A stretch of DNA of 64,000 nt. Origin: Myxococcota bacterium (GTDB lineage Bacteria > Myxococcota_A > SURF-8). Made by a program: the position numbers and the translations under genes. Within the stretch, counting starts at the first letter, position 1, and each line of letters begins with the position of its first letter. The DNA is taken from NCBI GenBank assembly GCA_963674735.2, contig CAXXQS010000001.1, positions 128,001-192,000 of the forward strand, given 5' to 3'. Positions 1 through 64,000 of the stretch are shown piece after piece. The notes beneath the pieces were generated by a model. That model worked only from the letters and a program-made list of their open reading frames with translations, was not told the origin of the DNA and made no database searches.

Positions 1-263
1 TCAGGCAGGCTTTCGCAAACGCCGCGACAGTCGATGAGATCTTCCTCGGCGATACCGCCGCTTTCGTCGCATTCGTATAGGCGTTCACAAAAAGCGAAGC
101 ACAAGAGGGTTAGTTCGTCCACGTCCGCATCGCCATCGGTGAGAGCGGGCTGATCGGCATCGCCGGAGTCCGTTTCGGATGAGCCGCCCCCGCAAGACGC
201 AAGCAGGAGCACCGTCAACCCGAGCAGCCAGAAGAGAGTCCAACCGTTTCGAAGGCTGCGCAT
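1..263 (-). CDS. Cys-rich lipoprotein, 3' end runs off the window (absent from ORF track)
   Basis: Manual translation from ATG 263 (RBS GAAAGGA): MRSLRNGWTLFWLLGLTVLLLASC-GGGSSETDSGDAD...CFAFCERLYEC...CRGVC; lipobox LASC; frame open to position 1. Confidence 0.75.
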   Translation of the reverse strand, partial: MRSLRNGWTLFWLLGLTVLLLASCGGGSSETDSGDADQPALTDGDADVDELTLLCFAFCERLYECDESGGIAEEDLIDCRGVCESLP

Positions 264-391
264 GTCCGTTCCTTTCCGTAACCGCATGACGAGTGCGGGG
301 AGGTTGACGCGAATCATGGAAATCCGTCGAGTCAATCAATAGAGCCTTTTCGCGAGCGGTCCCATCCGGAAAATCCGGGGCGTCCCACCAT

Positions 392-416
392 AAAAAAAGG
401 CCGGGACAGCCCGGCC
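392..416 (-). terminator. Intrinsic terminator of the LPP20 lipoprotein gene
   Basis: GGCCGGG-acag-CCCGGCC hairpin with A7 run on + (U-tract on -), just past the stop at 442. Confidence 0.75.
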
Positions 417-441
417 CTAGCTGACAGTTCCTCTCGCTCGC

Positions 442-1056
442 TTACTGCTTCGCCGCCCGTTCTTTGGCGATTTCGGCGTCGAGTTCCTTGAACTTCGCGT
501 CGGCGCGCTCGACCACCGCCTTGCGGACGCTTTCCGATAACTGGGTCATATTATCCACGATTTCCTTGAATTTTTCAACATCCAAGGCCATGAGCACATA
601 ATAGGTGCCGCTGTCGGAAATCCAGGTGGCCGTGTTCTCGGTGCCGGAGAGCGACATGTCGGTAACCTGTTTGGCTACGTCCACCACGTGCTGTTCGTCC
701 GAAGCCGCCTTGCCGAACTGTTCCCCGCCGGTGGTAGTGGCTTGGTAGTCCTCCAACATGCTTTTAATCTGGACCTGCAACGCACGGGCGATGGCGGTGC
801 GGCCGCGTCCTTCGGCGGCGGATTTGGCCAGTCCGATGTTGCGGGTGGAACCCATCGAGCCGACGCCGCAGATCTTGACGTCGTCTTTATCTTTCCAGAA
901 CGACGAGCAGTTCGTCACCCAGTCGGGTGCACCTTTGAGTTCGTTCTTGATGGCGTTTCCGGGCGGATCTTTCGGTTTGCCTGCACAGCCGCCGAGTATG
1001 AGCGCCAGCGTCGCCGCTAACACCACCAGCCACGAAATCTTTTGCGATTTCCGCAT
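442..1056 (-). CDS. LPP20-family lipoprotein
   Basis: Lipobox LGGC; APDWV motif; 'A..AAEGRGRTAIAR' helix and YYVLMAL strand typical of LPP20; RBS AGGAGAGG. Confidence 0.75.
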   Translation of the reverse strand: MRKSQKISWLVVLAATLALILGGCAGKPKDPPGNAIKNELKGAPDWVTNCSSFWKDKDDVKICGVGSMGSTRNIGLAKSAAEGRGRTAIARALQVQIKSMLEDYQATTTGGEQFGKAASDEQHVVDVAKQVTDMSLSGTENTATWISDSGTYYVLMALDVEKFKEIVDNMTQLSESVRKAVVERADAKFKELDAEIAKERAAKQ

Positions 1057-1449
1057 TGTTTCCTCTCCTTATAATCTGTTCCGTCATGAGGATGCCGATG
1101 TCGACCGGCACCGTATTCGTCATGTTGCGTCTTTTAATATTGGTAGCACTGTCGCCGCTAAATTGCAAGGCGTCCGATGACTCACCGCTCGGTTCTCCCT
1201 GCGGCTTCTATTTTAGGAAACACCGCAGCGGTTTGGAATTGTCACCGCTTTCCATACCGCCCGGGGTTTCCGGGTGTCTCCGGTGGTAGACTAGGATAAA
1301 GGTTCACTGATTTCAGACTGTTGTGCTCCTGTGCTTGATCCCGTTGTGTCGCCGCGCCTTTTGGGTTACATTGCAGACGATTCGATTTTTCTTATTCTTT
1401 GATGAAACCCGGTGTTCGAGTGGTCGGCGGACACGGAAGCGAGAGAGCC

Positions 1450-2928
1450 ATGTTGGACTGCTGGTTTTTGATCCCTCCCTGCGAGCCTTTTTACAGTATG
1501 GTCGAACTGAGTCTGCCCCAAATGACCGCCTATTTGCGCGGGGCTGGTCGGAAGGTGGCTCAACGCGACCTCAACCAGACCTTTTTACACGAGAAGGTCA
1601 ATGGCGCGGGTTACGACATGCGCCGCTTTGCGGGAGTCGACGCTTTCCCGGCTAATTACCAACTCGATGCCATGGCGCTGGCGGCGCAAAAGCCGCATGC
1701 CTTGTACGAGGATTTCTTCGAGCGCCATTTCCTCGGCGATTTTCGGGAGAATCCGGCGCGTGTACTGGGGTTATCGGTGATCGGCAGTGGGCAGGTGTTG
1801 CCCAGCCTGATTCTGGCGAGGTTGGTCAAAGCCGAATTTCCCGATACGCGCGTGGTTTTAGGCGGTCCCTGGGTGACCACCGGGCGCGACCTGCTGCCGG
1901 AGTTCCTGACGGCCATGCCCATGATCGATGGAGCGGTGGCTTTTCGCGGCGAAGAGGCGCTGGCGACTTTGTTTTCGGCGTTGGACGGCCAAGCAGACTG
2001 GGGCGACATTCCCAATCTGACCTGGCGTAACGGAAATGAGGTGCAGGTCAACGCCATCGAGTCGGGTATTCCGCTCACCGGCTTGCCGCTTCCCGATTTC
2101 AAGGGACTGGATCTCGATGTTTTCCAAACTCAGGCTTTGCCTGTGATGAGTTGTCTGGGCTGCTATTGGGGAAAATGTACGTTTTGCCACCACCATGTGC
2201 GCTGGCCCACGCTTTTTCAGCGGACGGGGGCGGATGTGGTGGATATGATGGAGCAGATGCTGCCGCGTTACGGACGCAAGCGCTTTATCATGGCCGAAAA
2301 CGCGACTCCCCCCGCGCTGATGTGCGAGATGGCCGACGAGATTATCAGGCGTGAGCTCGATGTCGAGTGGGTGACGATGACGCGCGCCGAAACGGCGTTT
2401 ACCGAGGAAGTCTGCCGCAAACTCTACGAGAGCGGCTGCCGCTACCTGTGGGTGGGGCTGGAATCGTCCAGCGAAGAACTGCTGGTGAAAACCCGCAAAG
2501 GTGTGACGTTGGGGATGATGGAAAGCATGATGCGCAACTGTACGGCGGCGGGCATCAAGCTGATTCTGTTCATCGTGGATTTGCCGGGTTTCCCGGCCGA
2601 GGTGTTCAGCGGCACCCTGAAATGGCTGCTCGACCGCGCGGATATCTTTTACCAGGTGTTGGCCCAGCGCTTTCAACTGGCACGCGACAGCCACGTTTTT
2701 CACGACCCGGAGCTATTGGGTTTGCGGATTGCACCGGAGGCTTACACCAGCCTGGACGTCTACAACCTGCCTTTCGAAGGGGTTTTCGCGCGCAGCGAGG
2801 ATCGGTTCTGGCAGGAAGTTCGTCAGTTCGAAATGGATCTCGGCGCGCGGCGTGGGTACCCGACCCCGCATATGTTATTCTGGCCGGAAGCGGAAAATGA
2901 AGGTCCCAAGGGCTGGATACGCATTTGA
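1450..2928 (+). CDS. Cobalamin-binding (class B) radical SAM protein
   Basis: CYWGKCTFC motif; N-terminal B12-binding-like region (VLGLSV...VVLGGP); GLES motif; start placed at ATG 1450 after a GAGAG RBS (ORF track starts at 1399). Confidence 0.8.
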   Translation: MLDCWFLIPPCEPFYSMVELSLPQMTAYLRGAGRKVAQRDLNQTFLHEKVNGAGYDMRRFAGVDAFPANYQLDAMALAAQKPHALYEDFFERHFLGDFRENPARVLGLSVIGSGQVLPSLILARLVKAEFPDTRVVLGGPWVTTGRDLLPEFLTAMPMIDGAVAFRGEEALATLFSALDGQADWGDIPNLTWRNGNEVQVNAIESGIPLTGLPLPDFKGLDLDVFQTQALPVMSCLGCYWGKCTFCHHHVRWPTLFQRTGADVVDMMEQMLPRYGRKRFIMAENATPPALMCEMADEIIRRELDVEWVTMTRAETAFTEEVCRKLYESGCRYLWVGLESSSEELLVKTRKGVTLGMMESMMRNCTAAGIKLILFIVDLPGFPAEVFSGTLKWLLDRADIFYQVLAQRFQLARDSHVFHDPELLGLRIAPEAYTSLDVYNLPFEGVFARSEDRFWQEVRQFEMDLGARRGYPTPHMLFWPEAENEGPKGWIRI

Positions 2929-3001
2929 TATTGATTGTGTGAGTGGTTCCCTCGGAATGCATATTCGGGGGGTGGATGTTGGGTTGAGAAAGGACGGACT
3001 T

Positions 3002-4021
3002 ATGAAGAAGTGGCAGTGGGTATGGATGCTGGGGTTGTGTGTGGCGCTTTGGGCGACGGGTTGCGGATCGGATGACGCGGATACCGATGGCGATGTGGAC
3101 GGCGATTCGGATGGCGAACAAGCCGTTGCGGGGCTTGAATTGATCGGACTGGACGGCTCGACCGACTCGCTCGACTGGGACGCCTTGCAGGAACTGGACG
3201 CCACGGAAGGTCATGGCGGCTGGTTGACCAGCGTCGGGACGATCGTGGGACCGAACGTCTGGAAGGGCGTGTCCGTTGCGGATCTGTGCGACCGCGTGGG
3301 CGGTCTGCCGCAGGGGGCCGGGGTGAAAATCACTGCCAGCGACGACTACGCCATGACGCTTTCGTCCGACCAACTGCTAAACGGTGCGCTGCCGACCTTC
3401 GATCCCGAGTCGGGTGACAGCCTCGACTACGCCGGGGAACTGACCGCCATCATTGCGTATGAACGTGAGGGTGGAGCGATCGGCGACGACGACGGCGGCC
3501 CGCTGCGACTGGCTTTCGTGAGTTCCGAGGCGGATCAGCTGACCGACGGGCACTGGTGGATCAAAATGGTGGCGAAAATCGAAATCCTCGAAATGGGGAG
3601 CGACTGGACGCTCGATCTGGAGGGCGCGCGTGACGAAACGATGGACCGCGCCACCTTCGAGTCGGGGGCGGCGATGGGCTGTCACGGCTACACCTGGACC
3701 GACAGCCACGCCAACGTGTGGAGCGGCATTCCCCTGTGGCTGCTGGTGGGGCGGGTGGACGACGACAACGTGCATGACGAGGAGGCCTACAACCGCGACC
3801 TGGCCGCGCAGGGTTACAGTGTGCGGGTGGTCGGCGACGGGGCGGAAGTCGCGTTCGAAAGCGGTCGGCTTACCGAGAACGACGACATCCTGCTGGCCTA
3901 TCTGATCAACGACGTTCCGCTGGAGGGCGACGAGGCCCCGTTGAAACTGGTGGGTGCCGATCTCGACGCCGACGAGATGCTCGGCGGCATTACGCGCGTC
4001 GTGTTGGAGCTGCCGGAGTAG
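3002..4021 (+). CDS. Lipoprotein with two molybdopterin-dependent oxidoreductase-like domains
   Basis: Lipobox ATGC, DGD linker, duplicated 'W.G(V/I)..','ASDDY','AY...G....GPLRL','WIKMV..I' motifs; start ATG 3002. Confidence 0.7.
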   Translation: MKKWQWVWMLGLCVALWATGCGSDDADTDGDVDGDSDGEQAVAGLELIGLDGSTDSLDWDALQELDATEGHGGWLTSVGTIVGPNVWKGVSVADLCDRVGGLPQGAGVKITASDDYAMTLSSDQLLNGALPTFDPESGDSLDYAGELTAIIAYEREGGAIGDDDGGPLRLAFVSSEADQLTDGHWWIKMVAKIEILEMGSDWTLDLEGARDETMDRATFESGAAMGCHGYTWTDSHANVWSGIPLWLLVGRVDDDNVHDEEAYNRDLAAQGYSVRVVGDGAEVAFESGRLTENDDILLAYLINDVPLEGDEAPLKLVGADLDADEMLGGITRVVLELPE

Positions 4022-4051
4022 GGCCGTATTTCGACGCATGATTTGGAGATG

Positions 4052-4078
4052 AAGCCGGGTTCGCGCCCGGCTTTTTTT
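4052..4078 (+). terminator. Intrinsic terminator
   Basis: AAGCCGGG-ttcgcg-CCCGGCTT followed by a T-run. Confidence 0.8.
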
Positions 4079-4135
4079 GCGGGTTGGGGAAAGCCTTGCC
4101 CGGATCGGAATGCTTCGAAAGCAACAGACTTTTAA

Positions 4136-4165
4136 TTGACTAATTCGCCGGTCGTTTGATATGAT
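4136..4165 (+). promoter_or_regulatory. Putative sigma70 promoter of the cyclase-CHAT-STAND-TPR gene
   Basis: TTGACT-N18-TATGAT with TG extended -10. Confidence 0.5.
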
Positions 4166-4315
4166 ACACGCCTGGGTGTTCAACGCGATAAACGTCACGA
4201 GTAAATTCCGGGGAGAGAACGATTGGCCGACGCGCAGCTTGCGGTGTGTCCCCGATAAGTTGGGGATGGCTTTCGAGAAGGCGGCGCGGCGGTCGGCTTT
4301 GGATAGTGGGGTTGA

Positions 4316-7300
4316 ATGATGCAAGTGACTCATGTGCCTGTTCTGCTGGTTGACGTCGAGGGATTCACCACGCATAGCGTGCCCGAGCGACGCACGATCC
4401 TGCGGCGTTTGCAGGAAAAGCTCACCGACTGCGCGCGCTTTTTCATGCCGCTCGGAGATCCCTGGGATAAATGGACCCGCCACGGAACCGGCGACGGCTA
4501 TTACTTCATTTTCGATGGGCTCGGAAAAGACGCCGCGCTGGTGGCGATGGAATACGCACGTCGGCTGGAGGAGGCGTTTTTCCGCTACAACGCCGAGGAG
4601 GCCGAGGGCCTTCCGCTTCGCTTGCGTATGGGGATCGTGCTCGGCGACGTGGAAACGGTGGACGACCAGTTTAACAGTGAAGTGATGTGCGATGCCGCGC
4701 GCTTCGTGGACGATCCCGAGTTCAAAAACTACTTCGCTGGTTTGAGCACGGCCACCGGCCTGATCGTCTCGCAGCATTTCTACTCCGAATGGCGGGAGGC
4801 CGCTCGCAAGGATAAGCAGGAAATCTTTGCCGCGTCCCGCGATCTGAGCTTTTCGCCCGTGCGCATCGTAGACAAACATGGGCGGCCCTACGAGGGGCGG
4901 GTGCTGGGTTCGGGCTGGACGGCCGAACCGGCGCGCGAAGAGGTGAAGCCGCGCTTGAAAATTTTGATGTTGATCGGCTGTTCGGTCGAGGAACGCTTGC
5001 CCGAAGCGATTGAGATGGCTCGCGAAGCCGCCTCCGAGTGGATGGCGTCGGGCCTGCATGTGGACGTGCGTGTCGATCAGGCGTCGGTGGCGGCGATCCG
5101 GCGCGAGGCCAAACGCGAACCCGACTGGCTGTTTTTCTACGGCCACGGCAGCGAAGACGGCCGCCTGCAGTTCGCCGATGGACTCAAGTCGTATGAGGAA
5201 ATCGGCCAGCACGACACCTTCTGGAAGCGGCTCAAGCTGGCGGTGGTCTTCGCCTGTCACGGTCGCCAGTTTGCCGAAAATCTGCCGGGTCCCTGGCTGG
5301 CTTTCGACGGTCCCGTCTGGCGTGAGGCTCCCAAGGGCTTGATGCGCGTACTGGTTGAGCAGCTCGCGTCGAAACCGGTCGGCGAGGCGCTGAAACCGGC
5401 TCTCGCGGCCTGTCGCGAGGAAATGACCTCCGATTTCGTCGATCTGCTTCGCCGTTCGGACGAGCAGGAGCCTGCGATTCCCTTGCCCTCCGAGATTGTG
5501 CCGAAAGGCGAGCCGATCATCACGCGATTGAATGCCGGGATCGCCGGGCACGCCAACGTGGAGTTCAAAATCGGCTCGGTCACCTATCCCGCCCACGATC
5601 CGTTTGTGGGGCGCGTGGCCATGCTCAAAAAGATGCTGGAGCTGCCCGGAGGCGCGAAGGACGTCAGCGACCGCAACGTGCGCTGGCTGTGCGGCCGGGG
5701 CGGCTTGGGGAAGACGGCGCTCATGCAGGAGGCGGCGCTGTGCGCGCAAAATCTCGTTTTTCACGAGGACGGCGAGCCGCTGTACGTCTTCCTGATGAGC
5801 TGTCATGAAATCACCGAGCTGAAGCAGTTAAACGAAGAGCTGGGCCGTCGCCTGGCCGGGCATTACGGATTGGATCTCCCGGAGCCCAGTGTCGATGCCG
5901 TGCTCAAGGAGCTCGGCAAGCAGCCGAAGGCGCGCCACTTGTGGCTTTTGGACGACCTGACCTACATCACTCCGCGCCGCGATCAAAAGGACGACGCCAC
6001 CCGTTTTGTGGACGATCTGAAGTTTCGGGCTGGTAACGCCGCCTTGACGCTGGCCTTGCGTGTGAGTACGCGGCAGGACGCCCCCGCGCACCTCGGGCCA
6101 CTGCCTATCGCGCCGCTCGATCCCCTGGATGCGCGGGAGCTGGCCGAATGCGTGTATCGGCGCTCGGCACAAACGTCTCCCGATCGTCAGCCGGATTACG
6201 CGGGTGCGCTCAAGCTGTTTCATCTGGTGGGGCAATCGACCGCGCTCTACAAGCTGTCGCTGATTCTGGCGGCGGACAACCAACGCAGCTTCGGCGAGCA
6301 TGCCAAGCGCTTGTCCGAGCAGGGCTCGCTTGAAGGTATGGACATCGAAGAGCTGGCCGCGAAGATGATCCAAGTGGAAGTCGAGTCGCTGGGCGCGATG
6401 GAGCAGCGCCTGCAATTCGATTTTAAGGCCTTCATGCCGTGTTTGTACGACATCATCCTGCGTGCGGGCTCCATCAAAATTGTCGATGCCGACGAATGGG
6501 AAACCGACCTGGAAAACTGGTTCGGCGACCGCCTGAACCGCTCCGGCCAGGCCAATGGAACCCGCCGGGTATACCGCAATGGTTTGGAGTATCTAGTGCG
6601 CCTGGGCTTGTTGGCGCTGGAGGCGCGTCCGCATGCCGATCCCGCCTACACTCTGCCGCCTAATCAACGCCTGGCCATCAAGGCCTTGCGTCAATGCCGC
6701 GATGAAGCCGTTCAGAGCATGCCCTGGCGGGCTCTCAAATCACGTTCGCTTCTGCTTTTTGAGCAAGCGATGGCAAATCCAGAACTGGCTTTAGCCGAAG
6801 TTGAGCAAGAATACAACGAATATGAGCCGTATTTCGATGAGGATCCAACGACGGCGTTAGCTGTTATTGATCATTTCATAGATGTGGGGATATACGGCGA
6901 TTTTAAAGAAAAACCAGAGCTTGAATGCGATGTGTATGACACAGCAATAAATCATTTTGAAAGACGTGAAGAAGTCCCTGTTAAAAAAATGGTTATTAAG
7001 GCACTTAATCGAAAAGGGCGATGGCTCAATGAAAATAAACGCCCGGAGGAAGCCGTTCAAGTTCACGATGAGGTACTACGGAGAATTGATGAACTGGAGA
7101 AAGACGGTTTATTGGCGGATTCACAGGTAGAACCGCCAGAGAAAGGTCGTGATTCTGATGATGTGGATTCCTTGATCGCCCTGTTGGATGAGCCTTCATT
7201 GAGTACTTCCGAGATTGCTGAAGCAAAGCTGCATGAGATGGCAAGTTCTTCACTTCTTGGAAAAGGACTAGCCTACGATAAGCTGAAAGATTATGAAAAT

Positions 7301-8728
7301 GAAATTGCGATGTACGATGAATTGGTATGCCGCTTTGGTGGAAGTGAAGAGTGGAGTTTGCGCAATTATGTAGCGTGGGCAATGATAAATAAGGCGGTGA
7401 CATTACAAAATGAAAAGCAGTTAGAATTGGCTTTTTCTGAATATGATGCGGTTCTTGATCGGGTTGCTATTTGGATCGGAGATGGAAAGCTTGATCGTGT
7501 ATGGCAGTTGTTCAAGAGGTCAGGCTTGGATTTTGATATCGATAAATATCTGGAGCCTGACGGGGATTCTGAAGATTTGCCGGATCTGGATTTATTTTTT
7601 AATTCCGATAAGGATGAGATCTTCTCTTATGCTGTTGAAGCGCTGTCTGGCAAGGGAGATATTCTCGGGTTAACTGGGCAAAATCAACAGGCTATTGATA
7701 TTTACGATGAAGTAATCAGTTTGTTAGATGGCCGAGACGAGGACAATTTATTAAAGATATTTGCCTGGACCTTGGTGAACAAGGGAGTATCGCTGGGGCA
7801 ACTCAACCGCCCAGACGAGGAACTGGCGGTTTACGATGATGTGATCGCGCGTTTCGGCTCACGTGATGAAGTGGCGCTTTTGGAACAGGTGGCGAAGGCT
7901 TTGATTTATAAGGGGATTACGCTGGGTCAGCTTGGCCGCTCGGACGAGGCCTTGGCGGTTTACGAGGATGTAGTCGCGCGTTTCGGCTCTCGTGATGAAG
8001 CGGTTCTTCTGGATCCGGTGGCGTCGGCCCTGGTGAACAAGGGAGTTACGCTGGGTCAGCTTGGCCGCTCGGACGAGGCCTTGGCGGTTTACGAGGATGT
8101 AGTCGCGCGTTTCGGATCACGTGAGGAATTGGCGCTTCTGGAGCAAGTGGCGAAGGCCTTGGTGGGCAAGGGGGTTACGCTGGGTGAGATCGGCCACCCG
8201 GACGAGGCCTTGGCTGCTTACGAGGATGTGATTGCGCGTTTCGGCTCACGTGATGAAGTGGTCTTGCTTGAGCAAGTGGCGACGGCGTATAACGGGAAAG
8301 CATGGGGGGTGTATGAATCGCGCCAGGATGAAAAGCTTTCCGACGCCATTGTTTTTGGTCAACGTGCTCTTGAATTGCAACCGGAGGAAAACTGGTATCG
8401 GCACACGCTGGCGTCCGTGTTGGGCCTGGTGGGCCGCTGGCCGGAAGCCCTGGAGCAGGCGCGCCATTTTGTCGATGATGAAACGCTGGTTGAGCAAGCT
8501 CTTGACGATATCGTGGATTTCTTCATCTTGGCGGCGGCTTCGGGGCAGGCTGGGCTTGCGCTCGATGGGTTGCTTGGAACGAAAAGCGCGGCCGCCCGGC
8601 CTGCTTTACCCCTCGCGCTGGCCATGAGCCTCGGCCAACAACCCGATGCAACGCCGGAGCTTCTGGCCGCCGCCCGCGAGATCGTCACCCGAATCGAAAC
8701 CCGCAAGGCCGAGCTTGCGCAGATGTAA
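4316..8728 (+). CDS. NLR-like multidomain protein: class III nucleotide cyclase-like + CHAT/caspase-like peptidase + STAND NTPase + TPR
   Basis: VLLVDVEGFT...GDG...LRMGIVLGDV...AAR (cyclase); FFYGHG...VVFAC (His/Cys dyad); PFVGR, GRGGLGKT, LWLLDDL (STAND Walker A/B); C-terminal 43-aa TPR repeats. Confidence 0.8.
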   Translation: MMQVTHVPVLLVDVEGFTTHSVPERRTILRRLQEKLTDCARFFMPLGDPWDKWTRHGTGDGYYFIFDGLGKDAALVAMEYARRLEEAFFRYNAEEAEGLPLRLRMGIVLGDVETVDDQFNSEVMCDAARFVDDPEFKNYFAGLSTATGLIVSQHFYSEWREAARKDKQEIFAASRDLSFSPVRIVDKHGRPYEGRVLGSGWTAEPAREEVKPRLKILMLIGCSVEERLPEAIEMAREAASEWMASGLHVDVRVDQASVAAIRREAKREPDWLFFYGHGSEDGRLQFADGLKSYEEIGQHDTFWKRLKLAVVFACHGRQFAENLPGPWLAFDGPVWREAPKGLMRVLVEQLASKPVGEALKPALAACREEMTSDFVDLLRRSDEQEPAIPLPSEIVPKGEPIITRLNAGIAGHANVEFKIGSVTYPAHDPFVGRVAMLKKMLELPGGAKDVSDRNVRWLCGRGGLGKTALMQEAALCAQNLVFHEDGEPLYVFLMSCHEITELKQLNEELGRRLAGHYGLDLPEPSVDAVLKELGKQPKARHLWLLDDLTYITPRRDQKDDATRFVDDLKFRAGNAALTLALRVSTRQDAPAHLGPLPIAPLDPLDARELAECVYRRSAQTSPDRQPDYAGALKLFHLVGQSTALYKLSLILAADNQRSFGEHAKRLSEQGSLEGMDIEELAAKMIQVEVESLGAMEQRLQFDFKAFMPCLYDIILRAGSIKIVDADEWETDLENWFGDRLNRSGQANGTRRVYRNGLEYLVRLGLLALEARPHADPAYTLPPNQRLAIKALRQCRDEAVQSMPWRALKSRSLLLFEQAMANPELALAEVEQEYNEYEPYFDEDPTTALAVIDHFIDVGIYGDFKEKPELECDVYDTAINHFERREEVPVKKMVIKALNRKGRWLNENKRPEEAVQVHDEVLRRIDELEKDGLLADSQVEPPEKGRDSDDVDSLIALLDEPSLSTSEIAEAKLHEMASSSLLGKGLAYDKLKDYENEIAMYDELVCRFGGSEEWSLRNYVAWAMINKAVTLQNEKQLELAFSEYDAVLDRVAIWIGDGKLDRVWQLFKRSGLDFDIDKYLEPDGDSEDLPDLDLFFNSDKDEIFSYAVEALSGKGDILGLTGQNQQAIDIYDEVISLLDGRDEDNLLKIFAWTLVNKGVSLGQLNRPDEELAVYDDVIARFGSRDEVALLEQVAKALIYKGITLGQLGRSDEALAVYEDVVARFGSRDEAVLLDPVASALVNKGVTLGQLGRSDEALAVYEDVVARFGSREELALLEQVAKALVGKGVTLGEIGHPDEALAAYEDVIARFGSRDEVVLLEQVATAYNGKAWGVYESRQDEKLSDAIVFGQRALELQPEENWYRHTLASVLGLVGRWPEALEQARHFVDDETLVEQALDDIVDFFILAAASGQAGLALDGLLGTKSAAARPALPLALAMSLGQQPDATPELLAAAREIVTRIETRKAELAQM
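7772..8287 (+). repeat. Four tandem 129-bp (43-aa) TPR repeats
   Basis: LVNKGV.LGQL.R.DE.LAVY.DV.ARFGSRDE..LLEQVA.A four times; copies 1 and 3 start at 7772 and 8030 (2x129). Confidence 0.9.
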
Positions 8729-8758
8729 GGGACGCGGGATTGCGAAACCGCACCGCCC

Positions 8759-10501
8759 TCAGGCTTTGTCCCAGCCGCCCGACTTGCGCAGGCTCTCGAC
8801 CTCTTCCTCGGCAAGCTGCTTGATTTCCACGTAGTCCGTTTTGGCCACGCGGTTGAGCGGCAGGCCCATGGGTTCGAGGATCACGTAATGACTGGGACGC
8901 ATGTAAGCCGCCAGCCCTTTGGCGTGCGCCTGCAATTCTTCGACCGTCAGCTCCACGTCGGCCTGCGGTTGAATGTAGGCCACGATTCCCTCTGAAAACA
9001 CCTCGTGCTCGACCCCCACCACGCCGCAGGCGGCCACTTTATCGGCCAGCTCGCAGAAGTGGTCCTCCACCTGCGCCGGAAACACCTGGTAGCCCTTGGG
9101 TTTGATGACGTGCCGGGCGCGCGCGGCGAAATGCAAGCCCTTGTCGTCCACATAACCCAAATCGCCGGTGTAGCAGGTGCCGTCTGTGGCGATGGTCTGG
9201 GCGGTGGCTGAAGGGGCGTTGACGTAGCCGAGGAAGGTTTGCGGACCCTTGAAGCAGATGTGTCCCACTTCCCCGCGCGGCTTTTCCTCGCCGGGCGAAC
9301 CGTCGGCGTTCATGCGGTGGCGGATGGTCAGCGGATACACCGGCATATCGTAGCCCACCCCCGCCAGGATGTCGTCCACCGTGCCGTCGAGCGGGCTATA
9401 GGTGCAGAATCCGGCGGTTTCGGTCAGGCCTAGTCCGGTGCCGAAGCCGGGAGCCATTTTCTTCAGCTTCTCCAAAAACTGCCGCGAAACCTGCTGCCCG
9501 CCGTAAAGCGCGAAATCGAGGCTGGAGAGATCGTACTGGTCGTAATTGGGCAGCCGCCACTCCAGGTTGAACAGCGCCGGGATCTGCCCGAAGCAGTTCA
9601 CCTTGTAATCCTGAATGGCCTGGAGGGTCTTTTCGGGGTCGAAGATGTGCAGGATGACGGCCGTCTGCCCGTAAAACATCACGGTCATGAGTTGTTCGGT
9701 CTGGCAGCCCACGTGCGAGGGCGGCAGATTGACCAGCATGCGCGCGTTTTCGCGGATATCGAAGGCCGCGCCCAGGCACATGGTCTGGCAGGTGATGTTG
9801 CGGTGCGATAACAGCGCGGGCTTGGGATAGCCGGTGGACCCGGTGGTGAAGATCACCAGCGCGCCGTCGTTTTCGTCGATGGCGGCGTTAAAGGCTCCGA
9901 AGCGCTTCAACAGATCCGATTTTTCGGGCTTGGCCAGCGCTTTTTTGGCCAGCTTCTTCGCTTCTTCGGCGAGGACGAAGGCCGAGGTCGCGCCCTTGAT
10001 GGTGTCGCCGGGGGCGGCGAATTGGATGAAATGCTTGACGCTCGGGCAGTTGGCCATCACGGCGCGGCCCAGTTCGCTGAAATCGGCCACCGGGGTTTTA
10101 CCCAAAAACGCATAGCCCTTGGCGGAGACGAGGTTGACGCTGCGCACCACTTCCGGACCCTTGAGCCGCAGGTCCAGCGGGACGGCGACGACGCCGATTT
10201 TGAAGCAGGCGAATTCGAGAAAGATGTGTTCCGTGAGCAGCGGCAGCGAGGTGGCCAGGTAGTCGCCTTTTTCGAACCCCAGCTCGACCAGCTTGAGCGC
10301 CAGCGCCGTGGTGGTCTGGTCGAAACGCTGCCAGGTGATTTCGTCTTTCGTATCGGCGTTGATGAAGGCGATGCCCTGCGGGCTTTCTTTGGCCCATTTC
10401 GCGACCAGACCGTGCAGCAGGTGGCGGTCGGCGTAGTCTTTGTCGAAGTGGTCGAGGGTCATCTGCGGTACGCCGTTGCGTGTTTCGTACGAAATGCTCA
10501 T
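8759..10501 (-). CDS. Acyl-CoA synthetase / AMP-binding enzyme
   Basis: FTTGSTGYPK, GLTET, TGDLG, P..VE and C-terminal K motifs; ATG 10501 with GAGG RBS. Confidence 0.9.
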   Translation of the reverse strand: MSISYETRNGVPQMTLDHFDKDYADRHLLHGLVAKWAKESPQGIAFINADTKDEITWQRFDQTTTALALKLVELGFEKGDYLATSLPLLTEHIFLEFACFKIGVVAVPLDLRLKGPEVVRSVNLVSAKGYAFLGKTPVADFSELGRAVMANCPSVKHFIQFAAPGDTIKGATSAFVLAEEAKKLAKKALAKPEKSDLLKRFGAFNAAIDENDGALVIFTTGSTGYPKPALLSHRNITCQTMCLGAAFDIRENARMLVNLPPSHVGCQTEQLMTVMFYGQTAVILHIFDPEKTLQAIQDYKVNCFGQIPALFNLEWRLPNYDQYDLSSLDFALYGGQQVSRQFLEKLKKMAPGFGTGLGLTETAGFCTYSPLDGTVDDILAGVGYDMPVYPLTIRHRMNADGSPGEEKPRGEVGHICFKGPQTFLGYVNAPSATAQTIATDGTCYTGDLGYVDDKGLHFAARARHVIKPKGYQVFPAQVEDHFCELADKVAACGVVGVEHEVFSEGIVAYIQPQADVELTVEELQAHAKGLAAYMRPSHYVILEPMGLPLNRVAKTDYVEIKQLAEEEVESLRKSGGWDKA

Positions 10502-10685
10502 GTGCTTATCCTCTCGAAGCAAGGTCGTCAGAAAGCCCGGCCGGGTTTACCGAAAAGGCGGCGTCCACCCCGATTGAACGGAGGTCTCGGACGCGGCAAT
10601 CGGCGCGCCACCAACTGGCGCGTGTTTCGCTGAGTGGATCTAAGATACCGGAGTCTTGCAGGCTGTCAACCGATTTTGAAAATTT

Positions 10686-11729
10686 TCATACATGAGCGCT
10701 TGTCTTCGCGCTGTCCTGCACCGTTTGCCAGAGGCGCAGGAAGTTACCCCCGAGAATCTTGGCGATGCGTTCGGGGGAGTAGCCGAGTTCGAGCATCCCC
10801 TCGGTGAGGCGCGGCAAGGTGGTGATGTCGCGCAGACCGTGGGCGGGCAGGATATAGCCGTCCAGATCGCTGCCGATGGCGGCATGGTCCTCGCCGACCG
10901 TGTTGACGATGTGGTCCACGTGCCGCAGCCAGTCGTCGCGGTTCGCGTTCAGCCCGTCGGTGAGGAAGTTGGCGGCGAACATCACGCCCGCCACCCCGCC
11001 GTTGTCGGCCAGGGCCTTCAACATTTCGTCGTCCAGGTTGCGCCACAGGGGCCGCACGCCGCCGATGCCGCAGTGGGAGACCAAACAGGGGGCCCGACTG
11101 AGCGTGACGGCGTCCATGAAACCCGGTTTGTTGACATGGGCGACATCGACGATCAGGCCGCGCCGGTTCATCTCCGCCACCAGATCGCGCCCGTATCCAC
11201 TGAGACCGGCGTTCGGCTTGGCGCCCAGGCCTTTGGCGCAGGACGCGGCCTTGTTGGTCGAGAAATGCGTAAGGGTGATGTAGCGCACGCCGTTGGCATA
11301 AGCCGTGTCGAGGTGGTCGAGGTCGTCTCCCAGGCAGTGTGCGCCTTCAAGTCCCGCAAATCCGCTATAGGCCCCGCGCGCACGCGCCGCCAGAGCGTCG
11401 GCGGGTGTTTGCGCCTGCACGAGCCGTCCTTCCGAGCGTTTGACGGCTTCGCGCTGCAAAGCAAGCTGACGCAAGGTGTTTTTCCAGGCATTGGCGGGGC
11501 GGGAAAGCGGATTGACCACCACCCCGAAGGCGCAGAAATCGACACCACCCTCCGCCATGCGCGGCAGATCCACATGGCTGCCGATGACCCCCCAGGGGGT
11601 CCAGGAACGATGGCGCTTGAGGAAGTCGTAGCCGAACTGGCGCGCCAGCAAAAAAGAATCCACATGCAGATCGGCCACGAAACAGGCGTCGTGCAGTTCC
11701 CGCGCTTCTTTCGATACGTAAACGGTCAT
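10686..11729 (-). CDS. Membrane dipeptidase (peptidase M19)
   Basis: DLHVD, GLEGA, ITLTH, IVDVAH, VSH, RNLDD, IGSDLDG motifs. Confidence 0.9.
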   Translation of the reverse strand: MTVYVSKEARELHDACFVADLHVDSFLLARQFGYDFLKRHRSWTPWGVIGSHVDLPRMAEGGVDFCAFGVVVNPLSRPANAWKNTLRQLALQREAVKRSEGRLVQAQTPADALAARARGAYSGFAGLEGAHCLGDDLDHLDTAYANGVRYITLTHFSTNKAASCAKGLGAKPNAGLSGYGRDLVAEMNRRGLIVDVAHVNKPGFMDAVTLSRAPCLVSHCGIGGVRPLWRNLDDEMLKALADNGGVAGVMFAANFLTDGLNANRDDWLRHVDHIVNTVGEDHAAIGSDLDGYILPAHGLRDITTLPRLTEGMLELGYSPERIAKILGGNFLRLWQTVQDSAKTSAHV

Positions 11730-12811
11730 GAAGCATCCTCGAAGTAGCGGTGAAAAGCGCTCGGCAGGGCGTCGACCGGCACGCGTTCGGCCAGCGGTGA
11801 GAGATTCTGCTCGTTGTAGGTATTCCAGTACAGCACCGGTTCCGTCCCGTGGCGGCCGTCCCGAACCGCGTCGAGCAGGGCGGCGACGGTTTTGCCGGTA
11901 TAGGTGGTTTCGAGACGCAGCCCCGCTTTTTGCCCGAGTTCCACCGCCTCGGCGGATGCCGTGGTGACGTCGCCGTAGCCGTCACCGATGTAGCCGTCCA
12001 GAAGCGTCACCGCCGCGGCATCGAGCCGTTGCCAGTCAACGTCATGGCCGAAGGCCTGCATCAGGGCGGCGGTTTTGTTGGCCAGCTGCGCAATGGCGGT
12101 CGGATTGGCCAGAAACGACGGTACTACGCGCACGCCGATGACTTGGGTGGGCCAGTCCATCAGGCGGAAACCGACGATCAGTCCGGCCAGCGTTCCGCAG
12201 GTTCCGGCGGGCACGTAGATTGCTTTGGGGATGGGGCACAGGCCGTCGCGTACCTGCTCGGCCAGTTCGAACGCGGCATTGACGTATCCCAGCGCCCCCA
12301 GAGGCGAAGAACCGCCGCCGGGGATGACCGTCAGGCGTTGGCCCACCATGGGCAAGCGGGCCATGGCCTCGTAGCGGCCCATGCGCCACACCAGTTGCGG
12401 ATAACTGGGGGCCAGCTCCAATTCCGCCCCCGCGTAATGAAACAGCCGCAGGCTCATGCGCACGTGTTCGGTCACCGGCTGGTTAAACAGCACCAGGCGG
12501 CAGGCCAGCCCGAATTCACGCGCGAACAGAGCGGTGGCGAGTGCGTGGTTGCTGCCGATCGCGCCGGTGGTGACCACCCGTTTCGAGCCGCGCTTGAGGG
12601 CTCCCGCCAGTAGGAATTCGAGTTTACGCACTTTATTGCCGCCGTAAAGGTCGTGGCTCAATCCGTCGCGTTTGACCCACACCTCGGCTCCGCCACGGTC
12701 GCTGAGAAAGGCATTGCGTTGGACCGGCGTGGGCAGTGCGGCGAAGGGCCGATGGGGCAATTCGGCGAGAGAAGGGTAGGCGTCGAAAAGGGGACGATGA
12801 TCGGTGGACAT
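11726..12811 (-). CDS. PLP-dependent D-cysteine desulfhydrase / ACC deaminase family
   Basis: PTPV, VKRDG, GGNKVRKLE, GSNH, GTCGTLAG, YTGK motifs. Confidence 0.9.
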   Translation of the reverse strand: MSTDHRPLFDAYPSLAELPHRPFAALPTPVQRNAFLSDRGGAEVWVKRDGLSHDLYGGNKVRKLEFLLAGALKRGSKRVVTTGAIGSNHALATALFAREFGLACRLVLFNQPVTEHVRMSLRLFHYAGAELELAPSYPQLVWRMGRYEAMARLPMVGQRLTVIPGGGSSPLGALGYVNAAFELAEQVRDGLCPIPKAIYVPAGTCGTLAGLIVGFRLMDWPTQVIGVRVVPSFLANPTAIAQLANKTAALMQAFGHDVDWQRLDAAAVTLLDGYIGDGYGDVTTASAEAVELGQKAGLRLETTYTGKTVAALLDAVRDGRHGTEPVLYWNTYNEQNLSPLAERVPVDALPSAFHRYFEDAS

Positions 12812-12968
12812 CGGACCTCCGTCGTGATTGGAACAGGGGTTATGCAGTCGCCGCGATTATAGGCCCATGCCGGGCGGGATGGCAACTGATTCCGAGTCGA
12901 ATGCGGATTGACAGGACGCGGATTTCGGTACAGGATGCAGGCTGTACGACGCAAACGAGCCAACCCGT

Positions 12969-14513
12969 GTGCTTGACGATTTGAATGCTGAGGAGCAGAC
13001 CGCCATTCCCGCAAACGCGATGTCCATATCCAGGCCCGCCAGTCGTTGGATCGAAATCATCCTCTGCCTGTTGGAGTCCGTGTTGCTGCTGAGCCTGTTC
13101 TGGACGCTCGGCGAGGCTGCGAAATACGCCGTTCAGATTTTCATGGGAACCTTCATCCTGTGGTTCGGCGGGCTGTCCCTTATTCTGGCCGTGGGAGTCG
13201 GGGTTGTGCACTCGCGAGTGGTGCGGCGTCGTAGCCGATGGCATATCCCCCTTGTGCTGGCGTTTTTGGGTTTGTGGATCGTGTCGATCGGGTCGCAGGC
13301 CGAACGCATCGTGGATGCGCGCAGCTTTCTGCATGATCGAACGGATGATGCTGTGTGGGTTTATCGCGATACGGTCATTCATTCGAACCACATTTCGCCT
13401 TGGCACGTCAAAGTGGATGCTTGTGGTTTTCGCAACCAGGAAGAAACCGTTCTTTCCACGCCACGTCCGCGCGTTGTGACACTCGGCGACTCTTATATGT
13501 TCTGTCCCGGTGTCGAGGATGCCGAAGCCATTACGCCGGTTCTACAAGCCACGCTTGCCGAGAACGGATTTCCGGCGGTCGTGCGCAATGCGGCGGTGCA
13601 CGGAACCGCTTTGGTTTCTCATCCGCGCACGTTGCGCCATGCCATGGACTGCTACGATCCCGACCTGGTGCTGCTGTATCTCAATCCCGGCGATTCGGAA
13701 TTTCGCTTCGATACCATGACCCGTTTGGACAAACTGCGAGACGATGTGTGGCCGCGGGTCGTGGCCGCCCTGAATCTGGATGTTTTTCAGATTGTGGCCG
13801 AGCGGATTTGGATGAAAGTCCTGATGCCCGATCCAATGCATGAAACGAAAGTGGCTGAGGCGATGAACCGCGATCTGGATGCCATCCTGCGCTTGGTCGG
13901 GACCGCCGACCTGCTGATCGTCACAAATTTGCATTGGGAGGAATGGCAGCCGGTGGCCGAGTGGATCGGCCGCCATCCGGAGGTCAATTGGCTGGATGTA
14001 ACTCGCGACCCGGCTTGGCATGCGGTTGAGACCCTGGGGATCGATCCCCATTGGTCGCCGCGCGGCATCGAACAAATCGCCGAATTTCTGGCTCCGAGGG
14101 TCGCCGCCGTTTTGCAAAGCGACAAGCAGCCCGCCATTCGGCATGAACCGGATTGGGTTGCCTTGCGCCAAGCCCACGCGCCGCGTGCCCGGACGAACGC
14201 GGATACCGGCCAAGCAGCACCGAAGGCGGTTGAGTTGACCTCGCTTGAGGCTCAAGTCGAGGGTCTGCGCATCGAGGAAAAAGAGGGTGGGGGGATGATC
14301 ATCCTACCGGCTTTCGATGGCGAACCGCCGGTTGAGATCAGCGCTTATTGGTGTAACCAGGAAAGATACTACAAGCGGATCGGCGAGGTTTGTTTCGCTA
14401 TCCGTACCGTGCCGCTCAGTCCGAACCAGGAACGGCGCGTCACCGAGTTCTTCGAGGCGACACAAGGCTTTTTTGGTTCTCAACACTTGTCGTATCCCGA
14501 GAAAACCGATTAA
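12969..14513 (+). CDS. Membrane-anchored SGNH/GDSL hydrolase-like protein
   Basis: Three N-terminal hydrophobic helices, GFR, LGDSY, NAAVHG, DPHW; start uncertain (ATG 13020 possible). Confidence 0.7.
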   Translation: MLDDLNAEEQTAIPANAMSISRPASRWIEIILCLLESVLLLSLFWTLGEAAKYAVQIFMGTFILWFGGLSLILAVGVGVVHSRVVRRRSRWHIPLVLAFLGLWIVSIGSQAERIVDARSFLHDRTDDAVWVYRDTVIHSNHISPWHVKVDACGFRNQEETVLSTPRPRVVTLGDSYMFCPGVEDAEAITPVLQATLAENGFPAVVRNAAVHGTALVSHPRTLRHAMDCYDPDLVLLYLNPGDSEFRFDTMTRLDKLRDDVWPRVVAALNLDVFQIVAERIWMKVLMPDPMHETKVAEAMNRDLDAILRLVGTADLLIVTNLHWEEWQPVAEWIGRHPEVNWLDVTRDPAWHAVETLGIDPHWSPRGIEQIAEFLAPRVAAVLQSDKQPAIRHEPDWVALRQAHAPRARTNADTGQAAPKAVELTSLEAQVEGLRIEEKEGGGMIILPAFDGEPPVEISAYWCNQERYYKRIGEVCFAIRTVPLSPNQERRVTEFFEATQGFFGSQHLSYPEKTD

Positions 14514-14847
14514 TTTAGATCGGAATTCTGCCCGAGTCGGCGAGGGGGCGGAAAGCCGGTTATCGGCAGCGGAATGTACCGCAAATCGACATTCCTCAGT
14601 TATAACTTAAAGTTGTAGGATCCTGTTTGGGATGTTTCCTTGAAGAGTGCGGGAATAATAGTTATTCCAGTGAGTTATCACCTTGTCTTTTCATAAATGA
14701 TGCTTGACGTGGATTCATAAACCTGCTATTGGGTTGGCTGCTTGGGAAAAGCGTTAGATCGTCGCACCTCATATTTAGGTGTGGAGAGCGTTCAGTTGTG
14801 AAAAGCGGGTTCTACGCTTTCAAACTTGTTGAATAAAGGAGAATACC

Positions 14848-16041
14848 ATGATTAAGCCGCACGGTTCCGAAACTCTGAATCCTTTGTATGTCGAGGATGC
14901 CGCCAAACGCGAGGCGCTGATTAAAGAGGCCGAGGGTCTGCCCTCCATCACGATCAGCTCCGCCGCCGCCGGCAACGCGGTTATGCTCGGTTCGGGTTAC
15001 TTCAATCCGCTGACCGGTTACATGAACAAAGCCGACTCCATCGCCGTCTGCAAAAACATGCACACCACCAGCGGCCTGTTCTGGCCGACCCCCGTTCTGA
15101 ACGTGGTCGAAGACGCCGCCGCCATCCAGGGCGCCAAGCGTATCGCCCTGCGCGACCCGAACGTGGACGGCAACCCGATTCTGGCCATCCAGGATGTGGA
15201 AGCCATCGAGACCTTCACCGACGCCGAAATGGCGGAAATGACCGAAGCCGTCTTCCGCACCACCGACGAAGCCCATCCGGGCGTCAAGGCTTTCAATACC
15301 GTCGGCAAAACCTGCATCAGCGGCCCCATCCAGGTGCTGAATTACAGCTACTTCGACAAAGAATTCCCCGAGACCTTCCGCACCGCCATGCAGATCCGCA
15401 ACGACATCGAAAAACGCGGCTGGAACACCGTCGTGGCCTTCCAGACTCGTAACCCGATGCATCGCGCCCATGAGGGCCTCACCAAAATGGCCATGGAAGC
15501 CGTGAACGCCGACGGCGCGGTCATCCATATGCTGCTTGGTAAACTGAAGCCCGGCGACATTCCCGCCGACGTGCGTGACGCCGCCATCCGCAAAATGGTC
15601 GAACTGTACTTCAAACCCAACACCGCGATGATCACCGGTTACGGCTTCGATATGCTGTATGCCGGTCCGCGTGAGGCCGTGTTGCACGCCGTGTTCCGTC
15701 AGAACATGGGCTGCACCCACCTGATCGTCGGTCGCGACCACGCCGGTGTGGGCGACTACTACGGCGCTTTCGACGCCCAGACCATCTTCGACGACATCAC
15801 CAAAGAAGATATGCAGATCGAGATCTTCCGCGGCGATCACACCGCTTACAGCAAGAAGCTGGGCAAAGTGATCATGATGGGTTCGGTTTCCGACCACACC
15901 AAAGAAGACTGGGTCTTCCTGTCGGGCACCAAGGTGCGCACCATGTTGGCCGCGGGCGAAGCCCTGCCGCCCGAGTTCGCGCGTCCCGAAGTGGCCAAGA
16001 TCCTGATGGGCTACTATCAGTCCGAAGCCGCCAAAAACTAA
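14848..16041 (+). CDS. sat: Sulfate adenylyltransferase (ATP sulfurylase)
   Basis: FQTRNPMHRAHE, YAGPREAVLHA, IVGRDHAGVGDYY, LSGTKVR, RPEVA; strong RBS AAGGAG. Confidence 0.97.
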   Translation: MIKPHGSETLNPLYVEDAAKREALIKEAEGLPSITISSAAAGNAVMLGSGYFNPLTGYMNKADSIAVCKNMHTTSGLFWPTPVLNVVEDAAAIQGAKRIALRDPNVDGNPILAIQDVEAIETFTDAEMAEMTEAVFRTTDEAHPGVKAFNTVGKTCISGPIQVLNYSYFDKEFPETFRTAMQIRNDIEKRGWNTVVAFQTRNPMHRAHEGLTKMAMEAVNADGAVIHMLLGKLKPGDIPADVRDAAIRKMVELYFKPNTAMITGYGFDMLYAGPREAVLHAVFRQNMGCTHLIVGRDHAGVGDYYGAFDAQTIFDDITKEDMQIEIFRGDHTAYSKKLGKVIMMGSVSDHTKEDWVFLSGTKVRTMLAAGEALPPEFARPEVAKILMGYYQSEAAKN

Positions 16042-16060
16042 GCGGTCAAGCTCGTCTTTC

Positions 16061-16090
16061 AAAGTCCGCCCTTTCGGGGGCGGGCTTTTT
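16061..16090 (+). terminator. Intrinsic terminator after sat
   Basis: AAAGTCCGCCC-tttcgg-GGGCGGGCTTTTT. Confidence 0.85.
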
Positions 16091-16381
16091 GCGTTTAGGG
16101 GTAGGGGTGCCGGTTATGCTTCAATGGGGGACGATCGGTTCTTCCGTCGGAGCAGGGCTCCCGTCCTGCCCTGTTGGTTTGTCTTCAAACAAGGCTCCTG
16201 CCTTGTTTCCGGCGGGGTCGGTTTGGGTGAAAGGATCAAGTCAAACATGCGGAGCATGACAGAGCCATGCTCCTGCTTAAAAGGTCCGACTAGTCAAAGA
16301 AATTTCCTCGCTAATAGTGCTCTTTAGTGTTCGTTTCCCATGCTGGAGCGCGTCTCCGACGGGTTCCCGGCTTTGTGTTTT

Positions 16382-18505
16382 TTAACGGCTGTTTCCGTCG
16401 CAACTGCTTTGGCAGAAGCCGATTTCGCCGCTCAAACCGGTCAAACCCGGATTGCCGGAGCTTGCGCCGCCCGTGCCCCCTTCGTATCCGCTGCATGGGG
16501 AGTCGCTCACCTGGTTAAGATCCGGTGTTCCATCGGGTGAGAAGAAGTAGAAGCAGTAGCTCGGACCACCGCCGCCTCCGCCGCCGTAACCACCGCGGCC
16601 GCCCGCGCCACCCATGCCTCCGTCGCCGCCATGGCCGGGAACCTGTTCAAAGGTGGGGCAGCAGGTGGAAACAGGTCCGCCAGGGCCTTTGGCTCCGGCG
16701 GTTCCGGCCGCTCCGCCGTCTTGTCCCACTCCGCCGTCGCCGCCTTTGGCGACCGTAACGGTCGTGTGGCTGACCGGGCAGTCCGTTTCGACGAACAGAA
16801 TACCGAAAGACGCTCCGCCGCCCTGGCCGTTGGCGCCTTCCTGGCCACCGCAGCCGCCGGAACCGCCGCCGCCGCCATAGCTTCCCGTTACCGTGCACAT
16901 GTAAATCCCTTCGAGGTTACCCCCGTTGCCTCCACCTCCGCCACCGCCACCGCCGGTGCCGCTTGTGCCCGGCTCCGCATCGTAATCCAGGCCGCCGGGA
17001 GCACCTTGATACCAGCCATCCGCAAAAGTTCCCAGGTTGGGTCCGGCTGAAGCATTGCTGCCATTTTCGCCATTGACGCCGTTCGAGCCATCCTCGCCAT
17101 CCTGGCTTTGGTTATCGGAGCAGGCCCCACCCGCGCCTCCTTCATTCGGGGCGTTGTTGATCCCATAGCCTTTGGTTCCATTGCTGCAAACATCCGCATA
17201 CCTATCGCCAATGCCGCCATACCCGCCGTTTCCGGGCTGGTCGGGCGCATAGTGACAAATTGGGGCCGTGCCGCCCGGTGTTTCGCCCGGTATGATATGA
17301 TCCGAGTCACAGCGATAGTCGGTCTCCCATTCAAAAGCTTCCTCGCCTTCATCGCCTTGATCTCCCGCTTCACCGTCCGTGCCCTTTCCCGTGCCGTCCG
17401 CGCCGTTGCCACCCTCGCCAACGGTGATGGTCAGGTGCGACATGGAGAGCGCCGGGGCGTTTTGCACGTGAATGCCGTAGTTGCTGCCGCCCTGCGTACT
17501 GGTGTTGTCGGCGATGGTGAGGATGAAATTTTGCAATTTGGTGGTGCTCGTGATGTCGTGCGCGTATATTCCCACCTGGTTGTCGTTTGTATCGAGCGCA
17601 TCGACCGCAATCGTGACATTGTATTCGCTGTTGCGTTGCCAGCCCACTGGTTTGTGGTAATCGCCGAACAGGCTGACGCCGTCGGGGATCGTCAGCGGAC
17701 CGACATAATCGTAGGCGCTCACCAGCACGTAATGCTTGTCCGGGTTCCCGGCAGCGGTGTCCAGGGCGGCTTGAATGGTGCGCTTGGGCAGGTCCATGGT
17801 GCCCGGATTGTAGTCGTCGCCGCCGTGCTGCTCGGGGGCCACGAAGACCGCGGCGCAGATCACGCCGTCGATACCGTCGTTGTTTTCGTCCACGTAATTC
17901 GGGTCCGGCCAGTCGTCGGCCGGGTTGCACGAATCGGAGATGCACACATTGTCCTGGCAGCTCTGGCCGTCGCCGCAGCTACCGCAGTCGCAGCCCTGAT
18001 AACTGCCACAGTGGCCGTTGCAGACGCTGTTGCAGTCGGGGACGCCATCGGCATCGCCATCCGTATCACCATCCGTATCGCCATCCGTATCACCGTCGCT
18101 GTCCCCGTCGGCATCGACGCAGAGGCAGAATTCGATGGTGGCGTCTTCGGTCGTGACGTCTCCGCAACCCTCGGATACCTGTTCGAAGCCGGAGGCGCAG
18201 ACGTCATCGCAATCCTGCAAGGTCCAGTTGCCGTCGATGCAGAATTCGATATCGTCGCCGGAACAACGGGTGTCGCCGTGCAGGCAGGGGCCGTCATCTT
18301 CTGATAGGTCGCCATCGGGTGTCTCCCCGTCGGAACCATCTCCGTCAGAATCGTCGCCGTCGGAAGTATCTCCGTCGGAAGTATCTCCGTCCGGCTTGTC
18401 GCCATCGGTTTCCAAGCCTGCTACGTCTGTGCCGCTACAAGCCGAAAGCAGCAAAAGAAGCAACAATATGGGCACCGCAAAATGTGTGTAAGCGAGTATG
18501 CGCAA
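16382..18505 (-). CDS. Surface lipoprotein: DGD repeats, 8-Cys module, DUF1565/beta-helix-like domain, Gly-rich (PGRS-like) C-terminus
   Basis: TTG start with GGAGG RBS, lipobox LSAC, 'FVAP..G.D.NPGT...P.RTIQAA' motif, extensive GGxGG runs. Confidence 0.75.
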   Translation of the reverse strand: MRILAYTHFAVPILLLLLLLSACSGTDVAGLETDGDKPDGDTSDGDTSDGDDSDGDGSDGETPDGDLSEDDGPCLHGDTRCSGDDIEFCIDGNWTLQDCDDVCASGFEQVSEGCGDVTTEDATIEFCLCVDADGDSDGDTDGDTDGDTDGDADGVPDCNSVCNGHCGSYQGCDCGSCGDGQSCQDNVCISDSCNPADDWPDPNYVDENNDGIDGVICAAVFVAPEQHGGDDYNPGTMDLPKRTIQAALDTAAGNPDKHYVLVSAYDYVGPLTIPDGVSLFGDYHKPVGWQRNSEYNVTIAVDALDTNDNQVGIYAHDITSTTKLQNFILTIADNTSTQGGSNYGIHVQNAPALSMSHLTITVGEGGNGADGTGKGTDGEAGDQGDEGEEAFEWETDYRCDSDHIIPGETPGGTAPICHYAPDQPGNGGYGGIGDRYADVCSNGTKGYGINNAPNEGGAGGACSDNQSQDGEDGSNGVNGENGSNASAGPNLGTFADGWYQGAPGGLDYDAEPGTSGTGGGGGGGGGNGGNLEGIYMCTVTGSYGGGGGSGGCGGQEGANGQGGGASFGILFVETDCPVSHTTVTVAKGGDGGVGQDGGAAGTAGAKGPGGPVSTCCPTFEQVPGHGGDGGMGGAGGRGGYGGGGGGGPSYCFYFFSPDGTPDLNQVSDSPCSGYEGGTGGASSGNPGLTGLSGEIGFCQSSCDGNSR

Positions 18506-18740
18506 AAGTTACCTCCCCTTGGTAATTACTGCTGGTATTTTGGTTATTGGTATCTGTATGACAGTTGAAAAGTACCATATATGGGAAGGTGGGAATCGTC
18601 AAGCAAGTAGTGTCTCAAAAAGTAAAAATATTTAGAAGATAAGGTATGTTTAATTTTAAAGTAATTGTTAAAATGAAGCATTTGCAAATAAGCAAACCGC
18701 CAGCCGATGGATCGTTGCCGCTAACCGGTTTTCTTCAATG

Positions 18741-18773
18741 AAAAACCGGGACGATCCCGATGGACCGTCCCGG
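18741..18773 (-). terminator. Intrinsic terminator on the minus strand
   Basis: CCGGGACGATCC-cga-TGGACCGTCCCGG imperfect hairpin with an A-run on +. Confidence 0.55.
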
Positions 18774-18954
18774 CTGCGCGCGAGTGAAATGTGGTGATCA
18801 GTTGTTGTTCGACAGCGTGACTTGGATGATATCCGCGACCGCCGGATAGTTGAAGCCATCAGCGTAGGCCGAAGCCATCCGTCACCACTTGAGCTTTTTG
18901 TTCGGTTTGAAATCGAGGCGCTGAAACTCGGTGCGTAAAAGGGCGCATGCGTGT

Positions 18955-18983
18955 TTGATCGACCGCGCAAACCCATGTATAAT
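18955..18983 (+). promoter_or_regulatory. sigma70 promoter of the lipoate ligase gene (probably leaderless mRNA)
   Basis: TTGATC-N17-TATAAT, 6 nt before ATG 18990; no SD sequence. Confidence 0.7.
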
Positions 18984-18989
18984 AGGCTC

Positions 18990-19616
18990 ATGAAAACGCT
19001 CATCCATCCCATGTACGAGGCCGACCGCGATTTGATCGCCGAGGCATTGCGCGAGAACGCAGTCAAAGTAGCCGTGTCGCGCCCCGACGGCGTGCAGGTG
19101 GTTTTGGGGCGTGCCTCTGATGCCACCCGTGAAGTGTTTGCGGAGGCGATCGAAAACGAACGCGTGCCGCTTGTGCGACGGCGCGGCGGAGGCTGTGCGG
19201 TGGTGCTCGATCCCGGAAACCTGGTGGTCTCGGCGGTGTTGCCGGGGCGGCGACCGCTCGACCTGGTGCGGGCGTTCGAGCGGCTTTCAGGCTGGTTGAT
19301 CGCGGGTTTGACGGCCTGCGGCGTGGCGAACCTGCACCAGCGCGGCATTTCCGATTTGGCCGTCGGAGATCGCAAAATATCGGGCTCGGCCATGCATCGC
19401 GCGAAGGACTATCTCTATTATTCGGCCACGCTGCTCGTGTGTCCCGAGCTTGATCGGATGACGCGCTATCTGCCCCATCCACCGCGTGAGCCGGACTATC
19501 GGCGCGGTCGCGAGCATGGGGAATTCGTCGGCACATTGGCTGCATTGTCAGGCATACACGACCCCGTCGCTTTTGCGGAAAAGCTGCGTCGTCGGCTCGG
19601 GACACCCGATGTTTGA
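18990..19616 (+). CDS. Lipoate-protein ligase A / BPL-LplA catalytic-domain protein
   Basis: VVLGR, RRRGGGCAVVLDPGNL, SDL..GDRKISGSA, PDYR..R.H..F. Confidence 0.85.
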   Translation: MKTLIHPMYEADRDLIAEALRENAVKVAVSRPDGVQVVLGRASDATREVFAEAIENERVPLVRRRGGGCAVVLDPGNLVVSAVLPGRRPLDLVRAFERLSGWLIAGLTACGVANLHQRGISDLAVGDRKISGSAMHRAKDYLYYSATLLVCPELDRMTRYLPHPPREPDYRRGREHGEFVGTLAALSGIHDPVAFAEKLRRRLGTPDV

Positions 19617-20424
19617 GCCGCCGCAGGGACTGCGCGGACAACGCCAAGGGGCGGCGCCTTATCGGGTGGTGGTGGTGCACGGCGGGCCGGGTGCGGCCGG
19701 GTCGTTGACACCGATGGCTGTGGAATTATCCAAAAAATGCGGGGTGTTGGAACCCTGGCAAACCGCCCGTAGCGTGGCGGGGCAAGTCGCGGAACTGGCG
19801 CGATGGATAAAAGATGAGACAGATACACCGGCGGTGTTGGTCGGGCATTCGTGGGGGGCGTGGCTGGCCGGATTGACCGCTGCCGAGTACCCGCAGGATG
19901 TTTCAAAAGTAATACTAGTGGGGAGCGGACCTTTTCGCGCGGAAGACGCGTGCGGCATTGCCGAAACGCGGTTGGCGCGGCTGAATTCCGCGCAACGCGA
20001 TGAATACGCGGCGTTGCTGACCGGTCTGCAGACGGCTGATCGGATGACGCCGCAGGCGGGGCGTCGGTTGCGCCAACTGATGGATATCACGGACCAATTC
20101 GACCTGCTGCCTGCGTTCGCACGCGAATTTACGTTGCCGGACAGCGAGATTTTTCAACAGGTGTGGCCCGAAGCCGACGCTCTGCGTCGTAGCGGCGCGC
20201 TGCTGGCGGCTTTTTCTCGCCTGAACTGCCAGGTGGTGGCGCTGCATGGCGCGTACGACCCCCATCCGGCCGCGGCCGTTTCGGACGCCCTTCGCGAAAA
20301 TATCGAGCAATTCCGAATGGATATCCTGCCTGATTGCGGGCACGAGCCCTGGGCCGAACGGCGGGCGCGCGCGCGCTTTTTCGAGATTTTGGACGCCGAA
20401 CTTGCCGATGCCGTTGGAGTTTGA
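19609..20424 (+). CDS. Alpha/beta hydrolase
   Basis: HGGPG, GHSWG nucleophile elbow, HGAYD, CGHEPW; ATG 19609 overlaps the upstream stop. Confidence 0.88.
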   Translation: MFEPPQGLRGQRQGAAPYRVVVVHGGPGAAGSLTPMAVELSKKCGVLEPWQTARSVAGQVAELARWIKDETDTPAVLVGHSWGAWLAGLTAAEYPQDVSKVILVGSGPFRAEDACGIAETRLARLNSAQRDEYAALLTGLQTADRMTPQAGRRLRQLMDITDQFDLLPAFAREFTLPDSEIFQQVWPEADALRRSGALLAAFSRLNCQVVALHGAYDPHPAAAVSDALRENIEQFRMDILPDCGHEPWAERRARARFFEILDAELADAVGV

Positions 20425-20480
20425 GGACGGCGACAACGTTTTTAGCGCGTTCGAAAAAATACGCGACTTTCGATAAGATA

Positions 20481-20509
20481 TTTACAAACGCCAAAACATG
20501 TGTTATTCT
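20481..20509 (+). promoter_or_regulatory. Putative sigma70 promoter
   Basis: TTTACA-N17-TATTCT with TG extension. Confidence 0.45.
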
Positions 20510-20571
20510 CAATAAATACGAAGTTGTAAACGGTCACATCATTCGCATATTCCCAAACGAGGAGGGTGAAA

Positions 20572-20805
20572 ATGGTCCGGGCATTCGTGTTGATGGAAGT
20601 CGAGCAAGGCAAGGTACAGAAGGTGTTGAACGCGCTCACCAAGAATGACGCGGTGCGTGAATTCGACGCCATTATGGGTAATTTTGACGTCATCGTGCAT
20701 ATCGAAGGCATCGATCAGAACGACCTCGGGCAGATCAGCTCCTCGCAGCTTGCCACGCTCGACGGCGTCCGGCGTACCATCACCTACAACGTCGTCGAGT
20801 TCTGA
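20572..20805 (+). CDS. Stand-alone Lrp/AsnC ligand-binding (RAM) domain protein
   Basis: MVRAFVLM.VE.G...V...L......V......G.FDVIV.IE...GV..T.T pattern; GGAGG RBS. Confidence 0.85.
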   Translation: MVRAFVLMEVEQGKVQKVLNALTKNDAVREFDAIMGNFDVIVHIEGIDQNDLGQISSSQLATLDGVRRTITYNVVEF

Positions 20806-21441
20806 GTTTCGCGTCGCTATAGATAATAAATAGCGCAAACATGGCGCAATAAGCGATCAAGCATGGCGCCGAAATGTTGCAACGCCGCGTTTTTGCGAAA
20901 AGCCGGATTCCGGCCGCGTGCAACATGGACAACCTGCCGGAACAACAGAGGAAATCGTTTCCGCTTGCCCGGCTCAGGCGCGCTGCCACGCGGCAAACCG
21001 GGTGTGACGACCCTCGTTCCAACCTGCTGAAAATACAGACCTAACCCGCCAATCGACGTCCGATATCCGGGGCGACTTGCCGCCCGCCGACTGATATTCG
21101 AAAAACGTAGATAATTCAATGGCTTAAGGGCGGTACATCGAGGAGCTTAAATCATCTATTCATAGGACTATATTCACTATATTATTGTAAGACTGATAAG
21201 TCAGGCAAAACAACGTGAAGCGATACAAAGTACCGGTCGTCGGCAGAGTGTCCTCAAAGCGGCAACCCCCTGAATATAAGGCGGAAAAAGACTGCTGGAT
21301 GAGGTGGCAGATCGCGTGTCGTGGGTTGGAAAATGGATATCGACAGACGGCGGAGGCGTTTTAGTGTGACGTATTACGACCGTTCCGAATCCCCATCGGA
21401 ATACCGGGTAACGCCAACTCCAATCGAAACGGTGCATCAAG

Positions 21442-21494
21442 CGCAACGAACGCAACGAGCGCAACGAACGCAACGAGCGAAAAACCGCAACGAG
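21442..21494. repeat. Intergenic 9-bp tandem repeat CGCAACGA(A/G), four copies plus one detached copy
   Basis: Read directly from the sequence. Confidence 0.85.
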
Positions 21495-21676
21495 TGAAAA
21501 GCCGACCCCATGGCCATGCAGCAGGCGGGCACTCTAACAAAATTAATGAAGCCGTTCTTGTGCTATTTGCGAGGCTTTGATAGGATCAGGCCGCATCAGT
21601 CGAAAGTTCATAACGGATCAAATGTAAGTCGTAGCAGGCGGAAGCGAGTTCCGGGATCGACGGCGGGGAGTGAACG

Positions 21677-24600
21677 ATGGCGAAAACGAAAACCCAAGCG
21701 ACGAATCAAATAACAGCCACCCGATCGGGTAAGGACAAAGGCTTCGTCATCGAGAAGCCGGTCAAGCTCTTGAATAAGCAGATAGGCATTGATACGAAAA
21801 AATTCTTTGTGCATGTCGGCCAAGCGGCGGCAGCATTTATCGGTGGTGGCCCTTCAAGCTCAATACCGAAATTATTGGAAGCCGCCTCTGCTTTCAGCTT
21901 AAAGACAACACCGGAAGAACGCGCCTGGGTGTTGGTGCAACGTTCGATGGGACGCGCCCTGAAAGATCTCGTGGAAGAACAGGTCGGCGAACTTGATCTT
22001 GAACGTCTTGAACAAGCGGTGGAGATTGCCGATAAACTCGATTACGGGCTTGAAACTGAAACCGTCGAAATCGACACCCGGTTTTTCGACAATCCCGGCG
22101 CGTGCAGGTATGTCGAGATGATGCGGCCCGTTTTCGAAAGCTGGCTACTCGCCAGCGGCATGGATTCGGCTCGGGCGGAAAATACCGCACGGCGGCTGCC
22201 GTCCTTTTTTAACTCTGCGATCCATCACGAGTTGTATGAAAATGCGGGCAATTACGCCATGATCGTTGAGGCTTTCGACTCCCTCGCTTTCACGGCTGTT
22301 CAGCACGATGCAGATTGGCGGCGCTACCGGGCCAAACTGATGCGGCAAGTGGAAGAAAGCATGCTCGGCGAAGCCTTCGGCCTGAAGGATATCTTTATCG
22401 AGCTTCGGGCTTACTACAAGGAATCCGCGAAAACGAAAAACGAACCCCCATCCAAGCGACTTCTTGCACGCGATATGGACGATGAGAATGATAAGAAGGA
22501 AACGCGACATGTCGTCGATTTGCACGACCACGTTCGCTCCTGGATTGAACAAAGAAGCCAAAAGGATGCATTACGAGTCATCAGTGGTGGGCCCGGCAGC
22601 GGGAAATCTTCGTTTGCCAAAATGCTGGCGGCCGAGCTGGCGGCGGAAAATCGCCTTGTGCTATATATTCCCTTGCACAACATGAATCCTAAAAGCGACC
22701 TCGCCGATTCGGTCGGGGATTTCCTGCATGAGTATGACGACTTCAGGGAGAATCCACTCAGCGTTCCGCAAAGCGACCCGATCGTGCTGCTTTTCGATGG
22801 CTTGGATGAGCTGTCCGAGCGCGGCCGCGCCGGGTATGAGGCCGCCAAGCAATTTATCGAAAAACTGCTGGTGAAGCTGCACCAGAAAAATGATCAAAAA
22901 TGCCAGTGTCAAGCCTTGGTGCTGGGGCGGGATCTCTCGATACAGGCGCAAGATTATTTCTTGAAGAAGGAAAAGACCCTCCATTTATTACCTCTTTGGA
23001 TGACGGAGAAGGAACGTGAGACATTTGTCGATAGGAGAAAGAGACTTGAACACGACTTTCGGCTGGATTGGTGGGCGGCCTATTGCCGCTTGATGCAACA
23101 CGTTGATCCCGAAATGCCGGAATTCTTGAGGCGGGAAGAGCTGGAGGAAATCACGGCGGAACCTTTGCTCATTTACTTGGCGGCACAAACCTTTTTTGAT
23201 GAAAGAATCGATTTCACCCAAACCGTTAGTGTTAACCAGATTTACGGAGCCATGCTGGAATATGTTTGGGAGCGTGGATATGAAGGCCGTCAAGAAGGTC
23301 GGCGGCACAGAGTGATCGATGAATTTGAATTGAAACAAGAGGAATTCACGGCGATCATGCAGGAGGTGGGTGTGGCCGCCTGGCAGGGCCAGGGCCGAAA
23401 AGCCACAACCGAGGCGATCCATCAGCGTTGTGCCCCCAGCCTACAAAAAAAGTTCGAGCGCTTCGCCGATGACGCGCAGAGCGGCGTTTTGCGATTGCTC
23501 ACCGCTTTTTATCTGCGGCGCACGGCCGAGGACCGCGGCGACAACGTGATCGAATTCACGCACAAGAGCTTCGGTGAATATTTGACGGCAAGAAGGATCG
23601 TGCGGCAGTTGTACACCATGGTTGAACAATTGAAAATGCGTGAGCAAGATCAATATGGAAACAATGGTTGGGATGCGGCGGAGGCTTTGTGTAAATGGAT
23701 CGAGTTGACGGGGCCGACCGCCATGGATCGCGATCTTTACCGTTTTGTCGATCGTGAAATCGAATTGGATTATAAGCGCGATCCGGAAATGATCGAGAAT
23801 TGCCAGGAACAGATCGTCAAGTTGATGAACGTTCATCTTCGATACGGCATGCCGATGCAGGATTTGAAACCACGCCTTCCAAAATATCAGGAGGAAACGC
23901 GGCAGGCCAGAAACGCCGATGAAGCCCTGCTGGCCCTTCATTGTGCATGTGCGAAAAGAACGGGAACGTTAAGCCAAATCAAGTGGCCGGAGAAAACGAG
24001 CGCCGGTGCGTGGCTGAGTCGCTTGCAACCTCAGCGATTGGACCTAACAACCACATTAGCTTATGACTGTTTCTCGGATTTGGATTTTTCGCAGCAATGT
24101 TTTGATTTTGCCAATTTCTATAGGGCAAACATACAAAGAAGTAAATTTACTCTATGTTTTATGCTTTTTGCTTCGCTTGTAGATTGTCACGCTTTAAAGG
24201 CACATTTGGAGGTCGCAAATTTATTTGAAGCAAAAATGAAACGCGCGAATTTAAAAGGCGCGTATTTGGATGGTGCGAATATGATTCGCGCGAATTTAAG
24301 TGATGCAAAATTGAATGGTGCGAATTTAAGGGATACAAAATTGAATAGTGCGAATTTGAGAGGCGCGAATTTAAGGGATGCAAAATTGAATGGTGCGAAT
24401 TTAAGGGATGCAAAAATGGGTTACGCGGATTTGGGTTACGCGGATTTGGAAGGCGCGGATTTGGAAGGTGCGCAATTGGAAATCGCGATTTTGGAAGATG
24501 CGAATTTGAGCGATGCGAATTTGTGGGGTGCAAATTTGAGGGATGCGAATTTGAGGGACGCGAATTTGGAAGGCGCGAATTTGGTAAACGCGAATTTGGA

Positions 24601-24739
24601 ACGTGCGAATTTGGGACGCGCGGATTTGAGCGGCGCGGATTTGAGAGGCGCGAATTTGGAAGGCGCGAATTTCGAGGGTGCGAATTTGACCGGCACCATT
24701 CTGGATAAGAAGCGCAAGCCCCGAAAAAGCACCGACTAG
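21677..24739 (+). CDS. NACHT-like STAND NTPase with C-terminal pentapeptide repeats
   Basis: GGPGSGKSS, IVLLFDGLDE, PLL, FTHKSFGEYLTA; A(N/D)LxG repeats. Confidence 0.88.
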   Translation: MAKTKTQATNQITATRSGKDKGFVIEKPVKLLNKQIGIDTKKFFVHVGQAAAAFIGGGPSSSIPKLLEAASAFSLKTTPEERAWVLVQRSMGRALKDLVEEQVGELDLERLEQAVEIADKLDYGLETETVEIDTRFFDNPGACRYVEMMRPVFESWLLASGMDSARAENTARRLPSFFNSAIHHELYENAGNYAMIVEAFDSLAFTAVQHDADWRRYRAKLMRQVEESMLGEAFGLKDIFIELRAYYKESAKTKNEPPSKRLLARDMDDENDKKETRHVVDLHDHVRSWIEQRSQKDALRVISGGPGSGKSSFAKMLAAELAAENRLVLYIPLHNMNPKSDLADSVGDFLHEYDDFRENPLSVPQSDPIVLLFDGLDELSERGRAGYEAAKQFIEKLLVKLHQKNDQKCQCQALVLGRDLSIQAQDYFLKKEKTLHLLPLWMTEKERETFVDRRKRLEHDFRLDWWAAYCRLMQHVDPEMPEFLRREELEEITAEPLLIYLAAQTFFDERIDFTQTVSVNQIYGAMLEYVWERGYEGRQEGRRHRVIDEFELKQEEFTAIMQEVGVAAWQGQGRKATTEAIHQRCAPSLQKKFERFADDAQSGVLRLLTAFYLRRTAEDRGDNVIEFTHKSFGEYLTARRIVRQLYTMVEQLKMREQDQYGNNGWDAAEALCKWIELTGPTAMDRDLYRFVDREIELDYKRDPEMIENCQEQIVKLMNVHLRYGMPMQDLKPRLPKYQEETRQARNADEALLALHCACAKRTGTLSQIKWPEKTSAGAWLSRLQPQRLDLTTTLAYDCFSDLDFSQQCFDFANFYRANIQRSKFTLCFMLFASLVDCHALKAHLEVANLFEAKMKRANLKGAYLDGANMIRANLSDAKLNGANLRDTKLNSANLRGANLRDAKLNGANLRDAKMGYADLGYADLEGADLEGAQLEIAILEDANLSDANLWGANLRDANLRDANLEGANLVNANLERANLGRADLSGADLRGANLEGANFEGANLTGTILDKKRKPRKSTD
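24240..24700 (+). repeat. Pentapeptide-repeat array (15-bp units GCG(A/G)ATTT...)
   Basis: Repeated ANL/ADL units; AT-richer codon usage. Confidence 0.9.
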
Positions 24740-24757
24740 CCCCCCCTGTGTTATTTT

Positions 24758-24786
24758 TTGACGCCTTCCCGCCGGCTGGCTATAAT
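24758..24786 (+). promoter_or_regulatory. sigma70 promoter of cysK
   Basis: TTGACG-N17-TATAAT. Confidence 0.8.
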
Positions 24787-24860
24787 GCGCGCGCAGTCTC
24801 GGCGGCATTTCATATCGGAAAATATCCCGGCCACCGGGCGAGTCCATTCACAGGAGGCGC

Positions 24861-25775
24861 ATGATGAGCGGCAGCACGATTCTCGATCTGATCGGCAACA
24901 CTCCCTTGATCCGGGTGCCCAGCCTGATTTCCCAGCCCATTTACGGCAAGGCCGAATTCCTCAACCCCGGCGGGTCGGTGAAAGATCGCGTGGCCAAGCA
25001 TCTGATCGAATGCGCCGAAAAAGAGGGCCTGCTCAAGCCCGGCTCCATCATCGTCGAGGCCACCAGCGGCAACACCGGCATCGGTCTGGCGCTGGCGGGC
25101 GTGCAGAAGGGTTACAAGGTCGTCATCGTCATGCCCGAATCCATGAGCGAAGAACGCAAGAAAATCATCCGCGCGCTGGGGGCGGAGCTGGTGCCGACTC
25201 CGGCCGCCAAAAGCATCGGCGGTGCGGTGGCCAAGGCCGCCGAGATCCTGGCGCGCAACCCCAACGCCTGGCACGTCAACCAGTTCGGCAACCTGCACAA
25301 CCCGGAAATTCACTACCAGACCACCGGCCCGGAGATCTGGGAGCAGATGGACGGCCGCGTGGACGCGCTGGTGGCGGGCGTCGGATCGGGCGGCACGCTG
25401 CAGGGCGTGGGCAGCTTCCTCAAAGAACAAAATCCCGCCGTCAAGCTGATCGCCGTCGAGCCCGAAGGGGCCTCCGCGCTGCTGGGCGAAGAACCCGGCC
25501 TGCACAAAATCCACCAGATCCAGGGCATCGGCGATGGCTTCATCCCGGACGTGCTCGACACCTCGCTGTTTGACGACGTGCTGTGCGTCTCGGACGACGA
25601 CGCCATCTACACCACGCGCATGCTGGCGCGCCGCTGCGGTCTGCTGGTGGGCACCAGCTCCGGCGCGAACGTCTTCGCCGCCCGCAAGGTGGCCGAGGAC
25701 ATGGGCCCGGAAGCGCGCGTCGTCACCATCCTGGCCGACCGCGCCGAGCGCTATTTCTCCACCGCGCTGATCTGA
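24861..25775 (+). CDS. cysK: Cysteine synthase A
   Basis: IGNTPL, NPGGSVKDR, EATSGNTGIGLA, GVGSGGT, IQGIG, SSGAN, ERY.ST. Confidence 0.95.
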   Translation: MMSGSTILDLIGNTPLIRVPSLISQPIYGKAEFLNPGGSVKDRVAKHLIECAEKEGLLKPGSIIVEATSGNTGIGLALAGVQKGYKVVIVMPESMSEERKKIIRALGAELVPTPAAKSIGGAVAKAAEILARNPNAWHVNQFGNLHNPEIHYQTTGPEIWEQMDGRVDALVAGVGSGGTLQGVGSFLKEQNPAVKLIAVEPEGASALLGEEPGLHKIHQIQGIGDGFIPDVLDTSLFDDVLCVSDDDAIYTTRMLARRCGLLVGTSSGANVFAARKVAEDMGPEARVVTILADRAERYFSTALI

Positions 25776-25881
25776 GGCGGAGCGCAGCCCCACCGACCTG
25801 ACGGGGGGTGTCAAGTCGGCTTGACAGGCGACCGACAATCTTGTCGTTTACGGCAATGTTAACAAATAATCATCTCAATAA

Positions 25882-25894
25882 AATCAATGGCTTG
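25882..25894 (+). promoter_or_regulatory. Putative IHF site
   Basis: AATCAATGGCTTG matches WATCAANNNNTTR, with AT-rich 5' flank, upstream of the -24/-12 element. Confidence 0.55.
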
Positions 25895-25918
25895 CGGACT
25901 TCCCTAAAGCGTGTAAGA

Positions 25919-25935
25919 TTGGCTTGTCTTTTGCA
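25919..25935 (+). promoter_or_regulatory. Putative sigma54 (-24/-12) promoter of the rSAM/lipoprotein operon
   Basis: TTGGCTTGTCTTTTGCA: GG-N10-GC spacing. Confidence 0.65.
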
Positions 25936-26001
25936 ATCCATGTCAGACGCCAGAACTCGTGACAGAAACGGCGGGTTACTCCCGCTTCAAAGTGAGACGT
26001 G

Positions 26002-27135
26002 ATGAAGGTTATTTTACACCTCACGAAAAACTGCAATCTGCGTTGCCGCTACTGCTACGCGCCGGAAAAAGTAGACGAGCCGATGTCGCTGGAGGTGGCG
26101 CAAAAGGCCATCGATTTGGCCATCGAAACCGGCAAAACCAGCGCCTGCGTGTCGTTTTTCGGCGGCGAGCCACTGCTGCTTTTCGATCGCATGCAGGAGT
26201 TGACCGCCTATGCCGAGGCGCGCGGCGAAGAGAGCGGCACGGCCATGTACTTCCGGCTGTCCACCAACGGCACGCTGTTCACCGAAGAGAGCCTGGCTTT
26301 CTGTCGCGACCACAAAATTCTATTCGCCCTCTCGCTCGACGGCGACCGCGAGGCGCATAACGCCCAACGCGTCTTTCCCGACGGCACGGGCAGCTTCGAT
26401 GTCCTCGACGCCAAGCTGCCCATGATCCTGCATTACAACCCCTACACCGTCGTAACCAGCGTCATCACGCCGCCGACGGTGGGGCGCCTTTACGAATCGA
26501 TGGAGTATCTCTGGTCGCGCGGCCTGCGCTACGTCGTGCACCAACTCGACTATACCCATCCCGACTGGACCCCCGCGCATTTCGAGACGCTGGCGGAAAG
26601 CTACCGCAAGCTGGGTGCGTTTTACCTCGACCGCATGCGGGCGGGCGAGCGCTTTCATATGGGGCTGTTCGACGACAAGCTGAAGTCGCACACCCGCGAG
26701 CCGATCCGCTACGGGGCGATCTGCGATTTCGGGGCGAGGAAGGTCTCGGTGGCCCCCGACGGCACGATTTTCCCCTGCGTGCAGTTCGTCTCCGACCGCG
26801 ACGACGCCAAGCGTTACGCTATCGGACACGTGGAAAGCGGCTTTACGCCCCGGCGTCAGGAATTGATCACGCTCAACAAACGTCCGCGCCGTCCCTGCGA
26901 CAGTTGCGCCTTTCTGGGACGCTGCGCCAATTACTGCGGTTGCATGAGCTGGCAGTTGACCGGCCACGTGCTGGAAGTGCCGCCGATTCTATGCAGTCAT
27001 GAACGCATGCTCATCCCCATCGCCGACGAGCTGGGAACCCGCTTGTGGGAGGAGCGTAATCCGACGTTTCTAAATAAGCATTACAAGCATTTGCATCAGA
27101 TGATCGATCCGCAATCCCGGTATGCATTCGATTAA
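26002..27135 (+). CDS. Radical SAM/SPASM domain maturase
   Basis: CNLRCRYC, FFGGEPLL, STNGT, SLDG; SPASM C...G.IFPC...CDSC(x5)C(x3)CGC...C; no N-terminal RRE; start ATG 26002 or GTG 25999. Confidence 0.92.
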   Translation: MKVILHLTKNCNLRCRYCYAPEKVDEPMSLEVAQKAIDLAIETGKTSACVSFFGGEPLLLFDRMQELTAYAEARGEESGTAMYFRLSTNGTLFTEESLAFCRDHKILFALSLDGDREAHNAQRVFPDGTGSFDVLDAKLPMILHYNPYTVVTSVITPPTVGRLYESMEYLWSRGLRYVVHQLDYTHPDWTPAHFETLAESYRKLGAFYLDRMRAGERFHMGLFDDKLKSHTREPIRYGAICDFGARKVSVAPDGTIFPCVQFVSDRDDAKRYAIGHVESGFTPRRQELITLNKRPRRPCDSCAFLGRCANYCGCMSWQLTGHVLEVPPILCSHERMLIPIADELGTRLWEERNPTFLNKHYKHLHQMIDPQSRYAFD

Positions 27136-27145
27136 GGGGGCTGCC

Positions 27146-28678
27146 ATGTCGCACACACCATTCAAAGTCAAACCCGTCAAACGCTATGGCGGGGCGCGTT
27201 ATCACTCGGAAGTCGGCACGGAGTTGACCGCGCGCGCCTGCTGGCTCTCGGCCATTGCCCCGGCCAAACTCGTGCGGGGAGCCGTGACCTTGCTTCTGGC
27301 CGCCAGTCTGGCACTGGGCGTGATGGCCTGCGGTGACGACACCACCATCCACATCAAACCCGGTGGCGGGGAGAACGTCGACGGCGATACCGACAGCGGC
27401 GAGTCGGGCGGAACGCCGCCTCCGCTGTTCTGCCTGGAAGAGGGCCTGATTTTCTGTGCCGATGAGGATAACGTGTGGTCCTGTGAAAACGGACTACCGG
27501 TGAAACGGGATTGCGACGAGGTCTGCCGGGAGGAACGCGGTTCCGAATATTACTCGATCCGGTGTGATGATGACGATCCGGAGGATCTGTGCCGCTGCAC
27601 CTACGACATTATGGAGGGCGAACCGGCGGAATGTGTGCCGGGAGACCTGCGCTGTCGCGACATATTCACTGCCGAAACGTGTTCGGACGGTTATTACGAG
27701 GCCATCAACTGCGATGTCTATTGCCAGGAGAACTACGGCTGGGAATACTATTCGATTGGCTGCGACAATGACAACCTCGACAATGCCTGTCAGTGCCAAT
27801 ATGGGATGACCGACGGCGAGGGGGTGCAATGCGAACCGGGAGACGTTCAATGTCGCAATGATAACACGGCTAAATTGTGCCCCAATTACTCTTATGTGGA
27901 GGTCGATTGCGATCTTTACTGCCAGCAAACTTACGGTTCGGATTACTACTCCATGGGCTGTGATGCCAATACTCCCGAGAACGTCTGCCTGTGCGAATAC
28001 GGTGTGACCGACGGCGAGCCGGCGGAATGTCAGCCGGGGGAGGCGTATTGTATCGATAACGACGAGATCGCCGTTTGCTCGGCGGACGACTACAGCTTCC
28101 ACCTCGAATTCTGTTCCGATTACTGCCGGACATATTACGGCAACGATTATTACTCCACCGGTTGCTATGAAAGCAACTACGACAATCCCTGCGGTTGCGA
28201 ATACGACATCGTCGACGGCGATATCGCGGAATGCTATGTCGGTGAAGAGGCCTGTGCGGCGGAGGGTGGCTTGTTGATGTGCATTCCCTATGGCGGGGAT
28301 GTGCCCGAAGGCCACGAGGGCGAAGCGGGTATGTGGGAATCCATCAGTTGCGACAGCTATTGCGTGGAGACCTACGGTGACGACTATTATTCGCCGATAG
28401 GTTGCCAGGCCGACGATCCGGACGACAACGGCGAGTTGTGCAGCTGTGAATACGGCGCGTTGGACGGTGTCGCGCCCAACGAATGCCTGCCCGACGAGGC
28501 TTATTGCGACCCCGACGACAACCTTGTGGCCTGCGACGGCGGAGAAGGCTGGGGCTATTGGGTCACCCAAAACTGCACGGACGCCTGCGCGGCGCTCGAT
28601 CCGCCGATGGTCTCCACCGGTTGCGACGCGGAAAATGCGGATAATCCCTGTTTGTGCGCCGAAGACGAGGATCGATGA
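27146..28678 (+). CDS. Leader-bearing Cys-rich repeat lipoprotein A (six 8-Cys modules); putative rSAM substrate
   Basis: 62-aa N-terminus ending in lipobox VMAC; six ~66-aa modules joined by C.Y(G/D)..(D/E)G(E/D/V) linkers; 10 nt after the rSAM stop. Confidence 0.85.
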   Translation: MSHTPFKVKPVKRYGGARYHSEVGTELTARACWLSAIAPAKLVRGAVTLLLAASLALGVMACGDDTTIHIKPGGGENVDGDTDSGESGGTPPPLFCLEEGLIFCADEDNVWSCENGLPVKRDCDEVCREERGSEYYSIRCDDDDPEDLCRCTYDIMEGEPAECVPGDLRCRDIFTAETCSDGYYEAINCDVYCQENYGWEYYSIGCDNDNLDNACQCQYGMTDGEGVQCEPGDVQCRNDNTAKLCPNYSYVEVDCDLYCQQTYGSDYYSMGCDANTPENVCLCEYGVTDGEPAECQPGEAYCIDNDEIAVCSADDYSFHLEFCSDYCRTYYGNDYYSTGCYESNYDNPCGCEYDIVDGDIAECYVGEEACAAEGGLLMCIPYGGDVPEGHEGEAGMWESISCDSYCVETYGDDYYSPIGCQADDPDDNGELCSCEYGALDGVAPNECLPDEAYCDPDDNLVACDGGEGWGYWVTQNCTDACAALDPPMVSTGCDAENADNPCLCAEDEDR

Positions 28679-28755
28679 CGGGTTCAGCCGGGACGCTCAG
28701 TGTGGATGGGTGAGCGGAGCTTGTAGACGGAGCGAAAAAGTAAAGGAACGCTGAT

Positions 28756-29745
28756 TTGTCACGCGATACATTCAAGCTGAAGCCCGTCAAACGCTATCAC
28801 GGGGCGCGTTATTATTCGGAAATGGGTCTCACGCTCCAGGCGCGCGCCTGCTGGCTGTCGACGATCGTCCCGGCCAGGCTTGCGCGGGGGGCCGTGACCT
28901 TGCTGCTGGCCGCCGGTCTGGCCTTCGGCGGTATGGGCTGTGAGGGGAAGTTAATCGAAGAAGTCGAACCGGACGGGGATCTGCCGCCCGTCAACAACGG
29001 AGTTTGCGAAGAAGGCGAAGTCCGATGCAACGATGAAACAACGGTCGGAGTCTGCCGCGATGGCCGTTTTCGGTTTCTGACCTGCAATAAATACTGCAGC
29101 AAATTCGTCAGTGATGAATATACCAGCCAAACGAATCGCTGTAGTGAAAGTGATCCGGAAAATCTGTGCAGTTGCGGTTTCGATTTCACTATCGGCGATG
29201 GAGAACCGGTTATGTGTAGGACCGGGGATATTATTTGCCACGAGGAGCAGACCATCGGAATTTGTGACAACCGCAATTTTTATCAATATACGGATTGCGG
29301 CCAATACTGCGAAGACAACTTCGGCAAAGGCTTTTGCCCCACCGTTTGCAAGGCCGACCAACCGGACAATCTCTGCGGTTGCCGCTACAACATCACCGAT
29401 GGCACGGCGCAAGAATGTGCGCCGGGATCGATCCGCTGCATGGACGATCACTATGGAAATAAAGATTGGGTGGGAATTTGCGTCGAGGGCCACTATCAGT
29501 ATCAGAAGTGCAAAAGCTATTGCATTGAAACGTTTGACCCCGGTTGGTATCCGCGCGATTGCGATGCCGACAAACCCGACGATTTTTGCGGCTGCCATCA
29601 AAAGACCGCGCCCGACGGGGATGAAGATACGGGAACGAATTTAGACGGTGACGCCGATACCGAATTGGAAGATGAGACGGATTTGGACGCGGAAGCGGGA
29701 TCCGAAGAGGATAGGGATACCCAAAGCGAAGCCGGGGAGTTATAA
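28756..29745 (+). CDS. Leader-bearing Cys-rich repeat lipoprotein B (three modules, acidic tail); paralog of A
   Basis: TTG start with AAGGA RBS; 44/62 identity to A over the leader/signal; lipobox GMGC. Confidence 0.85.
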   Translation: MSRDTFKLKPVKRYHGARYYSEMGLTLQARACWLSTIVPARLARGAVTLLLAAGLAFGGMGCEGKLIEEVEPDGDLPPVNNGVCEEGEVRCNDETTVGVCRDGRFRFLTCNKYCSKFVSDEYTSQTNRCSESDPENLCSCGFDFTIGDGEPVMCRTGDIICHEEQTIGICDNRNFYQYTDCGQYCEDNFGKGFCPTVCKADQPDNLCGCRYNITDGTAQECAPGSIRCMDDHYGNKDWVGICVEGHYQYQKCKSYCIETFDPGWYPRDCDADKPDDFCGCHQKTAPDGDEDTGTNLDGDADTELEDETDLDAEAGSEEDRDTQSEAGEL

Positions 29746-29790
29746 TACGCGATAAGTCGAAGCCGTGAAACCTACGCCGGGAGGTGCGTG

Positions 29791-31680
29791 ATGAAACGGA
29801 TGATGATGTCGGGATTGTTGCTGCTGCTGTTGCTTGTTGTATTGGCGGCTTGCCTGGGTACCGAAGAGACGGTCAGCGGTAGCGACGGTGACGACCCCGA
29901 TGGCGATGACCCGGACGGCGACGACCCGGATGGCGACGACCCGGACGGCGACGAGCCGGATGGCCCCTGCGAAAAGAATTTCGACTGCATCCCCTCTCAA
30001 TATTGCGATTTCTGCGCGGCGTCCTCCTGTGCCAATTGCGACGACTGCCTGGCCCTGTGCGTGGATCATGGCTGCGGTACCGAGACGGAGAATACCTGCG
30101 GTCGGCCGCGCTCGGACTGTGTGGCGGGGCAGGTGTCGGTGATTCGCGACGGCTGCTGGGTCTGCGTCGACCGTGAAAGCTGCGCCTTTGTGCGTGATGC
30201 CCGCTGCGACGACGGCCTGCCGCTGCAGTGCAACAGTCCCACCCCCGAATGCGCCGCCGATGAAATCCTGGCGCATCAGCAAGGCTGCTATGTCTGCGTC
30301 AATCCCGATAACTGCGATCCGTGGAAAGAAACGGAGTGCGAAAGCGACCGCGATTGCTCGGCCGCCTACTACTGCGAAGAATGCTCCATGTCTTCCTGTC
30401 CGGACTGCGAGGACTGCATCGCCGGTTGCTGGCCGCATCTGTGTGAAACGGAATACGAGTTGCTGTGCGATATGGAGCGCCCCGCCTGCGGCGACGAAGG
30501 CGCGTCGGTGATTCGCGACGGTTGTTGGATCTGTGTGAATCGCGACAGCTGCGAACCGATCAACGGTGAGCACGATCCGAGTTGCGACGATGGCAGCGAG
30601 CCGTTATGCGACATGGTGGAACCGGTTTGCGACGGGCACGAAATCTTGGCCTACCGGAATAGCTGCTACCTCTGTGTCAATCCGGCTACCTGCGAGCCCT
30701 GGGGCGTGCCCAACTGCGCCGGCGATACGGATTGCCCGGTCGACCAATGGTGCAATGGCTGCGGATCGTCCTCCTGCCCGATCTGCGCCGATTGCGTGGC
30801 GGCCTGTGTGCCCCACGGTTGCGAAACGCAACCCGAAGCAACCTGCGATATGGCGCGCCCCGACTGCGGTGCAAGCGGTGTGGCGGTGATTCGCGACGGC
30901 TGCTGGATCTGTGTGAACCGCAGTACCTGTCAACCCACCGGCGGACACGATCCGAGCTGCGATGACGGCGCGCCGGTGACCTGCAACAGTCCGGCCCCCG
31001 AGTGCGGAACGTATGAAATTCTGGCTTATCAGGATGGCTGTCACGTCTGCGTGAATCCGGCCACCTGCAAACCCTGGGGTCAGGCGGGATGCGAGCACCA
31101 GGCCGATTGTCCGGTGGAGGATTACTGCGATCCTTGCGGCACCGCACCGTGTCCCGACTGCGATGCCTGTCTGCCCGCCTGCATGCCCCATGGTTGTCAG
31201 ACCGAGGCCGTGGCCACATGCAAAATGATGCGTCCCGATTGCGGGTTGGGAAAGGCGGCGGTGGTCAAGGACGGCTGCTGGGTTTGTGTGACCCTGGGCT
31301 CCTGTTCACCCACCCGCGACGAGCATTGCGACGACGGTACCGATCCTATTTGCAACATGGTCGAGCCCACCTGCGGCGAACATGAGATTCTGGCTTACCA
31401 GGATAACTGCTATGTCTGCGTCAATCCGCTCACCTGTAAACCCTGGGGGGAAAGCGGCTGCACGCACGACTATGATTGCGACGCGGCGCTTGCCTGTGAC
31501 GGCTGCGCGACCTCCTCCTGTCCTCTATGCGGCGATTGCGTGGCCGCTTGCGTGCCGCACGGTTGTCCCACCGAACCGGTTCCCGCCTGCTACATGATGC
31601 GTCCCGATTGCGATGCGGGCCAGGTGGCGGTGGTGCAGGATTTGTGCTGGGTCTGCGTGGACGACCAAACCTGCCAGTAA
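29791..31680 (+). CDS. Very Cys-rich repeat lipoprotein C (about 4.5 copies of a ~125-aa unit)
   Basis: Ordinary signal peptide with lipobox LAAC; (DGDDP)n linker; repeated SSCP.C.DC, RDGCWVCV, CDDG, EILAY, CVNP.TC.PWG. Confidence 0.85.
   Translation: MKRMMMSGLLLLLLLVVLAACLGTEETVSGSDGDDPDGDDPDGDDPDGDDPDGDEPDGPCEKNFDCIPSQYCDFCAASSCANCDDCLALCVDHGCGTETENTCGRPRSDCVAGQVSVIRDGCWVCVDRESCAFVRDARCDDGLPLQCNSPTPECAADEILAHQQGCYVCVNPDNCDPWKETECESDRDCSAAYYCEECSMSSCPDCEDCIAGCWPHLCETEYELLCDMERPACGDEGASVIRDGCWICVNRDSCEPINGEHDPSCDDGSEPLCDMVEPVCDGHEILAYRNSCYLCVNPATCEPWGVPNCAGDTDCPVDQWCNGCGSSSCPICADCVAACVPHGCETQPEATCDMARPDCGASGVAVIRDGCWICVNRSTCQPTGGHDPSCDDGAPVTCNSPAPECGTYEILAYQDGCHVCVNPATCKPWGQAGCEHQADCPVEDYCDPCGTAPCPDCDACLPACMPHGCQTEAVATCKMMRPDCGLGKAAVVKDGCWVCVTLGSCSPTRDEHCDDGTDPICNMVEPTCGEHEILAYQDNCYVCVNPLTCKPWGESGCTHDYDCDAALACDGCATSSCPLCGDCVAACVPHGCPTEPVPACYMMRPDCDAGQVAVVQDLCWVCVDDQTCQ
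29884..29963 (+). repeat. 15-bp coding tandem repeat (DGDDP) x5
   Basis: Read directly from the sequence. Confidence 0.85.
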
Positions 31681-31832
31681 CGAGCGAGGCGCATCCGCGT
31701 TTCGTTCTCATTTCCCTTTCGGCGACTCGTCGGGCTGTGCTATGATCGGCCCCGCCCGGCGGTCCGGTTTTTTTGTCGCAGTGAAGCCGCCGCGTCGTCT
31801 GTCATTTTGCGACTGCCCGAGAGGAGCCCAAT

Positions 31833-32693
31833 ATGCAAATCAAAGCCGATATCGTCGGACGTCCCCTGGCCGCGCAAAACCGCGTGCTCAACTGGCGCGA
31901 CACGATGAACTTCGCCGCCTCAGTCGAGGATGTCAATCCCTGGTACCTCAACGATACGCGCCCCGAGGGCATTCTGGTCCCGCCGCTGTATGCCTTTGCG
32001 CTGAGCTGGCCGTTGGTGACGTCTATGCAGAGCGAAGCGGGCGATGCCATCGATCCTCAAATCTTCATGCGCATGGTGCACGCGGGGGAGCATCTTCTGT
32101 TTAAACGGCCGATCACCCCCGCCGACAACCTGACCTTAAGCGGCGTGGTGGCCGATTTGCGCAACACCAAGGCCGGGGCGATCGTCACGGCGCGCATCGA
32201 GGCCGTCGATTCCGACGGTGAAGCGGTTTTCGTCGAATACAGCTCGGCGCTGTTCCGCAAGATCGAGGCGGAAAGCGAGGCCCACGTGGGCGATCCGCTT
32301 CCGGCCTTCCCCGCCATGGGAGCCGAAGCCCCCGATTGGGAACAGGACATCGAGATCTCCCGCTCGGCGCCCTATCATTACGATGCCGCCACCCAGATCG
32401 TCTTCCCCATCCACACCAGCCATGTCTTCGCCCGCTCGGTGGGCTTGGGTGGCACCATTTACCAGGGCGGCGCGTTGCTGGCCCGCGCGGCGGCGACGAT
32501 CGTCGATCGCGAGGGCGACGGCAAACCCTGGACTTTGCGCGAAATCGCCTGTCGTTTCGGGGATATGGTGATTCCCGGCACGCCGGTTGTCGTGCAGGGA
32601 CAACGTATCGAAGGGATGCGCGGCGGATTCACCGTCCTCAACGACCGCAAACGCCCGGCCATTACCGGCGGCTTCGTGCTCAATCCGGCTTAG
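31833..32693 (+). CDS. Double hot-dog (MaoC-like) dehydratase
   Basis: FAASV.D.NP.Y, VHAGE, PIH....FA...GL...I..G, F...V.PG. Confidence 0.8.
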   Translation: MQIKADIVGRPLAAQNRVLNWRDTMNFAASVEDVNPWYLNDTRPEGILVPPLYAFALSWPLVTSMQSEAGDAIDPQIFMRMVHAGEHLLFKRPITPADNLTLSGVVADLRNTKAGAIVTARIEAVDSDGEAVFVEYSSALFRKIEAESEAHVGDPLPAFPAMGAEAPDWEQDIEISRSAPYHYDAATQIVFPIHTSHVFARSVGLGGTIYQGGALLARAAATIVDREGDGKPWTLREIACRFGDMVIPGTPVVVQGQRIEGMRGGFTVLNDRKRPAITGGFVLNPA

Positions 32694-32732
32694 GCCGGAC
32701 CGTTAAAAAAAAACGGGCGGAACCTGCGTTCT

Positions 32733-33617
32733 TTAGTGCGTGCGTTCGACGATGAAGCGCGCCAGCTCGCGCAGGGCTTCCGCGCGCAGACCGTAGCCGT
32801 CGAGACCGGTTATCGCACGGGCGACGAGTTCTTCGGCCGTTTTGCGGCTTTTTTCCAGCCCGAGCAGGCTGACGAAAGTGGTTTTGCCCTGGGCGGCGTC
32901 TTTTCCGGTGGTTTTGCCGAGTTGGCTTGAATCTCCCACCACATCCAGGATATCGTCGGCGATCTGGAAGGCCAGTCCGATGTTTTCGCCGTAGCGGGTG
33001 AGGGCATCCAGCTCCGCTACATTGGCCCCGCGCAGCATGGCTCCCGTGCGCACCGCCACCCGGATCAACGCGCCGGTTTTCATGGCGTGCATGCGCCGCA
33101 ATCCCGCCAGATCGTCGAGGTGAGCGGCATCTTCCAGAGTGTCGAGCACCTGTCCACCCACCATCCCGGCGGGACCGGCCGCCCGGGCGAGTTCGCCAAC
33201 CAGGCGCGCGCACAAAACCGGGTGGTCGTCGGCGTAGGCGGCCGCCAGCAATTGAAACGCGCCCGTCTGCAGTCCGTCGCCCGCCAAAACGGCCATGGCT
33301 TCGCCGAAGCGTTTATGCGAGGAGGGTTGTCCGCGCCGCAGGTCGTCGTCATCCATGCAGGGTAGATCGTCGTGAATGAGCGAATAGGTGTGGATCATCT
33401 CGACGGCCGCCGCCGCCGGGAGGGCATCCGGTCCGCCATCTCCCACCAAAGCCGCCGTGGCCAGTACCAAAACGGCGCGCAGCCGTTTGCCCCCGCCTTT
33501 GAGGGAATACAGCATGGCCTCCTGCAGGGAGTCGGGGCCACTCAACTCGGCGAGCAGGGCGGGCAGCGACTGTTCGATTTGTTGGCGATAGGATTCGAGG
33601 TCGGATGGAAACGACAT
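32733..33617 (-). CDS. ispA: Farnesyl/geranylgeranyl diphosphate synthase
   Basis: GGKRLR, SLIHDDLPCMDDDDLRRG, GGQ, KTG, FQIADDILD, GKD; ATG 33617 with GGGAG RBS. Confidence 0.92.
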   Translation of the reverse strand: MSFPSDLESYRQQIEQSLPALLAELSGPDSLQEAMLYSLKGGGKRLRAVLVLATAALVGDGGPDALPAAAAVEMIHTYSLIHDDLPCMDDDDLRRGQPSSHKRFGEAMAVLAGDGLQTGAFQLLAAAYADDHPVLCARLVGELARAAGPAGMVGGQVLDTLEDAAHLDDLAGLRRMHAMKTGALIRVAVRTGAMLRGANVAELDALTRYGENIGLAFQIADDILDVVGDSSQLGKTTGKDAAQGKTTFVSLLGLEKSRKTAEELVARAITGLDGYGLRAEALRELARFIVERTH

Positions 33618-33772
33618 GATGGGACTCCCCTGCAAAACGGCCGTCACGAATTCGTCTTTTGTTCCTACCACGAACGCAACGGGTTTTCAATTCGATATGA
33701 AATGTGATAGGCTTCGGACCGCTTTGCCACCGGCTACGCGAAGTGCCGGATTTGCTTTTGGAGTGAGCGAAA

Positions 33773-34339
33773 ATGGATTTTCTTTCCGAATTGCCCATTT
33801 GGTTGATGGCGCTGATGATCTTCGGCCTTCGCATTGCGGACGTTTCCCTGGGGACTGTCCGCACGATTGCGGTGGTGGAAGGTCTGATCAAAGTGTCGGT
33901 AATTCTAGGTTTTGTAGAAGTGCTGATCTGGATCACGGCCGTCAGTCAGGTTATTGCACGCATTCACGAGAGCCTGTTTTTAGTGGTGGCCTATGCCGCC
34001 GGGTTCGCCTGCGGCAATGCGCTGGGAATCATGCTTGAAAAACGCTTGGCTCTGGGTGTTGTGACATTGCGTATCATTTCAGGCGATTCGGGCTGGCGTA
34101 TCGCCCAAGACCTGCGGGCGGAAGGCCAGGTGCTGACGACCTTCAGCGGCGAAGGTCGCGATGGGCCGGTGCTGATGATTTTCGCTTCCTGCCCACGGCG
34201 CAAAGTGCAGGAACGTATCGGAATTGCACGTCAAATAGACCCGGATTGTTTTTTCGAAGTCGGTCGCACCAACCTGTGGAGCGTGGGTGCGCGTGCCACG
34301 GCGCATAGCGGCTGGCGCGCGGTGATCAAGAAAAAATAG
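33773..34339 (+). CDS. DUF2179/DUF5698 (UPF0316) membrane protein
   Basis: RIADVSLGTVR, GFVEV.IW, YAAGFA.G..G, LR..G..T...GEGRDG. Confidence 0.85.
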   Translation: MDFLSELPIWLMALMIFGLRIADVSLGTVRTIAVVEGLIKVSVILGFVEVLIWITAVSQVIARIHESLFLVVAYAAGFACGNALGIMLEKRLALGVVTLRIISGDSGWRIAQDLRAEGQVLTTFSGEGRDGPVLMIFASCPRRKVQERIGIARQIDPDCFFEVGRTNLWSVGARATAHSGWRAVIKKK

Positions 34340-34342
34340 AGT
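34321..34342 (+). repeat. Left copy of 22-bp direct repeat GGTGATCAAGAAAAAATAGAGT (includes the stop codon of the DUF2179 gene)
   Basis: Exact match to 37342-37363. Confidence 0.9.
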
Positions 34343-34382
34343 TACCTGTACCCATCGAGTTCCCGATGGTCCACCAGCACGT

Positions 34383-36938
34383 TCAGTCGGCAAGATCCGG
34401 CAGGTTCAAGCAGTCCTCGGTCGAGGTATCCACTCGAAAGACACCCAGTTCTTTTACCTTTTGCGTTGGGGACGGGGAAAGGCCGCGCGTGGCACCGCCA
34501 TAGGGTCGCGACGGGAAGGCCAGCGAATCCAGCGGGGTAAGACAGGCGGCTTGCCAGGAGTGCAAGCGAGATGTTGGCGACGTCGGCATTTGGAGATATA
34601 GCAAGCAGTGGTCGCTTTTCGCCATTTGTGGTAGCTGGGATACGTCGAGCGGAACCGGACTTCGATTCCTCAGCCCCCAGAAACGCCAGCCTAACGTAAC
34701 GGCTGATGTCTTGATGTTTTCGCGTCGGACAGGCGAAACCCAGTAGCAAGTGTTGTTCTTTTCGCTCATATGTAGGAGTAATCGTGTCGTATATTGCAAG
34801 TCGGCGTTGAGGGTCAGGCAATCGTTGTGATAGGGAGTGAGGCTCGGTGCCACTGGAACGTCACTTTCGAGAGTCCGGTGCCGGTCGGGAAAACCGAGGA
34901 GTCCAGTCAGTATCATCAGGCACAGCAACGCTAGGCGCAGCCTGGCGGGTAAGAACCTCTTCAGTCGTTCGTTGAGAAAGGCCCAACCCGTCAGCCCGAA
35001 CAGTATCATCAGGGCCATCAGCATTGAGGCCAGTCGCATGGTGTGGTGATCATGCCGCCAACCCGCAATTGCATACAACCGTAGGAGGAACAAAAACGGC
35101 AGTGGGAGTAAGAGCCAGCGTTTGTACTGAAAGAGGGCGATTGCAGTGCCGAGGATGATGAAGAGTGCGAAGCCGATCGGGAATAAGCATGTCAGTATGT
35201 CGAACGCGGACAAGGACGGAACCGCTTTTGGGTCGAGGGTGCGCAGTAGCCAGAGATATACGCTGTTGTCGCGGTTCGTGACAAGGTCCACCAGCCCGGC
35301 GAGTTGCGTGTGGAAGAGGTTCCAGAGCACGTATAGTGCCGAGACAAGCAGCGCGATCGCGAGGAGGTGCAGCGCTTCATCTCCAAGGTGGGTCTTTTTG
35401 CCGAGCGATTGCCGGATGCGGGTGATGTGCTGCTGGATGGGATTTTGGTTCAATACCCACGCTCCGGCGATTACGCAGAGGGCGCATGTAGGGAAAAGAA
35501 CCAATTCCCGGCGGATCTGAAAAAGGAGGACGGCGGTCAATAGTAAACAGAGCGTTGCCCATAGATTTCGCGCCTTTTTCGGGTGGCCAACGGGTTGCCA
35601 GCGGTGGATCAGATGGGCCCATGAGAAGGTTATAAACCAAAGAAACTGGCTTGGGAAATCGGAAAACGCGGTGATTCTGAAAAAGGGTAGGGTGAGGATC
35701 AGTCCGGAGAACAAAGCGGCGGGAAGCCGGGATTTGAACGTTGACCGGGCGAGCGTGTAAAACATCCAAATATTGACGAGACCCAACAAGGCGTTGAGGG
35801 TAACCATCAAACGCAAGGGAACAGTTCCGAATGGAGCCAGAAAAGAAAGGGAAGTCCAACAGCTGCCGCAGTGGCAGCTATGGCCGAACAGAGTGTCGAT
35901 CCGTTCCCATTCGGGAACCAGTTGCAGTGGGGTGAACCAGGAAATCGGTATCCACTTAAACCAAAACGAAATCCAGGCAGTCGCGATTAGCAAGGCCAAA
36001 ACCAGCGCACCAAACCACCACCGGTTTGATGACTCGCTTTGCCGGCTGTAGCGATAGCTAGTGTAAAAGATTGCCACGAGGAAAGCGAGATGCAGAAAAA
36101 GGCAGAATCCCACCTCGCGCAGATTTGCCGGAACATTCGCCAGTGAAATCAATAACGTGAACAGCAAAACGGGAAACCCGGCGATTCGCAGGGCGGTGTA
36201 CCGATAATTTGTGAGAAAAACCGAGTCGTGTTGTCGTTGAAAGACGACCCCAACGAAACCGAGAAGATATGTAAGGGTCAAGTAGACCGCGAGGGCAACC
36301 GCCACTCCCATGGCGTCGGGATAGTCGAGATTGTTGCTGTGAGCCTCTGAAATCGATATGGTCGATACGGCTATGATGAAGTTGAATGCGCTTAGAACGA
36401 GCAGATGCCGGTATATGGGTGATCGGGTTCTGCTCTTGATCATCGGTATCCACACGCTTAACAGGATTAGCAGCGAGATCAGGCTTGTCCAGTCCAGCAT
36501 CGATTCCGTCCAGTTCTCGATGGGAGGAATTCCCGAAATGACAATAGGGGGCGGCAGTGGAATTTGTTCGGCGAATGAAGTCCAGTCGACGCTTTCGGCT
36601 TTGGGCAGGTTTGATTTGTCGAGGACGAGTTTGGTGGTGAGGGCAGTGTCGTGGTCGCCGTTGCCGTTGTAGTGGAGACGAATAAGGGCTTTGCCTTGAT
36701 TAGTTATGAGGTGCAGGGTGGCGTTGGTTTCATCAATGTTCAGCTGCCAGTCGATCAACTCCTGCTGCACGTGGTGGCGGGTCCAGGTTTTGAGAAAGGA
36801 CTGGAGTGCTTGAGAGGATGCGGCATCGATGGGGGCGAAGGCCAGTGATGGCGGTATGTTGCCCCAAGCGGGGCATCCCCCAACCGTTAAGAGAAGGAGG
36901 AGTAAAATAAGGAATTTGAAATACCGCAATATAAACAA
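34383..36938 (-). CDS. Large polytopic membrane protein (possibly GT-C glycosyltransferase-like)
   Basis: 851-aa ORF with more than 12 hydrophobic segments and a signal-like N-terminus; function is inference only. Confidence 0.6.
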   Translation of the reverse strand: MFILRYFKFLILLLLLLTVGGCPAWGNIPPSLAFAPIDAASSQALQSFLKTWTRHHVQQELIDWQLNIDETNATLHLITNQGKALIRLHYNGNGDHDTALTTKLVLDKSNLPKAESVDWTSFAEQIPLPPPIVISGIPPIENWTESMLDWTSLISLLILLSVWIPMIKSRTRSPIYRHLLVLSAFNFIIAVSTISISEAHSNNLDYPDAMGVAVALAVYLTLTYLLGFVGVVFQRQHDSVFLTNYRYTALRIAGFPVLLFTLLISLANVPANLREVGFCLFLHLAFLVAIFYTSYRYSRQSESSNRWWFGALVLALLIATAWISFWFKWIPISWFTPLQLVPEWERIDTLFGHSCHCGSCWTSLSFLAPFGTVPLRLMVTLNALLGLVNIWMFYTLARSTFKSRLPAALFSGLILTLPFFRITAFSDFPSQFLWFITFSWAHLIHRWQPVGHPKKARNLWATLCLLLTAVLLFQIRRELVLFPTCALCVIAGAWVLNQNPIQQHITRIRQSLGKKTHLGDEALHLLAIALLVSALYVLWNLFHTQLAGLVDLVTNRDNSVYLWLLRTLDPKAVPSLSAFDILTCLFPIGFALFIILGTAIALFQYKRWLLLPLPFLFLLRLYAIAGWRHDHHTMRLASMLMALMILFGLTGWAFLNERLKRFLPARLRLALLCLMILTGLLGFPDRHRTLESDVPVAPSLTPYHNDCLTLNADLQYTTRLLLHMSEKNNTCYWVSPVRRENIKTSAVTLGWRFWGLRNRSPVPLDVSQLPQMAKSDHCLLYLQMPTSPTSRLHSWQAACLTPLDSLAFPSRPYGGATRGLSPSPTQKVKELGVFRVDTSTEDCLNLPDLAD

Positions 36939-37228
36939 AGGCTTATGTCTTTCAAATGGAAAAATATATTAGGATCAAGGCAGCCAAAATGCCTGTATCT
37001 GGAAGACGGCAGGAGTTGCATCTATAAGTTGCGCGGTCGCCATAGACCCGGTTCATCGACGCTTGCTTGGTTCCGTTTCCGACATGGATATTTGACCTCT
37101 GCGAGTATAGCCAGTGTCAACAACCGGTGTCAATCAACTTTTCGGGACTGCGGGTTCCTCTTCCTCGTGTGGTGATTATTAACCCGGCAATTGTATCATG
37201 GCTGTTTTTTCGAAGATGAAACCACGAT

Positions 37229-37314
37229 CGCTCATCCCGAGTAGGCTACGTAAGTAGCTGTATCGAGGGATCTTTCGATACGATTTCGCTTCGCGAAATC
37301 ACTCAAGGTGAGCG
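37229..37314 (+). repeat. REP-like palindromic element folding into a four-way junction
   Basis: Closing stem CGCTCATC..GAGT / ACTC..GGTGAGCG encloses three hairpins (37244-59, 37260-81, 37282-300). Confidence 0.7.
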
Positions 37315-37341
37315 GAGAAAATAAGCAGGCTAACGTTGCCG

Positions 37342-37363
37342 GGTGATCAAGAAAAAATAGAGT
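37342..37363 (+). repeat. Right copy of the 22-bp direct repeat
   Basis: Exact match to 34321-34342. Confidence 0.9.
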
Positions 37364-37368
37364 GCCCC

Positions 37369-38469
37369 TCAAATCAAAGTACACACGGCACGAGCCTTTA
37401 GAAATAGTTCAGTCGCGTTGGCGCCGGGACGGTCGTCTTTGAGACCGTAACCGCTGGCGCCGGCCTGGGTGAAGGCCAGCACATCGCCGACTTGGGTCTC
37501 GGGCAGGTGCGCGGCCAAGGCGAACGGCCTTGTGGGTTCGGCGTCCATTTCGATCAGGGTCACGGACGTTTTCGATGGGTCTTCCAGACGCGAGAGATTG
37601 ACCACCTCGTGGTCCGATCCGTAAAGCGACGGAGGAATGAAGGGCTGAAAGCCCGACTCGATTTCGATGAGCGGACCCTCTTTGTCTCTCGATACCCGTC
37701 GGACCCGCCCGAGCCATACACCCGCATCCGAAACCAGCAGGCGTCCCGGGGCGAGCCAGACCGTCCCCCCCGTATCGTCGCATAAAGCCTCAATCGTTTC
37801 GCCCAAGGCTTCCAGACCCGACTCGCTGTTGTCACCGTTGGCCAGCAGACCTCCCTGCGCGTCGATCAACACCACCGGTTGCGGCCAATCGGCGAGCAGA
37901 GGGCGGGCGCTCTCCCAGGCGTCCCGTAGCGCCGCCGCGTTTAGATCCGGGAGCCCAAGCGCGATGCCCAATGGGGGTGTGGTTGAAGAACGGCGTTCGA
38001 GCAGTTGCCGGGCGACGGCCTGGCGTTTATCCTCGCTTAAACGGGTGGGCCAGCGTAACAGGGCAGGGGAGGCCGTTTCCTCCGTGACGCCGAGGCTCGC
38101 GACGGTTCCGGCACAACGAAACGAGGCATTCAGGCTGTCCAGCGCGGAGGGCGTGTGCAAAAAGCGATCGGCGGGCAGATCGGGTTGAGCGGCCGCGACC
38201 GCCTGCCGGTCGGCGTCGCCCTCAAGCGCCAGATACAGTCCCAATTCCAAGCACTTGCGCAAGATGTCGGGATGCGGGTTGGCGGCGACCGAATGAAAGA
38301 GACGATCGGCTCGGGCCAGATTGAGCCAGTTGAAAAGCGACTCGTTGAGCTGTTCTTCGTTATAGATGAAGCAAGGCGAGTGAGCGTTCGCCCGTTCGAT
38401 CAAGTCTTGACGGCGCTTGTTCCACCAGGGGGCGTTTTGGATGTATGCGGGAGGAACTTTCAGGGACAT
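37369..38469 (-). CDS. Diaminopimelate decarboxylase-like protein, apparently catalytically inactive
   Basis: SPCFIY, SVAANP (vs AxKAN), PGRLLV..AGV, PSLYG..H, GD.L....AGA.G; ATG 38469 with GAGG RBS. Confidence 0.7.
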   Translation of the reverse strand: MSLKVPPAYIQNAPWWNKRRQDLIERANAHSPCFIYNEEQLNESLFNWLNLARADRLFHSVAANPHPDILRKCLELGLYLALEGDADRQAVAAAQPDLPADRFLHTPSALDSLNASFRCAGTVASLGVTEETASPALLRWPTRLSEDKRQAVARQLLERRSSTTPPLGIALGLPDLNAAALRDAWESARPLLADWPQPVVLIDAQGGLLANGDNSESGLEALGETIEALCDDTGGTVWLAPGRLLVSDAGVWLGRVRRVSRDKEGPLIEIESGFQPFIPPSLYGSDHEVVNLSRLEDPSKTSVTLIEMDAEPTRPFALAAHLPETQVGDVLAFTQAGASGYGLKDDRPGANATELFLKARAVCTLI

Positions 38470-38741
38470 CGGAACCTCACAGTCGAAATAGGTTGCATTC
38501 AAACCTTGCGCATTATGGTCCCGCAGGCGTATAAGGTCAAGATGCGGGCCGGATTATGCGGCAGGAATAATTCCTTGCCAAATGGACTCCTTCATGTAGA
38601 ATATAAGATGTTAAGAATCTTTTAGGATACTTTCGTGAGCGACACATCCTTCGAATCACAACCCGAACCCGAGCCTCCGGGGCGGGTTAGACCGCGAATT
38701 CAATCCCATCATATTGACCGTATAGGGGAGCGTACACCATC

Positions 38742-40106
38742 ATGACGGATGGAGACTATCCGAGTTTGCTCATTTTGGGCGGGCTCCTGCTTGTTTCGGC
38801 CTTCTTTTCCGGATCGGAAACCGCCATTATCGGCAGCAGCCGGGTGGCCTTGACCACATTGGCTGAGAAGGGCCATGGAGCTGCGCGTATCGCATTGAAA
38901 ATGCTGGATAATCCAAGCAGCTTGCTCGGCACGATTCTGGTCGGCAACAACCTGGTTAACGTGGCCGCGGCCGCCATCGGGGCCGCGATTCTGGGCCCGT
39001 TTTGGGCGACGATCATCATCACGTTGCTTCTGCTGTTGATCGGCGAGGTTCCCCCGAAGACCGTGGCCGCCCAATGGCCCGAACGGGTGACGCTGATCGT
39101 GTCTTATCCGATCTGGATCATTAAGATCATCCTGACTCCACTTGTTTGGATGGTCAGTACGCTGACCGATCTGATGTTGTTGCCGTTCTTGCGGCGCATG
39201 GGACCGGCCAAGGAATTTTACAGCCGCGACGAGATTCGCACGGCCTTGGATCAGAGTCATCTCGGGGGAGAGCTGGAGCCCGGCGAGGCGCAGATGGTGC
39301 AGGAAATTCTGGATCTACCGAAAATGAAGATCCACGAAATCATGATTCCGGCGCATGAAGCGGCCACCATCGAAACCGATTGGTCCATGGATCAACTTCT
39401 CGAACAAATCCGGCGCAGCCGCTTTTCACGCTATCCGGTCTACCGCCCTCATAGTCATCGGCTCGACGGTATGCTGCATATCAAAGATTTGCTATTGGGC
39501 GAACCCGACCGCCGCTGGCAGAGCTACATCCGTACCATGCCGCGACGCAGCCGAGATATGGATGCCGACGACCTGTTGCGCGACATGCAGATTGCCCGTT
39601 ACCACATGGCCGCCGTTACCGGCGATAACGAGCGGGTGGTCGGCTATGTGACCATGGAGCGGATTCTGGAGGAAATCGTGGGCGAAATCGCCGACGAGCA
39701 CGACCGCGAGATCGATCCGGTCCGCACGCTGGCCGCCGGGATTTATCTGATTCGGCGTGACCTCGAAGTGGCTGATGTTTCACGTATTCTTAATGTCGAT
39801 ATCCCCTGTGACGATCCCGATAATACGATATTCGAGCTGTATCGCAAACTGGGAGGCGGGCGACCCGCCTCGGCGGTGCGTCTGGAACAGATTCTTTTAC
39901 GTCCCGGTAAGCAGGGAATGGTGATTCAGCTTTTCGAGGAACCCGAACTCGACGAATCTCCCCCCAACCAAACCGCTGGAAACGAATCGTCTCCGAGCTC
40001 GGATGAAGGGTCGGTGAACGGCGGAGGATCGAACGGACGGCGAGAGAAGCTGATCCCGAAGCACGGGGAGCGCTTTGCCTTTTTCAGCCACGAACGCTAC
40101 CTATAA
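38742..40106 (+). CDS. Hemolysin-family CNNM/CBS/CorC protein
   Basis: SAFFSGSETA, TILVGNNLVN, GEVPPK, SRYPVY, ILEEIVGEIADEHD. Confidence 0.92.
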   Translation: MTDGDYPSLLILGGLLLVSAFFSGSETAIIGSSRVALTTLAEKGHGAARIALKMLDNPSSLLGTILVGNNLVNVAAAAIGAAILGPFWATIIITLLLLLIGEVPPKTVAAQWPERVTLIVSYPIWIIKIILTPLVWMVSTLTDLMLLPFLRRMGPAKEFYSRDEIRTALDQSHLGGELEPGEAQMVQEILDLPKMKIHEIMIPAHEAATIETDWSMDQLLEQIRRSRFSRYPVYRPHSHRLDGMLHIKDLLLGEPDRRWQSYIRTMPRRSRDMDADDLLRDMQIARYHMAAVTGDNERVVGYVTMERILEEIVGEIADEHDREIDPVRTLAAGIYLIRRDLEVADVSRILNVDIPCDDPDNTIFELYRKLGGGRPASAVRLEQILLRPGKQGMVIQLFEEPELDESPPNQTAGNESSPSSDEGSVNGGGSNGRREKLIPKHGERFAFFSHERYL

Positions 40107-40393
40107 ACCTCTTCGATCTGCCTTTTATTGTCGGCATTTCCGCATCGTCGTGTGGGCAAATCGCGTTTTACTCTCTCGTTTTTGTCGTTAACGGCCGCGA
40201 AAACGCGCCATAAATCTGAAAAAGACGAAAAAATAGGCACATTCTGTGGAATGTCACGGCTGGTTTGATCGCTCAAACCAATGAAAGCCGAATCTTGTCG
40301 CTTTTTTATCAAGATGTTTTGCCGATTTGCCGAATAGATGAGTAAGGTAATTGATGATAACGGATTACATGGCATGAGGGAGTTTCAGTTTCA

Positions 40394-41203
40394 ATGGATA
40401 TGAAGCTTTTTGACAAATTCCGTGCCATCGCTTACGAGAAGGCCGGGATCGACATCAAGGATGGGAAAGAAGCGCTGGTTTCAGCCCGTGTGGCCAAACG
40501 CCAGCGTGCGCTCGGCATTCCCTCGACGGCGGATTACCTCCATCTTCTGGAAACGGAAACGTCGGGAGAAGAACTCATTCATTTCCTGGATGCCATCAGC
40601 ACCAACTTCACCAGTTTTTTTCGTGAACCCGACCACTTCGAGATTTTGGGAAAGTTGTTGCGTAAGTGGTTCGATGAGGGAAAAAATCGGGTTCGTATCT
40701 GGTGTGCGGCTTCGTCCAGCGGTGAAGAGCCATATACGCTTGCCATCACGGCTTTAGAGGCGTTGGAAGGCCGTAAAGCGGATGTGCGTATTCTGGCGAC
40801 GGATATTTCAACGAAAATTCTCCAAATGGCCGTAGCCGGCGAATACGCTGAAGATCGCATTCGTCCCATCGATTCATCCAAACGAAATCGGTATTTTACG
40901 AAGTCGGGAACGGGAGCGAATGCGCTTTACACCGTCCGGCCTGAAGTCAAGGAATTACTGGTGTTCAAGCGGCTGAACCTGTCCACGCCGCCCTTTCCCA
41001 TGAAGGGTCCGCTGGACGTGGTTTTTTGCCGAAATGTGATGATTTATTTCGATAAACGTGTGCGTCAGAATTTGACAACCGAAGTGCAGCGCCTGCTCAA
41101 ACCCGGGGGACTGTTCATTATCGGGCATACCGAAACGCTGACAGGATTGAGCTCGACGTTCAAAACCACGAAGCCTTCGGTCTATTTCAAACCATCTGTC
41201 TGA
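40394..41203 (+). CDS. cheR: Chemotaxis methyltransferase CheR
   Basis: TN.TSFFRE..HF, WCAASSSGEEPYTLA, ATDIS, FCRNVMIYFD. Confidence 0.95.
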   Translation: MDMKLFDKFRAIAYEKAGIDIKDGKEALVSARVAKRQRALGIPSTADYLHLLETETSGEELIHFLDAISTNFTSFFREPDHFEILGKLLRKWFDEGKNRVRIWCAASSSGEEPYTLAITALEALEGRKADVRILATDISTKILQMAVAGEYAEDRIRPIDSSKRNRYFTKSGTGANALYTVRPEVKELLVFKRLNLSTPPFPMKGPLDVVFCRNVMIYFDKRVRQNLTTEVQRLLKPGGLFIIGHTETLTGLSSTFKTTKPSVYFKPSV

Positions 41204-41284
41204 CGTGCATGAATGCAACACTGAGAGGCTGCGCCCGTGTATGAGCGACAACCGGAATACAAGCCTATCGCTAAGGACACCAAA

Positions 41285-41764
41285 ATGAACCAGCTCGTGG
41301 TGGACATTTCGGATATCAAAACAAGCAACGACCCGGAGAGTTTGATCGTAACGTATGCCCTTGGCTCGTGTATTGCCATTATTCTTTACGATCCAACGCT
41401 GAAAGTGGGGGGCATGATTCATTACATGCTTCCGCTCTCTTCCACGGCGCCGGACAAAGCCAAAGAGCGTCCGGCGATGTTTGCCGACACGGGTATCCCC
41501 ATCCTGTTCAAAGAAATGTACAAACTCGGCTGCAAGAAAGAGAACATCATCGTCAAGGTCGCTGGCGGAGGCAAGCTTTACGACGATCATGGCACCTTCG
41601 ACATCGGCCGCCGCAACTACACGATTTTGAGAAAGATACTTTGGAAAAACAACGTGATGATCAAAAATGAGGATGTTGGTGGAGCCAAGTCGCGAACGGC
41701 CCGTTTATATATCGATACCGGTCGTGTCACCATCAGTTCCAAAGGTGTAGAGGAAGAATTATGA
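41285..41764 (+). CDS. cheD: Chemoreceptor glutamine deamidase CheD
   Basis: ALGSC, GGMIH.MLP, FADT, K.AGG, IG.RN, EDVGG..SRT; ATG 41285 (GTG 41237 alternative). Confidence 0.92.
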   Translation: MNQLVVDISDIKTSNDPESLIVTYALGSCIAIILYDPTLKVGGMIHYMLPLSSTAPDKAKERPAMFADTGIPILFKEMYKLGCKKENIIVKVAGGGKLYDDHGTFDIGRRNYTILRKILWKNNVMIKNEDVGGAKSRTARLYIDTGRVTISSKGVEEEL

Positions 41765-42624
41765 TCGATCAAGCACGTATCATCAGCAGCATTGATTCTT
41801 TGCCCTCGCTGTCTGCCACTGTGCTGCGTCTTTCGAAGCTTGTCAAAGACGAACACAGCGATGCAGGGGATGTGGAAGAGGCTGTCAGGCTTGATCCGGC
41901 CATCACGGCCAACCTGCTGCGAGTGGCCAATTCCTCGTTCTTCGGAGCGACCAAGCAGATTACGTCCGCTCGCCATGCCATCACCCTGATCGGTCTCAAA
42001 CGGGTTTTCGAAGCCTCGGTGGGGGCTTCCATGGTGCGGATCATCCCCGAGCGTATTCCCGGCTACGAAATGGATAGCGCCAGTTACTGGAAACACTGTG
42101 TGGCGGTGGCGGTTTTAGCCGAACGTATCGCCGAGATCGTCAATGTGGTTCCGCCTGATTTGCTTTTTACAGCTGGATTGCTGCATGATATCGGTAAGCT
42201 GGCCATTGGGCAGTTTCTTGATGAGGAGCACGTGAAGGTTACCGAGAGCCTGAAAGAAGGAAATTCCGATTTCATTTCGGTTGAATTCGATGCTTTGGGC
42301 GTGCAACATGCCGATATCGGAGCCGAAATCGCCAAGCGCTGGAATTTTCCCGATGCCATCATCTGGGCGATCCGGTGGCACCACAGCCCCAGTCAGTTGC
42401 CTGCTGATGTGGATCCGCTGCCGGTGTGTCTGGTACACGCCGCCGACGGTCTCGCCCATATGCTGGGCTTCGGTTTCGATAAGGGAGAATTGGCGCGCGC
42501 GATCGACCCCAAGGCGATCGAACAGTTGGGCTTGAAAACCGCCGACATCGAAAAAGCAGCCAGTGCTGCTCTTGACGAGATAACGGACATGGGAGACTTA
42601 TTCAATTCCGGAGAACAGGAATGA
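41761..42624 (+). CDS. HDOD domain protein
   Basis: LPSL, DPAITANLLRVANS, AGLLHDIGK, HA.IG..IA..W.FP, HH.P. Confidence 0.92.
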   Translation: MIDQARIISSIDSLPSLSATVLRLSKLVKDEHSDAGDVEEAVRLDPAITANLLRVANSSFFGATKQITSARHAITLIGLKRVFEASVGASMVRIIPERIPGYEMDSASYWKHCVAVAVLAERIAEIVNVVPPDLLFTAGLLHDIGKLAIGQFLDEEHVKVTESLKEGNSDFISVEFDALGVQHADIGAEIAKRWNFPDAIIWAIRWHHSPSQLPADVDPLPVCLVHAADGLAHMLGFGFDKGELARAIDPKAIEQLGLKTADIEKAASAALDEITDMGDLFNSGEQE

Positions 42625-43058
42625 GTTACAATATCCTGGTAGTCGATGATTCCGCCATCATCCGCTCGGTGCTCAAAAAAACCATTGCCATGTCGGGCCT
42701 CGATGTCGGTGATGTGTTTGAAGGCTCCAACGGTCTTGAGGCCTTGGAAGTGTTGAGCAAAGAATGGATCGACATTGTGTTTGCCGATCTTAACATGCCC
42801 GAGATGAGCGGCATGGAGTTGGTGGCGAAGATGAGTGAGGACAACCTGTTGGTTTCGATTCCGGTTGTCATTGTCTCGTCGGAGCGCAATGAATCGAAAA
42901 TCGAGGAACTCAAACGACGGGGTATTCGGGCTTTCATCAAGAAGCCTTTTCGCCCCGAAAATTTCCGCGATGTGGTGACGGATGTGATGAGTGCCATGGG
43001 CGAAGAACCCATCGAGCCCAAAGGAGAAGATCCCAATGATAGCGGACTTGACTTCTGA
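42621..43058 (+). CDS. CheY-like response regulator
   Basis: ILVVDDS, DLNMPEMSG, SS, KPF. Confidence 0.9.
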   Translation: MSYNILVVDDSAIIRSVLKKTIAMSGLDVGDVFEGSNGLEALEVLSKEWIDIVFADLNMPEMSGMELVAKMSEDNLLVSIPVVIVSSERNESKIEELKRRGIRAFIKKPFRPENFRDVVTDVMSAMGEEPIEPKGEDPNDSGLDF

Positions 43059-43505
43059 AATTTTGGCCGAGGTCGCCGGACAAACGTTGGAAGAGGCGGC
43101 TTTTGTGTTCGCCGAGCCTGAAGATATGCCGCAGCCATGGGCGAGCGACATCGTGGTGACCGAACTGGAATTTTCTCGTCCGGACGAAAGCGGAAAGCTG
43201 ATTCTGGCCGTTTCGATCAACTTTGCCAGTGAAGTCTCGGCGAACCTGTTGGGAATCGATGCCGAAGATGAAGAAGCGGCGATTGGAGCGGTGGGCGCCA
43301 TCAAGGAAATTCTCAATATCGTCGGGGGCGTCGCCATGGAGCGTTTCTATGGCAAGGATGCCGCCCAGATCGGAATCCCCGAAGCGGAAACCATGGATGA
43401 CGCTCGCTATGCGGGTCTCCTTGAACAGGCGGTCTGCAAGATTCATCTTCTAGCCGACATGGAACACCGGCTTGATTTCCTGGTCATCATCAACGAAAAC
43501 GGCTG

Positions 43506-43506
<1 letters not shown>
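43036..43506 (+). CDS. CheX-like phosphatase
   Basis: NLLG, 'AIKEILNIVGG' E-x2-N motif, IGIP; ATG 43036 with AAGGAG RBS. Confidence 0.75.
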
Positions 43507-45102
<1,596 letters not shown>

Positions 45103-45268
45103 CACGGCTATTTTTCTCTTTTCCGACTATCCTCGATAAAATATCCGGCGGGGCTTGCATTCCTCCACGCCTGCGCTAAAATGCGTGTGGCGCCGCCGCC
45201 ACCCATCCCGTACTACTCATATTCCGGGGACGACGCCGGTCGAACCATCCTTGCACGCGGAGGTGATG

Positions 45269-46573
45269 ATGACCGAGAAACGACAATCTTGGGCGGATTT
45301 ATGGCGAAAAGAAGATTGGTGGGCGATCTGGTTTGCGGCGATTCTTACCATCGCGGTTGGAATCGGCGTGGTCGGCTTGGTGCCGAAGGTCGGCAAGTGG
45401 ACGGCCAACCCGCTCGACGGTATTCCGGGGGAGCTTGTCTTACCGCTTGTGCTGATGTTTGTTGGAATCGGCGGCCTGACCACCTTGGGCATGGCGGCTA
45501 TGAAGGAAGATTGGAAACGCTACATCGGCGGCTACACGGTGGTGTTTATCATCGCGATTCTAGCGAACCTGGCCGGGCGGCAGACCGCCATGCACTATTG
45601 GGGTGTCGGCTACGCCATCTGGGCGCTTTTCTTCGGACTGCTGATCAGTAACACCATCGGTACGCCTCAATGGCTGCTGAAAGGCGCGCGCTCCGAGATG
45701 TTCATCAAGACCGGCCTTGTGTTGCTGGGATCGGAGATCTTGTTTTCCAAGATTCTCAAACTCGGGGGCCCCGGCCTGATGGTGGCCTGGATCGTCACCC
45801 CGACGGTCATTATCTTCATGTGGTTTTTCGGCACCCGCGTGATGAAAATGTCGTCGAAGAAACTGACGATCATTATCGCGGCCGCGACCAGCGTCTGCGG
45901 TGTTTCGGCGGCCATCGCCACCGCCGCCGCCTGTCGCGCCAAGAAGGAAGAGTTGACCTTGGCGGTGGGCATGACGATGATCTTTACCGTGCTGATGATG
46001 ATCGGGATGCCTGCCTTGGCCAAATTCATCGGCCTGACTCCGGCCGTGGGTGGAGCCTGGTTGGGCGGGACCATCGATTCCACCGGTGCGGTGGTGGCTT
46101 CCGGGGCGCTTTTAGGCGAGAACGCCGAGAAGGTCGCCGCCGTGGTGAAGATGATTCAGAACGTCCTGATCGGCTTTGTGGCCTTTGTGGTGGCGGTTTT
46201 GTGGGTGACGCGCATCGACCAGGATGGCGACAAGGAACGCTCGGTGGGTCCGATGGAGATCTGGTACCGTTTCCCGAAATTCATCCTGGGCTTTCTGGCG
46301 GCTTCGTTGATCTTCAGCTTCATCCTGATGCCGACTCTCGGTTCGGACGGCGTCTCCGATATCCTCAACCTGACGAAATCCTTTCGCGGCTGGTTTTTCG
46401 CCCTGGCTTTCGTGAGCATCGGGCTTGAATCCAATTTCAAGGAACTGGCCGGGCAGATGGTGGGTGGCAAGCCGATCATTTTGTATGTCATCGGGCAGAG
46501 CTTCAACATCATCCTGACCTTGTTTGTGGCCTGGCTGGCCTTCGGCGGCGTACTGTTCGATAAGGTGTTTTAA
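45269..46573 (+). CDS. YeiH / putative sulfate exporter (UPF0324) family transporter
   Basis: IKTGLVLLG, SVCGVSAAIA, GGTIDSTG.V, KMIQN, FPKF.LGF, FVSIGLE. Confidence 0.88.
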   Translation: MTEKRQSWADLWRKEDWWAIWFAAILTIAVGIGVVGLVPKVGKWTANPLDGIPGELVLPLVLMFVGIGGLTTLGMAAMKEDWKRYIGGYTVVFIIAILANLAGRQTAMHYWGVGYAIWALFFGLLISNTIGTPQWLLKGARSEMFIKTGLVLLGSEILFSKILKLGGPGLMVAWIVTPTVIIFMWFFGTRVMKMSSKKLTIIIAAATSVCGVSAAIATAAACRAKKEELTLAVGMTMIFTVLMMIGMPALAKFIGLTPAVGGAWLGGTIDSTGAVVASGALLGENAEKVAAVVKMIQNVLIGFVAFVVAVLWVTRIDQDGDKERSVGPMEIWYRFPKFILGFLAASLIFSFILMPTLGSDGVSDILNLTKSFRGWFFALAFVSIGLESNFKELAGQMVGGKPIILYVIGQSFNIILTLFVAWLAFGGVLFDKVF

Positions 46574-46842
46574 TGGCGACGGCAGACAAACCAAGCATTT
46601 TGCAAAGATGGTTGAGCCTGTTGGCCATCCTGACCGTGACCGCTTTATTGGTGGCGGCGGCCAGCTGGGTCAGTCCGCGCTTGCCGGGAGCGGCGGGGGC
46701 GGTGTATCGTCATAATGTGGAACAGGATATCGAGGCGACGGCGCTTTTGTATTCGGAAGCCTGCGATATCCGCGAATACCTCGACCGCGAGCAAGGGCGT
46801 TACGGCTTGGACTTGTCCGAATCGGATAAAGCCGGTCGGTAA
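46573..46842 (+). CDS. Small membrane protein coupled to YeiH
   Basis: TAATG overlap; one TM segment; 'DIEATAL.YSE' motif. Confidence 0.6.
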   Translation: MATADKPSILQRWLSLLAILTVTALLVAAASWVSPRLPGAAGAVYRHNVEQDIEATALLYSEACDIREYLDREQGRYGLDLSESDKAGR

Positions 46843-46889
46843 ATAGACGGCGGTTGCATTCATAGGCTCAACATCGGTGGAGTGCCTCT

Positions 46890-48530
46890 ATGGCGTCTGC
46901 GGCGATCCGAATGACCGTTCTGGTGTGGTTTCTGTCTGCGCTGCTTATCGCGCCGCTTCGGGCCGACGAGGCGGTGCAACAAGATTCAAACCATTTCCGG
47001 GTGATCGGTCCGGGGCAGGAGGCGTTCGTCGAACGTTTGTTCGCCCCTTACTCGCTCGATGGCGACTTGCCCGGAGATTATCGCTTTGCCAAGCTATCCA
47101 TCGAGGCGCGGCGAGTGACGGTCGTCGTTGAACGCGCGGGCCGCCAAGCCGAACTCATTCTCGAACCCGCCTCGGATCAACCGGCGTGGAAGAAAAGCTC
47201 TCAATTCAATCTGAGCCGATCCGGTTCGTCGGATGCCCTGGATGCTCTGACGGCACTGGCGGAAGCCGCTATCCGCAACGGGGTGTCTCCCTGGGATGAG
47301 CGTGGCTTCGACGCCACCGTCCCGATGATCTTCGGTGAAACGGATTTTCATACTCTCGATCTACGGCGGACCCTGAAGTTTGGCGAGCGGACGGCAAACG
47401 GTATCGGTGCCATGTATCTGGGCCTTTTAGTGCTTGTTCTGATCGGGAGCCTGCTTTATTGCAAGCGTAACGGTCGGTCGGGATGGGTCAACGGGCTGCT
47501 GGTGGCCGTTAGTGTGCTGATTGTGCTGTGGATCGCGGAAACCGTGCTGGTGGTGTCGGGAGAAAGCTGGCGATTGCCTGTGCATGTGATGGATGACTGC
47601 TATCCGACCAACCCTCGCGGGTATTTCAAGGAAGCGTTTTTCGACCCCAGCCGCGAGATGGTGATGTATTGCGCCGGGGGGCAGAATGAAATCATGCGGA
47701 GCTGCGAGCGTGAAACGGCCAAGCAAGCCCCGCATGACTGGCGCATTCTGGCCCTGGGTGATTCCTTTACCGCCGGTATCGGGGTGAAGGCGCAGGATAC
47801 GTGGCCGAATCGTTTGACGGGTATGTTGAACCAAATGCCGGAACGGAAGCAAGCGGCCCGGGCTGTCAATTGCGGAATCCCGGCCGCCAATCTGGATACC
47901 GTCATTAAGCGTTATCGCAAGTATGGCGAACGGCATCGGTCTCATGTGGTCGTGTATGCAATTGTGCTCAATGACTTTCTAGCGGCCGCCGGTTCCCGTT
48001 TTTTCACCGCCTCGCAGATCTCTTTTCAGTGGCAATCCGGGTTTGGGTATGTCGAGCAAGTTCTTCAACACCCGTCCTTCGGCTTTCTGGTGCGAAACCT
48101 GGCTCTGGTGCATTTCGCGGTCGAACGTCTGCAACGCAAACGCCTGGCATCGGCCACCGAGCGTTTCTACCGCGATTTGTACGCCGATCCGCCGTCGAAG
48201 AAGCTAAGCGAGTTGTTGGACAGAACCGCCGGACTGGCCGCTACGGTGGAAGGCGACGGCGCACATTTCATGGCCGCGATCTTCCCGCTGTTCTACGAAT
48301 TGGATGACTATCCCCTGCGGGCTGCCCATGTTTTATTGAAACGCGAGTTGACGGCGCGTGGAATCGAGGTCTTGGACTTGCTGGATACCTATGAGGGGAT
48401 GGAGGCCGCCGAAATACAGGTGCATCCCACCGACTATCACCCCAACGATGTTGCCCAGCTTCTGGCGGCCCAAGCTATCGCCGAACGACTCACCAAGCTG
48501 GGATGGGCCGATGGCGAGGCGCACAAGTGA
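46890..48530 (+). CDS. Membrane-anchored SGNH/GDSL hydrolase-like protein
   Basis: Signal peptide, two TM segments, LGDSFT.G, LND, DYHPN. Confidence 0.8.
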   Translation: MASAAIRMTVLVWFLSALLIAPLRADEAVQQDSNHFRVIGPGQEAFVERLFAPYSLDGDLPGDYRFAKLSIEARRVTVVVERAGRQAELILEPASDQPAWKKSSQFNLSRSGSSDALDALTALAEAAIRNGVSPWDERGFDATVPMIFGETDFHTLDLRRTLKFGERTANGIGAMYLGLLVLVLIGSLLYCKRNGRSGWVNGLLVAVSVLIVLWIAETVLVVSGESWRLPVHVMDDCYPTNPRGYFKEAFFDPSREMVMYCAGGQNEIMRSCERETAKQAPHDWRILALGDSFTAGIGVKAQDTWPNRLTGMLNQMPERKQAARAVNCGIPAANLDTVIKRYRKYGERHRSHVVVYAIVLNDFLAAAGSRFFTASQISFQWQSGFGYVEQVLQHPSFGFLVRNLALVHFAVERLQRKRLASATERFYRDLYADPPSKKLSELLDRTAGLAATVEGDGAHFMAAIFPLFYELDDYPLRAAHVLLKRELTARGIEVLDLLDTYEGMEAAEIQVHPTDYHPNDVAQLLAAQAIAERLTKLGWADGEAHK

Positions 48531-48534
48531 CGCC

Positions 48535-48596
48535 GTTTCATGGCGATGCGTTTCAATTATGAAACCATGTTTCATTTCTCCTTGCAATATTGAAAC
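48535..48596. promoter_or_regulatory. Clustered GTTTCA-N4-TGAAAC inverted repeats (operator / enhancer candidate)
   Basis: Perfect site 48550-48565, degenerate site 48581-48596, extra GTTTCA half-sites at 48535 and 48569. Confidence 0.6.
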
Positions 48597-48617
48597 ATTC
48601 GGCCTAGACTTCTCTCC

Positions 48618-49952
48618 ATGGAAGCAACGCTCGACACACGCACCCTGCACCTGATTTTCAACTCCCTTCCCATGGGTGTTTTCACCATCGATGGCATGGG
48701 GGTTATTACCGCTTTCAACCAGGCCGCCGAGCGGATCACCGGCTATCGCTGTGAAGAAGCGGTCGGTCGGCGCTGCGATGAAATCTTCCAAGCCAATATC
48801 TGCCAACAGGATTGTCCGCTCAAACAGTCGGTTAGCGGACGTCCGCCGGGGACGGCGCGCGAGGTGCGTATTCTCGCCAAGGATGGGCGGGAGCGCCTGA
48901 TCGAGGTCACCACCGCCGCGCTGGTGGACGACCGGGGCGATATCGTGGGCGGCGTGGAAATGTTTCGCGATCTGGCGCAACTGATCTCCTTGCGCAAACA
49001 GATTGAAAATACGTATGTATTTGAGGATATCGTCAGTAAAAACGCCGGGATGCGGCTTATTCTGGAACGCTTGACGCTTTTCGCGCAAAGCGCCAGTACG
49101 GTGCTGATCGAGGGGGCCAGCGGCACCGGCAAGGAACTGGTGGCGCGTGCCCTGCACAATCTTGGTCCGCGGGTTAAAAAGCCTTTTATTGCGGTGAATT
49201 GCGCGGCATTACCCGAAAACCTGCTTGAGTCGGAATTGTTCGGTTATGCAAAAGGGGCTTTCACCGATGCCAAGGCCAGCAAGCCCGGACGCTTTGCGCT
49301 GGCCGATGGCGGAAGCATCTTCCTGGATGAAATCGGAGACTTATCCCCGGCTATGCAGGTCAAGCTGCTGCGTGTGTTGCAGGAACGCGAGTTCGAGCCG
49401 TTGGGCGCCGTGGAGAGCGTGCATGTGGATGTGCGCGTGATCGCCGCGACGAACTGCAATTTGGCGGAAGCCGTGAAGAATCGTCAGTTTCGCGAAGATC
49501 TGTACTATCGCCTGAACGTCGTTCGCATTGCGTTGCCGCCGCTGGCCGAACGCCGCGACGATATCCCGTTGCTGGTTCAACATTTCATCGACCGCTTTAA
49601 TGCACGGTTTGGACGACGTATCAAGCGCGCCACCGAAGAGGCATTGGCGGTTCTGCTGAATGCGCCATTTCCGGGTAATATCCGCGAGTTGGAAAACGCC
49701 ATCGAGCATGCTTTCGTCGTTTGTGACGGCGACGAAATCGGGTTGCGCCACCTGCCTCCGAACCTCCAAGGCCGCCCCTCCGCCTTGAGCAAGCTGCTTG
49801 CCGAGAGAGAAGCATCCCCGCTGGCCGAAGCCGAGGCCGACGCCATACGACGAGCCGTTGCACAAGGCGCGACGCGCGCCGAAGTGGCCCAAAGGCTCGG
49901 GTTGTCCCGCGCCACACTTTGGCGAAAAATGAAAAAATACAAATTGTTTTAG
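48618..49952 (+). CDS. PAS-domain sigma54 enhancer-binding protein (OrpR-like)
   Basis: PAS with C-x8-C-x3-C, GASGTGKE, ESELFG..KGAFTDA, FLDEIG, Fis-type HTH. Confidence 0.92.
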   Translation: MEATLDTRTLHLIFNSLPMGVFTIDGMGVITAFNQAAERITGYRCEEAVGRRCDEIFQANICQQDCPLKQSVSGRPPGTAREVRILAKDGRERLIEVTTAALVDDRGDIVGGVEMFRDLAQLISLRKQIENTYVFEDIVSKNAGMRLILERLTLFAQSASTVLIEGASGTGKELVARALHNLGPRVKKPFIAVNCAALPENLLESELFGYAKGAFTDAKASKPGRFALADGGSIFLDEIGDLSPAMQVKLLRVLQEREFEPLGAVESVHVDVRVIAATNCNLAEAVKNRQFREDLYYRLNVVRIALPPLAERRDDIPLLVQHFIDRFNARFGRRIKRATEEALAVLLNAPFPGNIRELENAIEHAFVVCDGDEIGLRHLPPNLQGRPSALSKLLAEREASPLAEAEADAIRRAVAQGATRAEVAQRLGLSRATLWRKMKKYKLF

Positions 49953-50045
49953 TCCGGTTGTGGGGGTGGGGGAACCGTGGTCGGTTTTGCTTCGGACGGG
50001 GGTTTCGAATGATGTTTTTTTGGAAAAGAAAGCCATCATTCCGGA

Positions 50046-50062
50046 TTGGCAAGCAATATGCA
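50046..50062 (+). promoter_or_regulatory. sigma54 (-24/-12) promoter of the orp-like operon
   Basis: TTGGCAAGCAATATGCA: GG-N10-GC; adjacent to the EBP gene. Confidence 0.75.
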
Positions 50063-50141
50063 ATCCCTAACCCGCTGCGGAGCGCAAGGTGCGCCACCGT
50101 ATGAACAATTTCTTGCTAGATAATGATTGAAGGAGCTCAGT

Positions 50142-50507
50142 ATGAAAATCGCCATTACCGCCGCGGGCGACGGATGGGAAGCCCCGGTGGACGAGCGTTT
50201 CGGACGCGCGGCCGCCTTTGCCGTGATCGATCTCGATGTCGATCCCCCCAGTTTGACCACGGTTTCCAACGAGCAAAACCGCCAGGCGGCCCAGGGTGCG
50301 GGCATTCAGGCGGCGGACAATGTCGCCAAAAGCGGAGTGGGCATTGTTGTGACCGGTCACGTGGGTCCCAAAGCCTTCCGTGCGTTGGCAGCCGGGAAAA
50401 TAGAAGTGTATACCGGCGTGCGCGGCACCGTGCGTCAGGCCTTTGAAGACTTTCAGGCCGGGAGCTTGAATAAAGCGGCCGGGTCCGATGTGGAGGGACA
50501 CTGGTGA
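50142..50507 (+). CDS. NifB/NifX-family (Orange protein-like) Mo/Fe cluster-binding protein
   Basis: MKIAITA, RFGRA, GAGIQAA, TGHVGPKAF..L, C-terminal VEGHW. Confidence 0.9.
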   Translation: MKIAITAAGDGWEAPVDERFGRAAAFAVIDLDVDPPSLTTVSNEQNRQAAQGAGIQAADNVAKSGVGIVVTGHVGPKAFRALAAGKIEVYTGVRGTVRQAFEDFQAGSLNKAAGSDVEGHW

Positions 50508-51361
50508 GCCGCCTCACGATTGCGGTGGCGTCCGGCAAGGGCGGCACCGGAAAAACCACCGTTGCGGTCTCTTTGGCGCGGGCCCTGGCCGAGGCGGGCG
50601 AGCAGGTGTCGCTGCTCGACGCCGATGTGGAAGAACCCAACGACCACCTGTTTCTCGAAGCGGATAATCTCGATAATCGCGAAGTCAATCGTCCGGTGCC
50701 TGTGGCCGACGAAGACGTCTGCACCGGTTGCGGGGTCTGCCGCGAAGTCTGCGCGTTCAACGCTATCGTGTTGATGGACAGCAAACCGCTGGTTTTCCCC
50801 GAATTATGCCATGGCTGCGGGGCCTGTGTTCTCGAATGTCCCGAGCAATGCATAAGCGAAACCGACCACTTGACCGGTTGGCTGGAGGCGCAGCGAATCG
50901 ACCGACTCGACTTCATGCGCGGGCGCTTGAAAATCGGGGAAGCCATGGCGGTTCCGGTGATCCATGCCCTTCGTAAATACGAACGGGAAGAGGGAATCAC
51001 CGTGATCGATGCTCCGCCGGGAACGAGCTGCCCGGTCATTGCCGCCTCTCGTGGAACGGACTACTTGCTGCTCGTTACCGAACCGACGCCGTTCGGCTTG
51101 AATGATCTGCGGCTGGCGGTCGATCTGTCGCGCGCTCTCAAACTGCCCGCCGGAGTGGTTATCAATCGCTCCGATATGGGCGACAACAAGGTCAAATCCT
51201 TTTGCCAGCGCGAAGGATTGCCCATTCTGATGGAAATTCCCTTCAGTCGCACCATTGCCAGCGCCTACGCGCGCGGACGGACCTTGCTCGATGTGGACGA
51301 GGCCTGGCATGCGCGTATGGTGGAACTGGCCGAAACGGTGCGGAAGGAGGCGGCGCAATGA
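50504..51361 (+). CDS. MinD-superfamily P-loop ATPase with inserted 2x[4Fe-4S] ferredoxin
   Basis: SGKGGTGKTT, DADVEEPN, two CxxCxxCxxxC, DAPPGTSCP, TEPTPFG. Confidence 0.92.
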   Translation: MSRLTIAVASGKGGTGKTTVAVSLARALAEAGEQVSLLDADVEEPNDHLFLEADNLDNREVNRPVPVADEDVCTGCGVCREVCAFNAIVLMDSKPLVFPELCHGCGACVLECPEQCISETDHLTGWLEAQRIDRLDFMRGRLKIGEAMAVPVIHALRKYEREEGITVIDAPPGTSCPVIAASRGTDYLLLVTEPTPFGLNDLRLAVDLSRALKLPAGVVINRSDMGDNKVKSFCQREGLPILMEIPFSRTIASAYARGRTLLDVDEAWHARMVELAETVRKEAAQ

Positions 51362-52236
51362 AACAGATGGTCATTATCAGCGGTAAAGGGGGCACCGGGA
51401 AAACCACGGTGGCAGCCTCCTTCGCCTCCCTCGCCGTGGGCGCGGTTCTGGCGGATGCCGATGTGGATGCCGCCAACCTGCACCTGATTCTCGATCCGGC
51501 GATCAAGGTGAACGAAACCTTCAGTTCGGGGCAGGAAGCCATTATCGATGAAGAAATCTGTACCCGTTGCGGCGAATGCCGTAGTTTGTGCCGTTTCGAC
51601 GCTATTTCCGAAGATTTCAGGATTGATTCGCAGGCTTGTGAAGGCTGCGGACTTTGCGCTCGGCGCTGTCCGGTCGAAGCCATTCACATGAAGCCCTGCA
51701 TTTCGGGGCGTTGGTTTATCTCTGATACCCGCTTCGGACCTTTCGTGCACGCCCGGCTCGGTATCGCCGCCGACAACTCGGGCAAGTTGGTGGCCTTGGT
51801 ACGTGAAAAGGCGCGCGAACTGGGCGAGCAACGCCAGTCCGATTTTCTGATCATCGATGGCGCACCCGGTGTGGGTTGTCCGGTGATCGCTTCCGTGACC
51901 GGTTGCGACCTGGCCCTGGCTGTCACCGAACCCACCCGCAGCGGTTTGCACGACCTGAAACGGGTGATCGAACTGACCCAGCATTTCCGCGTGCCCACTC
52001 TGGTGGCGATCAACAAGGCCGATCTGGACGAAGAGATGAGCGACCAAATCGAAGAATTCTGCCGCGAGAAGCATCTCATGCTGGCGGGCCGCATTCCCTT
52101 CGATCCCAGTGTGGTCAAGGCCATGGTGGCGGGTGAAACCCTGGTGGACTACTCCGCCGGGGCGGCGGCCCAGGCTCTGCGGCGTTTGTGGGAAGTGGTG
52201 AGCGGTGAATTGGCCGGATTGGAGGCGGCTTCGTGA
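51358..52236 (+). CDS. Second MinD-superfamily ATPase with ferredoxin insert
   Basis: SGKGGTGKTT, DADVDAANL, two CxxCxxCxxxC, NSGKLV, GCPVIAS, TEPT.SG; ATG 51358. Confidence 0.92.
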   Translation: MKQMVIISGKGGTGKTTVAASFASLAVGAVLADADVDAANLHLILDPAIKVNETFSSGQEAIIDEEICTRCGECRSLCRFDAISEDFRIDSQACEGCGLCARRCPVEAIHMKPCISGRWFISDTRFGPFVHARLGIAADNSGKLVALVREKARELGEQRQSDFLIIDGAPGVGCPVIASVTGCDLALAVTEPTRSGLHDLKRVIELTQHFRVPTLVAINKADLDEEMSDQIEEFCREKHLMLAGRIPFDPSVVKAMVAGETLVDYSAGAAAQALRRLWEVVSGELAGLEAAS

Positions 52237-52532
52237 GTGTCGGGACGCGCGACAAACTCGGGCTTTCCCTGGATGGCTTCTGCATCGAAACGACAGCCAA
52301 GCAACGGCTGCGCGTCCTCACCGAGCGTTTGCTAAATGGAGAGGAACGTGCCGAAACGATGGCGGAGGCCGAGTTTTTGCGTCAATTTCTGGAAACGGGA
52401 GAATTTTCCGCGCTACGTGCGGATAATCCCGGACTTGACGGCAGCCACCGCTCTGAGGTAACCATTACGCGGGAGGCTTCCGGAGAATTTGCGGTCAGGG
52501 TCGAACGCGACTATGGACCGGCAGGAGGCTAA
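52233..52532 (+). CDS. Hypothetical protein in the orp-like operon
   Basis: GTGA overlap with the upstream stop; GGAGG RBS. Confidence 0.6.
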   Translation: MSVGTRDKLGLSLDGFCIETTAKQRLRVLTERLLNGEERAETMAEAEFLRQFLETGEFSALRADNPGLDGSHRSEVTITREASGEFAVRVERDYGPAGG

Positions 52533-52632
52533 CGGCTTAAAACCCCGGATGAGTGAAAATGATTGGACAAACGGGGTTAAACGGAACCCTGGAACAATAG
52601 ACGGTTAACTTGTAGAGAGAGGATCAGAAATC

Positions 52633-53949
52633 ATGAGCGATCAGCATAACCATAATTGTGGAGGTGGAAGCGGTTGCGGCGGCGGAAGCGGCTGTGGCGG
52701 TGGAAACGGCAGTGGTCAGGGAGATGATGCCCAGCGACCCGATGCCCAGGAAGTGGTAAAAGAACTCATGCTCAAAGAGCGCATGGGCAAAGTGCGCAAC
52801 AAAGTCCTGGTGTTGTCGGGTAAAGGCGGTGTCGGGAAAAGCACCGTGGCCGTCAACCTGGCGCGTTCGCTGGTGCGCAAGGGATTCAAAGTCGGCCTGC
52901 TCGACATCGACGTGCACGGTCCGAGCGTGCCGGTGATGCTGGGGTTGGAGGGCCGCCGCCTGGGCGAAAGCCCCAACGGTATCGCCCCGGTGGAAACGGC
53001 CGGACTCAAGGTCGTGTCGGTGGGCTTCATGCTGCCCGACGATGACAGCCCCGTCATCTGGCGCGGCCCCCTCAAAATGGGACTCATCGAGCAGTTTCTG
53101 CGCGATGTCGAATGGGGCGATCTGGACTTCCTGATCGTCGATGCTCCTCCGGGAACCGGCGACGAGCCGCTGTCGATCGCGCAGTTCCTCCCGGAAGCCT
53201 ATGCGTTGATCGTCACGACTCCGCAACGCGTTTCCACCATGGACGTGCGCAAGTCCATCACCTTCTGCGGCAAGCTCAATCTGGAGGTTTTCGGCCTGGT
53301 GCAGAACATGAACGGCATGGTGTGTCCGCATTGCGGCGAGCACATTCCGGTGTTCCCCATGGGCGAAGCCGAGAAAATGGCGAAGGACATGGGGGTATCG
53401 ATTTTGGCCAGCCTGCCGATCGATCCGGCCGTCTCGGCGGCCGCCGACCACGGTCAACCGTTTGCCGAAAGCGAAACATCGCCGACGTCGGTGGCCATGG
53501 CTCCCCTGGTGGAATCGCTGGTGTCGTTTGCCGAAATGAAGCGGAAAGCGGCCGACGCAAAGGAACTGACGCAGATCGCGGCTGCCGCACCGAAGAAAGC
53601 GGAGGGCAAACTGGTGGCGGCCGTTCCTCTGGCGGACGGCAAGCTGACGGCGCACTTCGGTCACTGCGAAACCTTCGCCTTCGTCACCCTCGACGAAAGC
53701 AGCAAGACGGTTGTCGCCCGGCGCGACCTGGCGCCGCCGCCGCACGAGCCGGGTGTGATTCCGCGTTGGGTGGCCGAACACGGCGCCAACCTAATTTTAG
53801 CCGGTGGCATGGGTAGCAAGGCCCGTGATATTTTCGAGGCCGCCGGGGTGAACGTGGTAACGGGCTGTCCCGAGGACGAACCCGAAGCGCTGATCCTTGC
53901 TTATGTCAACGGAACGCTGGCCACGGGCGAGAATGTGTGCGATCATTAG
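52633..53949 (+). CDS. Mrp/NBP35 (ApbC) Fe-S carrier ATPase fused to a NifB/NifX domain (MrpORP-like)
   Basis: SGKGGVGKST, WRGP, PPGTGD, CPHC; C-terminal HFGHC, GGMG, NVCDH. Confidence 0.92.
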   Translation: MSDQHNHNCGGGSGCGGGSGCGGGNGSGQGDDAQRPDAQEVVKELMLKERMGKVRNKVLVLSGKGGVGKSTVAVNLARSLVRKGFKVGLLDIDVHGPSVPVMLGLEGRRLGESPNGIAPVETAGLKVVSVGFMLPDDDSPVIWRGPLKMGLIEQFLRDVEWGDLDFLIVDAPPGTGDEPLSIAQFLPEAYALIVTTPQRVSTMDVRKSITFCGKLNLEVFGLVQNMNGMVCPHCGEHIPVFPMGEAEKMAKDMGVSILASLPIDPAVSAAADHGQPFAESETSPTSVAMAPLVESLVSFAEMKRKAADAKELTQIAAAAPKKAEGKLVAAVPLADGKLTAHFGHCETFAFVTLDESSKTVVARRDLAPPPHEPGVIPRWVAEHGANLILAGGMGSKARDIFEAAGVNVVTGCPEDEPEALILAYVNGTLATGENVCDH

Positions 53950-53958
53950 CCGATATGT

Positions 53959-53992
53959 CGGCGGACCGGACTGCCGACGGTCCGCCGGTTTT
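53959..53992 (+). terminator. Intrinsic terminator
   Basis: CGGCGGACCG ... CGGTCCGCCG 10-bp stem followed by GTTTT. Confidence 0.65.
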
Positions 53993-54056
53993 AGCATGAC
54001 CGACTCCCAACGTTTCGTGTCATGATGGCTCCGGGTTGCGAAAAATCAAGGTGCGT

Positions 54057-55124
54057 ATGTTTATGAAATGGCACATCGGGGTATGGATCGCGGTCGTTGC
54101 TATCGCACTGCTGGCCGCGGCGTGTGTCGTGAAAGGCCGTTGCCAGAACCAGTCGGATTGCAGCGGGGCGGAAGTGTGCGTGGACGGTCAGTGCCGCCTC
54201 GAATGCACGACCGACGACGACTGTTCCCTCGATCAACAGTGCCTCGATCAACGTTGCATACCCGCCGAAGGCTGTCAGGGCTGCCCGTATCCCGATGCGC
54301 CGCAGGGCCAGGCCGAGTGCGTTCACGGCGAGTGCCGCTTGACGGGTTGCGACGACGGCTGGCTTGATGCGGACGATGACCCGCGTACGGGCTGTGAATG
54401 CGAAATCACGCTCGATGGCGTGGAAGCCTGCGACGGTAAAGATAATGATTGCAACGGCCTGGTGGATGAAGGCTGTTCCTGCTCCCCGACAAACGGCGGG
54501 GTGGAAATCTGTGACGGGGTGGACAACGACTGCGACAACAAAATCGATGAAGATCTGCTCTGCTGCCCGAACGACATGGCGGCGGTTGAGGATCAGTTCT
54601 GTATCGACATCTACGAAGCGTCGCGTCCCGATGCCGGGGCGGCCGACGCGGGAACGGATTCGAGTCGGGCGGTCTCGAAAGAAGGTGTTGCGCCCTGGAC
54701 GATGATCAGCCAGGCCGACGCACAGGATGCCTGCGTGGCTGTCGGAAAACGCTTGTGCAATGCCGCCGAATGGTTTGCCGCCTGCCGGGGACCGTCTGAA
54801 ACGGATTATTGCTATGGCGATGAATATGAGGCGGCCACCTGCAACGGCATCGACGCCTTCTGTGAAAATCCGCAATATGGTTGCGGGCTGGAGGAATATC
54901 CCTTCCGCATGTCTGTCACGGGGGCGTTTTCGGGTTGTACCAACGCTTACGGCGTGTTCGATATCAATGGCAATGTGTGGGAGTGGGACAGCGACCCGGA
55001 AGGTCACGGGCGTGGTGGAGCCTACAATTGTTCCGACTCGCGGGCGTTGCATCTATGTGATTTTCTCAAACGCGACGGCGGAAACCGGGCGACTTCGAAT
55101 GTCGGTTTTCGCTGCTGTCGATAA
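54057..55124 (+). CDS. Cys-rich lipoprotein with CDGxDNDC (MopE-like) repeats and an FGE-sulfatase-like domain
   Basis: Lipobox AAAC; two CDG.DNDC...DE; ID.YE, GKRLC..EW, GVFD.NGNVWEW, GFRCC. Confidence 0.85.
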   Translation: MFMKWHIGVWIAVVAIALLAAACVVKGRCQNQSDCSGAEVCVDGQCRLECTTDDDCSLDQQCLDQRCIPAEGCQGCPYPDAPQGQAECVHGECRLTGCDDGWLDADDDPRTGCECEITLDGVEACDGKDNDCNGLVDEGCSCSPTNGGVEICDGVDNDCDNKIDEDLLCCPNDMAAVEDQFCIDIYEASRPDAGAADAGTDSSRAVSKEGVAPWTMISQADAQDACVAVGKRLCNAAEWFAACRGPSETDYCYGDEYEAATCNGIDAFCENPQYGCGLEEYPFRMSVTGAFSGCTNAYGVFDINGNVWEWDSDPEGHGRGGAYNCSDSRALHLCDFLKRDGGNRATSNVGFRCCR

Positions 55125-55136
55125 ACGGGATAGCCG

Positions 55137-55649
55137 ATGCGGGATGGGAAACAATCGGTCGCTCGATGGCGCGGAAGATGGCGGGTAAGCCTGCTTCGCC
55201 TTGCCGTTTTGCTTTTTCTGCCGAGCGCGATCGGGCTGAGCGTCAATGCCGCCCGTCCCGACTCGTTGGCTTGGGTGGCGGTCGTTCCCTATGAAATATA
55301 CGCCGATTGCCCCGAAACCTATGCCAAGGCCGAACCGATAACCGTTGAAGCGGCGCGTGCCGCACGGAAACGTCTGGTGGTGGATGCGCGGCCCAAGAGC
55401 GAATTCGACGCAGGCCATCTGCCTGATGCGTGGTCGTTGCCTTACGATTCGCTCTTTCCCGTCGCTGCCGAGGACTTGGCACGCATTCGCGATGGGGCGA
55501 CCGGACGGTTGGTGGTGGTGATCGGCAAAGGTATGAATGCCCGCCTGTTGGCGGATGAGTTGGCCGAGGGCGGACTCAAAGGCATTCGCTACCTGGCCGA
55601 TGATCACGATTGGCGCAGTCTGATGAACGGTGGAGGGGGGCAGCCATGA
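55137..55649 (+). CDS. Membrane-anchored rhodanese-like protein
   Basis: VDAR...EF..GHLP.A.SLP; no Cys in the expected active-site loop. Confidence 0.75.
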   Translation: MRDGKQSVARWRGRWRVSLLRLAVLLFLPSAIGLSVNAARPDSLAWVAVVPYEIYADCPETYAKAEPITVEAARAARKRLVVDARPKSEFDAGHLPDAWSLPYDSLFPVAAEDLARIRDGATGRLVVVIGKGMNARLLADELAEGGLKGIRYLADDHDWRSLMNGGGGQP

Positions 55650-56128
55650 CGAGCAAGACTTCGGTTCGTTCCTGGCTGGCGGCTTTGAGCGTTCCGGCGC
55701 GCCTCTATCTGGGGGGCGTGTTTGTGGGCGCAAGCCTGTACAAAATCGCGCTGCCCTATGAATTCGCGTTGTCCATCGCCACGTATCAAATTCTGCCGCT
55801 GGAGGTGATCAATCCCTTCGCCCTCACGCTGCCCTGGATCGAATTGGTCGTGGGAGCGGCGTTGATTCTCGGCTTCTGGACCCGTGAAAGCGCGGTTTTG
55901 ATCAGCGGCATGATGATGATGTTTATCGTGGCGCTTATTCTCGCACTTTCGAAAGATTTGCAGATGTCCTGCGGCTGCTTTGCCTCGCAGGACACCATCG
56001 ATGAAATCGGGCTACATACGGTGTTTCGCGATTTAGGCTGGCTTTTTTTGGGGCTATACGTCTGGATTGCGGACGATGGGCGTTTCGGTTTGGACCGCTG
56101 GCTGACACGAAGGAGACAGCATGTTTAG
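55646..56128 (+). CDS. MauE/DoxX family membrane protein
   Basis: R..LG.VF..A...K, LPWIEL..G, SCGCF, RD; ATG 55646. Confidence 0.9.
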   Translation: MTSKTSVRSWLAALSVPARLYLGGVFVGASLYKIALPYEFALSIATYQILPLEVINPFALTLPWIELVVGAALILGFWTRESAVLISGMMMMFIVALILALSKDLQMSCGCFASQDTIDEIGLHTVFRDLGWLFLGLYVWIADDGRFGLDRWLTRRRQHV

Positions 56129-56984
56129 ACGACTGGCGATACTCGGTTGCATGATTTGGTTTGTCGCGGCGTTCTCGGTGGCGCAAGCGGCGCAGCCGGA
56201 TGTCCCCTGGGAACGTCTCACCGGAAGCGATCGGCTCAACGACACTCAAAAGGCGGTGGTGAAACGCGTACTCGAACAAGCCGATAGTTACGCGGGATGC
56301 TCCGACAAACTGATCGTCTGTTTGAGCGATAAACCGGTGGAAAAAGCGGTTATGCGTCAGGCCAATTTCGTGCTGCGGCGCGCGCTGTTGGGTCGTGGGG
56401 CAGCGGATGTTTTGAAAGACCTGGAAGCACGCGCCTTGTCGGCCTATCCGCCCCTACGCTACAAACCCGATCTGGAGGGGCTGACGCCGTCGGGCGATCC
56501 CAATTCCTTGATCAAGGTCGTGGTGTACGCGGATTTTCAGTGCCCCTACTGCAATATCGCGGGCCCGGCGCTACGGCGCATCAGCTTGGAGAACCCCGGT
56601 TTGATCGCGTATTACTATAAAAATTTCCCCGTCAAATCGCATCCGCGCGGTCTTGAAGCCGCCATGGCGCTGTTGGCCGCCGACCGGCAGGGTAAGTTCT
56701 GGGAAGCCCACGATAAGCTGTTCAAGGAAGACGAATTCCTCGGGAAAGACCTCGAACGTTATGCGGCTGAGTTGGGTCTCGATATGGCGCGCTTCAACAA
56801 AGATCGCCTGGACGACACCCTCATGACGCGCATTCGCAAGGAAAAGGAAGAAGGCCTGCTGTACGGCATGATCGGGACACCCGGGATTTTCATCAATGGC
56901 AAATTTTACAAGGGTAGTAAAAGCTACGAGGAATTGCTGGACTTCCTTATGGAAGAGAAGGATATCATTCGTGGTGAGCCGTAA
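56121..56984 (+). CDS. DsbA-family thioredoxin-fold protein
   Basis: Signal peptide, ADFQCPYC, FP...H, GKFWE.H, GTP..FING. Confidence 0.92.
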   Translation: MFRRLAILGCMIWFVAAFSVAQAAQPDVPWERLTGSDRLNDTQKAVVKRVLEQADSYAGCSDKLIVCLSDKPVEKAVMRQANFVLRRALLGRGAADVLKDLEARALSAYPPLRYKPDLEGLTPSGDPNSLIKVVVYADFQCPYCNIAGPALRRISLENPGLIAYYYKNFPVKSHPRGLEAAMALLAADRQGKFWEAHDKLFKEDEFLGKDLERYAAELGLDMARFNKDRLDDTLMTRIRKEKEEGLLYGMIGTPGIFINGKFYKGSKSYEELLDFLMEEKDIIRGEP

Positions 56985-58527
56985 CTCCCTTATCGCTATC
57001 GGGATTGTATGGCTGGGCTTGCTTTGTCCGGGTGTCGTTTGTGCGGCGGGTTGCCTGGTGGGTGTGACCGACGGCCTGGAACTGGAGCGTGGCGGACAAA
57101 ACGAGGCGGCGCGAGCGGCTTATACCCGAGCCGTCGAAAACGATTCGACCTGTGCGGCGGCTTTTGTGGCTTTGGGACGTTTGGCGGTGGCGGCGAACGA
57201 CTGGCGCGCGGCCGAGCGCGCGTTGGCGAAAGCGCGGCGGCTTCTTCCTGAGGATGGGGCGCTGGGTTTGCGGCTGGCGGAAGCCTATCTGGCCCAGGAT
57301 AAATATACGTGGGCGGTGCGCACGTTGTCGGGGCTGAAGGGCCGCTTGTCCGATGACTTGGAAGCCCACCGTCGTTATCTTCTAGGTGTCGCGGCGATCA
57401 AGATGGGGGATGCCACGGCCGCCGACGAGCACTTCGCGGCCATTCCCGAAACGCGGCGCGAGACCTATCCGCAATTGGCTTACTATGAAGGCTTGTCGCT
57501 GGTCGAGCGTCAGCAGCCTGTTGTGGCGCGCGACCGGTTGGAATCCTTTTTAAGCGAAGAAGGGCGGGACCGCGCCTTCGATCCGGCGGCGCGTTTGTTT
57601 CTCGAACGTACCTACGCCGTTCAGGAACGCGACCCGCTGATTGCCGCCTCGTTGACGGCCTCGCCGATGTACGACAGCAATGTGTTGCAGCAACCCGACG
57701 ACCAGGCCGAGGCGGGCGAAAGTCCGGCATCTTTCGGGCTGTTGTTGCACGGGGCTCTGAGCGTCAATGCGTTGCGCTTGAGCCGTCACCGTCTCGGGGT
57801 CGATCTGTCGCTCACGCGCAGCTTCTACTTCGAGCAGCCTGCCGCCGATTATGCCTATACCGGGGCCAAGTTAATGCCTCGTTACCGTTTGCGTTTTCGC
57901 GGATTCGGTACGGACCAGGAACTGCACGTCGGCTATATCGGGATGGTGAGCTTTCTGGATGGCGGGGGCTTGAGCCGTGACGAAGAAAACAGCATTTATG
58001 TCTATTCCGAGTCTCACCGCGGGTTTGCCCGTTGGGTGGTGGCGGAACGCGGTTTCGGTGAAACGGCTTTGCACGTCAGTTCGGGACGGACTTTGTTTCA
58101 TCAACAGGGGCGCGACAATTGGGGGGTAAACGGTGCGTTGGGGCAGACATTTCTGCTCTCGGGTGATGAAATCAAATTATTTGTCGAAGCGTTGGGCCGC
58201 TATGAAAAAGCGCGTCGCAGCGATTACAGCCGTTGGGGTGCGGGAGCTTTTTTGGGCGTGTCGGCCATGTTGCCTTGGGATGTGAATGTGTCCGCTGCCG
58301 TTCGCTACGAGCATCTGCGCCACTTCGATTCCGCCGAAAGCCTGACCTGGACCGATTCGCGCCGCGATAATCTGTCGAGTGTCACTTTGGCGGCGATGCG
58401 GAGTTTCCTCGATCACTTGGATGTCGGGGTCAGCTATACCGCCACTCGCAATTTATCGAGCCTGGATATCTTCGACTACACACGCCATACGGTGGCGCTG
58501 ACGTTACGCGGGAGGGGCACATGGTGA
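56971..58527 (+). CDS. TPR protein with C-terminal outer-membrane beta-barrel
   Basis: Signal peptide, TPR helices, YDSNV motif, alternating beta-strands, terminal W; start uncertain. Confidence 0.7.
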   Translation: MVSRNSLIAIGIVWLGLLCPGVVCAAGCLVGVTDGLELERGGQNEAARAAYTRAVENDSTCAAAFVALGRLAVAANDWRAAERALAKARRLLPEDGALGLRLAEAYLAQDKYTWAVRTLSGLKGRLSDDLEAHRRYLLGVAAIKMGDATAADEHFAAIPETRRETYPQLAYYEGLSLVERQQPVVARDRLESFLSEEGRDRAFDPAARLFLERTYAVQERDPLIAASLTASPMYDSNVLQQPDDQAEAGESPASFGLLLHGALSVNALRLSRHRLGVDLSLTRSFYFEQPAADYAYTGAKLMPRYRLRFRGFGTDQELHVGYIGMVSFLDGGGLSRDEENSIYVYSESHRGFARWVVAERGFGETALHVSSGRTLFHQQGRDNWGVNGALGQTFLLSGDEIKLFVEALGRYEKARRSDYSRWGAGAFLGVSAMLPWDVNVSAAVRYEHLRHFDSAESLTWTDSRRDNLSSVTLAAMRSFLDHLDVGVSYTATRNLSSLDIFDYTRHTVALTLRGRGTW

Positions 58528-59237
58528 AAGCCTGGATCGTGATTGTCGCCTTGTGCGTGTTGGCCGGTGGGCGAGGGTATGCCGCCGATGATACGGTGTG
58601 CCAAACGGACGACGCCGGTGGGCGGGTAAGTTGCGGAGAAGGACAGGCAGCGCTGATTCGTCTGAACGACGACGCGGCGGCAGCCGTCGGACCGCAGTCC
58701 GAAGTCCTCCGGGGCGAAACGCTCACCTTGATCAAAGGTCGCGTTCATCTCGAATCCGTCGCTCCGCTGGATCTGGCCGTTGGTCTGGATGCGGTACCTC
58801 TTCAGTTGACCGGTTGCGCCGTTGCAGAAATCACGTCCGATCGTGCTCGTTTGTGTCTTAAAGTCGATTCGCGGGCGACGGCCGGGGAAACTGTTTTCGA
58901 CGCGGACGCCCCGCTGGCTTTGCGTTGGCAAAACGGATCGTGGGAGATCGATAGCCAAACGGATTTGTGTGGCTGGTCTCCCGCTGCGGCTTTATTGGTT
59001 GGACCGCTTGCGCCTTTGGCCTTCGACAAACCGGCGGAGAATGTCGCGACGGGCGAGAAAACCGGCGGATTGAGCGGCGGGTCGGATACGGAAGAACGTG
59101 GGGGCGGTGGCGAAGCGATTTGTCTGGATTCCGCCGGGGGCTCCGGCGGAGCGGTCGACGCGATTGACAATCCTCCCGATGTGGCGGGCGAGCACGGTCA
59201 GGCGCGTGTCACCGTGCGGGTCAAACTGAGAGATTGA
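58521..59237 (+). CDS. Exported FecR-like domain protein
   Basis: Signal peptide; 'A.I.L.D......GPQS......L..GRV' pattern. Confidence 0.5.
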   Translation: MVKAWIVIVALCVLAGGRGYAADDTVCQTDDAGGRVSCGEGQAALIRLNDDAAAAVGPQSEVLRGETLTLIKGRVHLESVAPLDLAVGLDAVPLQLTGCAVAEITSDRARLCLKVDSRATAGETVFDADAPLALRWQNGSWEIDSQTDLCGWSPAAALLVGPLAPLAFDKPAENVATGEKTGGLSGGSDTEERGGGGEAICLDSAGGSGGAVDAIDNPPDVAGEHGQARVTVRVKLRD

Positions 59238-59238
59238 C

Positions 59239-59949
59239 ATGCAGTATTTCGATTGGATCGTTCGGTTGGCGTTATCGAGCCTTTTGTGCCTGCTTCTGGC
59301 GGGTTGCTTTGTCGCGTCCGGACCCGATCAAAGCGCCGTAACCCTCACACTCGATCTGCCCCGTGACCAGACTCCCACCGCCCGTCTTTCCAGTGGCCAA
59401 ATCGCCGGAGGGGAGTGGGTAGATGGCAGCCGAGCCAAGTTCGAGTTGCGTGTCAGTGCCGACGATATGGACTCCATCGTGCATCAGGAAAGCCTATCCA
59501 GCGAAAACCCCGCCGACAGCCTGGTTGTGACCCTGGAAGTCGACTCCGGTGAAGCTCGTCTCTTCGATGCCGTTTTATTTGTGCAAGACGAACCGCCTCT
59601 TCGGACCTATCGGCCCGTTGAGCCGCTTTCCGTGAACCTGGATGCGGATGAAGTTCGCGATCTGACCCTAACTTTACAGCGCCAGCCGACCGGCGTGTTG
59701 ACGGTTTCAGCGACCAACGCCTCCGGTGACCGCCTGACTTTGCAAGATGTCGAGACCGGTTTCGATCTGCCGGCTTGGGACTTTATGGAAGAAGATGGCG
59801 GTACTTGGATGGTCGAGATGGATGATCTCCCACTTGAACGCGACCTGCTGCCGGTGGTTCTTTCGGCTGATGGGCAACAGCAAGAACTGCCGGATTACAT
59901 CTTCCGGCTCACGGCCGAAAATCCCTCGTTTTCCTTCGAAATTTTGTAA
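59239..59949 (+). CDS. Hypothetical lipoprotein
   Basis: Lipobox LAGC; beta-rich; coupled to the upstream gene. Confidence 0.65.
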   Translation: MQYFDWIVRLALSSLLCLLLAGCFVASGPDQSAVTLTLDLPRDQTPTARLSSGQIAGGEWVDGSRAKFELRVSADDMDSIVHQESLSSENPADSLVVTLEVDSGEARLFDAVLFVQDEPPLRTYRPVEPLSVNLDADEVRDLTLTLQRQPTGVLTVSATNASGDRLTLQDVETGFDLPAWDFMEEDGGTWMVEMDDLPLERDLLPVVLSADGQQQELPDYIFRLTAENPSFSFEIL

Positions 59950-60100
59950 TAAATGAGGTCTGCTTGGGTCGATCTCAAGCACGCGCGTCCAGTTTTAAAA
60001 AACATCGAAAATGCCTAAACAACGAAAAAGGTGCAATCATGCCTTGCAGGCCATGACGCTCAGCGTTATACTCGTTCAGCCTTGAGGGGAAGGAGTTGTC

Positions 60101-61402
60101 GTGGTTGTACATGGCCAAGTGAATGTTCTGCTGGTGATGATCGGGAACGCCTGGGATGGGGTTGCGCGTCTGAAAGCTCGCACGATCTTGCGAGATGTCG
60201 AGCACGTGTTGGGCGATCGTCTCGGCCGGGTTCGTCTGGTGGCCCGCCTCAATGGTTTATCCTCCGGTTTATATGTAAATGGACAAGAATTGGAAGTCAG
60301 TTCTCCGCTGCAATTGGCCGATCCACGTTCGTGGCTGCGCGATAGCGATTTGATGTTGGTGGCCAAGAACGATACCTGGGACGAGCGGGACTCGGCTCTG
60401 GAAGAAATGGGTTGGACGGCGTGGCTTGAATTGGCTCACCTGATGGGTAAACGCATCGTCGCTTACGGTCATGAGGTGGCTGAACTGGGTAGTTCGCGGC
60501 GTCGCCTGTTACGCCGTCTGATTAGTCAAGCCGGACTTGTTACCGTAAATTGTCCCAATGATATACAGTACCTGAAGTCATACGGCGTCACGAATGAATT
60601 GTTTTGCACCGCCGATAGCAGTTACTTGGTTGCACCACCCGATCCGGCATTTCGCGACCAGGTTTTAGCGCGTTTCCGCCTCGATCCCCAGGCGCGTCCG
60701 TTGATCGCCATTTTGCCCAAGTCGGTTTTCGGTGGCCGTGACCGCCGTGAAAAAAACGGAAAGCTGGGTTTGCGACCCCTTTGGAGCGCGGTTGGAGCTA
60801 CGCCCGAGCGACTGTTGCACCGGCTTCGCTACGTGCGTCAGATGGCGGCCTATGCCGATGGTTTGGTCGAGCGCTACGACGCCAACGTGGTGCTCATGAC
60901 GTTGCGTTTCACCGATGACGTGGCGGCCAGGAAAATCCATGAGTCCATGCGCGCGCGCCATCGCGCACGGTTGGTGACCATCAGCGATAACGGGCTTGAC
61001 GACATCCTGGCGCTTGTGTCGGCGGCAGGTTTGGTTGTGGCGGGGCGGGTGCATGCCGCCGTTCTGGCTTGTGTGAACGGGGTTCCCATGATCGGTGTCA
61101 GCAATGATCCGCGTTTGGAAAATTGCTTTCGCGAGGCCCGCATGAGTCCGTATTTCCTCGACTATCTTTCCCCAGACGGGCGCACGCCCAATACCTACAA
61201 GCTGGATGAATGGCTGACGGAACGCACGGAAACGGCTTTGGCCGACAGAGACGAATTGCGAGAGCGGGTGCGTCGCGCTCACGCCTCATACCGGCGGCGC
61301 GCCTTGGAGAATCGTCACTATCTCGGTGATTTCATTGAACGTTATCTAGGCGAACCCACCTCGGCTGACGAAACGGACGATCCTCGTCCGGCACATGCCT
61401 GA
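60101..61402 (+). CDS. Polysaccharide pyruvyl transferase family protein
   Basis: G....G, TADS, RVHA.V.A...GVP.IG; AGGAG RBS before GTG. Confidence 0.7.
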   Translation: MVVHGQVNVLLVMIGNAWDGVARLKARTILRDVEHVLGDRLGRVRLVARLNGLSSGLYVNGQELEVSSPLQLADPRSWLRDSDLMLVAKNDTWDERDSALEEMGWTAWLELAHLMGKRIVAYGHEVAELGSSRRRLLRRLISQAGLVTVNCPNDIQYLKSYGVTNELFCTADSSYLVAPPDPAFRDQVLARFRLDPQARPLIAILPKSVFGGRDRREKNGKLGLRPLWSAVGATPERLLHRLRYVRQMAAYADGLVERYDANVVLMTLRFTDDVAARKIHESMRARHRARLVTISDNGLDDILALVSAAGLVVAGRVHAAVLACVNGVPMIGVSNDPRLENCFREARMSPYFLDYLSPDGRTPNTYKLDEWLTERTETALADRDELRERVRRAHASYRRRALENRHYLGDFIERYLGEPTSADETDDPRPAHA

Positions 61403-61419
61403 CTAAATCTGCTTTCGCT

Positions 61420-62124
61420 TCAGGGCTTTTCGGCCAGCATATAGCAGGCGGGAATGTCGCGTTCGTCGAATTTTCTCTCGAAAATCGTGCGGATGTTGTG
61501 CTCGACGTAGGAACTGTGGGCGAGATCGCGTGTTTCGGCGAGAAGCTGCAGCGGACTGTTGCGCAGATCGTCGAGATATTCTCCGAAGCGTTCCTGGTGG
61601 TCGGTTTTCAGTTCGAAGCGTCCGCCGGATACCAGCAGATCGGTCAAGGCTTCCAGAAAGGGACCATCCACCATGCGCCGGTAGCGTTGCCGTTCTTTGG
61701 CCGCCCACGGATCTGGGAAGAAAACCATGACCTTACTCAATTCGCCCGCTGCGAAGATGAAAGGTAGGAAATTCGCGTCGAAGCGCAGCATGAAGGCGTT
61801 GGTCGCGCCGGCCTGAGTCAGCCGTTTGGCCACTTTGTAAACCCGGCGAAACTTGATCTCGATTCCGAGAACGCATACCTCCGGATTGGCCAGTGCGTAT
61901 TCCGTGATGAAGCGTCCCTTACCCGGTCCGATTTCCACGTGCAGCGGACGACCTTGACACCAATCATCCCAATGCCCCCGGCGTTCCATGGCTTCGCAGG
62001 GATGGACGAGTCGTTCGGGAAACTGCTCTTTGACTCGGAGCAGATACGGATTACAGCGGGTGTAGCCCGGTTCGTCGTAAAAGGGACGGCGGGGTTGAGT
62101 GGGTTTCTGTCGTTCTTTGGCCAT
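61420..62124 (-). CDS. trmB: tRNA (guanine-N7)-methyltransferase
   Basis: EIGPGKG.F, GIEI, FPDPW, RR, KTD, T.FE.KF. Confidence 0.92.
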   Translation of the reverse strand: MAKERQKPTQPRRPFYDEPGYTRCNPYLLRVKEQFPERLVHPCEAMERRGHWDDWCQGRPLHVEIGPGKGRFITEYALANPEVCVLGIEIKFRRVYKVAKRLTQAGATNAFMLRFDANFLPFIFAAGELSKVMVFFPDPWAAKERQRYRRMVDGPFLEALTDLLVSGGRFELKTDHQERFGEYLDDLRNSPLQLLAETRDLAHSSYVEHNIRTIFERKFDERDIPACYMLAEKP

Positions 62125-62163
62125 TGAAACTTCCTGAAAAAATGCGTTGCGTCGGCGGATGTA

Positions 62164-64000
62164 TCAGGGTTTGGGCGACTGTGGGCGACGGCTCGGTCTC
62201 GCGTTTTTGTCGCGGGCGTCGGGTATCTTATTGTGATTGCGAAAGACTTCCGTCAGCGGCATGCCGTCGATATCCGTCCAGTGTTCGGCGTATCGGGCAC
62301 CGAAAGCCTGGCGTAGCAGGTAAATGCCGTCGGTGTAGAATTTCCAATGATTCATGACCGCGAAATCGGCGTTTTCGATCCGATTCGCCCGGCGGATATC
62401 GGCACGCAGGAAGCCGTCTTTTTTATAGGCGTTGAAAGAATCGTGGGGGGTGTTGTTCCACCAGATGCGCCCGTTGTGTGGAACTTCTTCGTTGAGATAG
62501 GGCAAAACGGCGCGGCTGGAGGCGGCCCAGAAGGTGCGTTGCATCCCGACTTCCGGTGCGGCGATGGACCCACCCATCAACTCGTTGTAATAACTCAGAG
62601 TGTGGGGATGGGTGTGGGCGATGCCCGCCAAGCCGGGGACCACGGCGGCCAGGCCCAGAACAAGCCCCACGGCGACACCCGCCCATTTTTGTCGTAGACC
62701 CGGCAGCAAGGGGCTGAGGCGCGCCACCATTCCACGCAGAGCGATTGCGGCCGCGATACACAGGTATGGCATGGCGGTCATCCAATGTTTGGTGCCGCCG
62801 TAGATCGGCGTTTTGGGATTCATGATGATCAGGATGGGTAAGGCGATGTTGACCACGATCAGCCATTGGTCGAAACGGCTGTCTACCACCGGGTGGGCGT
62901 TACGGCTGGGATGCCGCGTTAACAGCGCTTCAGGCTGGGTCCATTCAAGGCCGCGTATACGAGTCCACAGGCAACGCAGCGGCGCGGCGAAATAGCCGTG
63001 GAAAAGCAGAACCGCCAGACCGGCCAGCATAAGGAACAAAGCCCCGGCGGGGATCGTGAATCCACTCATCACCAGCGGGTAATGCCAGGCGAAGGGAGGC
63101 GGGTTGACCACGATGTCGTGCAGGTAGTAGGTTTCCCAAGCCGGAGGATTCAAATGCCGGTTGAAGTAATTGGCGAGACGCGGGGCGGTGTCGTACCAGA
63201 TCCAGGGCCACAACATGAAGAACACCAGGGGAGCGGTGAACAGCGGCGGCAGAATCGGTGCGATATGTCTCGGGAGGGTCGGATGCGGGCGCAGGCAATG
63301 GAAGGCCAACAGCAGGTTGATGAGCAACAGGTCGAGGAGTACGACGGTTTTAAAAACTCCGAGACCGCCCAATAAAGCCAATGGCGGAGCCGCGATCAGT
63401 CCAAACCCAAGTAGTAACTTCCACTTGCGAGCGCTTTTGAGTGACAGCGGAATGGACGCGAGCGAACGGAAAAAGTCTTTCCGATAGGTCGACACCAGAT
63501 AGAGGATTGCAAAGACAACAGGCAGGAAATAGGCATTGTTCTTTGTGGCAAGCCCGACGCCCAGCAAAACGCCGGTCAGCCAGGCCCAGCGATGCGATTC
63601 CATGCCGCGGCGGAAGGCATAAATGGTGATGAACCAGACGGCCACCACCGGCATATCGAAAGTGTTGAGGTGCGTATGGAAAAAGACGCGCGGCAGGGTG
63701 AACAGCAGCAGTACGGCGAACAGGGCATAGGGCAGCCCCAGCCATTCGGTGACGAGCAGCACCATGAACAGCACCATCACCGCTGTGAAGACCCAGGTGC
63801 TCATCCGGTGGCTGTTGCCGTAGTTGAACCAGCCCAGCCAGTCATACCAGATCTGGTGATTCAAACCCTGCATGGTTTTGCAAAAGGGCGGGTGTTCGTG
63901 ATTATTACGCCAGTGACGATCGACGACGGGCTGCCTGAAAGCGGTCAGTGGATTGCCCTTCAGCGTGCTGCTTACCCAGGTTTTGACCCAGCCGTAGTTG
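62164..64000 (-). CDS. GT-C / family 39 (ArnT/PMT-like) membrane glycosyltransferase, 5' end outside the window
   Basis: Frame open to the window edge with NHEHPP motif; H...FD, ATK, WPW.W, LSYYN; many TM segments. Confidence 0.8.
   Translation of the reverse strand, partial: NYGWVKTWVSSTLKGNPLTAFRQPVVDRHWRNNHEHPPFCKTMQGLNHQIWYDWLGWFNYGNSHRMSTWVFTAVMVLFMVLLVTEWLGLPYALFAVLLLFTLPRVFFHTHLNTFDMPVVAVWFITIYAFRRGMESHRWAWLTGVLLGVGLATKNNAYFLPVVFAILYLVSTYRKDFFRSLASIPLSLKSARKWKLLLGFGLIAAPPLALLGGLGVFKTVVLLDLLLINLLLAFHCLRPHPTLPRHIAPILPPLFTAPLVFFMLWPWIWYDTAPRLANYFNRHLNPPAWETYYLHDIVVNPPPFAWHYPLVMSGFTIPAGALFLMLAGLAVLLFHGYFAAPLRCLWTRIRGLEWTQPEALLTRHPSRNAHPVVDSRFDQWLIVVNIALPILIIMNPKTPIYGGTKHWMTAMPYLCIAAAIALRGMVARLSPLLPGLRQKWAGVAVGLVLGLAAVVPGLAGIAHTHPHTLSYYNELMGGSIAAPEVGMQRTFWAASSRAVLPYLNEEVPHNGRIWWNNTPHDSFNAYKKDGFLRADIRRANRIENADFAVMNHWKFYTDGIYLLRQAFGARYAEHWTDIDGMPLTEVFRNHNKIPDARDKNARPSRRPQSPKP

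Follow-up and report, generated by a model that had tools for sequence, protein, structure and literature searches.

A radical SAM/SPASM enzyme paired with tail-bearing exported proteins points to a route of protein modification before export in Myxococcota and other phyla

What does a radical SAM/SPASM enzyme without an RRE do next to two large lipoproteins that carry the same long N-terminus? The question is raised by a locus in the stretch of DNA analysed here (the window; 64,000 nucleotides of contig CAXXQS010000001.1 from a Myxococcota bacterium). What is known of radical SAM/SPASM enzymes comes mainly from those that make small modified peptides, and to our knowledge the few clear cases in which whole exported proteins serve as substrates of SPASM enzymes are the sulfatases, QhpC and, since 2026, CrpA. 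The initial annotation of the locus proposed a new RiPP-like system in which the enzyme modifies the lipoproteins in the cytoplasm. Our analysis finds the pairing of enzyme and leader to be strong, and the recurrence of enzyme and N-terminal tag in several phyla points to an undescribed route of protein modification before export.

Table 1. Features of the locus, in positions of the window
Feature	Position	Strand	Basis or remark
Radical SAM/SPASM maturase without RRE, 377 aa	26002..27135	+	Pfam, motifs, profile alignments
Protein A, leader-bearing lipoprotein, 510 aa, six 8-Cys modules	27146..28678	+	BLASTP, Cys count, model
Tail of protein A, aa 3-23 (F6, Y19), predicted docking segment	27152..27214	+	co-fold interface, invariant columns
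Signal of protein A: helix (modelled at aa 40-56), then lipobox-like V-M-A-C up to Cys62	27263..27331	+	
Six tandem 8-Cys modules of protein A, aa 96-510, with flexible linkers	27431..28675	+	
Protein B, 329-aa paralogue with the same leader, three modules, acidic C-terminal tail	28756..29745	+	
Protein C, Cys-rich lipoprotein, 630 aa, 95 Cys, five repeats	29788..31680	+	ordinary short signal

The open reading frame of the enzyme begins at 25999 or 26002, and its residues are counted from the ATG at the latter position. The CxxxCxxC motif occupies residues 11-18 (C11, C15 and C18 are present) and therefore leaves no room for an N-terminal RRE. Pfam reports Radical_SAM (1.5e-15) and Fer4_12, and its SPASM model gave no report for the enzyme at E ≤ 0.01. 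Seven cysteines of the SPASM region (C241, C259, C299, C302, C308, C314 and C331) are invariant across 31 relatives, and C312 is kept in at least 90% of them, so that CxxxCxxC and the C-terminal pattern of seven to eight Cys, which together define the superfamily, are both present. Among solved SPASM enzymes the profile of the enzyme aligns best with CteB (5e-65), followed by anSMEcpe (3e-41); these alignments end at positions 339 and 311, respectively, and residues 339-377 form a C-terminal extension specific to the clade. The stop codon TAA (27133-27135) is followed by a GGGGG ribosome-binding stretch and the ATG of protein A, and the gaps along the four genes, from the enzyme to protein C, are 10, 77 and 42 nt, which is operon-like. 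The open reading frame, the position of the motif and this junction thus bear out the proposal that an RRE-less radical SAM/SPASM gene lies 10 nt ahead of the first lipoprotein.

Proteins A and B are paralogues (BLASTP 2e-60, 39% identity over 294 columns), and their first 62 residues, the leader, are about 70% identical, which confirms the claim of a long shared N-terminus; it precedes a signal helix and a lipobox-like sequence. The sequences V-M-A-C and G-M-G-C are only lipobox-like as judged by eye, and the n-region of about 40 residues is unusually long; a Cys stands at or beside the lipobox column in all nine leaders compared. The tandem 8-Cys modules and their recurring junction motif, Y-[G/D]-x-x-D-G-[D/E], were also described correctly: the 50 Cys of protein A comprise one in the leader, Cys62 and six modules of eight, and protein B has 27 Cys, with modules of eight, nine and eight. 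In the AlphaFold2 model of protein A the modules mostly exceed a pLDDT of 90, and the linkers (156-159, 222-226, 288-291, 355-360 and 439-444) fall below 50. The modules are thus predicted to fold compactly, which is what one would expect of extracellular domains stabilised by ordinary disulfide bonds, with no need for radical chemistry. Pfam and NCBIfam gave nothing meaningful for proteins A, B and C and nine partners from other phyla. A fold search of the model of protein A against the PDB found no match at E ≤ 0.001, its best hits being other Cys-rich repeat proteins (TM 0.1), and a protein atlas search returned matches solely below 0.9.

The genes that flank the locus are cysK and a MaoC-like dehydratase. 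Among the seven proteins between 21.7 and 32.7 kb that were scanned with Pfam and NCBIfam there is no sulfatase, peptidase or exporter, as had been noted at the outset, and no qhp gene (dehydrogenase subunits, protease, exporter). The further claim that the system has no dedicated protease or transporter is also supported, as conservation within 5 kb of 37 related loci is limited to the enzyme and the partner subfamilies. cysK was considered as a member of the system and rejected, being absent from the families common to these loci. The third Cys-rich lipoprotein, protein C, is present downstream as described, but its membership of the system is improbable: its five repeats of about 125 residues each follow no leader, BLASTP (E ≤ 1e-3) among ORFs of at least 150 aa at the related loci found no relative, and it was rejected as a third substrate. 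Protein C is probably an adjacent bystander.

The suggestion that leader and enzyme belong together was supported by their distribution. The leader HMM matches 7 of the 10 genomes searched in the order, and an orthologue of the enzyme is found in the same seven (58-68% identity; in G009 split over two frames). Nine of the 13 leader genes in the order adjoin the enzyme, and the other four are unlinked but lie in enzyme-holding genomes. Across a 401-genome sample of the phylum, strong leader matches are confined to these seven genomes, and the 12 other matches (E 0.001-0.01) fall mostly in the signal-helix part of the profile. Searched against 1.84 billion representative proteins, the Myxococcota-type leader profile gave 25 matches, P0016 being a spurious eukaryotic Ig-repeat protein. 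A metagenome scan with a single leader as query returned no relative, and the genomic context of relatives was gathered by scans with the enzyme as query. In a tree of 98 relatives the enzyme of the window belongs to a clade of 28 (SH-aLRT 95) that spans Myxococcota, Bacteroidota (Saprospiraceae), Planctomycetota, Krumholzibacteriota and metagenomes. All 28 members have a tail-bearing and signal-bearing partner directly up- or downstream of the enzyme; in the neighbouring clade such a partner is present in 9 of 14.

The tail at the start of the leader is the sole element common to all partner subfamilies and phyla. In the window it reads F-K-V/L-K-P-V-K-R-Y-x-G-A-R-Y, and in its broader form hydrophobic-x-hydrophobic-x-P-hydrophobic-basic-x-Y-x-x-[A/P]-basic-Y-[P]; across 28 leader proteins no column other than F6 and Y19 is invariant. 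When enzyme and partner were co-folded with their own alignments, SAM and three 4Fe-4S clusters, the pair scored 0.85 and the best of three controls 0.00, so that the co-fold suggested in the initial annotation passed. The mark applied is one that 58 of the 80 solved complexes attain, as do 2 of the 110 mismatched pairs; given the use of own alignments and ligands, these counts are only rough here. Between runs, at least 77% of contacts agree, and the pLDDT of the partner is at least 57. In the models, partner residues 3-23 contact enzyme residues 298-304, 326-335 and 339-350, that is, the cysteines of auxiliary cluster II and the C-terminal extension, and no contacts with the SAM-cluster motif (11-18) or the GGEP motif (54-57) are listed. 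The tail is therefore predicted to dock on the SPASM domain and the extension; the pose looks like docking rather than catalysis, and the model may miss a catalytic pose.

The explanation that we favour, with somewhat better than even confidence, is a two-gene protein-maturation cassette in which the tail guides radical modification of the partner before export. The cytoplasmic enzyme, lacking an RRE, would recognise the conserved N-terminal tail ahead of the export signal of its partners. The tail would dock as an added strand on the region of auxiliary cluster II and on the clade-specific extension, with its invariant Tyr19 against the invariant Asp342 of the enzyme. Radical chemistry on the tethered pre-protein would precede Sec export, or Tat-like export in some relatives, and signal peptidase II would then cut off tail and signal together; therefore, neither a dedicated protease nor a dedicated exporter would be required. 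Next to what is observed directly, namely gene order, co-occurrence, tail conservation and the absence of other conserved genes, we infer that a modification takes place, as well as its site and its chemistry.

The cargo behind the tail is diverse. A sister genome has a second cassette with a 56%-identical enzyme and an acidic cargo that is devoid of Cys after the lipobox, and P0008 is a second Cys-free leader protein. In other phyla, related enzymes pair with unrelated, Cys-poor cargo, either an unrelated globular domain or a short low-complexity stretch; in Akkermansia relatives the signal helix directly follows Y-P, and the cargo is short, rich in Pro and Lys and without a shared motif. The partners of some relatives lack the lipobox Cys and, therefore, removal by signal peptidase II is not universal. 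Since the cargo is not conserved, no target residue can be named, and the 8-Cys repeats, each of which the initial annotation took to be modified, are weakened as a target because the cargo behind the tail is swappable.

Two candidate sites can nevertheless be considered within the cassette explanation, each holding a minority share of our confidence. One is a thioether from Cys to Asp or Glu at the C-x-x-G-[D/E] start of each module, an option that fits the cargo of the window and the nearest characterised relatives. Of 78 aligned modules, 63 have an acidic residue four positions after their first Cys and 15 do not; with such a thioether, the Cys remaining in each module would be odd in number. 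The other, equally tentative, is a reaction independent of Cys, for example epimerisation or the formation of a C-C or C-O link, within the flexible linkers (Y-D-x-x-D-G-[D/E]-[I/V]-A). The corresponding motif, [LIVMT][DRGEA]G[DE][LIVMP][AGV], is about 20-fold enriched in partners (22 matches in 13,267 residues of 45 partners vs 36 in 456,002 residues of 1,043 other ORFs), a lead only, as the motif was set after inspecting the sequences and related rows are non-independent; it occurs in 16 of the 45 partners and is absent from 29. Modification elsewhere in the pre-protein takes the rest. A wider proposal, which we hold tentatively and well below even confidence, regards the tail as a portable pre-export modification tag for unrelated Sec and Tat cargo, read by RRE-less SPASM enzymes of a family that spans several phyla; the C-terminal extension and the SPASM domain would form a new docking surface for it, with Cys-independent chemistry such as epimerisation or a Tyr-centred cross-link.

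Could the tail itself be the substrate? The enzyme would then modify Y19 (the Tyr of 'Y-P' in relatives) or a residue beside it, within the n-region of the signal peptide on the cytoplasmic side, the cargo would be irrelevant to the chemistry, and the modification would mark, time or gate export or yield a modified signal-peptide fragment. Such a role would agree with conservation of the tail alone over all partner subfamilies and phyla, with Y19 being one of just two invariant columns and with the Akkermansia proteins, in which Y-P directly precedes the signal helix and the short cargo shares no motif; moreover, RRE-less relatives such as anSME recognise the same motif that they modify. However, the co-fold lists no contact between the tail and the SAM-cluster or GGEP motifs, and in the lipoproteins the tail would be cut away and discarded with the signal peptide, and we consider this explanation unlikely. 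Improbable, in our view, is a tail that serves as a tether or regulator: the membrane-bound pre-protein would draw the enzyme to the membrane or control it there, and the enzyme would have a third molecule as its true substrate. Binding is predicted and turnover is not, and the diversity of the cargo would be easily explained if it were left untouched; yet within 5 kb the 37 loci share no third conserved gene, the close characterised relatives are all peptide or protein maturases, and a tether removed with the signal peptide would be short-lived.

That the lipoproteins are bystanders, and the enzyme an anSME or the maturase of an unlinked peptide, appears highly improbable. anSMEs are SPASM enzymes of about 370 aa that lack an RRE and modify their protein substrate while it is still in the cytoplasm, ahead of its export, and the enzyme of the window, at about 375 aa, resembles them in architecture, anSMEcpe (PDB 4K37) being its second-best solved relative; in addition, 280 nt downstream of the relative L043 lies a sulfatase gene. 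On the other hand, a tail-bearing partner stands directly upstream of L043 as well, none of the partners here is a sulfatase, and with the anSME model (TIGR03942) the enzyme scores 79.8 bits, the cut-off being 349. The genome, which is 94% complete, encodes four PF00884 proteins of 504-750 aa, three of which start with hydrophobic, membrane-like stretches as judged by eye, and the formylglycine-type site C/S-x-P/A-x-R is absent in a plausible context from all four. Identity as an anSME was therefore rejected, which favours the initial annotation. The partner that adjoins the enzyme throughout the clade of 28, across phyla, and the co-fold of enzyme and tail argue against bystanders of either kind.

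No curated family fits the enzyme, every score lying below its cut-off, and by HMM the closest characterised families are the thioether formers PapB, QhpD and SCIFF/CteB. QhpD is a SPASM enzyme that forms Cys-to-Asp/Glu thioethers in a leader-bearing protein subunit, QhpC, which is exported afterwards; its system has a dedicated protease and exporter, and the product is a subunit of an enzyme (quinohemoprotein amine dehydrogenase). The QhpD model (TIGR03906) aligns along the whole enzyme (1.2e-39) with 136.3 bits against a cut-off of 453, and differs by an N-terminal extension of about 95 residues. PapB (NF047865) is the best NCBIfam match of the enzyme (204.4 bits, cut-off 340) and of all seven further relatives tested (198-250 bits). 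Its target motif C-X3-D/E recurs at the module starts counted above and is missing from the Cys-free paralogous cargo. Excerpts of PMC9413430 describe PapB as promiscuous towards any leader-tethered sequence and expect the leader of PapA, a short peptide of the ranthipeptide class (freyrasin), to be bound by an RRE domain, the general pattern among RiPP maturases, whereas here an RRE-less enzyme is paired with exported lipoproteins of 329-510 aa. CteB (the SCIFF maturase, PDB 5WGG), used as an RRE-bearing reference structure in excerpts of PMC13692751, aligns over the radical SAM core and the SPASM domain; its first 98 residues lie outside the alignment and have no counterpart in the enzyme of the window, which has about 40 extra C-terminal residues instead. 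The 'rSAM/lipoprotein system' of TIGR04133/TIGR04134 is similar by name, combining a radical SAM enzyme with a lipoprotein, but scoring the enzyme as had been advised placed it outside this family (30.1 bits vs 425; no TIGR04134 match in the window at a cut-off of 39.8).

As far as excerpts of PMC13692751 describe it, the closest published analogue is the archaeal CrpABC of Methanococcus voltae, reported in 2026. There, CrpC modifies a 28.8-kDa protein whose paralogue has the same 47 N-terminal residues, so that in both systems a SPASM enzyme lies beside two proteins with a near-identical N-terminus (47 aa in Crp, 62 aa here). Beyond it the proteins diverge, and both systems have repeated Cys motifs with a nearby acid or amide acceptor (C-X-X-Q/D in Crp, C-x-x-G-D/E here), both would yield a modified protein instead of a peptide, and neither has an assigned protease or exporter. 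The likeness is one of logic and not of sequence: the CrpC-type model (TIGR04463) gives the enzyme of the window 53 bits against a cut-off of 525, and the N-terminal domain is missing. CrpC has an RRE and belongs to TIGR04463, and the excerpts of PMC13692751 describe no export signal in this archaeal system; in the window, by contrast, the leader precedes a lipoprotein signal and is predicted to dock on the SPASM domain together with the C-terminal extension, and cargo free of Cys occurs in related cassettes. The novelty claimed for a RiPP-like protein-modification system was therefore overstated, the same logic having been described in an archaeon (excerpts of PMC13692751). A search of the full-text literature found nothing on the present system, which the bacterial homologous clusters in the supplement of PMC13692751 might include.

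Neither the enzyme nor the partner gene has a curated model. If borne out, the cassette would add a family present in at least five phyla, including the gut genus Akkermansia, and the paralogous cassettes with Cys-rich and Cys-free cargo make its chemistry directly testable. It would also add a new, RRE-free mode of substrate recognition. As the tag is fused ahead of a normal export signal, the housekeeping signal peptidase would replace the protease of RiPP pathways; and if the tag is independent of the cargo, as it appears to be, it could steer radical chemistry onto chosen secreted proteins. If the wider proposal is true, these pairs would represent a general, hitherto unrecognised class of pre-export modification in Myxococcota, Bacteroidota, Planctomycetota, Verrucomicrobiota and others.

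The radical SAM/SPASM enzyme and the 62-aa leader that begins lipoproteins A and B form a genomic pair. When their co-occurrence was followed with a leader HMM, as the initial annotation had proposed, the leader was found in seven of ten genomes of the order, and the same seven carry an enzyme orthologue (58-68% identity). For the three leader-less genomes, the enzyme search gave matches of 29-31% in two incomplete genomes and of 41% in G007, where the gene after this relative encodes a lipoprotein whose tail is of a variant type. Nine of the 13 leader genes in the order adjoin the enzyme gene; the other four are unlinked, each in an enzyme-bearing genome. Strong leader matches were confined to those seven genomes among 401 sampled from the phylum, and this leader type gave 25 matches among the 1.84 billion proteins of a representative library. 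In genome G009 the orthologue is divided between two frames that overlap (residues 1-240 and 237-377), owing either to a frameshift or to an assembly error, and its adjoining leader protein is intact.

In the window, which comes from a Myxococcota MAG, the genes for the enzyme and for proteins A, B and C follow each other with short gaps, flanked upstream by cysK and downstream by a MaoC-like dehydratase gene (Pfam/NCBIfam). The 10-nt interval claimed between enzyme and protein A is real: the enzyme stop codon (27133-27135) is followed by a GGGGG ribosome-binding stretch and the start at 27146. The promoter-like site at the locus matches the consensus at only 9 of 12 positions, and no terminator-like site there scored above shuffled controls. 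Protein C contains 95 Cys among its 630 aa, with a C-x-x-C-x-x-C core in every repeat; it matched no Pfam/NCBIfam family and has no relative among the ORFs at related loci. The window also encodes a STAND-type protein, which joins an NNH3 helical domain to a NACHT NTPase domain, followed by an extended C-terminal series of pentapeptide repeats.

Coordinates of features in the window and at related loci
Feature	Position	Strand	Remark
Radical SAM gene	25999/26002-27135	+	ORF
Protein A gene	27146-28678	+	ORF
Protein B gene	28756-29745	+	ORF
Protein C gene	29788-31680	+	ORF; five ~125-aa repeats
Promoter-like site	25841-25870
STAND-type protein	21677-24739	+	1020 aa
Split enzyme orthologue	G009:C33:17300-18429; L017 1983-3133
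Partners with Tat-like motif	L036 3972-4751, L041 5564-6004, L043 5542-5964, L120 41-433
Sulfatase gene	L043 7397-9061		formylglycine-type (C-T-P-T-R)
Small soluble proteins after sister-clade enzymes	L049 7118-7492, L062 7146-7577, L127 3328-3717, L140 3353-3838, L066 7171-7671
Partners with shared globular domain, outside the window's order	L033, L034, L035, L037-L039, L036, L115, L117, L149, L032, L118

The enzyme (377 aa; Pfam matches Radical_SAM and Fer4_12) already carries CxxxCxxC at residues 11-18 and therefore lacks an N-terminal RRE, in agreement with the initial annotation. It exceeded the cut-off of no NCBIfam model: PapB, a thioether-forming maturase, ranked first with 204 bits against 340, followed by the nif11-type, CcpM, QhpD, CXXX-repeat and SCIFF maturases, and TIGR04463 gave 53 bits (cut-off 525). 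Scoring against the other models singled out beforehand places it outside TIGR04133 (30 bits, cut-off 425) and TIGR04134 (no match in the window). It is also rejected as an anaerobic sulfatase-maturing enzyme (anSME), considering its 80 bits against a cut-off of 349 and the lack of a formylglycine-type sulfatase in the genome. Seven enzymes sampled across the family all had PapB as their top match, each below its cut-off, and thus the family has no curated model. With a profile of 31 relatives, the solved structures matched were the SCIFF maturase CteB (5WGG, 5e-65) and anSMEcpe (4K37, 3e-41). Nothing in the window's enzyme corresponds to residues 1-98 of CteB; since the alignment stops at profile position 339, the last ~40 residues of the enzyme are an extra, clade-specific piece. 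Conserved in the clade are the SPASM cysteines and an H-E-R-M-L-I-P-I-A-D motif.

Proteins A and B are paralogues (BLASTP 2e-60), and neither belongs to a Pfam or NCBIfam family. Their common N-terminus starts with a basic tail (containing F6, P10, Y14 and Y19) and continues through an amphipathic stretch and then a hydrophobic helix (residues 40-56 in the AlphaFold2 model) to a lipobox-like Cys at position 62. Behind an acidic linker follow six modules in A and three in B, each with ~66 residues and 8 Cys. When 83 modules taken from 23 proteins are aligned, their Cys columns hardly vary; the modules start with C-x-P-G-[D/E]-x-x-C (D/E in 63 of 78) and end with C-x-C-E-Y-[G/D]-x-x-D-G. AlphaFold2 models the modules of A with high confidence and the D-G-[D/E] junctions as flexible (mean pLDDT 81.8, pTM 0.27), and a fold search of the PDB returned no solved fold matching this model.

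The enzyme-leader co-fold suggested in the initial annotation supports binding. The enzyme (31-row alignment) was modelled together with SAM, three 4Fe-4S clusters and the first 44 residues of A (28-row alignment), and scored 0.85, against 0.00 for the best of three controls. Solved complexes reach this mark in 58 of 80 cases, mismatched pairs in 2 of 110; these figures apply only approximately, as our own alignments and ligands were used. The runs share at least 77% of contacts, with a partner pLDDT of at least 57. Tail residues 3-23 are predicted to contact enzyme residues 189-194, 230-234, 298-304, 326-335, 339-350 and 361. The tightest pairs join tail residues 8-11 to 299-304 and 328-335, around C299, C302 and C331, and Y19 is tightly paired with D342, G345, T346 and W349; none of the listed contacts involves the SAM-cluster motif. 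The predicted binding is interpreted as docking in the manner of a leader, with this enzyme surface standing in for the missing RRE. In the solved CteB-leader complex the leader reportedly binds the RRE, a domain that the window's enzyme lacks, and recall by the model is therefore a less likely source of the result.

Searching contigs of genomes and metagenomes with the enzyme alignment gave 160 loci, whose neighbouring ORFs were judged by eye, regular expression and a small HMM. A quick maximum-likelihood tree built from 98 enzymes places that of the window in a 28-member clade (SH-aLRT 95), with representatives in Myxococcota, Saprospiraceae, Planctomycetaceae and Krumholzibacteriia and on unassigned metagenome contigs; a Paenibacillus PapB-like enzyme is remote from it. 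Immediately upstream or downstream of each of the 28 is a gene for a protein that opens with a tail of this kind, followed by a signal helix and usually a lipobox Cys. In a neighbouring clade of 14, nine have a tail-bearing partner, including two Akkermansia MAGs; two lie at contig ends and three have no visible partner. In partners from outside the window's order, [R/K]-Y-P is the usual end of the tail. Because Y-P runs directly into a twin-arginine-like T-R-R-x-[F/V/L] in four partners, the sequences suggest that part of the family is exported by Tat, not Sec. By all-against-all BLAST of 37 tail-type loci, gene sharing within 5 kb is limited to the enzyme gene with its antisense shadow ORF and to the partner subfamilies. 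At locus L043, a sulfatase gene lies 280 nt downstream of the tail-type cassette, which may be chance or may reflect a connection with sulfatase maturation.

Two more distant clades have neighbours of a different kind. In a Fibrobacter clade (L048, L052, L053, L061, L063, L068 and L128, from Fibrobacter and rumen metagenomes) the next gene encodes a Lys-rich protein of ~100-165 aa without a signal, some of these containing G-Y-P-x-x-P. In a sister clade (Campylobacterota, Thermodesulfobacteriota and an Asgard MAG) five of six enzymes are followed by a gene for a small soluble protein (124-166 aa), with G-G-[I/L]-x-x-P-H-x-H...E-[I/V]-x-L common to those of L049, L062 and L127; enzyme and small protein may form a further enzyme-substrate pair not yet described.

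The best-supported interpretation is that the enzyme would modify A and B under leader guidance ahead of export, and that tail and signal would later be taken off together by signal peptidase II. The target is constrained by the diversity of the cargo, the protein part behind tail and signal. Most of the proteins in the window's order carry 8-Cys modules. Acidic, Tyr-rich cargo with no Cys past the lipobox occurs in a sister genome's second cassette (L016; enzyme gene 2155-3285, partner gene 3352-3954; enzyme 56% identical), in the G007 partner and in the leader-matched protein P0008, and P0017, P0019 and P0020 have an unrelated globular part. Partners from Saprospiraceae, Krumholzibacteriia and Planctomycetota have yet another globular domain in common, which matches no Pfam/NCBIfam model, with an S/T-E-x-E-A-x-x-I-I helix near its start and a C-terminal [D/E]-[F/Y]-[I/L]-x-W-[L/A]-K-x-Q-G; other partners have low-complexity cargo of 40-90 residues. 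As the cargo differs completely, the 8-Cys module as such cannot be the conserved target. An element, [hydrophobic]-x-[D/R/G]-G-[D/E]-[I/V]-A, equivalent to the module junction in A, recurs in several otherwise unrelated partners; it was defined after sequence inspection and is absent from 29 of 45 partners.

As to site and chemistry, thioether formation at C-x-x-G-[D/E] is a candidate: the closest characterised relatives of the enzyme are thioether formers, the PapB target motif (PMC9413430) fits, and CrpC (PMC13692751) offers a precedent for a protein substrate. On the other hand, close paralogues of the enzyme are paired with Cys-free cargo, and in the AlphaFold2 model the modules resemble disulfide domains able to stand on their own. 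In the chief rival reading, the invariant tyrosine of the tail would itself be the target.

Leader-guided modification before export would follow the same logic as the archaeal CrpABC (2026), QhpCD and anSME-sulfatase systems. The literature searched gave no description of this enzyme family, of its predicted RRE-less docking surface, of a tag ahead of a Sec/Tat lipoprotein signal or of the swappable cargo.

Follow-up and report, generated by a model that had tools for sequence, protein, structure and literature searches.

Within the window, by which we mean the whole 64,000-nucleotide stretch of DNA analysed, a gene for a radical-SAM/SPASM enzyme is followed on the same strand by two neighbouring paralogous genes, whose products carry an extension ahead of a lipoprotein-type signal peptide. 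The features are as follows.

25999..27135, + strand: radical-SAM/SPASM enzyme of 378 amino acids (Pfam Radical_SAM and Fer4_12)
27134..27140, + strand: Shine-Dalgarno-like AAGGGGG, 5 nt before the ATG at 27146 (read from the sequence)
27146..27259, + strand: pre-signal leader of the first protein, residues 1-38 (alignments)
27155-27211, + strand: putative core docking motif of the first protein, residues 4-22 (modelled interface)
27260..27331, + strand: residues 39-62 of the first protein, a lipoprotein-type signal peptide by hydropathy scan and lipobox pattern
27332..28678, + strand: exported part of the first protein, an acidic linker and then an array of ~67-residue 8-Cys repeats (repeat family D2)
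28756..28869, + strand: residues 1-38 of the second protein, its pre-signal leader (start codon TTG)
28765-28821, + strand: core motif of the second protein (alignments)
28870..28941, + strand: lipoprotein-type signal peptide of the second protein (P0007), residues 39-62, with Cys62
28942..29745, + strand: exported part of the second protein, three 8-Cys repeats and an acidic tail

A common N-terminus with a lipoprotein-type signal

The N-terminal stretches of the two proteins (27146-27331 and 28756-28941) give a gap-free alignment, with 44 of 62 residues identical when the TTG start is counted as Met, and residue 62 is in both proteins a Cys that follows a hydrophobic run; on both points the earlier note was right. 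The corresponding DNA repeat (75-82% identity) ends exactly at the Cys codon. The leader has a basic and aromatic core, F-K-x-K-P-V-K-R-Y-x-x-A-R-Y-x-S-E (residues 4-22), followed in the first protein by a lineage-specific ARACWLS helix. AF2 gives coil for residues 1-19 of the second protein, the paralogue, and helix for residues 27-37 and 40-61. When 1.84 billion proteins were searched, this N-terminus recurred at the protein start of 22 representatives (within the first six residues in all 22 and at residue 1 in 21) and elsewhere in none; its sharing is therefore not a matter of chance. A regular-expression scan of the whole genome (34,421 frames) returned 11 matches, of which only the two window genes were real; the other nine had no basic motif and were dismissed.

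The signal of the first protein comprises a basic n-region (K41, R44), the h-region AVTLLLAASLALG and a lipobox-like VMAC with Cys62. Under the lipobox rule (PROSITE PS51257), the pattern is preceded by a hydrophobic run free of charges, and its Cys falls at about residues 15-35. Both window proteins and 17 of 23 family members carry the pattern, with the Cys at 59-63, outside this usual range because of the extension. Ahead of the hydrophobic segment, 19 of the 23 have a net charge of +2 to +9, and the h-region is unusually well conserved across genera for a signal peptide. Cleavage at Cys62 and lipidation are predicted from the pattern. The other lipoproteins of the window had been said to have normal short signals; this holds for the gene at 29788-31680 (Cys at residue 22), the sole other one checked, and the claim stands to that extent.

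The mature parts had been thought to be alike only in the spacing of their Cys residues, a view that we have to correct. Both are homologous arrays of ~67-residue 8-Cys repeats, with 67 of 195 positions identical in a local alignment made without the leader and BLASTP segments outside the leader reaching E = 2e-29. Every repeat of the first protein closes with C-x-C-E-Y-[GD]-Φ-x-D-G-[DE], the repeats of the second reach a pLDDT of ~90 in AF2, and in both proteins many a Cys has Asp or Glu after it. Neither protein had a match in Pfam (E <= 0.01) or NCBIfam, and Foldseek comparison of the AF2 model with the PDB gave none at E <= 1e-3, the best rows being weak EGF- or lectin-like ones. At the nucleic acid level, an Rfam scan found no RNA family in the whole window, and in a promoter and terminator scan the terminator counts were at shuffle level.

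Translation and conservation of the leader

For the first gene, the list of open reading frames also gives an ATG at 27122, and the motif is included from either start. We regard 27146 as the better start, because AAGGGGG lies 5 nt upstream of it and the homologues start 4-6 codons before the Phe. AAGGGGG overlaps the stop codon of the radical-SAM gene, and the TTG start of the second gene (28756) has AAAGGA 8 nt upstream. In 11 homologues from six related Myxococcota genomes, the start codon lies 4-6 codons before this invariant Phe; each has a ribosome-binding site of the GGAGG or AAGG type in the same place, plus an in-frame stop codon slightly further upstream. Judged from these start codons and ribosome-binding sites, translation begins upstream of the motif, and not downstream of it, as the earlier note had named as fatal to its reading.

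Residues F6, Y14, Y19, W33, L34, L50 and C62 are invariant in 13 of 13 sequences. Between genomes, the leader has a dS from 0.89 to saturated and a dN of 0.37-0.65. In the window pair, 29 of 41 leader codons are identical (16.4 expected), as against 26 of 67 in the mature part, and the dS is 0.59 for the leader and apparently saturated for the mature part. This suggests that the window copies have been partly homogenised at the DNA level, and such homogenisation accounts for part of their 44/62 identity. Synonymous similarity as high as that of the protein had been named as the mark of gene conversion; between the window copies it is indeed raised, but it stays below the amino-acid identity (dN/dS 0.37). 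Gene conversion in place of protein-level selection does not fit the comparison between genomes, where dS is at or near saturation and the protein is kept. By these comparisons, the leader extension is translated and under protein-level constraint. It is also modular, standing ahead of 8-Cys repeats, of Cys-free Asp/Tyr/Gly-rich repeats (P0010, P0012) and of an unrelated domain of ~180 amino acids (P0016, P0018, P0019).

The adjacent enzyme and its linkage to the leader

The SPASM motif reads CX9-15GX4C ... CX2CX5CX3C ... C. The enzyme encoded just upstream of the leader genes has CX3CX2C at residues 12-19 (C12/C16/C19) and the full 7-Cys SPASM motif, plus C315, so that the motif test places it among the radical-SAM/SPASM enzymes. 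In 7 of 7 orthologs, C12/C16/C19, C242-x12-G255-x4-C260, C300/C303/C309/C313, C332 and the extra C315 are invariant. A C-terminal helix, HERMLIPIADE...LW...F..KHY, is specific to this clade in the alignment. The top NCBIfam match is the PapB-like family NF047865, at 204.4 bits (E = 2.6e-60) and below the cut-off of 340; relatives from Akkermansia and Saprospiraceae score 183 and 198 bits against the same family. Scores also fell below the cut-offs for QhpD TIGR03906 (136.3 bits; cut-off 453), HxsB (94.5; 370), the anaerobic sulfatase maturase TIGR03942 (79.8; 349) and the CrpC-type TIGR04463 (53; 525), and there are weak matches to the cyclophane formers YhhB, FxsB and AmcB.

The usual receptor of a leader is the RRE. 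Residues 2-5 of the enzyme align to positions 79-99 of RRE-bearing families (nif11-type, CcpM, QhpD and SCIFF maturases); there is no N-terminal RRE (PqqD-like) domain in the enzyme, and 7 of 7 orthologs start alike. A Pfam scan of seven neighbouring proteins gave a PqqD-like match in none. Since the enzyme has no RRE, leader recognition would have to be non-canonical.

We searched 61 related genomes for the leader at E < 1e-3. It was found in seven, all seven of which have an ortholog of the enzyme, while 52 have neither; the remaining two (G007 and G043) have more distant enzymes with "YP"-type neighbours. Two candidates at E ~0.01 (L033 and L034) were false matches with unrelated sequences. 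The enzyme gene lies immediately upstream of the leader gene in 7 of 11 related loci; the other four are orphan copies, with the enzyme elsewhere in the genome.

A search with the enzyme alignment extended the linkage to other phyla, in which relatives at 31-44% identity have a neighbour with ΦxΦxPΦxRYxxAxYP[ST], minimally "YP", before a signal peptide. The lineages include Saprospiraceae, Akkermansia, Krumholzibacteriia, Planctomycetota, Kiritimatiellia and Fibrobacter; among the species that keep the pair is the culturable Akkermansia muciniphila. At E <= 1e-40, the enzyme has 586 homologues. On genome contigs, we counted as a YP neighbour any same-strand frame with YP in residues 4-32 and a hydrophobic run thereafter. 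Such a neighbour was present at 25 of 37 loci whose enzyme has at least 31% identity, as compared with 7 of 43 below 31%; counted by frames, the test gave 31 of 486 against 3 of 970 in the opposite-strand control. Tyr-Pro is the one feature kept across phyla. The second Tyr of the window proteins is followed by His or Tyr, not Pro, and Y-P is kept in five family members. Among 27 partner proteins from other lineages, most have 0-2 Cys beyond the lipobox Cys, and a Cys after the hydrophobic run recurs in most of the partners from other phyla. Pfam and NCBIfam had no match for 12 such partners, and a protein-atlas search with the leader and with the Akkermansia partner returned nothing usable.

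We propose, as an uncurated definition, a pairing of "YP-leader lipoprotein plus RRE-less SPASM enzyme", in which a same-strand protein has a basic N-terminus, a Tyr (mostly Tyr-Pro) within ~30 residues, a signal peptide and usually a lipobox Cys. Both window genes fit it, and in open-access papers and bioRxiv we found no description of such a leader-enzyme pairing. On these alignments, a much broader signature, with Tyr-Pro before a signal peptide as its minimal form, goes with this enzyme clade in several phyla, and the leader appears to be its elaboration in one lineage.

A proposed docking role, its alternatives and related systems

A model of the leader in complex with the enzyme scored 0.84 (0.85, 0.84 and 0.84 in three runs), while the best of three controls scored 0.00. 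In calibration, 58 of 80 solved complexes and 2 of 110 mismatched pairs scored at least this high, counts that are approximate here as custom alignments were used and ligands included. The runs, which belong to one structure-prediction job, share at least 70% of contacts, with a partner pLDDT of only 56, and the model is not confident on leader residues 25-46. At the modelled interface, leader residues 4-22 and 24 face enzyme residues 190-192, 231-233, 299-305, 327-336, 340-351 and 362-365. The enzyme surface contacted, in the clade-specific C-terminal SPASM region, is conserved in the leader-linked clade but not in PapB-like outgroups. Pro340, the modelled contact of Tyr14, is present at 9 of 10 loci that have the first Tyr and at 1 of 10 with the short YP form only, the loci being related and the counts thus not independent. 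Residues 4-22 lie in the model near ligands of the second auxiliary cluster (C300, C303 and C332), not among the residues of the SAM-cluster site. An earlier idea, that the Cys of ARACW might be a ligand of an auxiliary Fe-S cluster, is not borne out: Cys32 is present in only 10 of 13 family members and absent from the leaders of other phyla, and the confident modelled contacts do not include residue 32.

We consider that the leader is probably a docking sequence for the cytoplasmic radical-SAM/SPASM enzyme encoded just upstream, holding the pre-lipoprotein for modification before export. The earlier note had suggested an enzyme-recognition leader, and this suggestion is strengthened by the co-occurrence (7/7), the adjacency (7/11), the pairs in other phyla and the complex model with its controls. 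Against it tell the absence of an RRE from the enzyme and the four of 11 leader genes that do not neighbour the enzyme gene. In the proposed sequence of events, core residues 4-22 would bind the clade-specific C-terminal SPASM region of the enzyme; docking would retain the pre-lipoprotein on the cytoplasmic enzyme, and the radical modification would thus precede export; Sec would then export the chain, and signal peptidase II would cut at Cys62 and thereby remove the leader. A possible delay of export, also raised earlier, would be compatible with docking.

As to the chemistry, ranthipeptide-type thioethers in the Cys-rich repeats were considered and rejected as the role of the whole clade: outside this order, the exported part of most partners is free of Cys, and the same is true of P0010 and P0012 inside the order. 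Thioether formation is therefore not the general role, and it is possible in the two window proteins. Even there, the Cys-rich repeats need not be the target, given that most of the 27 partners from other lineages have so few Cys. The great differences between the exported parts, with no modifiable motif seen in common, also tell against the docking reading.

An unlikely alternative is that the leader is itself the substrate, with the Tyr of the YP motif, its neighbour or the next segment (W33-L34) being modified and the exported protein a mere carrier. The modified N-terminal piece might, equally doubtfully, gate export or be the product once signal peptidase II frees it. PqqE, MftC and the cyclophane formers are SPASM enzymes with Tyr or other aromatic residues as their targets, and it is cyclophane formers that the enzyme matches weakly. 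The leader and signal segment are the sole element common to all partners, whose exported parts bear no relation to one another and range over Cys-rich repeats, acidic repeats without Cys, globular domains and tiny proteins of 83-104 amino acids; the cross-phylum retention of Tyr-Pro and the unusual conservation of the h-region point the same way. However, the model sets residues 4-22 on the C-terminal SPASM surface, away from the SAM-cluster site residues, and we found no precedent in open-access papers or bioRxiv for a modification on a discarded signal peptide. In its widest and similarly tentative form, an RRE-less SPASM enzyme might modify the pre-signal segment (the YP Tyr or the aromatic residues that follow) and thereby license or time export, or make a signal-derived peptide, in a widespread system that includes Myxococcota, Bacteroidota, Verrucomicrobiota (Akkermansia), Planctomycetota and Fibrobacterota. 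The two explanations overlap, in that the leader could be the site of docking and of modification alike.

The extension might, in an improbable variant, be an uncleaved cytoplasmic tail and membrane anchor that tethers the enzyme to the membrane or translocon and is not a transient leader. Positive charge before a 20-residue hydrophobic helix would suit such a tail, P0016 and P0018 have no lipobox Cys, and the model favours binding between tail and enzyme. The lipobox pattern in 17 of 23 members (with two more near-misses), the acidic linkers that follow the Cys, as is typical of lipoproteins, and the recurrent Cys in most partners from other phyla argue against it.

Autotransporters have an ESPR, a conserved segment N-terminal to a classical signal peptide, and this defining trait is shared by the extension studied here. 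We think it still less probable, however, that the extension modulates export in an ESPR-like manner, acting on Sec/SRP independently of an enzyme whose adjacency is incidental. Four of the 11 leader genes do lie away from the enzyme gene, but in all the searched genomes that have the leader the enzyme is present too, adjacency recurs across phyla, the complex model is positive against its controls, and Pfam, which includes the ESPR family, gave no match at E <= 0.01.

Finally, an artefact of recent tandem gene conversion or a mis-called start, devoid of protein-level function, would account for the excess of identical codons and the low leader dS of the window pair, but as a sole explanation it is refuted by conservation of the leader in six other genomes at the dS and dN given above, by the conserved start codons and ribosome-binding sites and by the database matches at protein starts, and it now counts only as one source of the 44/62 identity.

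On short peptides, radical-SAM chemistry guided by a leader is well established. Only recently was it demonstrated on a whole protein, CrpA (PMC13692751). In Methanococcus voltae, the paralogues CrpA and CrpB have 47 common N-terminal residues before Cys-rich repeats, and an adjacent SPASM radical-SAM enzyme, CrpC, introduces thioether (ranthionine) cross-links into both proteins (PMC13692751). The likeness to the window is close: adjacent paralogues, a near-identical N-terminus (47 residues in Crp, 62 here), divergent Cys-rich repeats and a SPASM gene alongside. The N-terminus of Crp also contributes to enzyme engagement, and its product is a protein, not a peptide (PMC13692751, in the parts available). 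However, CrpC has an RRE and belongs to TIGR04463, unlike the window enzyme; the Crp N-terminus is not described as preceding a signal peptide or lipobox in those parts (PMC13692751); and Crp is archaeal, while the window system is bacterial and many partners in its clade have no Cys to cross-link.

PapB, of the best-scoring curated family, performs leader-guided, core-promiscuous Cys-to-Asp/Glu cross-linking (PapA/PapB ranthipeptide, freyrasin; PMC9413430); the window proteins share the wealth of Cys followed by Asp or Glu. PapA, however, is short and has no signal peptide, and its leader is expected by the authors to bind the RRE of PapB (PMC9413430), a domain that the window enzyme lacks. 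The PapB-like locus L084 is without the C-terminal surface and the C-x-C feature of the window enzyme clade.

Bufferins are MNIO-modified RiPPs, some of them large and Cys-rich, that are modified in the cytoplasm and exported via a Sec signal peptide; as far as the excerpted text goes, they differ in their enzyme (MNIO/DUF692 with DUF2063), in having no separate leader and in that the signal peptide is dispensable for modification (PMC11626156). In the HXS antiphage system, HxsA, a repeat protein with a signal peptide, needs cytoplasmic radical-SAM partners before it acts in the periplasm; its 22-residue signal peptide stands, in the passages available, at the very N-terminus with no pre-signal leader, unlike in the window proteins (PMC13128918). 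HXS serves antiphage defence, a role that we do not claim for the window system.

What sets the window system apart is that a leader stands ahead of a general-export lipoprotein signal and accompanies an enzyme without the usual leader-binding domain, in a pairing that recurs in at least six phyla, the gut bacterium Akkermansia included. If the docking model is true, proteins that undergo radical modification ahead of Sec or Tat export could be found by a simple signature in their sequence, and leaders would be recognised in a new way, at the SPASM C-terminus and independently of an RRE. Given the variety of the exported parts, the question of which modification the enzyme makes would then take concrete form.

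Signal peptides of the Tat pathway have a motif of the S/T-R-R-x-F-L-K type before the h-region and are bound by cytoplasmic chaperones before export. The window system resembles the ESPR in its conserved pre-signal segment, and these chaperones in the proposed binding of a cytoplasmic protein to the signal region ahead of export. It differs in that Pfam shows no sequence relation, the partner is an Fe-S radical enzyme, and the window proteins have no twin-arginine motif, reading PAKLVRG and PARLARG at that place. Four distant partners (L040, L046, L048 and G043) have RREFL- or RRQFL-type motifs after YP.

The leader and its constraint

Four forward-strand genes lie in series in the window, separated by short gaps.

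Genes in series in the window (coordinates, strand, product)
25999-27135, +, radical-SAM/SPASM protein of 378 aa (the enzyme)
27146-28678, +, first leader protein, 510 aa
28756-29745, +, second leader protein, 329 aa, TTG start
29788-31680, +, third Cys-rich lipoprotein, 630 aa, unrelated to the leader pair, normal 22-residue signal

As the earlier note had described, the two leader proteins align without gaps over residues 1-62, with identity at 44 of 62 positions, and this stretch ends in a Cys behind a hydrophobic run. Its statement that the mature parts share little beyond Cys spacing was too weak: these parts are homologous arrays of a ~67-residue repeat with eight Cys (8-Cys repeat), for which AF2 gives a confident fold (blocks at pLDDT about 90) that returned no PDB match at E <= 1e-3. 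At the DNA level the leader repeat is 75-82% identical between the two genes and ends at the Cys codon.

A protein search of the same genome found only these two copies, and a leader regular expression run over its 34,421 frames gave 11 matches, two of them real, namely the window genes. Among 61 related genomes, this one counted, seven carry the leader at E < 1e-3, all within the same family or order. We fetched 11 leader loci from related genomes for start-site comparison. In every one the start codon lies 4-6 codons ahead of the conserved Phe, with a ribosome-binding site and an in-frame stop a short distance further upstream, so that translation begins before the motif and not downstream of it, the alternative that had been raised. 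An alignment of 13 sequences has F6, Y14, Y19, W33, L34, L50 and C62 invariant and an unusually conserved signal h-region (AVTLLLAAGLALG). Cys32 of ARACW is present in only 10 of the 13, and its proposed role as an Fe-S cluster ligand is not supported.

Gene conversion had been offered as another source of the similarity. By the Nei-Gojobori method, the window leaders compared with those of other genomes give dS from 0.89 to saturated with dN of 0.37-0.65, which indicates constraint on the leader at the protein level. Between the two window copies, dS is only 0.59 and dN 0.22, and codons are identical at 29 of 41 conserved degenerate positions against 16.4 expected from codon usage (26 of 67 in the mature parts). 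The low dS and the surplus of identical codons suggest that the tandem genes have also been partly homogenised in their leader halves. Such homogenisation raises the 44/62 figure, but it does not account for the conservation of the leader.

A leader profile searched against 1.84 billion representative proteins gave just 22 matches at E <= 1e-3, all starting no later than residue 6 of the protein and 21 of them at residue 1. Their exported parts, the portions after the signal peptide, are of at least three kinds.

Kinds of exported part among the 22 leader proteins
8-Cys repeat: most of the 22
Cys-free Asp/Tyr/Gly-rich repeats: P0010, P0012
Unrelated ~180-aa domain: P0016, P0018, P0019

Judged by these combinations, the leader is modular. 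A PROSITE-type lipobox pattern fits 17 of 23 members, with the Cys at residues 59-63; most of the 23 carry a net positive charge ahead of their hydrophobic helix, consistent with a cytoplasmic N-terminus.

Pairing of leader and enzyme

In the enzyme, CX3CX2C occupies residues 12-19 and the SPASM motif is complete, but an N-terminal RRE is absent. Its best curated family is PapB-like, at 204 bits, under the cut-off of 340. An extra invariant Cys stands two residues past the last Cys of CX2CX5CX3C, forming C-x-C (Y-C-G-C-M in the window; residues 313-315, 26935-26943); it is typical of the leader-linked clade, is absent from the PapB-like loci aligned and could complete ligation of an auxiliary cluster.

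Eight of the 61 related genomes encode an ortholog of the enzyme (E <= 1e-87), namely all seven that bear the leader and G007; the copy in G043 is more distant, and none was found in the other 52. The ortholog is immediately upstream of the leader gene in 7 of the 11 loci, and the remaining four are orphan copies whose genomes encode the enzyme elsewhere. In one locus (L022, genome G009, contig C33, 6747-7930) a frameshift or assembly error has broken the ortholog into two overlapping frames, one with residues 2-241 and the other with 238-378, and the leader gene downstream is intact. Genome G004 holds two enzyme and leader pairs (the second at L031/L035); its second enzyme is 56% identical to that of the window, and the 200-aa partner, as we call a same-strand neighbour of the enzyme, has no Cys in its exported part and has lost Cys32 from the leader (GLATW). 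The neighbours in G007 and G043 carry shorter motifs: KLKSYKAGYPA, LVKVVSYNAAYPT and xxYP[ASD]...RRREFL.

We scanned the enzyme alignment against one genome per species. The scan placed the window in the Myxococcota, and beyond that phylum it found enzymes of 31-44% identity in Saprospiraceae, Akkermansia, Krumholzibacteriia, Planctomycetota, Verrucomicrobiota, Kiritimatiellia and Fibrobacter. The same-strand neighbours of these enzymes open with Φ-x-Φ-x-[PKR]-Φ-x-[RK]-Y-x-x-[AP]-x-Y-P-[STRK], or just x-Y-P-x. The signal peptide behind this opening is of Sec or Tat type and in most cases has a lipobox Cys. Under a rule of YP within residues 4-32 followed by 11 or more hydrophobic residues in a row, 25 of 37 loci with an enzyme of at least 31% identity had a matching neighbour, compared with 7 of 43 below 31%, counts that are approximate because the rule takes in a few false neighbours and misses locus L037. 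The matches among the low-identity loci look spurious. Per frame, the rule matched 31 of 486 and, on the opposite-strand control, 3 of 970. None of 12 partner proteins scanned matched Pfam or NCBIfam, and 586 homologues of the enzyme at E <= 1e-40 are annotated solely as 'radical SAM protein' or 'uncharacterized'.

Eight partners from Saprospiraceae, Akkermansia, Krumholzibacteriia and Planctomycetota (loci L037, L038, L039, L040, L041, L042, L044 and L047) have a common exported domain, found in neither Pfam nor NCBIfam, with an early '..E.EA..I....F...GI.L' segment, a 'ΦDG[FY][DN]....[IV]G[YF]' segment and a C-terminus that reads, for example, 'YI.WAK.QG.Y' or 'LKAHGVI'. In a short-leader subclade (L116 of G043, 7276-9228 (-); L046, L048, L055), YP directly precedes a twin-arginine-like RREFL/RRQFL, and some members may for that reason use Tat rather than Sec. 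Among its partners are several small proteins (99-180 aa) that contain short repeats, acidic or Pro-rich, e.g. DEFPPLAG[DE].

In the third lipoprotein (29788-31680, +), the ordinary signal is accompanied by a (DGDDP)n linker and by another Cys-rich repeat of ~125 residues, present in four to five copies at a spacing of 369-378 nt. This protein lacks the leader, matches nothing in Pfam or NCBIfam and has no counterpart at the related loci. The gene at 21677-24739 (+), which precedes the enzyme gene by two genes, encodes a STAND-type protein of 1020 aa. It combines NACHT N-terminal helical domain 3 and a NACHT NTPase domain with a long array of pentapeptide repeats at the C-terminus, and its gene is not kept beside the enzyme in the 11 related loci.

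Predicted docking

One controlled complex prediction put leader residues 1-46 together with the enzyme, represented by its alignment, and with SAM and three 4Fe-4S clusters as ligands. The score was 0.84 (0.85, 0.84 and 0.84 in the three runs), and the best of three controls scored 0.00. In the calibration of the method, 58 of 80 solved complexes reach this mark, as do 2 of 110 mismatched pairs, counts that apply only roughly here, as our own alignments were used and ligands were included in the model. The runs agreed in at least 70% of contacts, with a partner pLDDT of 56. On the leader, the confident predicted interface is residues 4-22 and 24, exactly the stretch kept across phyla. On the enzyme it takes in residues 190-192, 231-233, 299-305, 327-336, 340-351 and 362-365, a surface formed by the final Cys motif of SPASM and the helix at the C-terminus. 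This surface (C-x-HE[RK]ML-x-P-I-x-D ... LW ... F..K[HF]Y) is kept throughout the leader-linked clade, and PapB-like outgroups lack it. Pro340 touches Tyr14 in the model and occurs in 9 of 10 loci with the first leader Tyr versus 1 of 10 short-form loci, a co-variation that is suggestive and confounded by phylogeny. The model supports, short of demonstrating, binding of the leader by the enzyme, and together with the comparative genomics it supports the earlier note's proposal of an enzyme-recognition leader.

Readings and related systems

The partners have in common the leader (with Tyr, usually Tyr-Pro), a signal peptide and usually a Cys. From these shared elements we read residues 4-22, with somewhat more confidence than doubt, as a docking leader for the enzyme. 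The main rival, in which the leader region is itself modified by the enzyme, seems to us unlikely. Thioethers in the exported part can be dismissed as the clade's common role, since most of the 27 partners examined in other lineages contain only 0-2 Cys besides that of the lipobox and two leader-family members (P0010, P0012) have none in the exported part. For the two window proteins themselves, which are rich in Cys followed by Asp or Glu, ranthionine-type links, demonstrated in the archaeal protein CrpA (PMC13692751), are possible, given that the best family match of the enzyme makes thioethers.

With docking as the preferred role, the system would be one of leader-guided radical-SAM maturation with an unusual order of leader, signal peptide and lipobox. 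Closest in logic is CrpA/CrpB/CrpC (PMC13692751), in which paralogues with Cys-rich repeats have 47 N-terminal residues in common and are accompanied by a SPASM enzyme. CrpC, however, has an RRE and is a member of TIGR04463, whereas the window enzyme has no RRE and scores below the TIGR04463 cut-off; the sections consulted describe no signal peptide for the Crp proteins, whereas in the window proteins a predicted one follows the leader. Bufferins (PMC11626156) and HxsA (PMC13128918) are modified in the cytoplasm and then exported via a signal peptide but have no separate pre-signal leader, unlike the window proteins. ESPR and Tat-chaperone binding are analogous in function only. A literature search over the main texts of open-access papers and bioRxiv preprints found no description of a radical-SAM enzyme with pre-signal-leader lipoproteins; bacterial relatives of CrpA are listed in the supplements of PMC13692751. 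Distinctive here are the predicted RRE-independent docking site and the spread over several phyla.

The motif [YF]-[DG]-Φ-[TIM]-[DE]-G-[DE] closes each 8-Cys repeat (EYGVTDGE, EYDIVDGD; window 27581-28219 and 29158-29403) and turns up again in leader proteins whose exported parts have no Cys (HYDITDG, YQVTDGEGLPYDY); sites outside the window are in P0010, P0012 and locus L115, 1227-1919 (-). In the Myxococcota partners it might serve the enzyme as a common core site, or be just an acidic linker.
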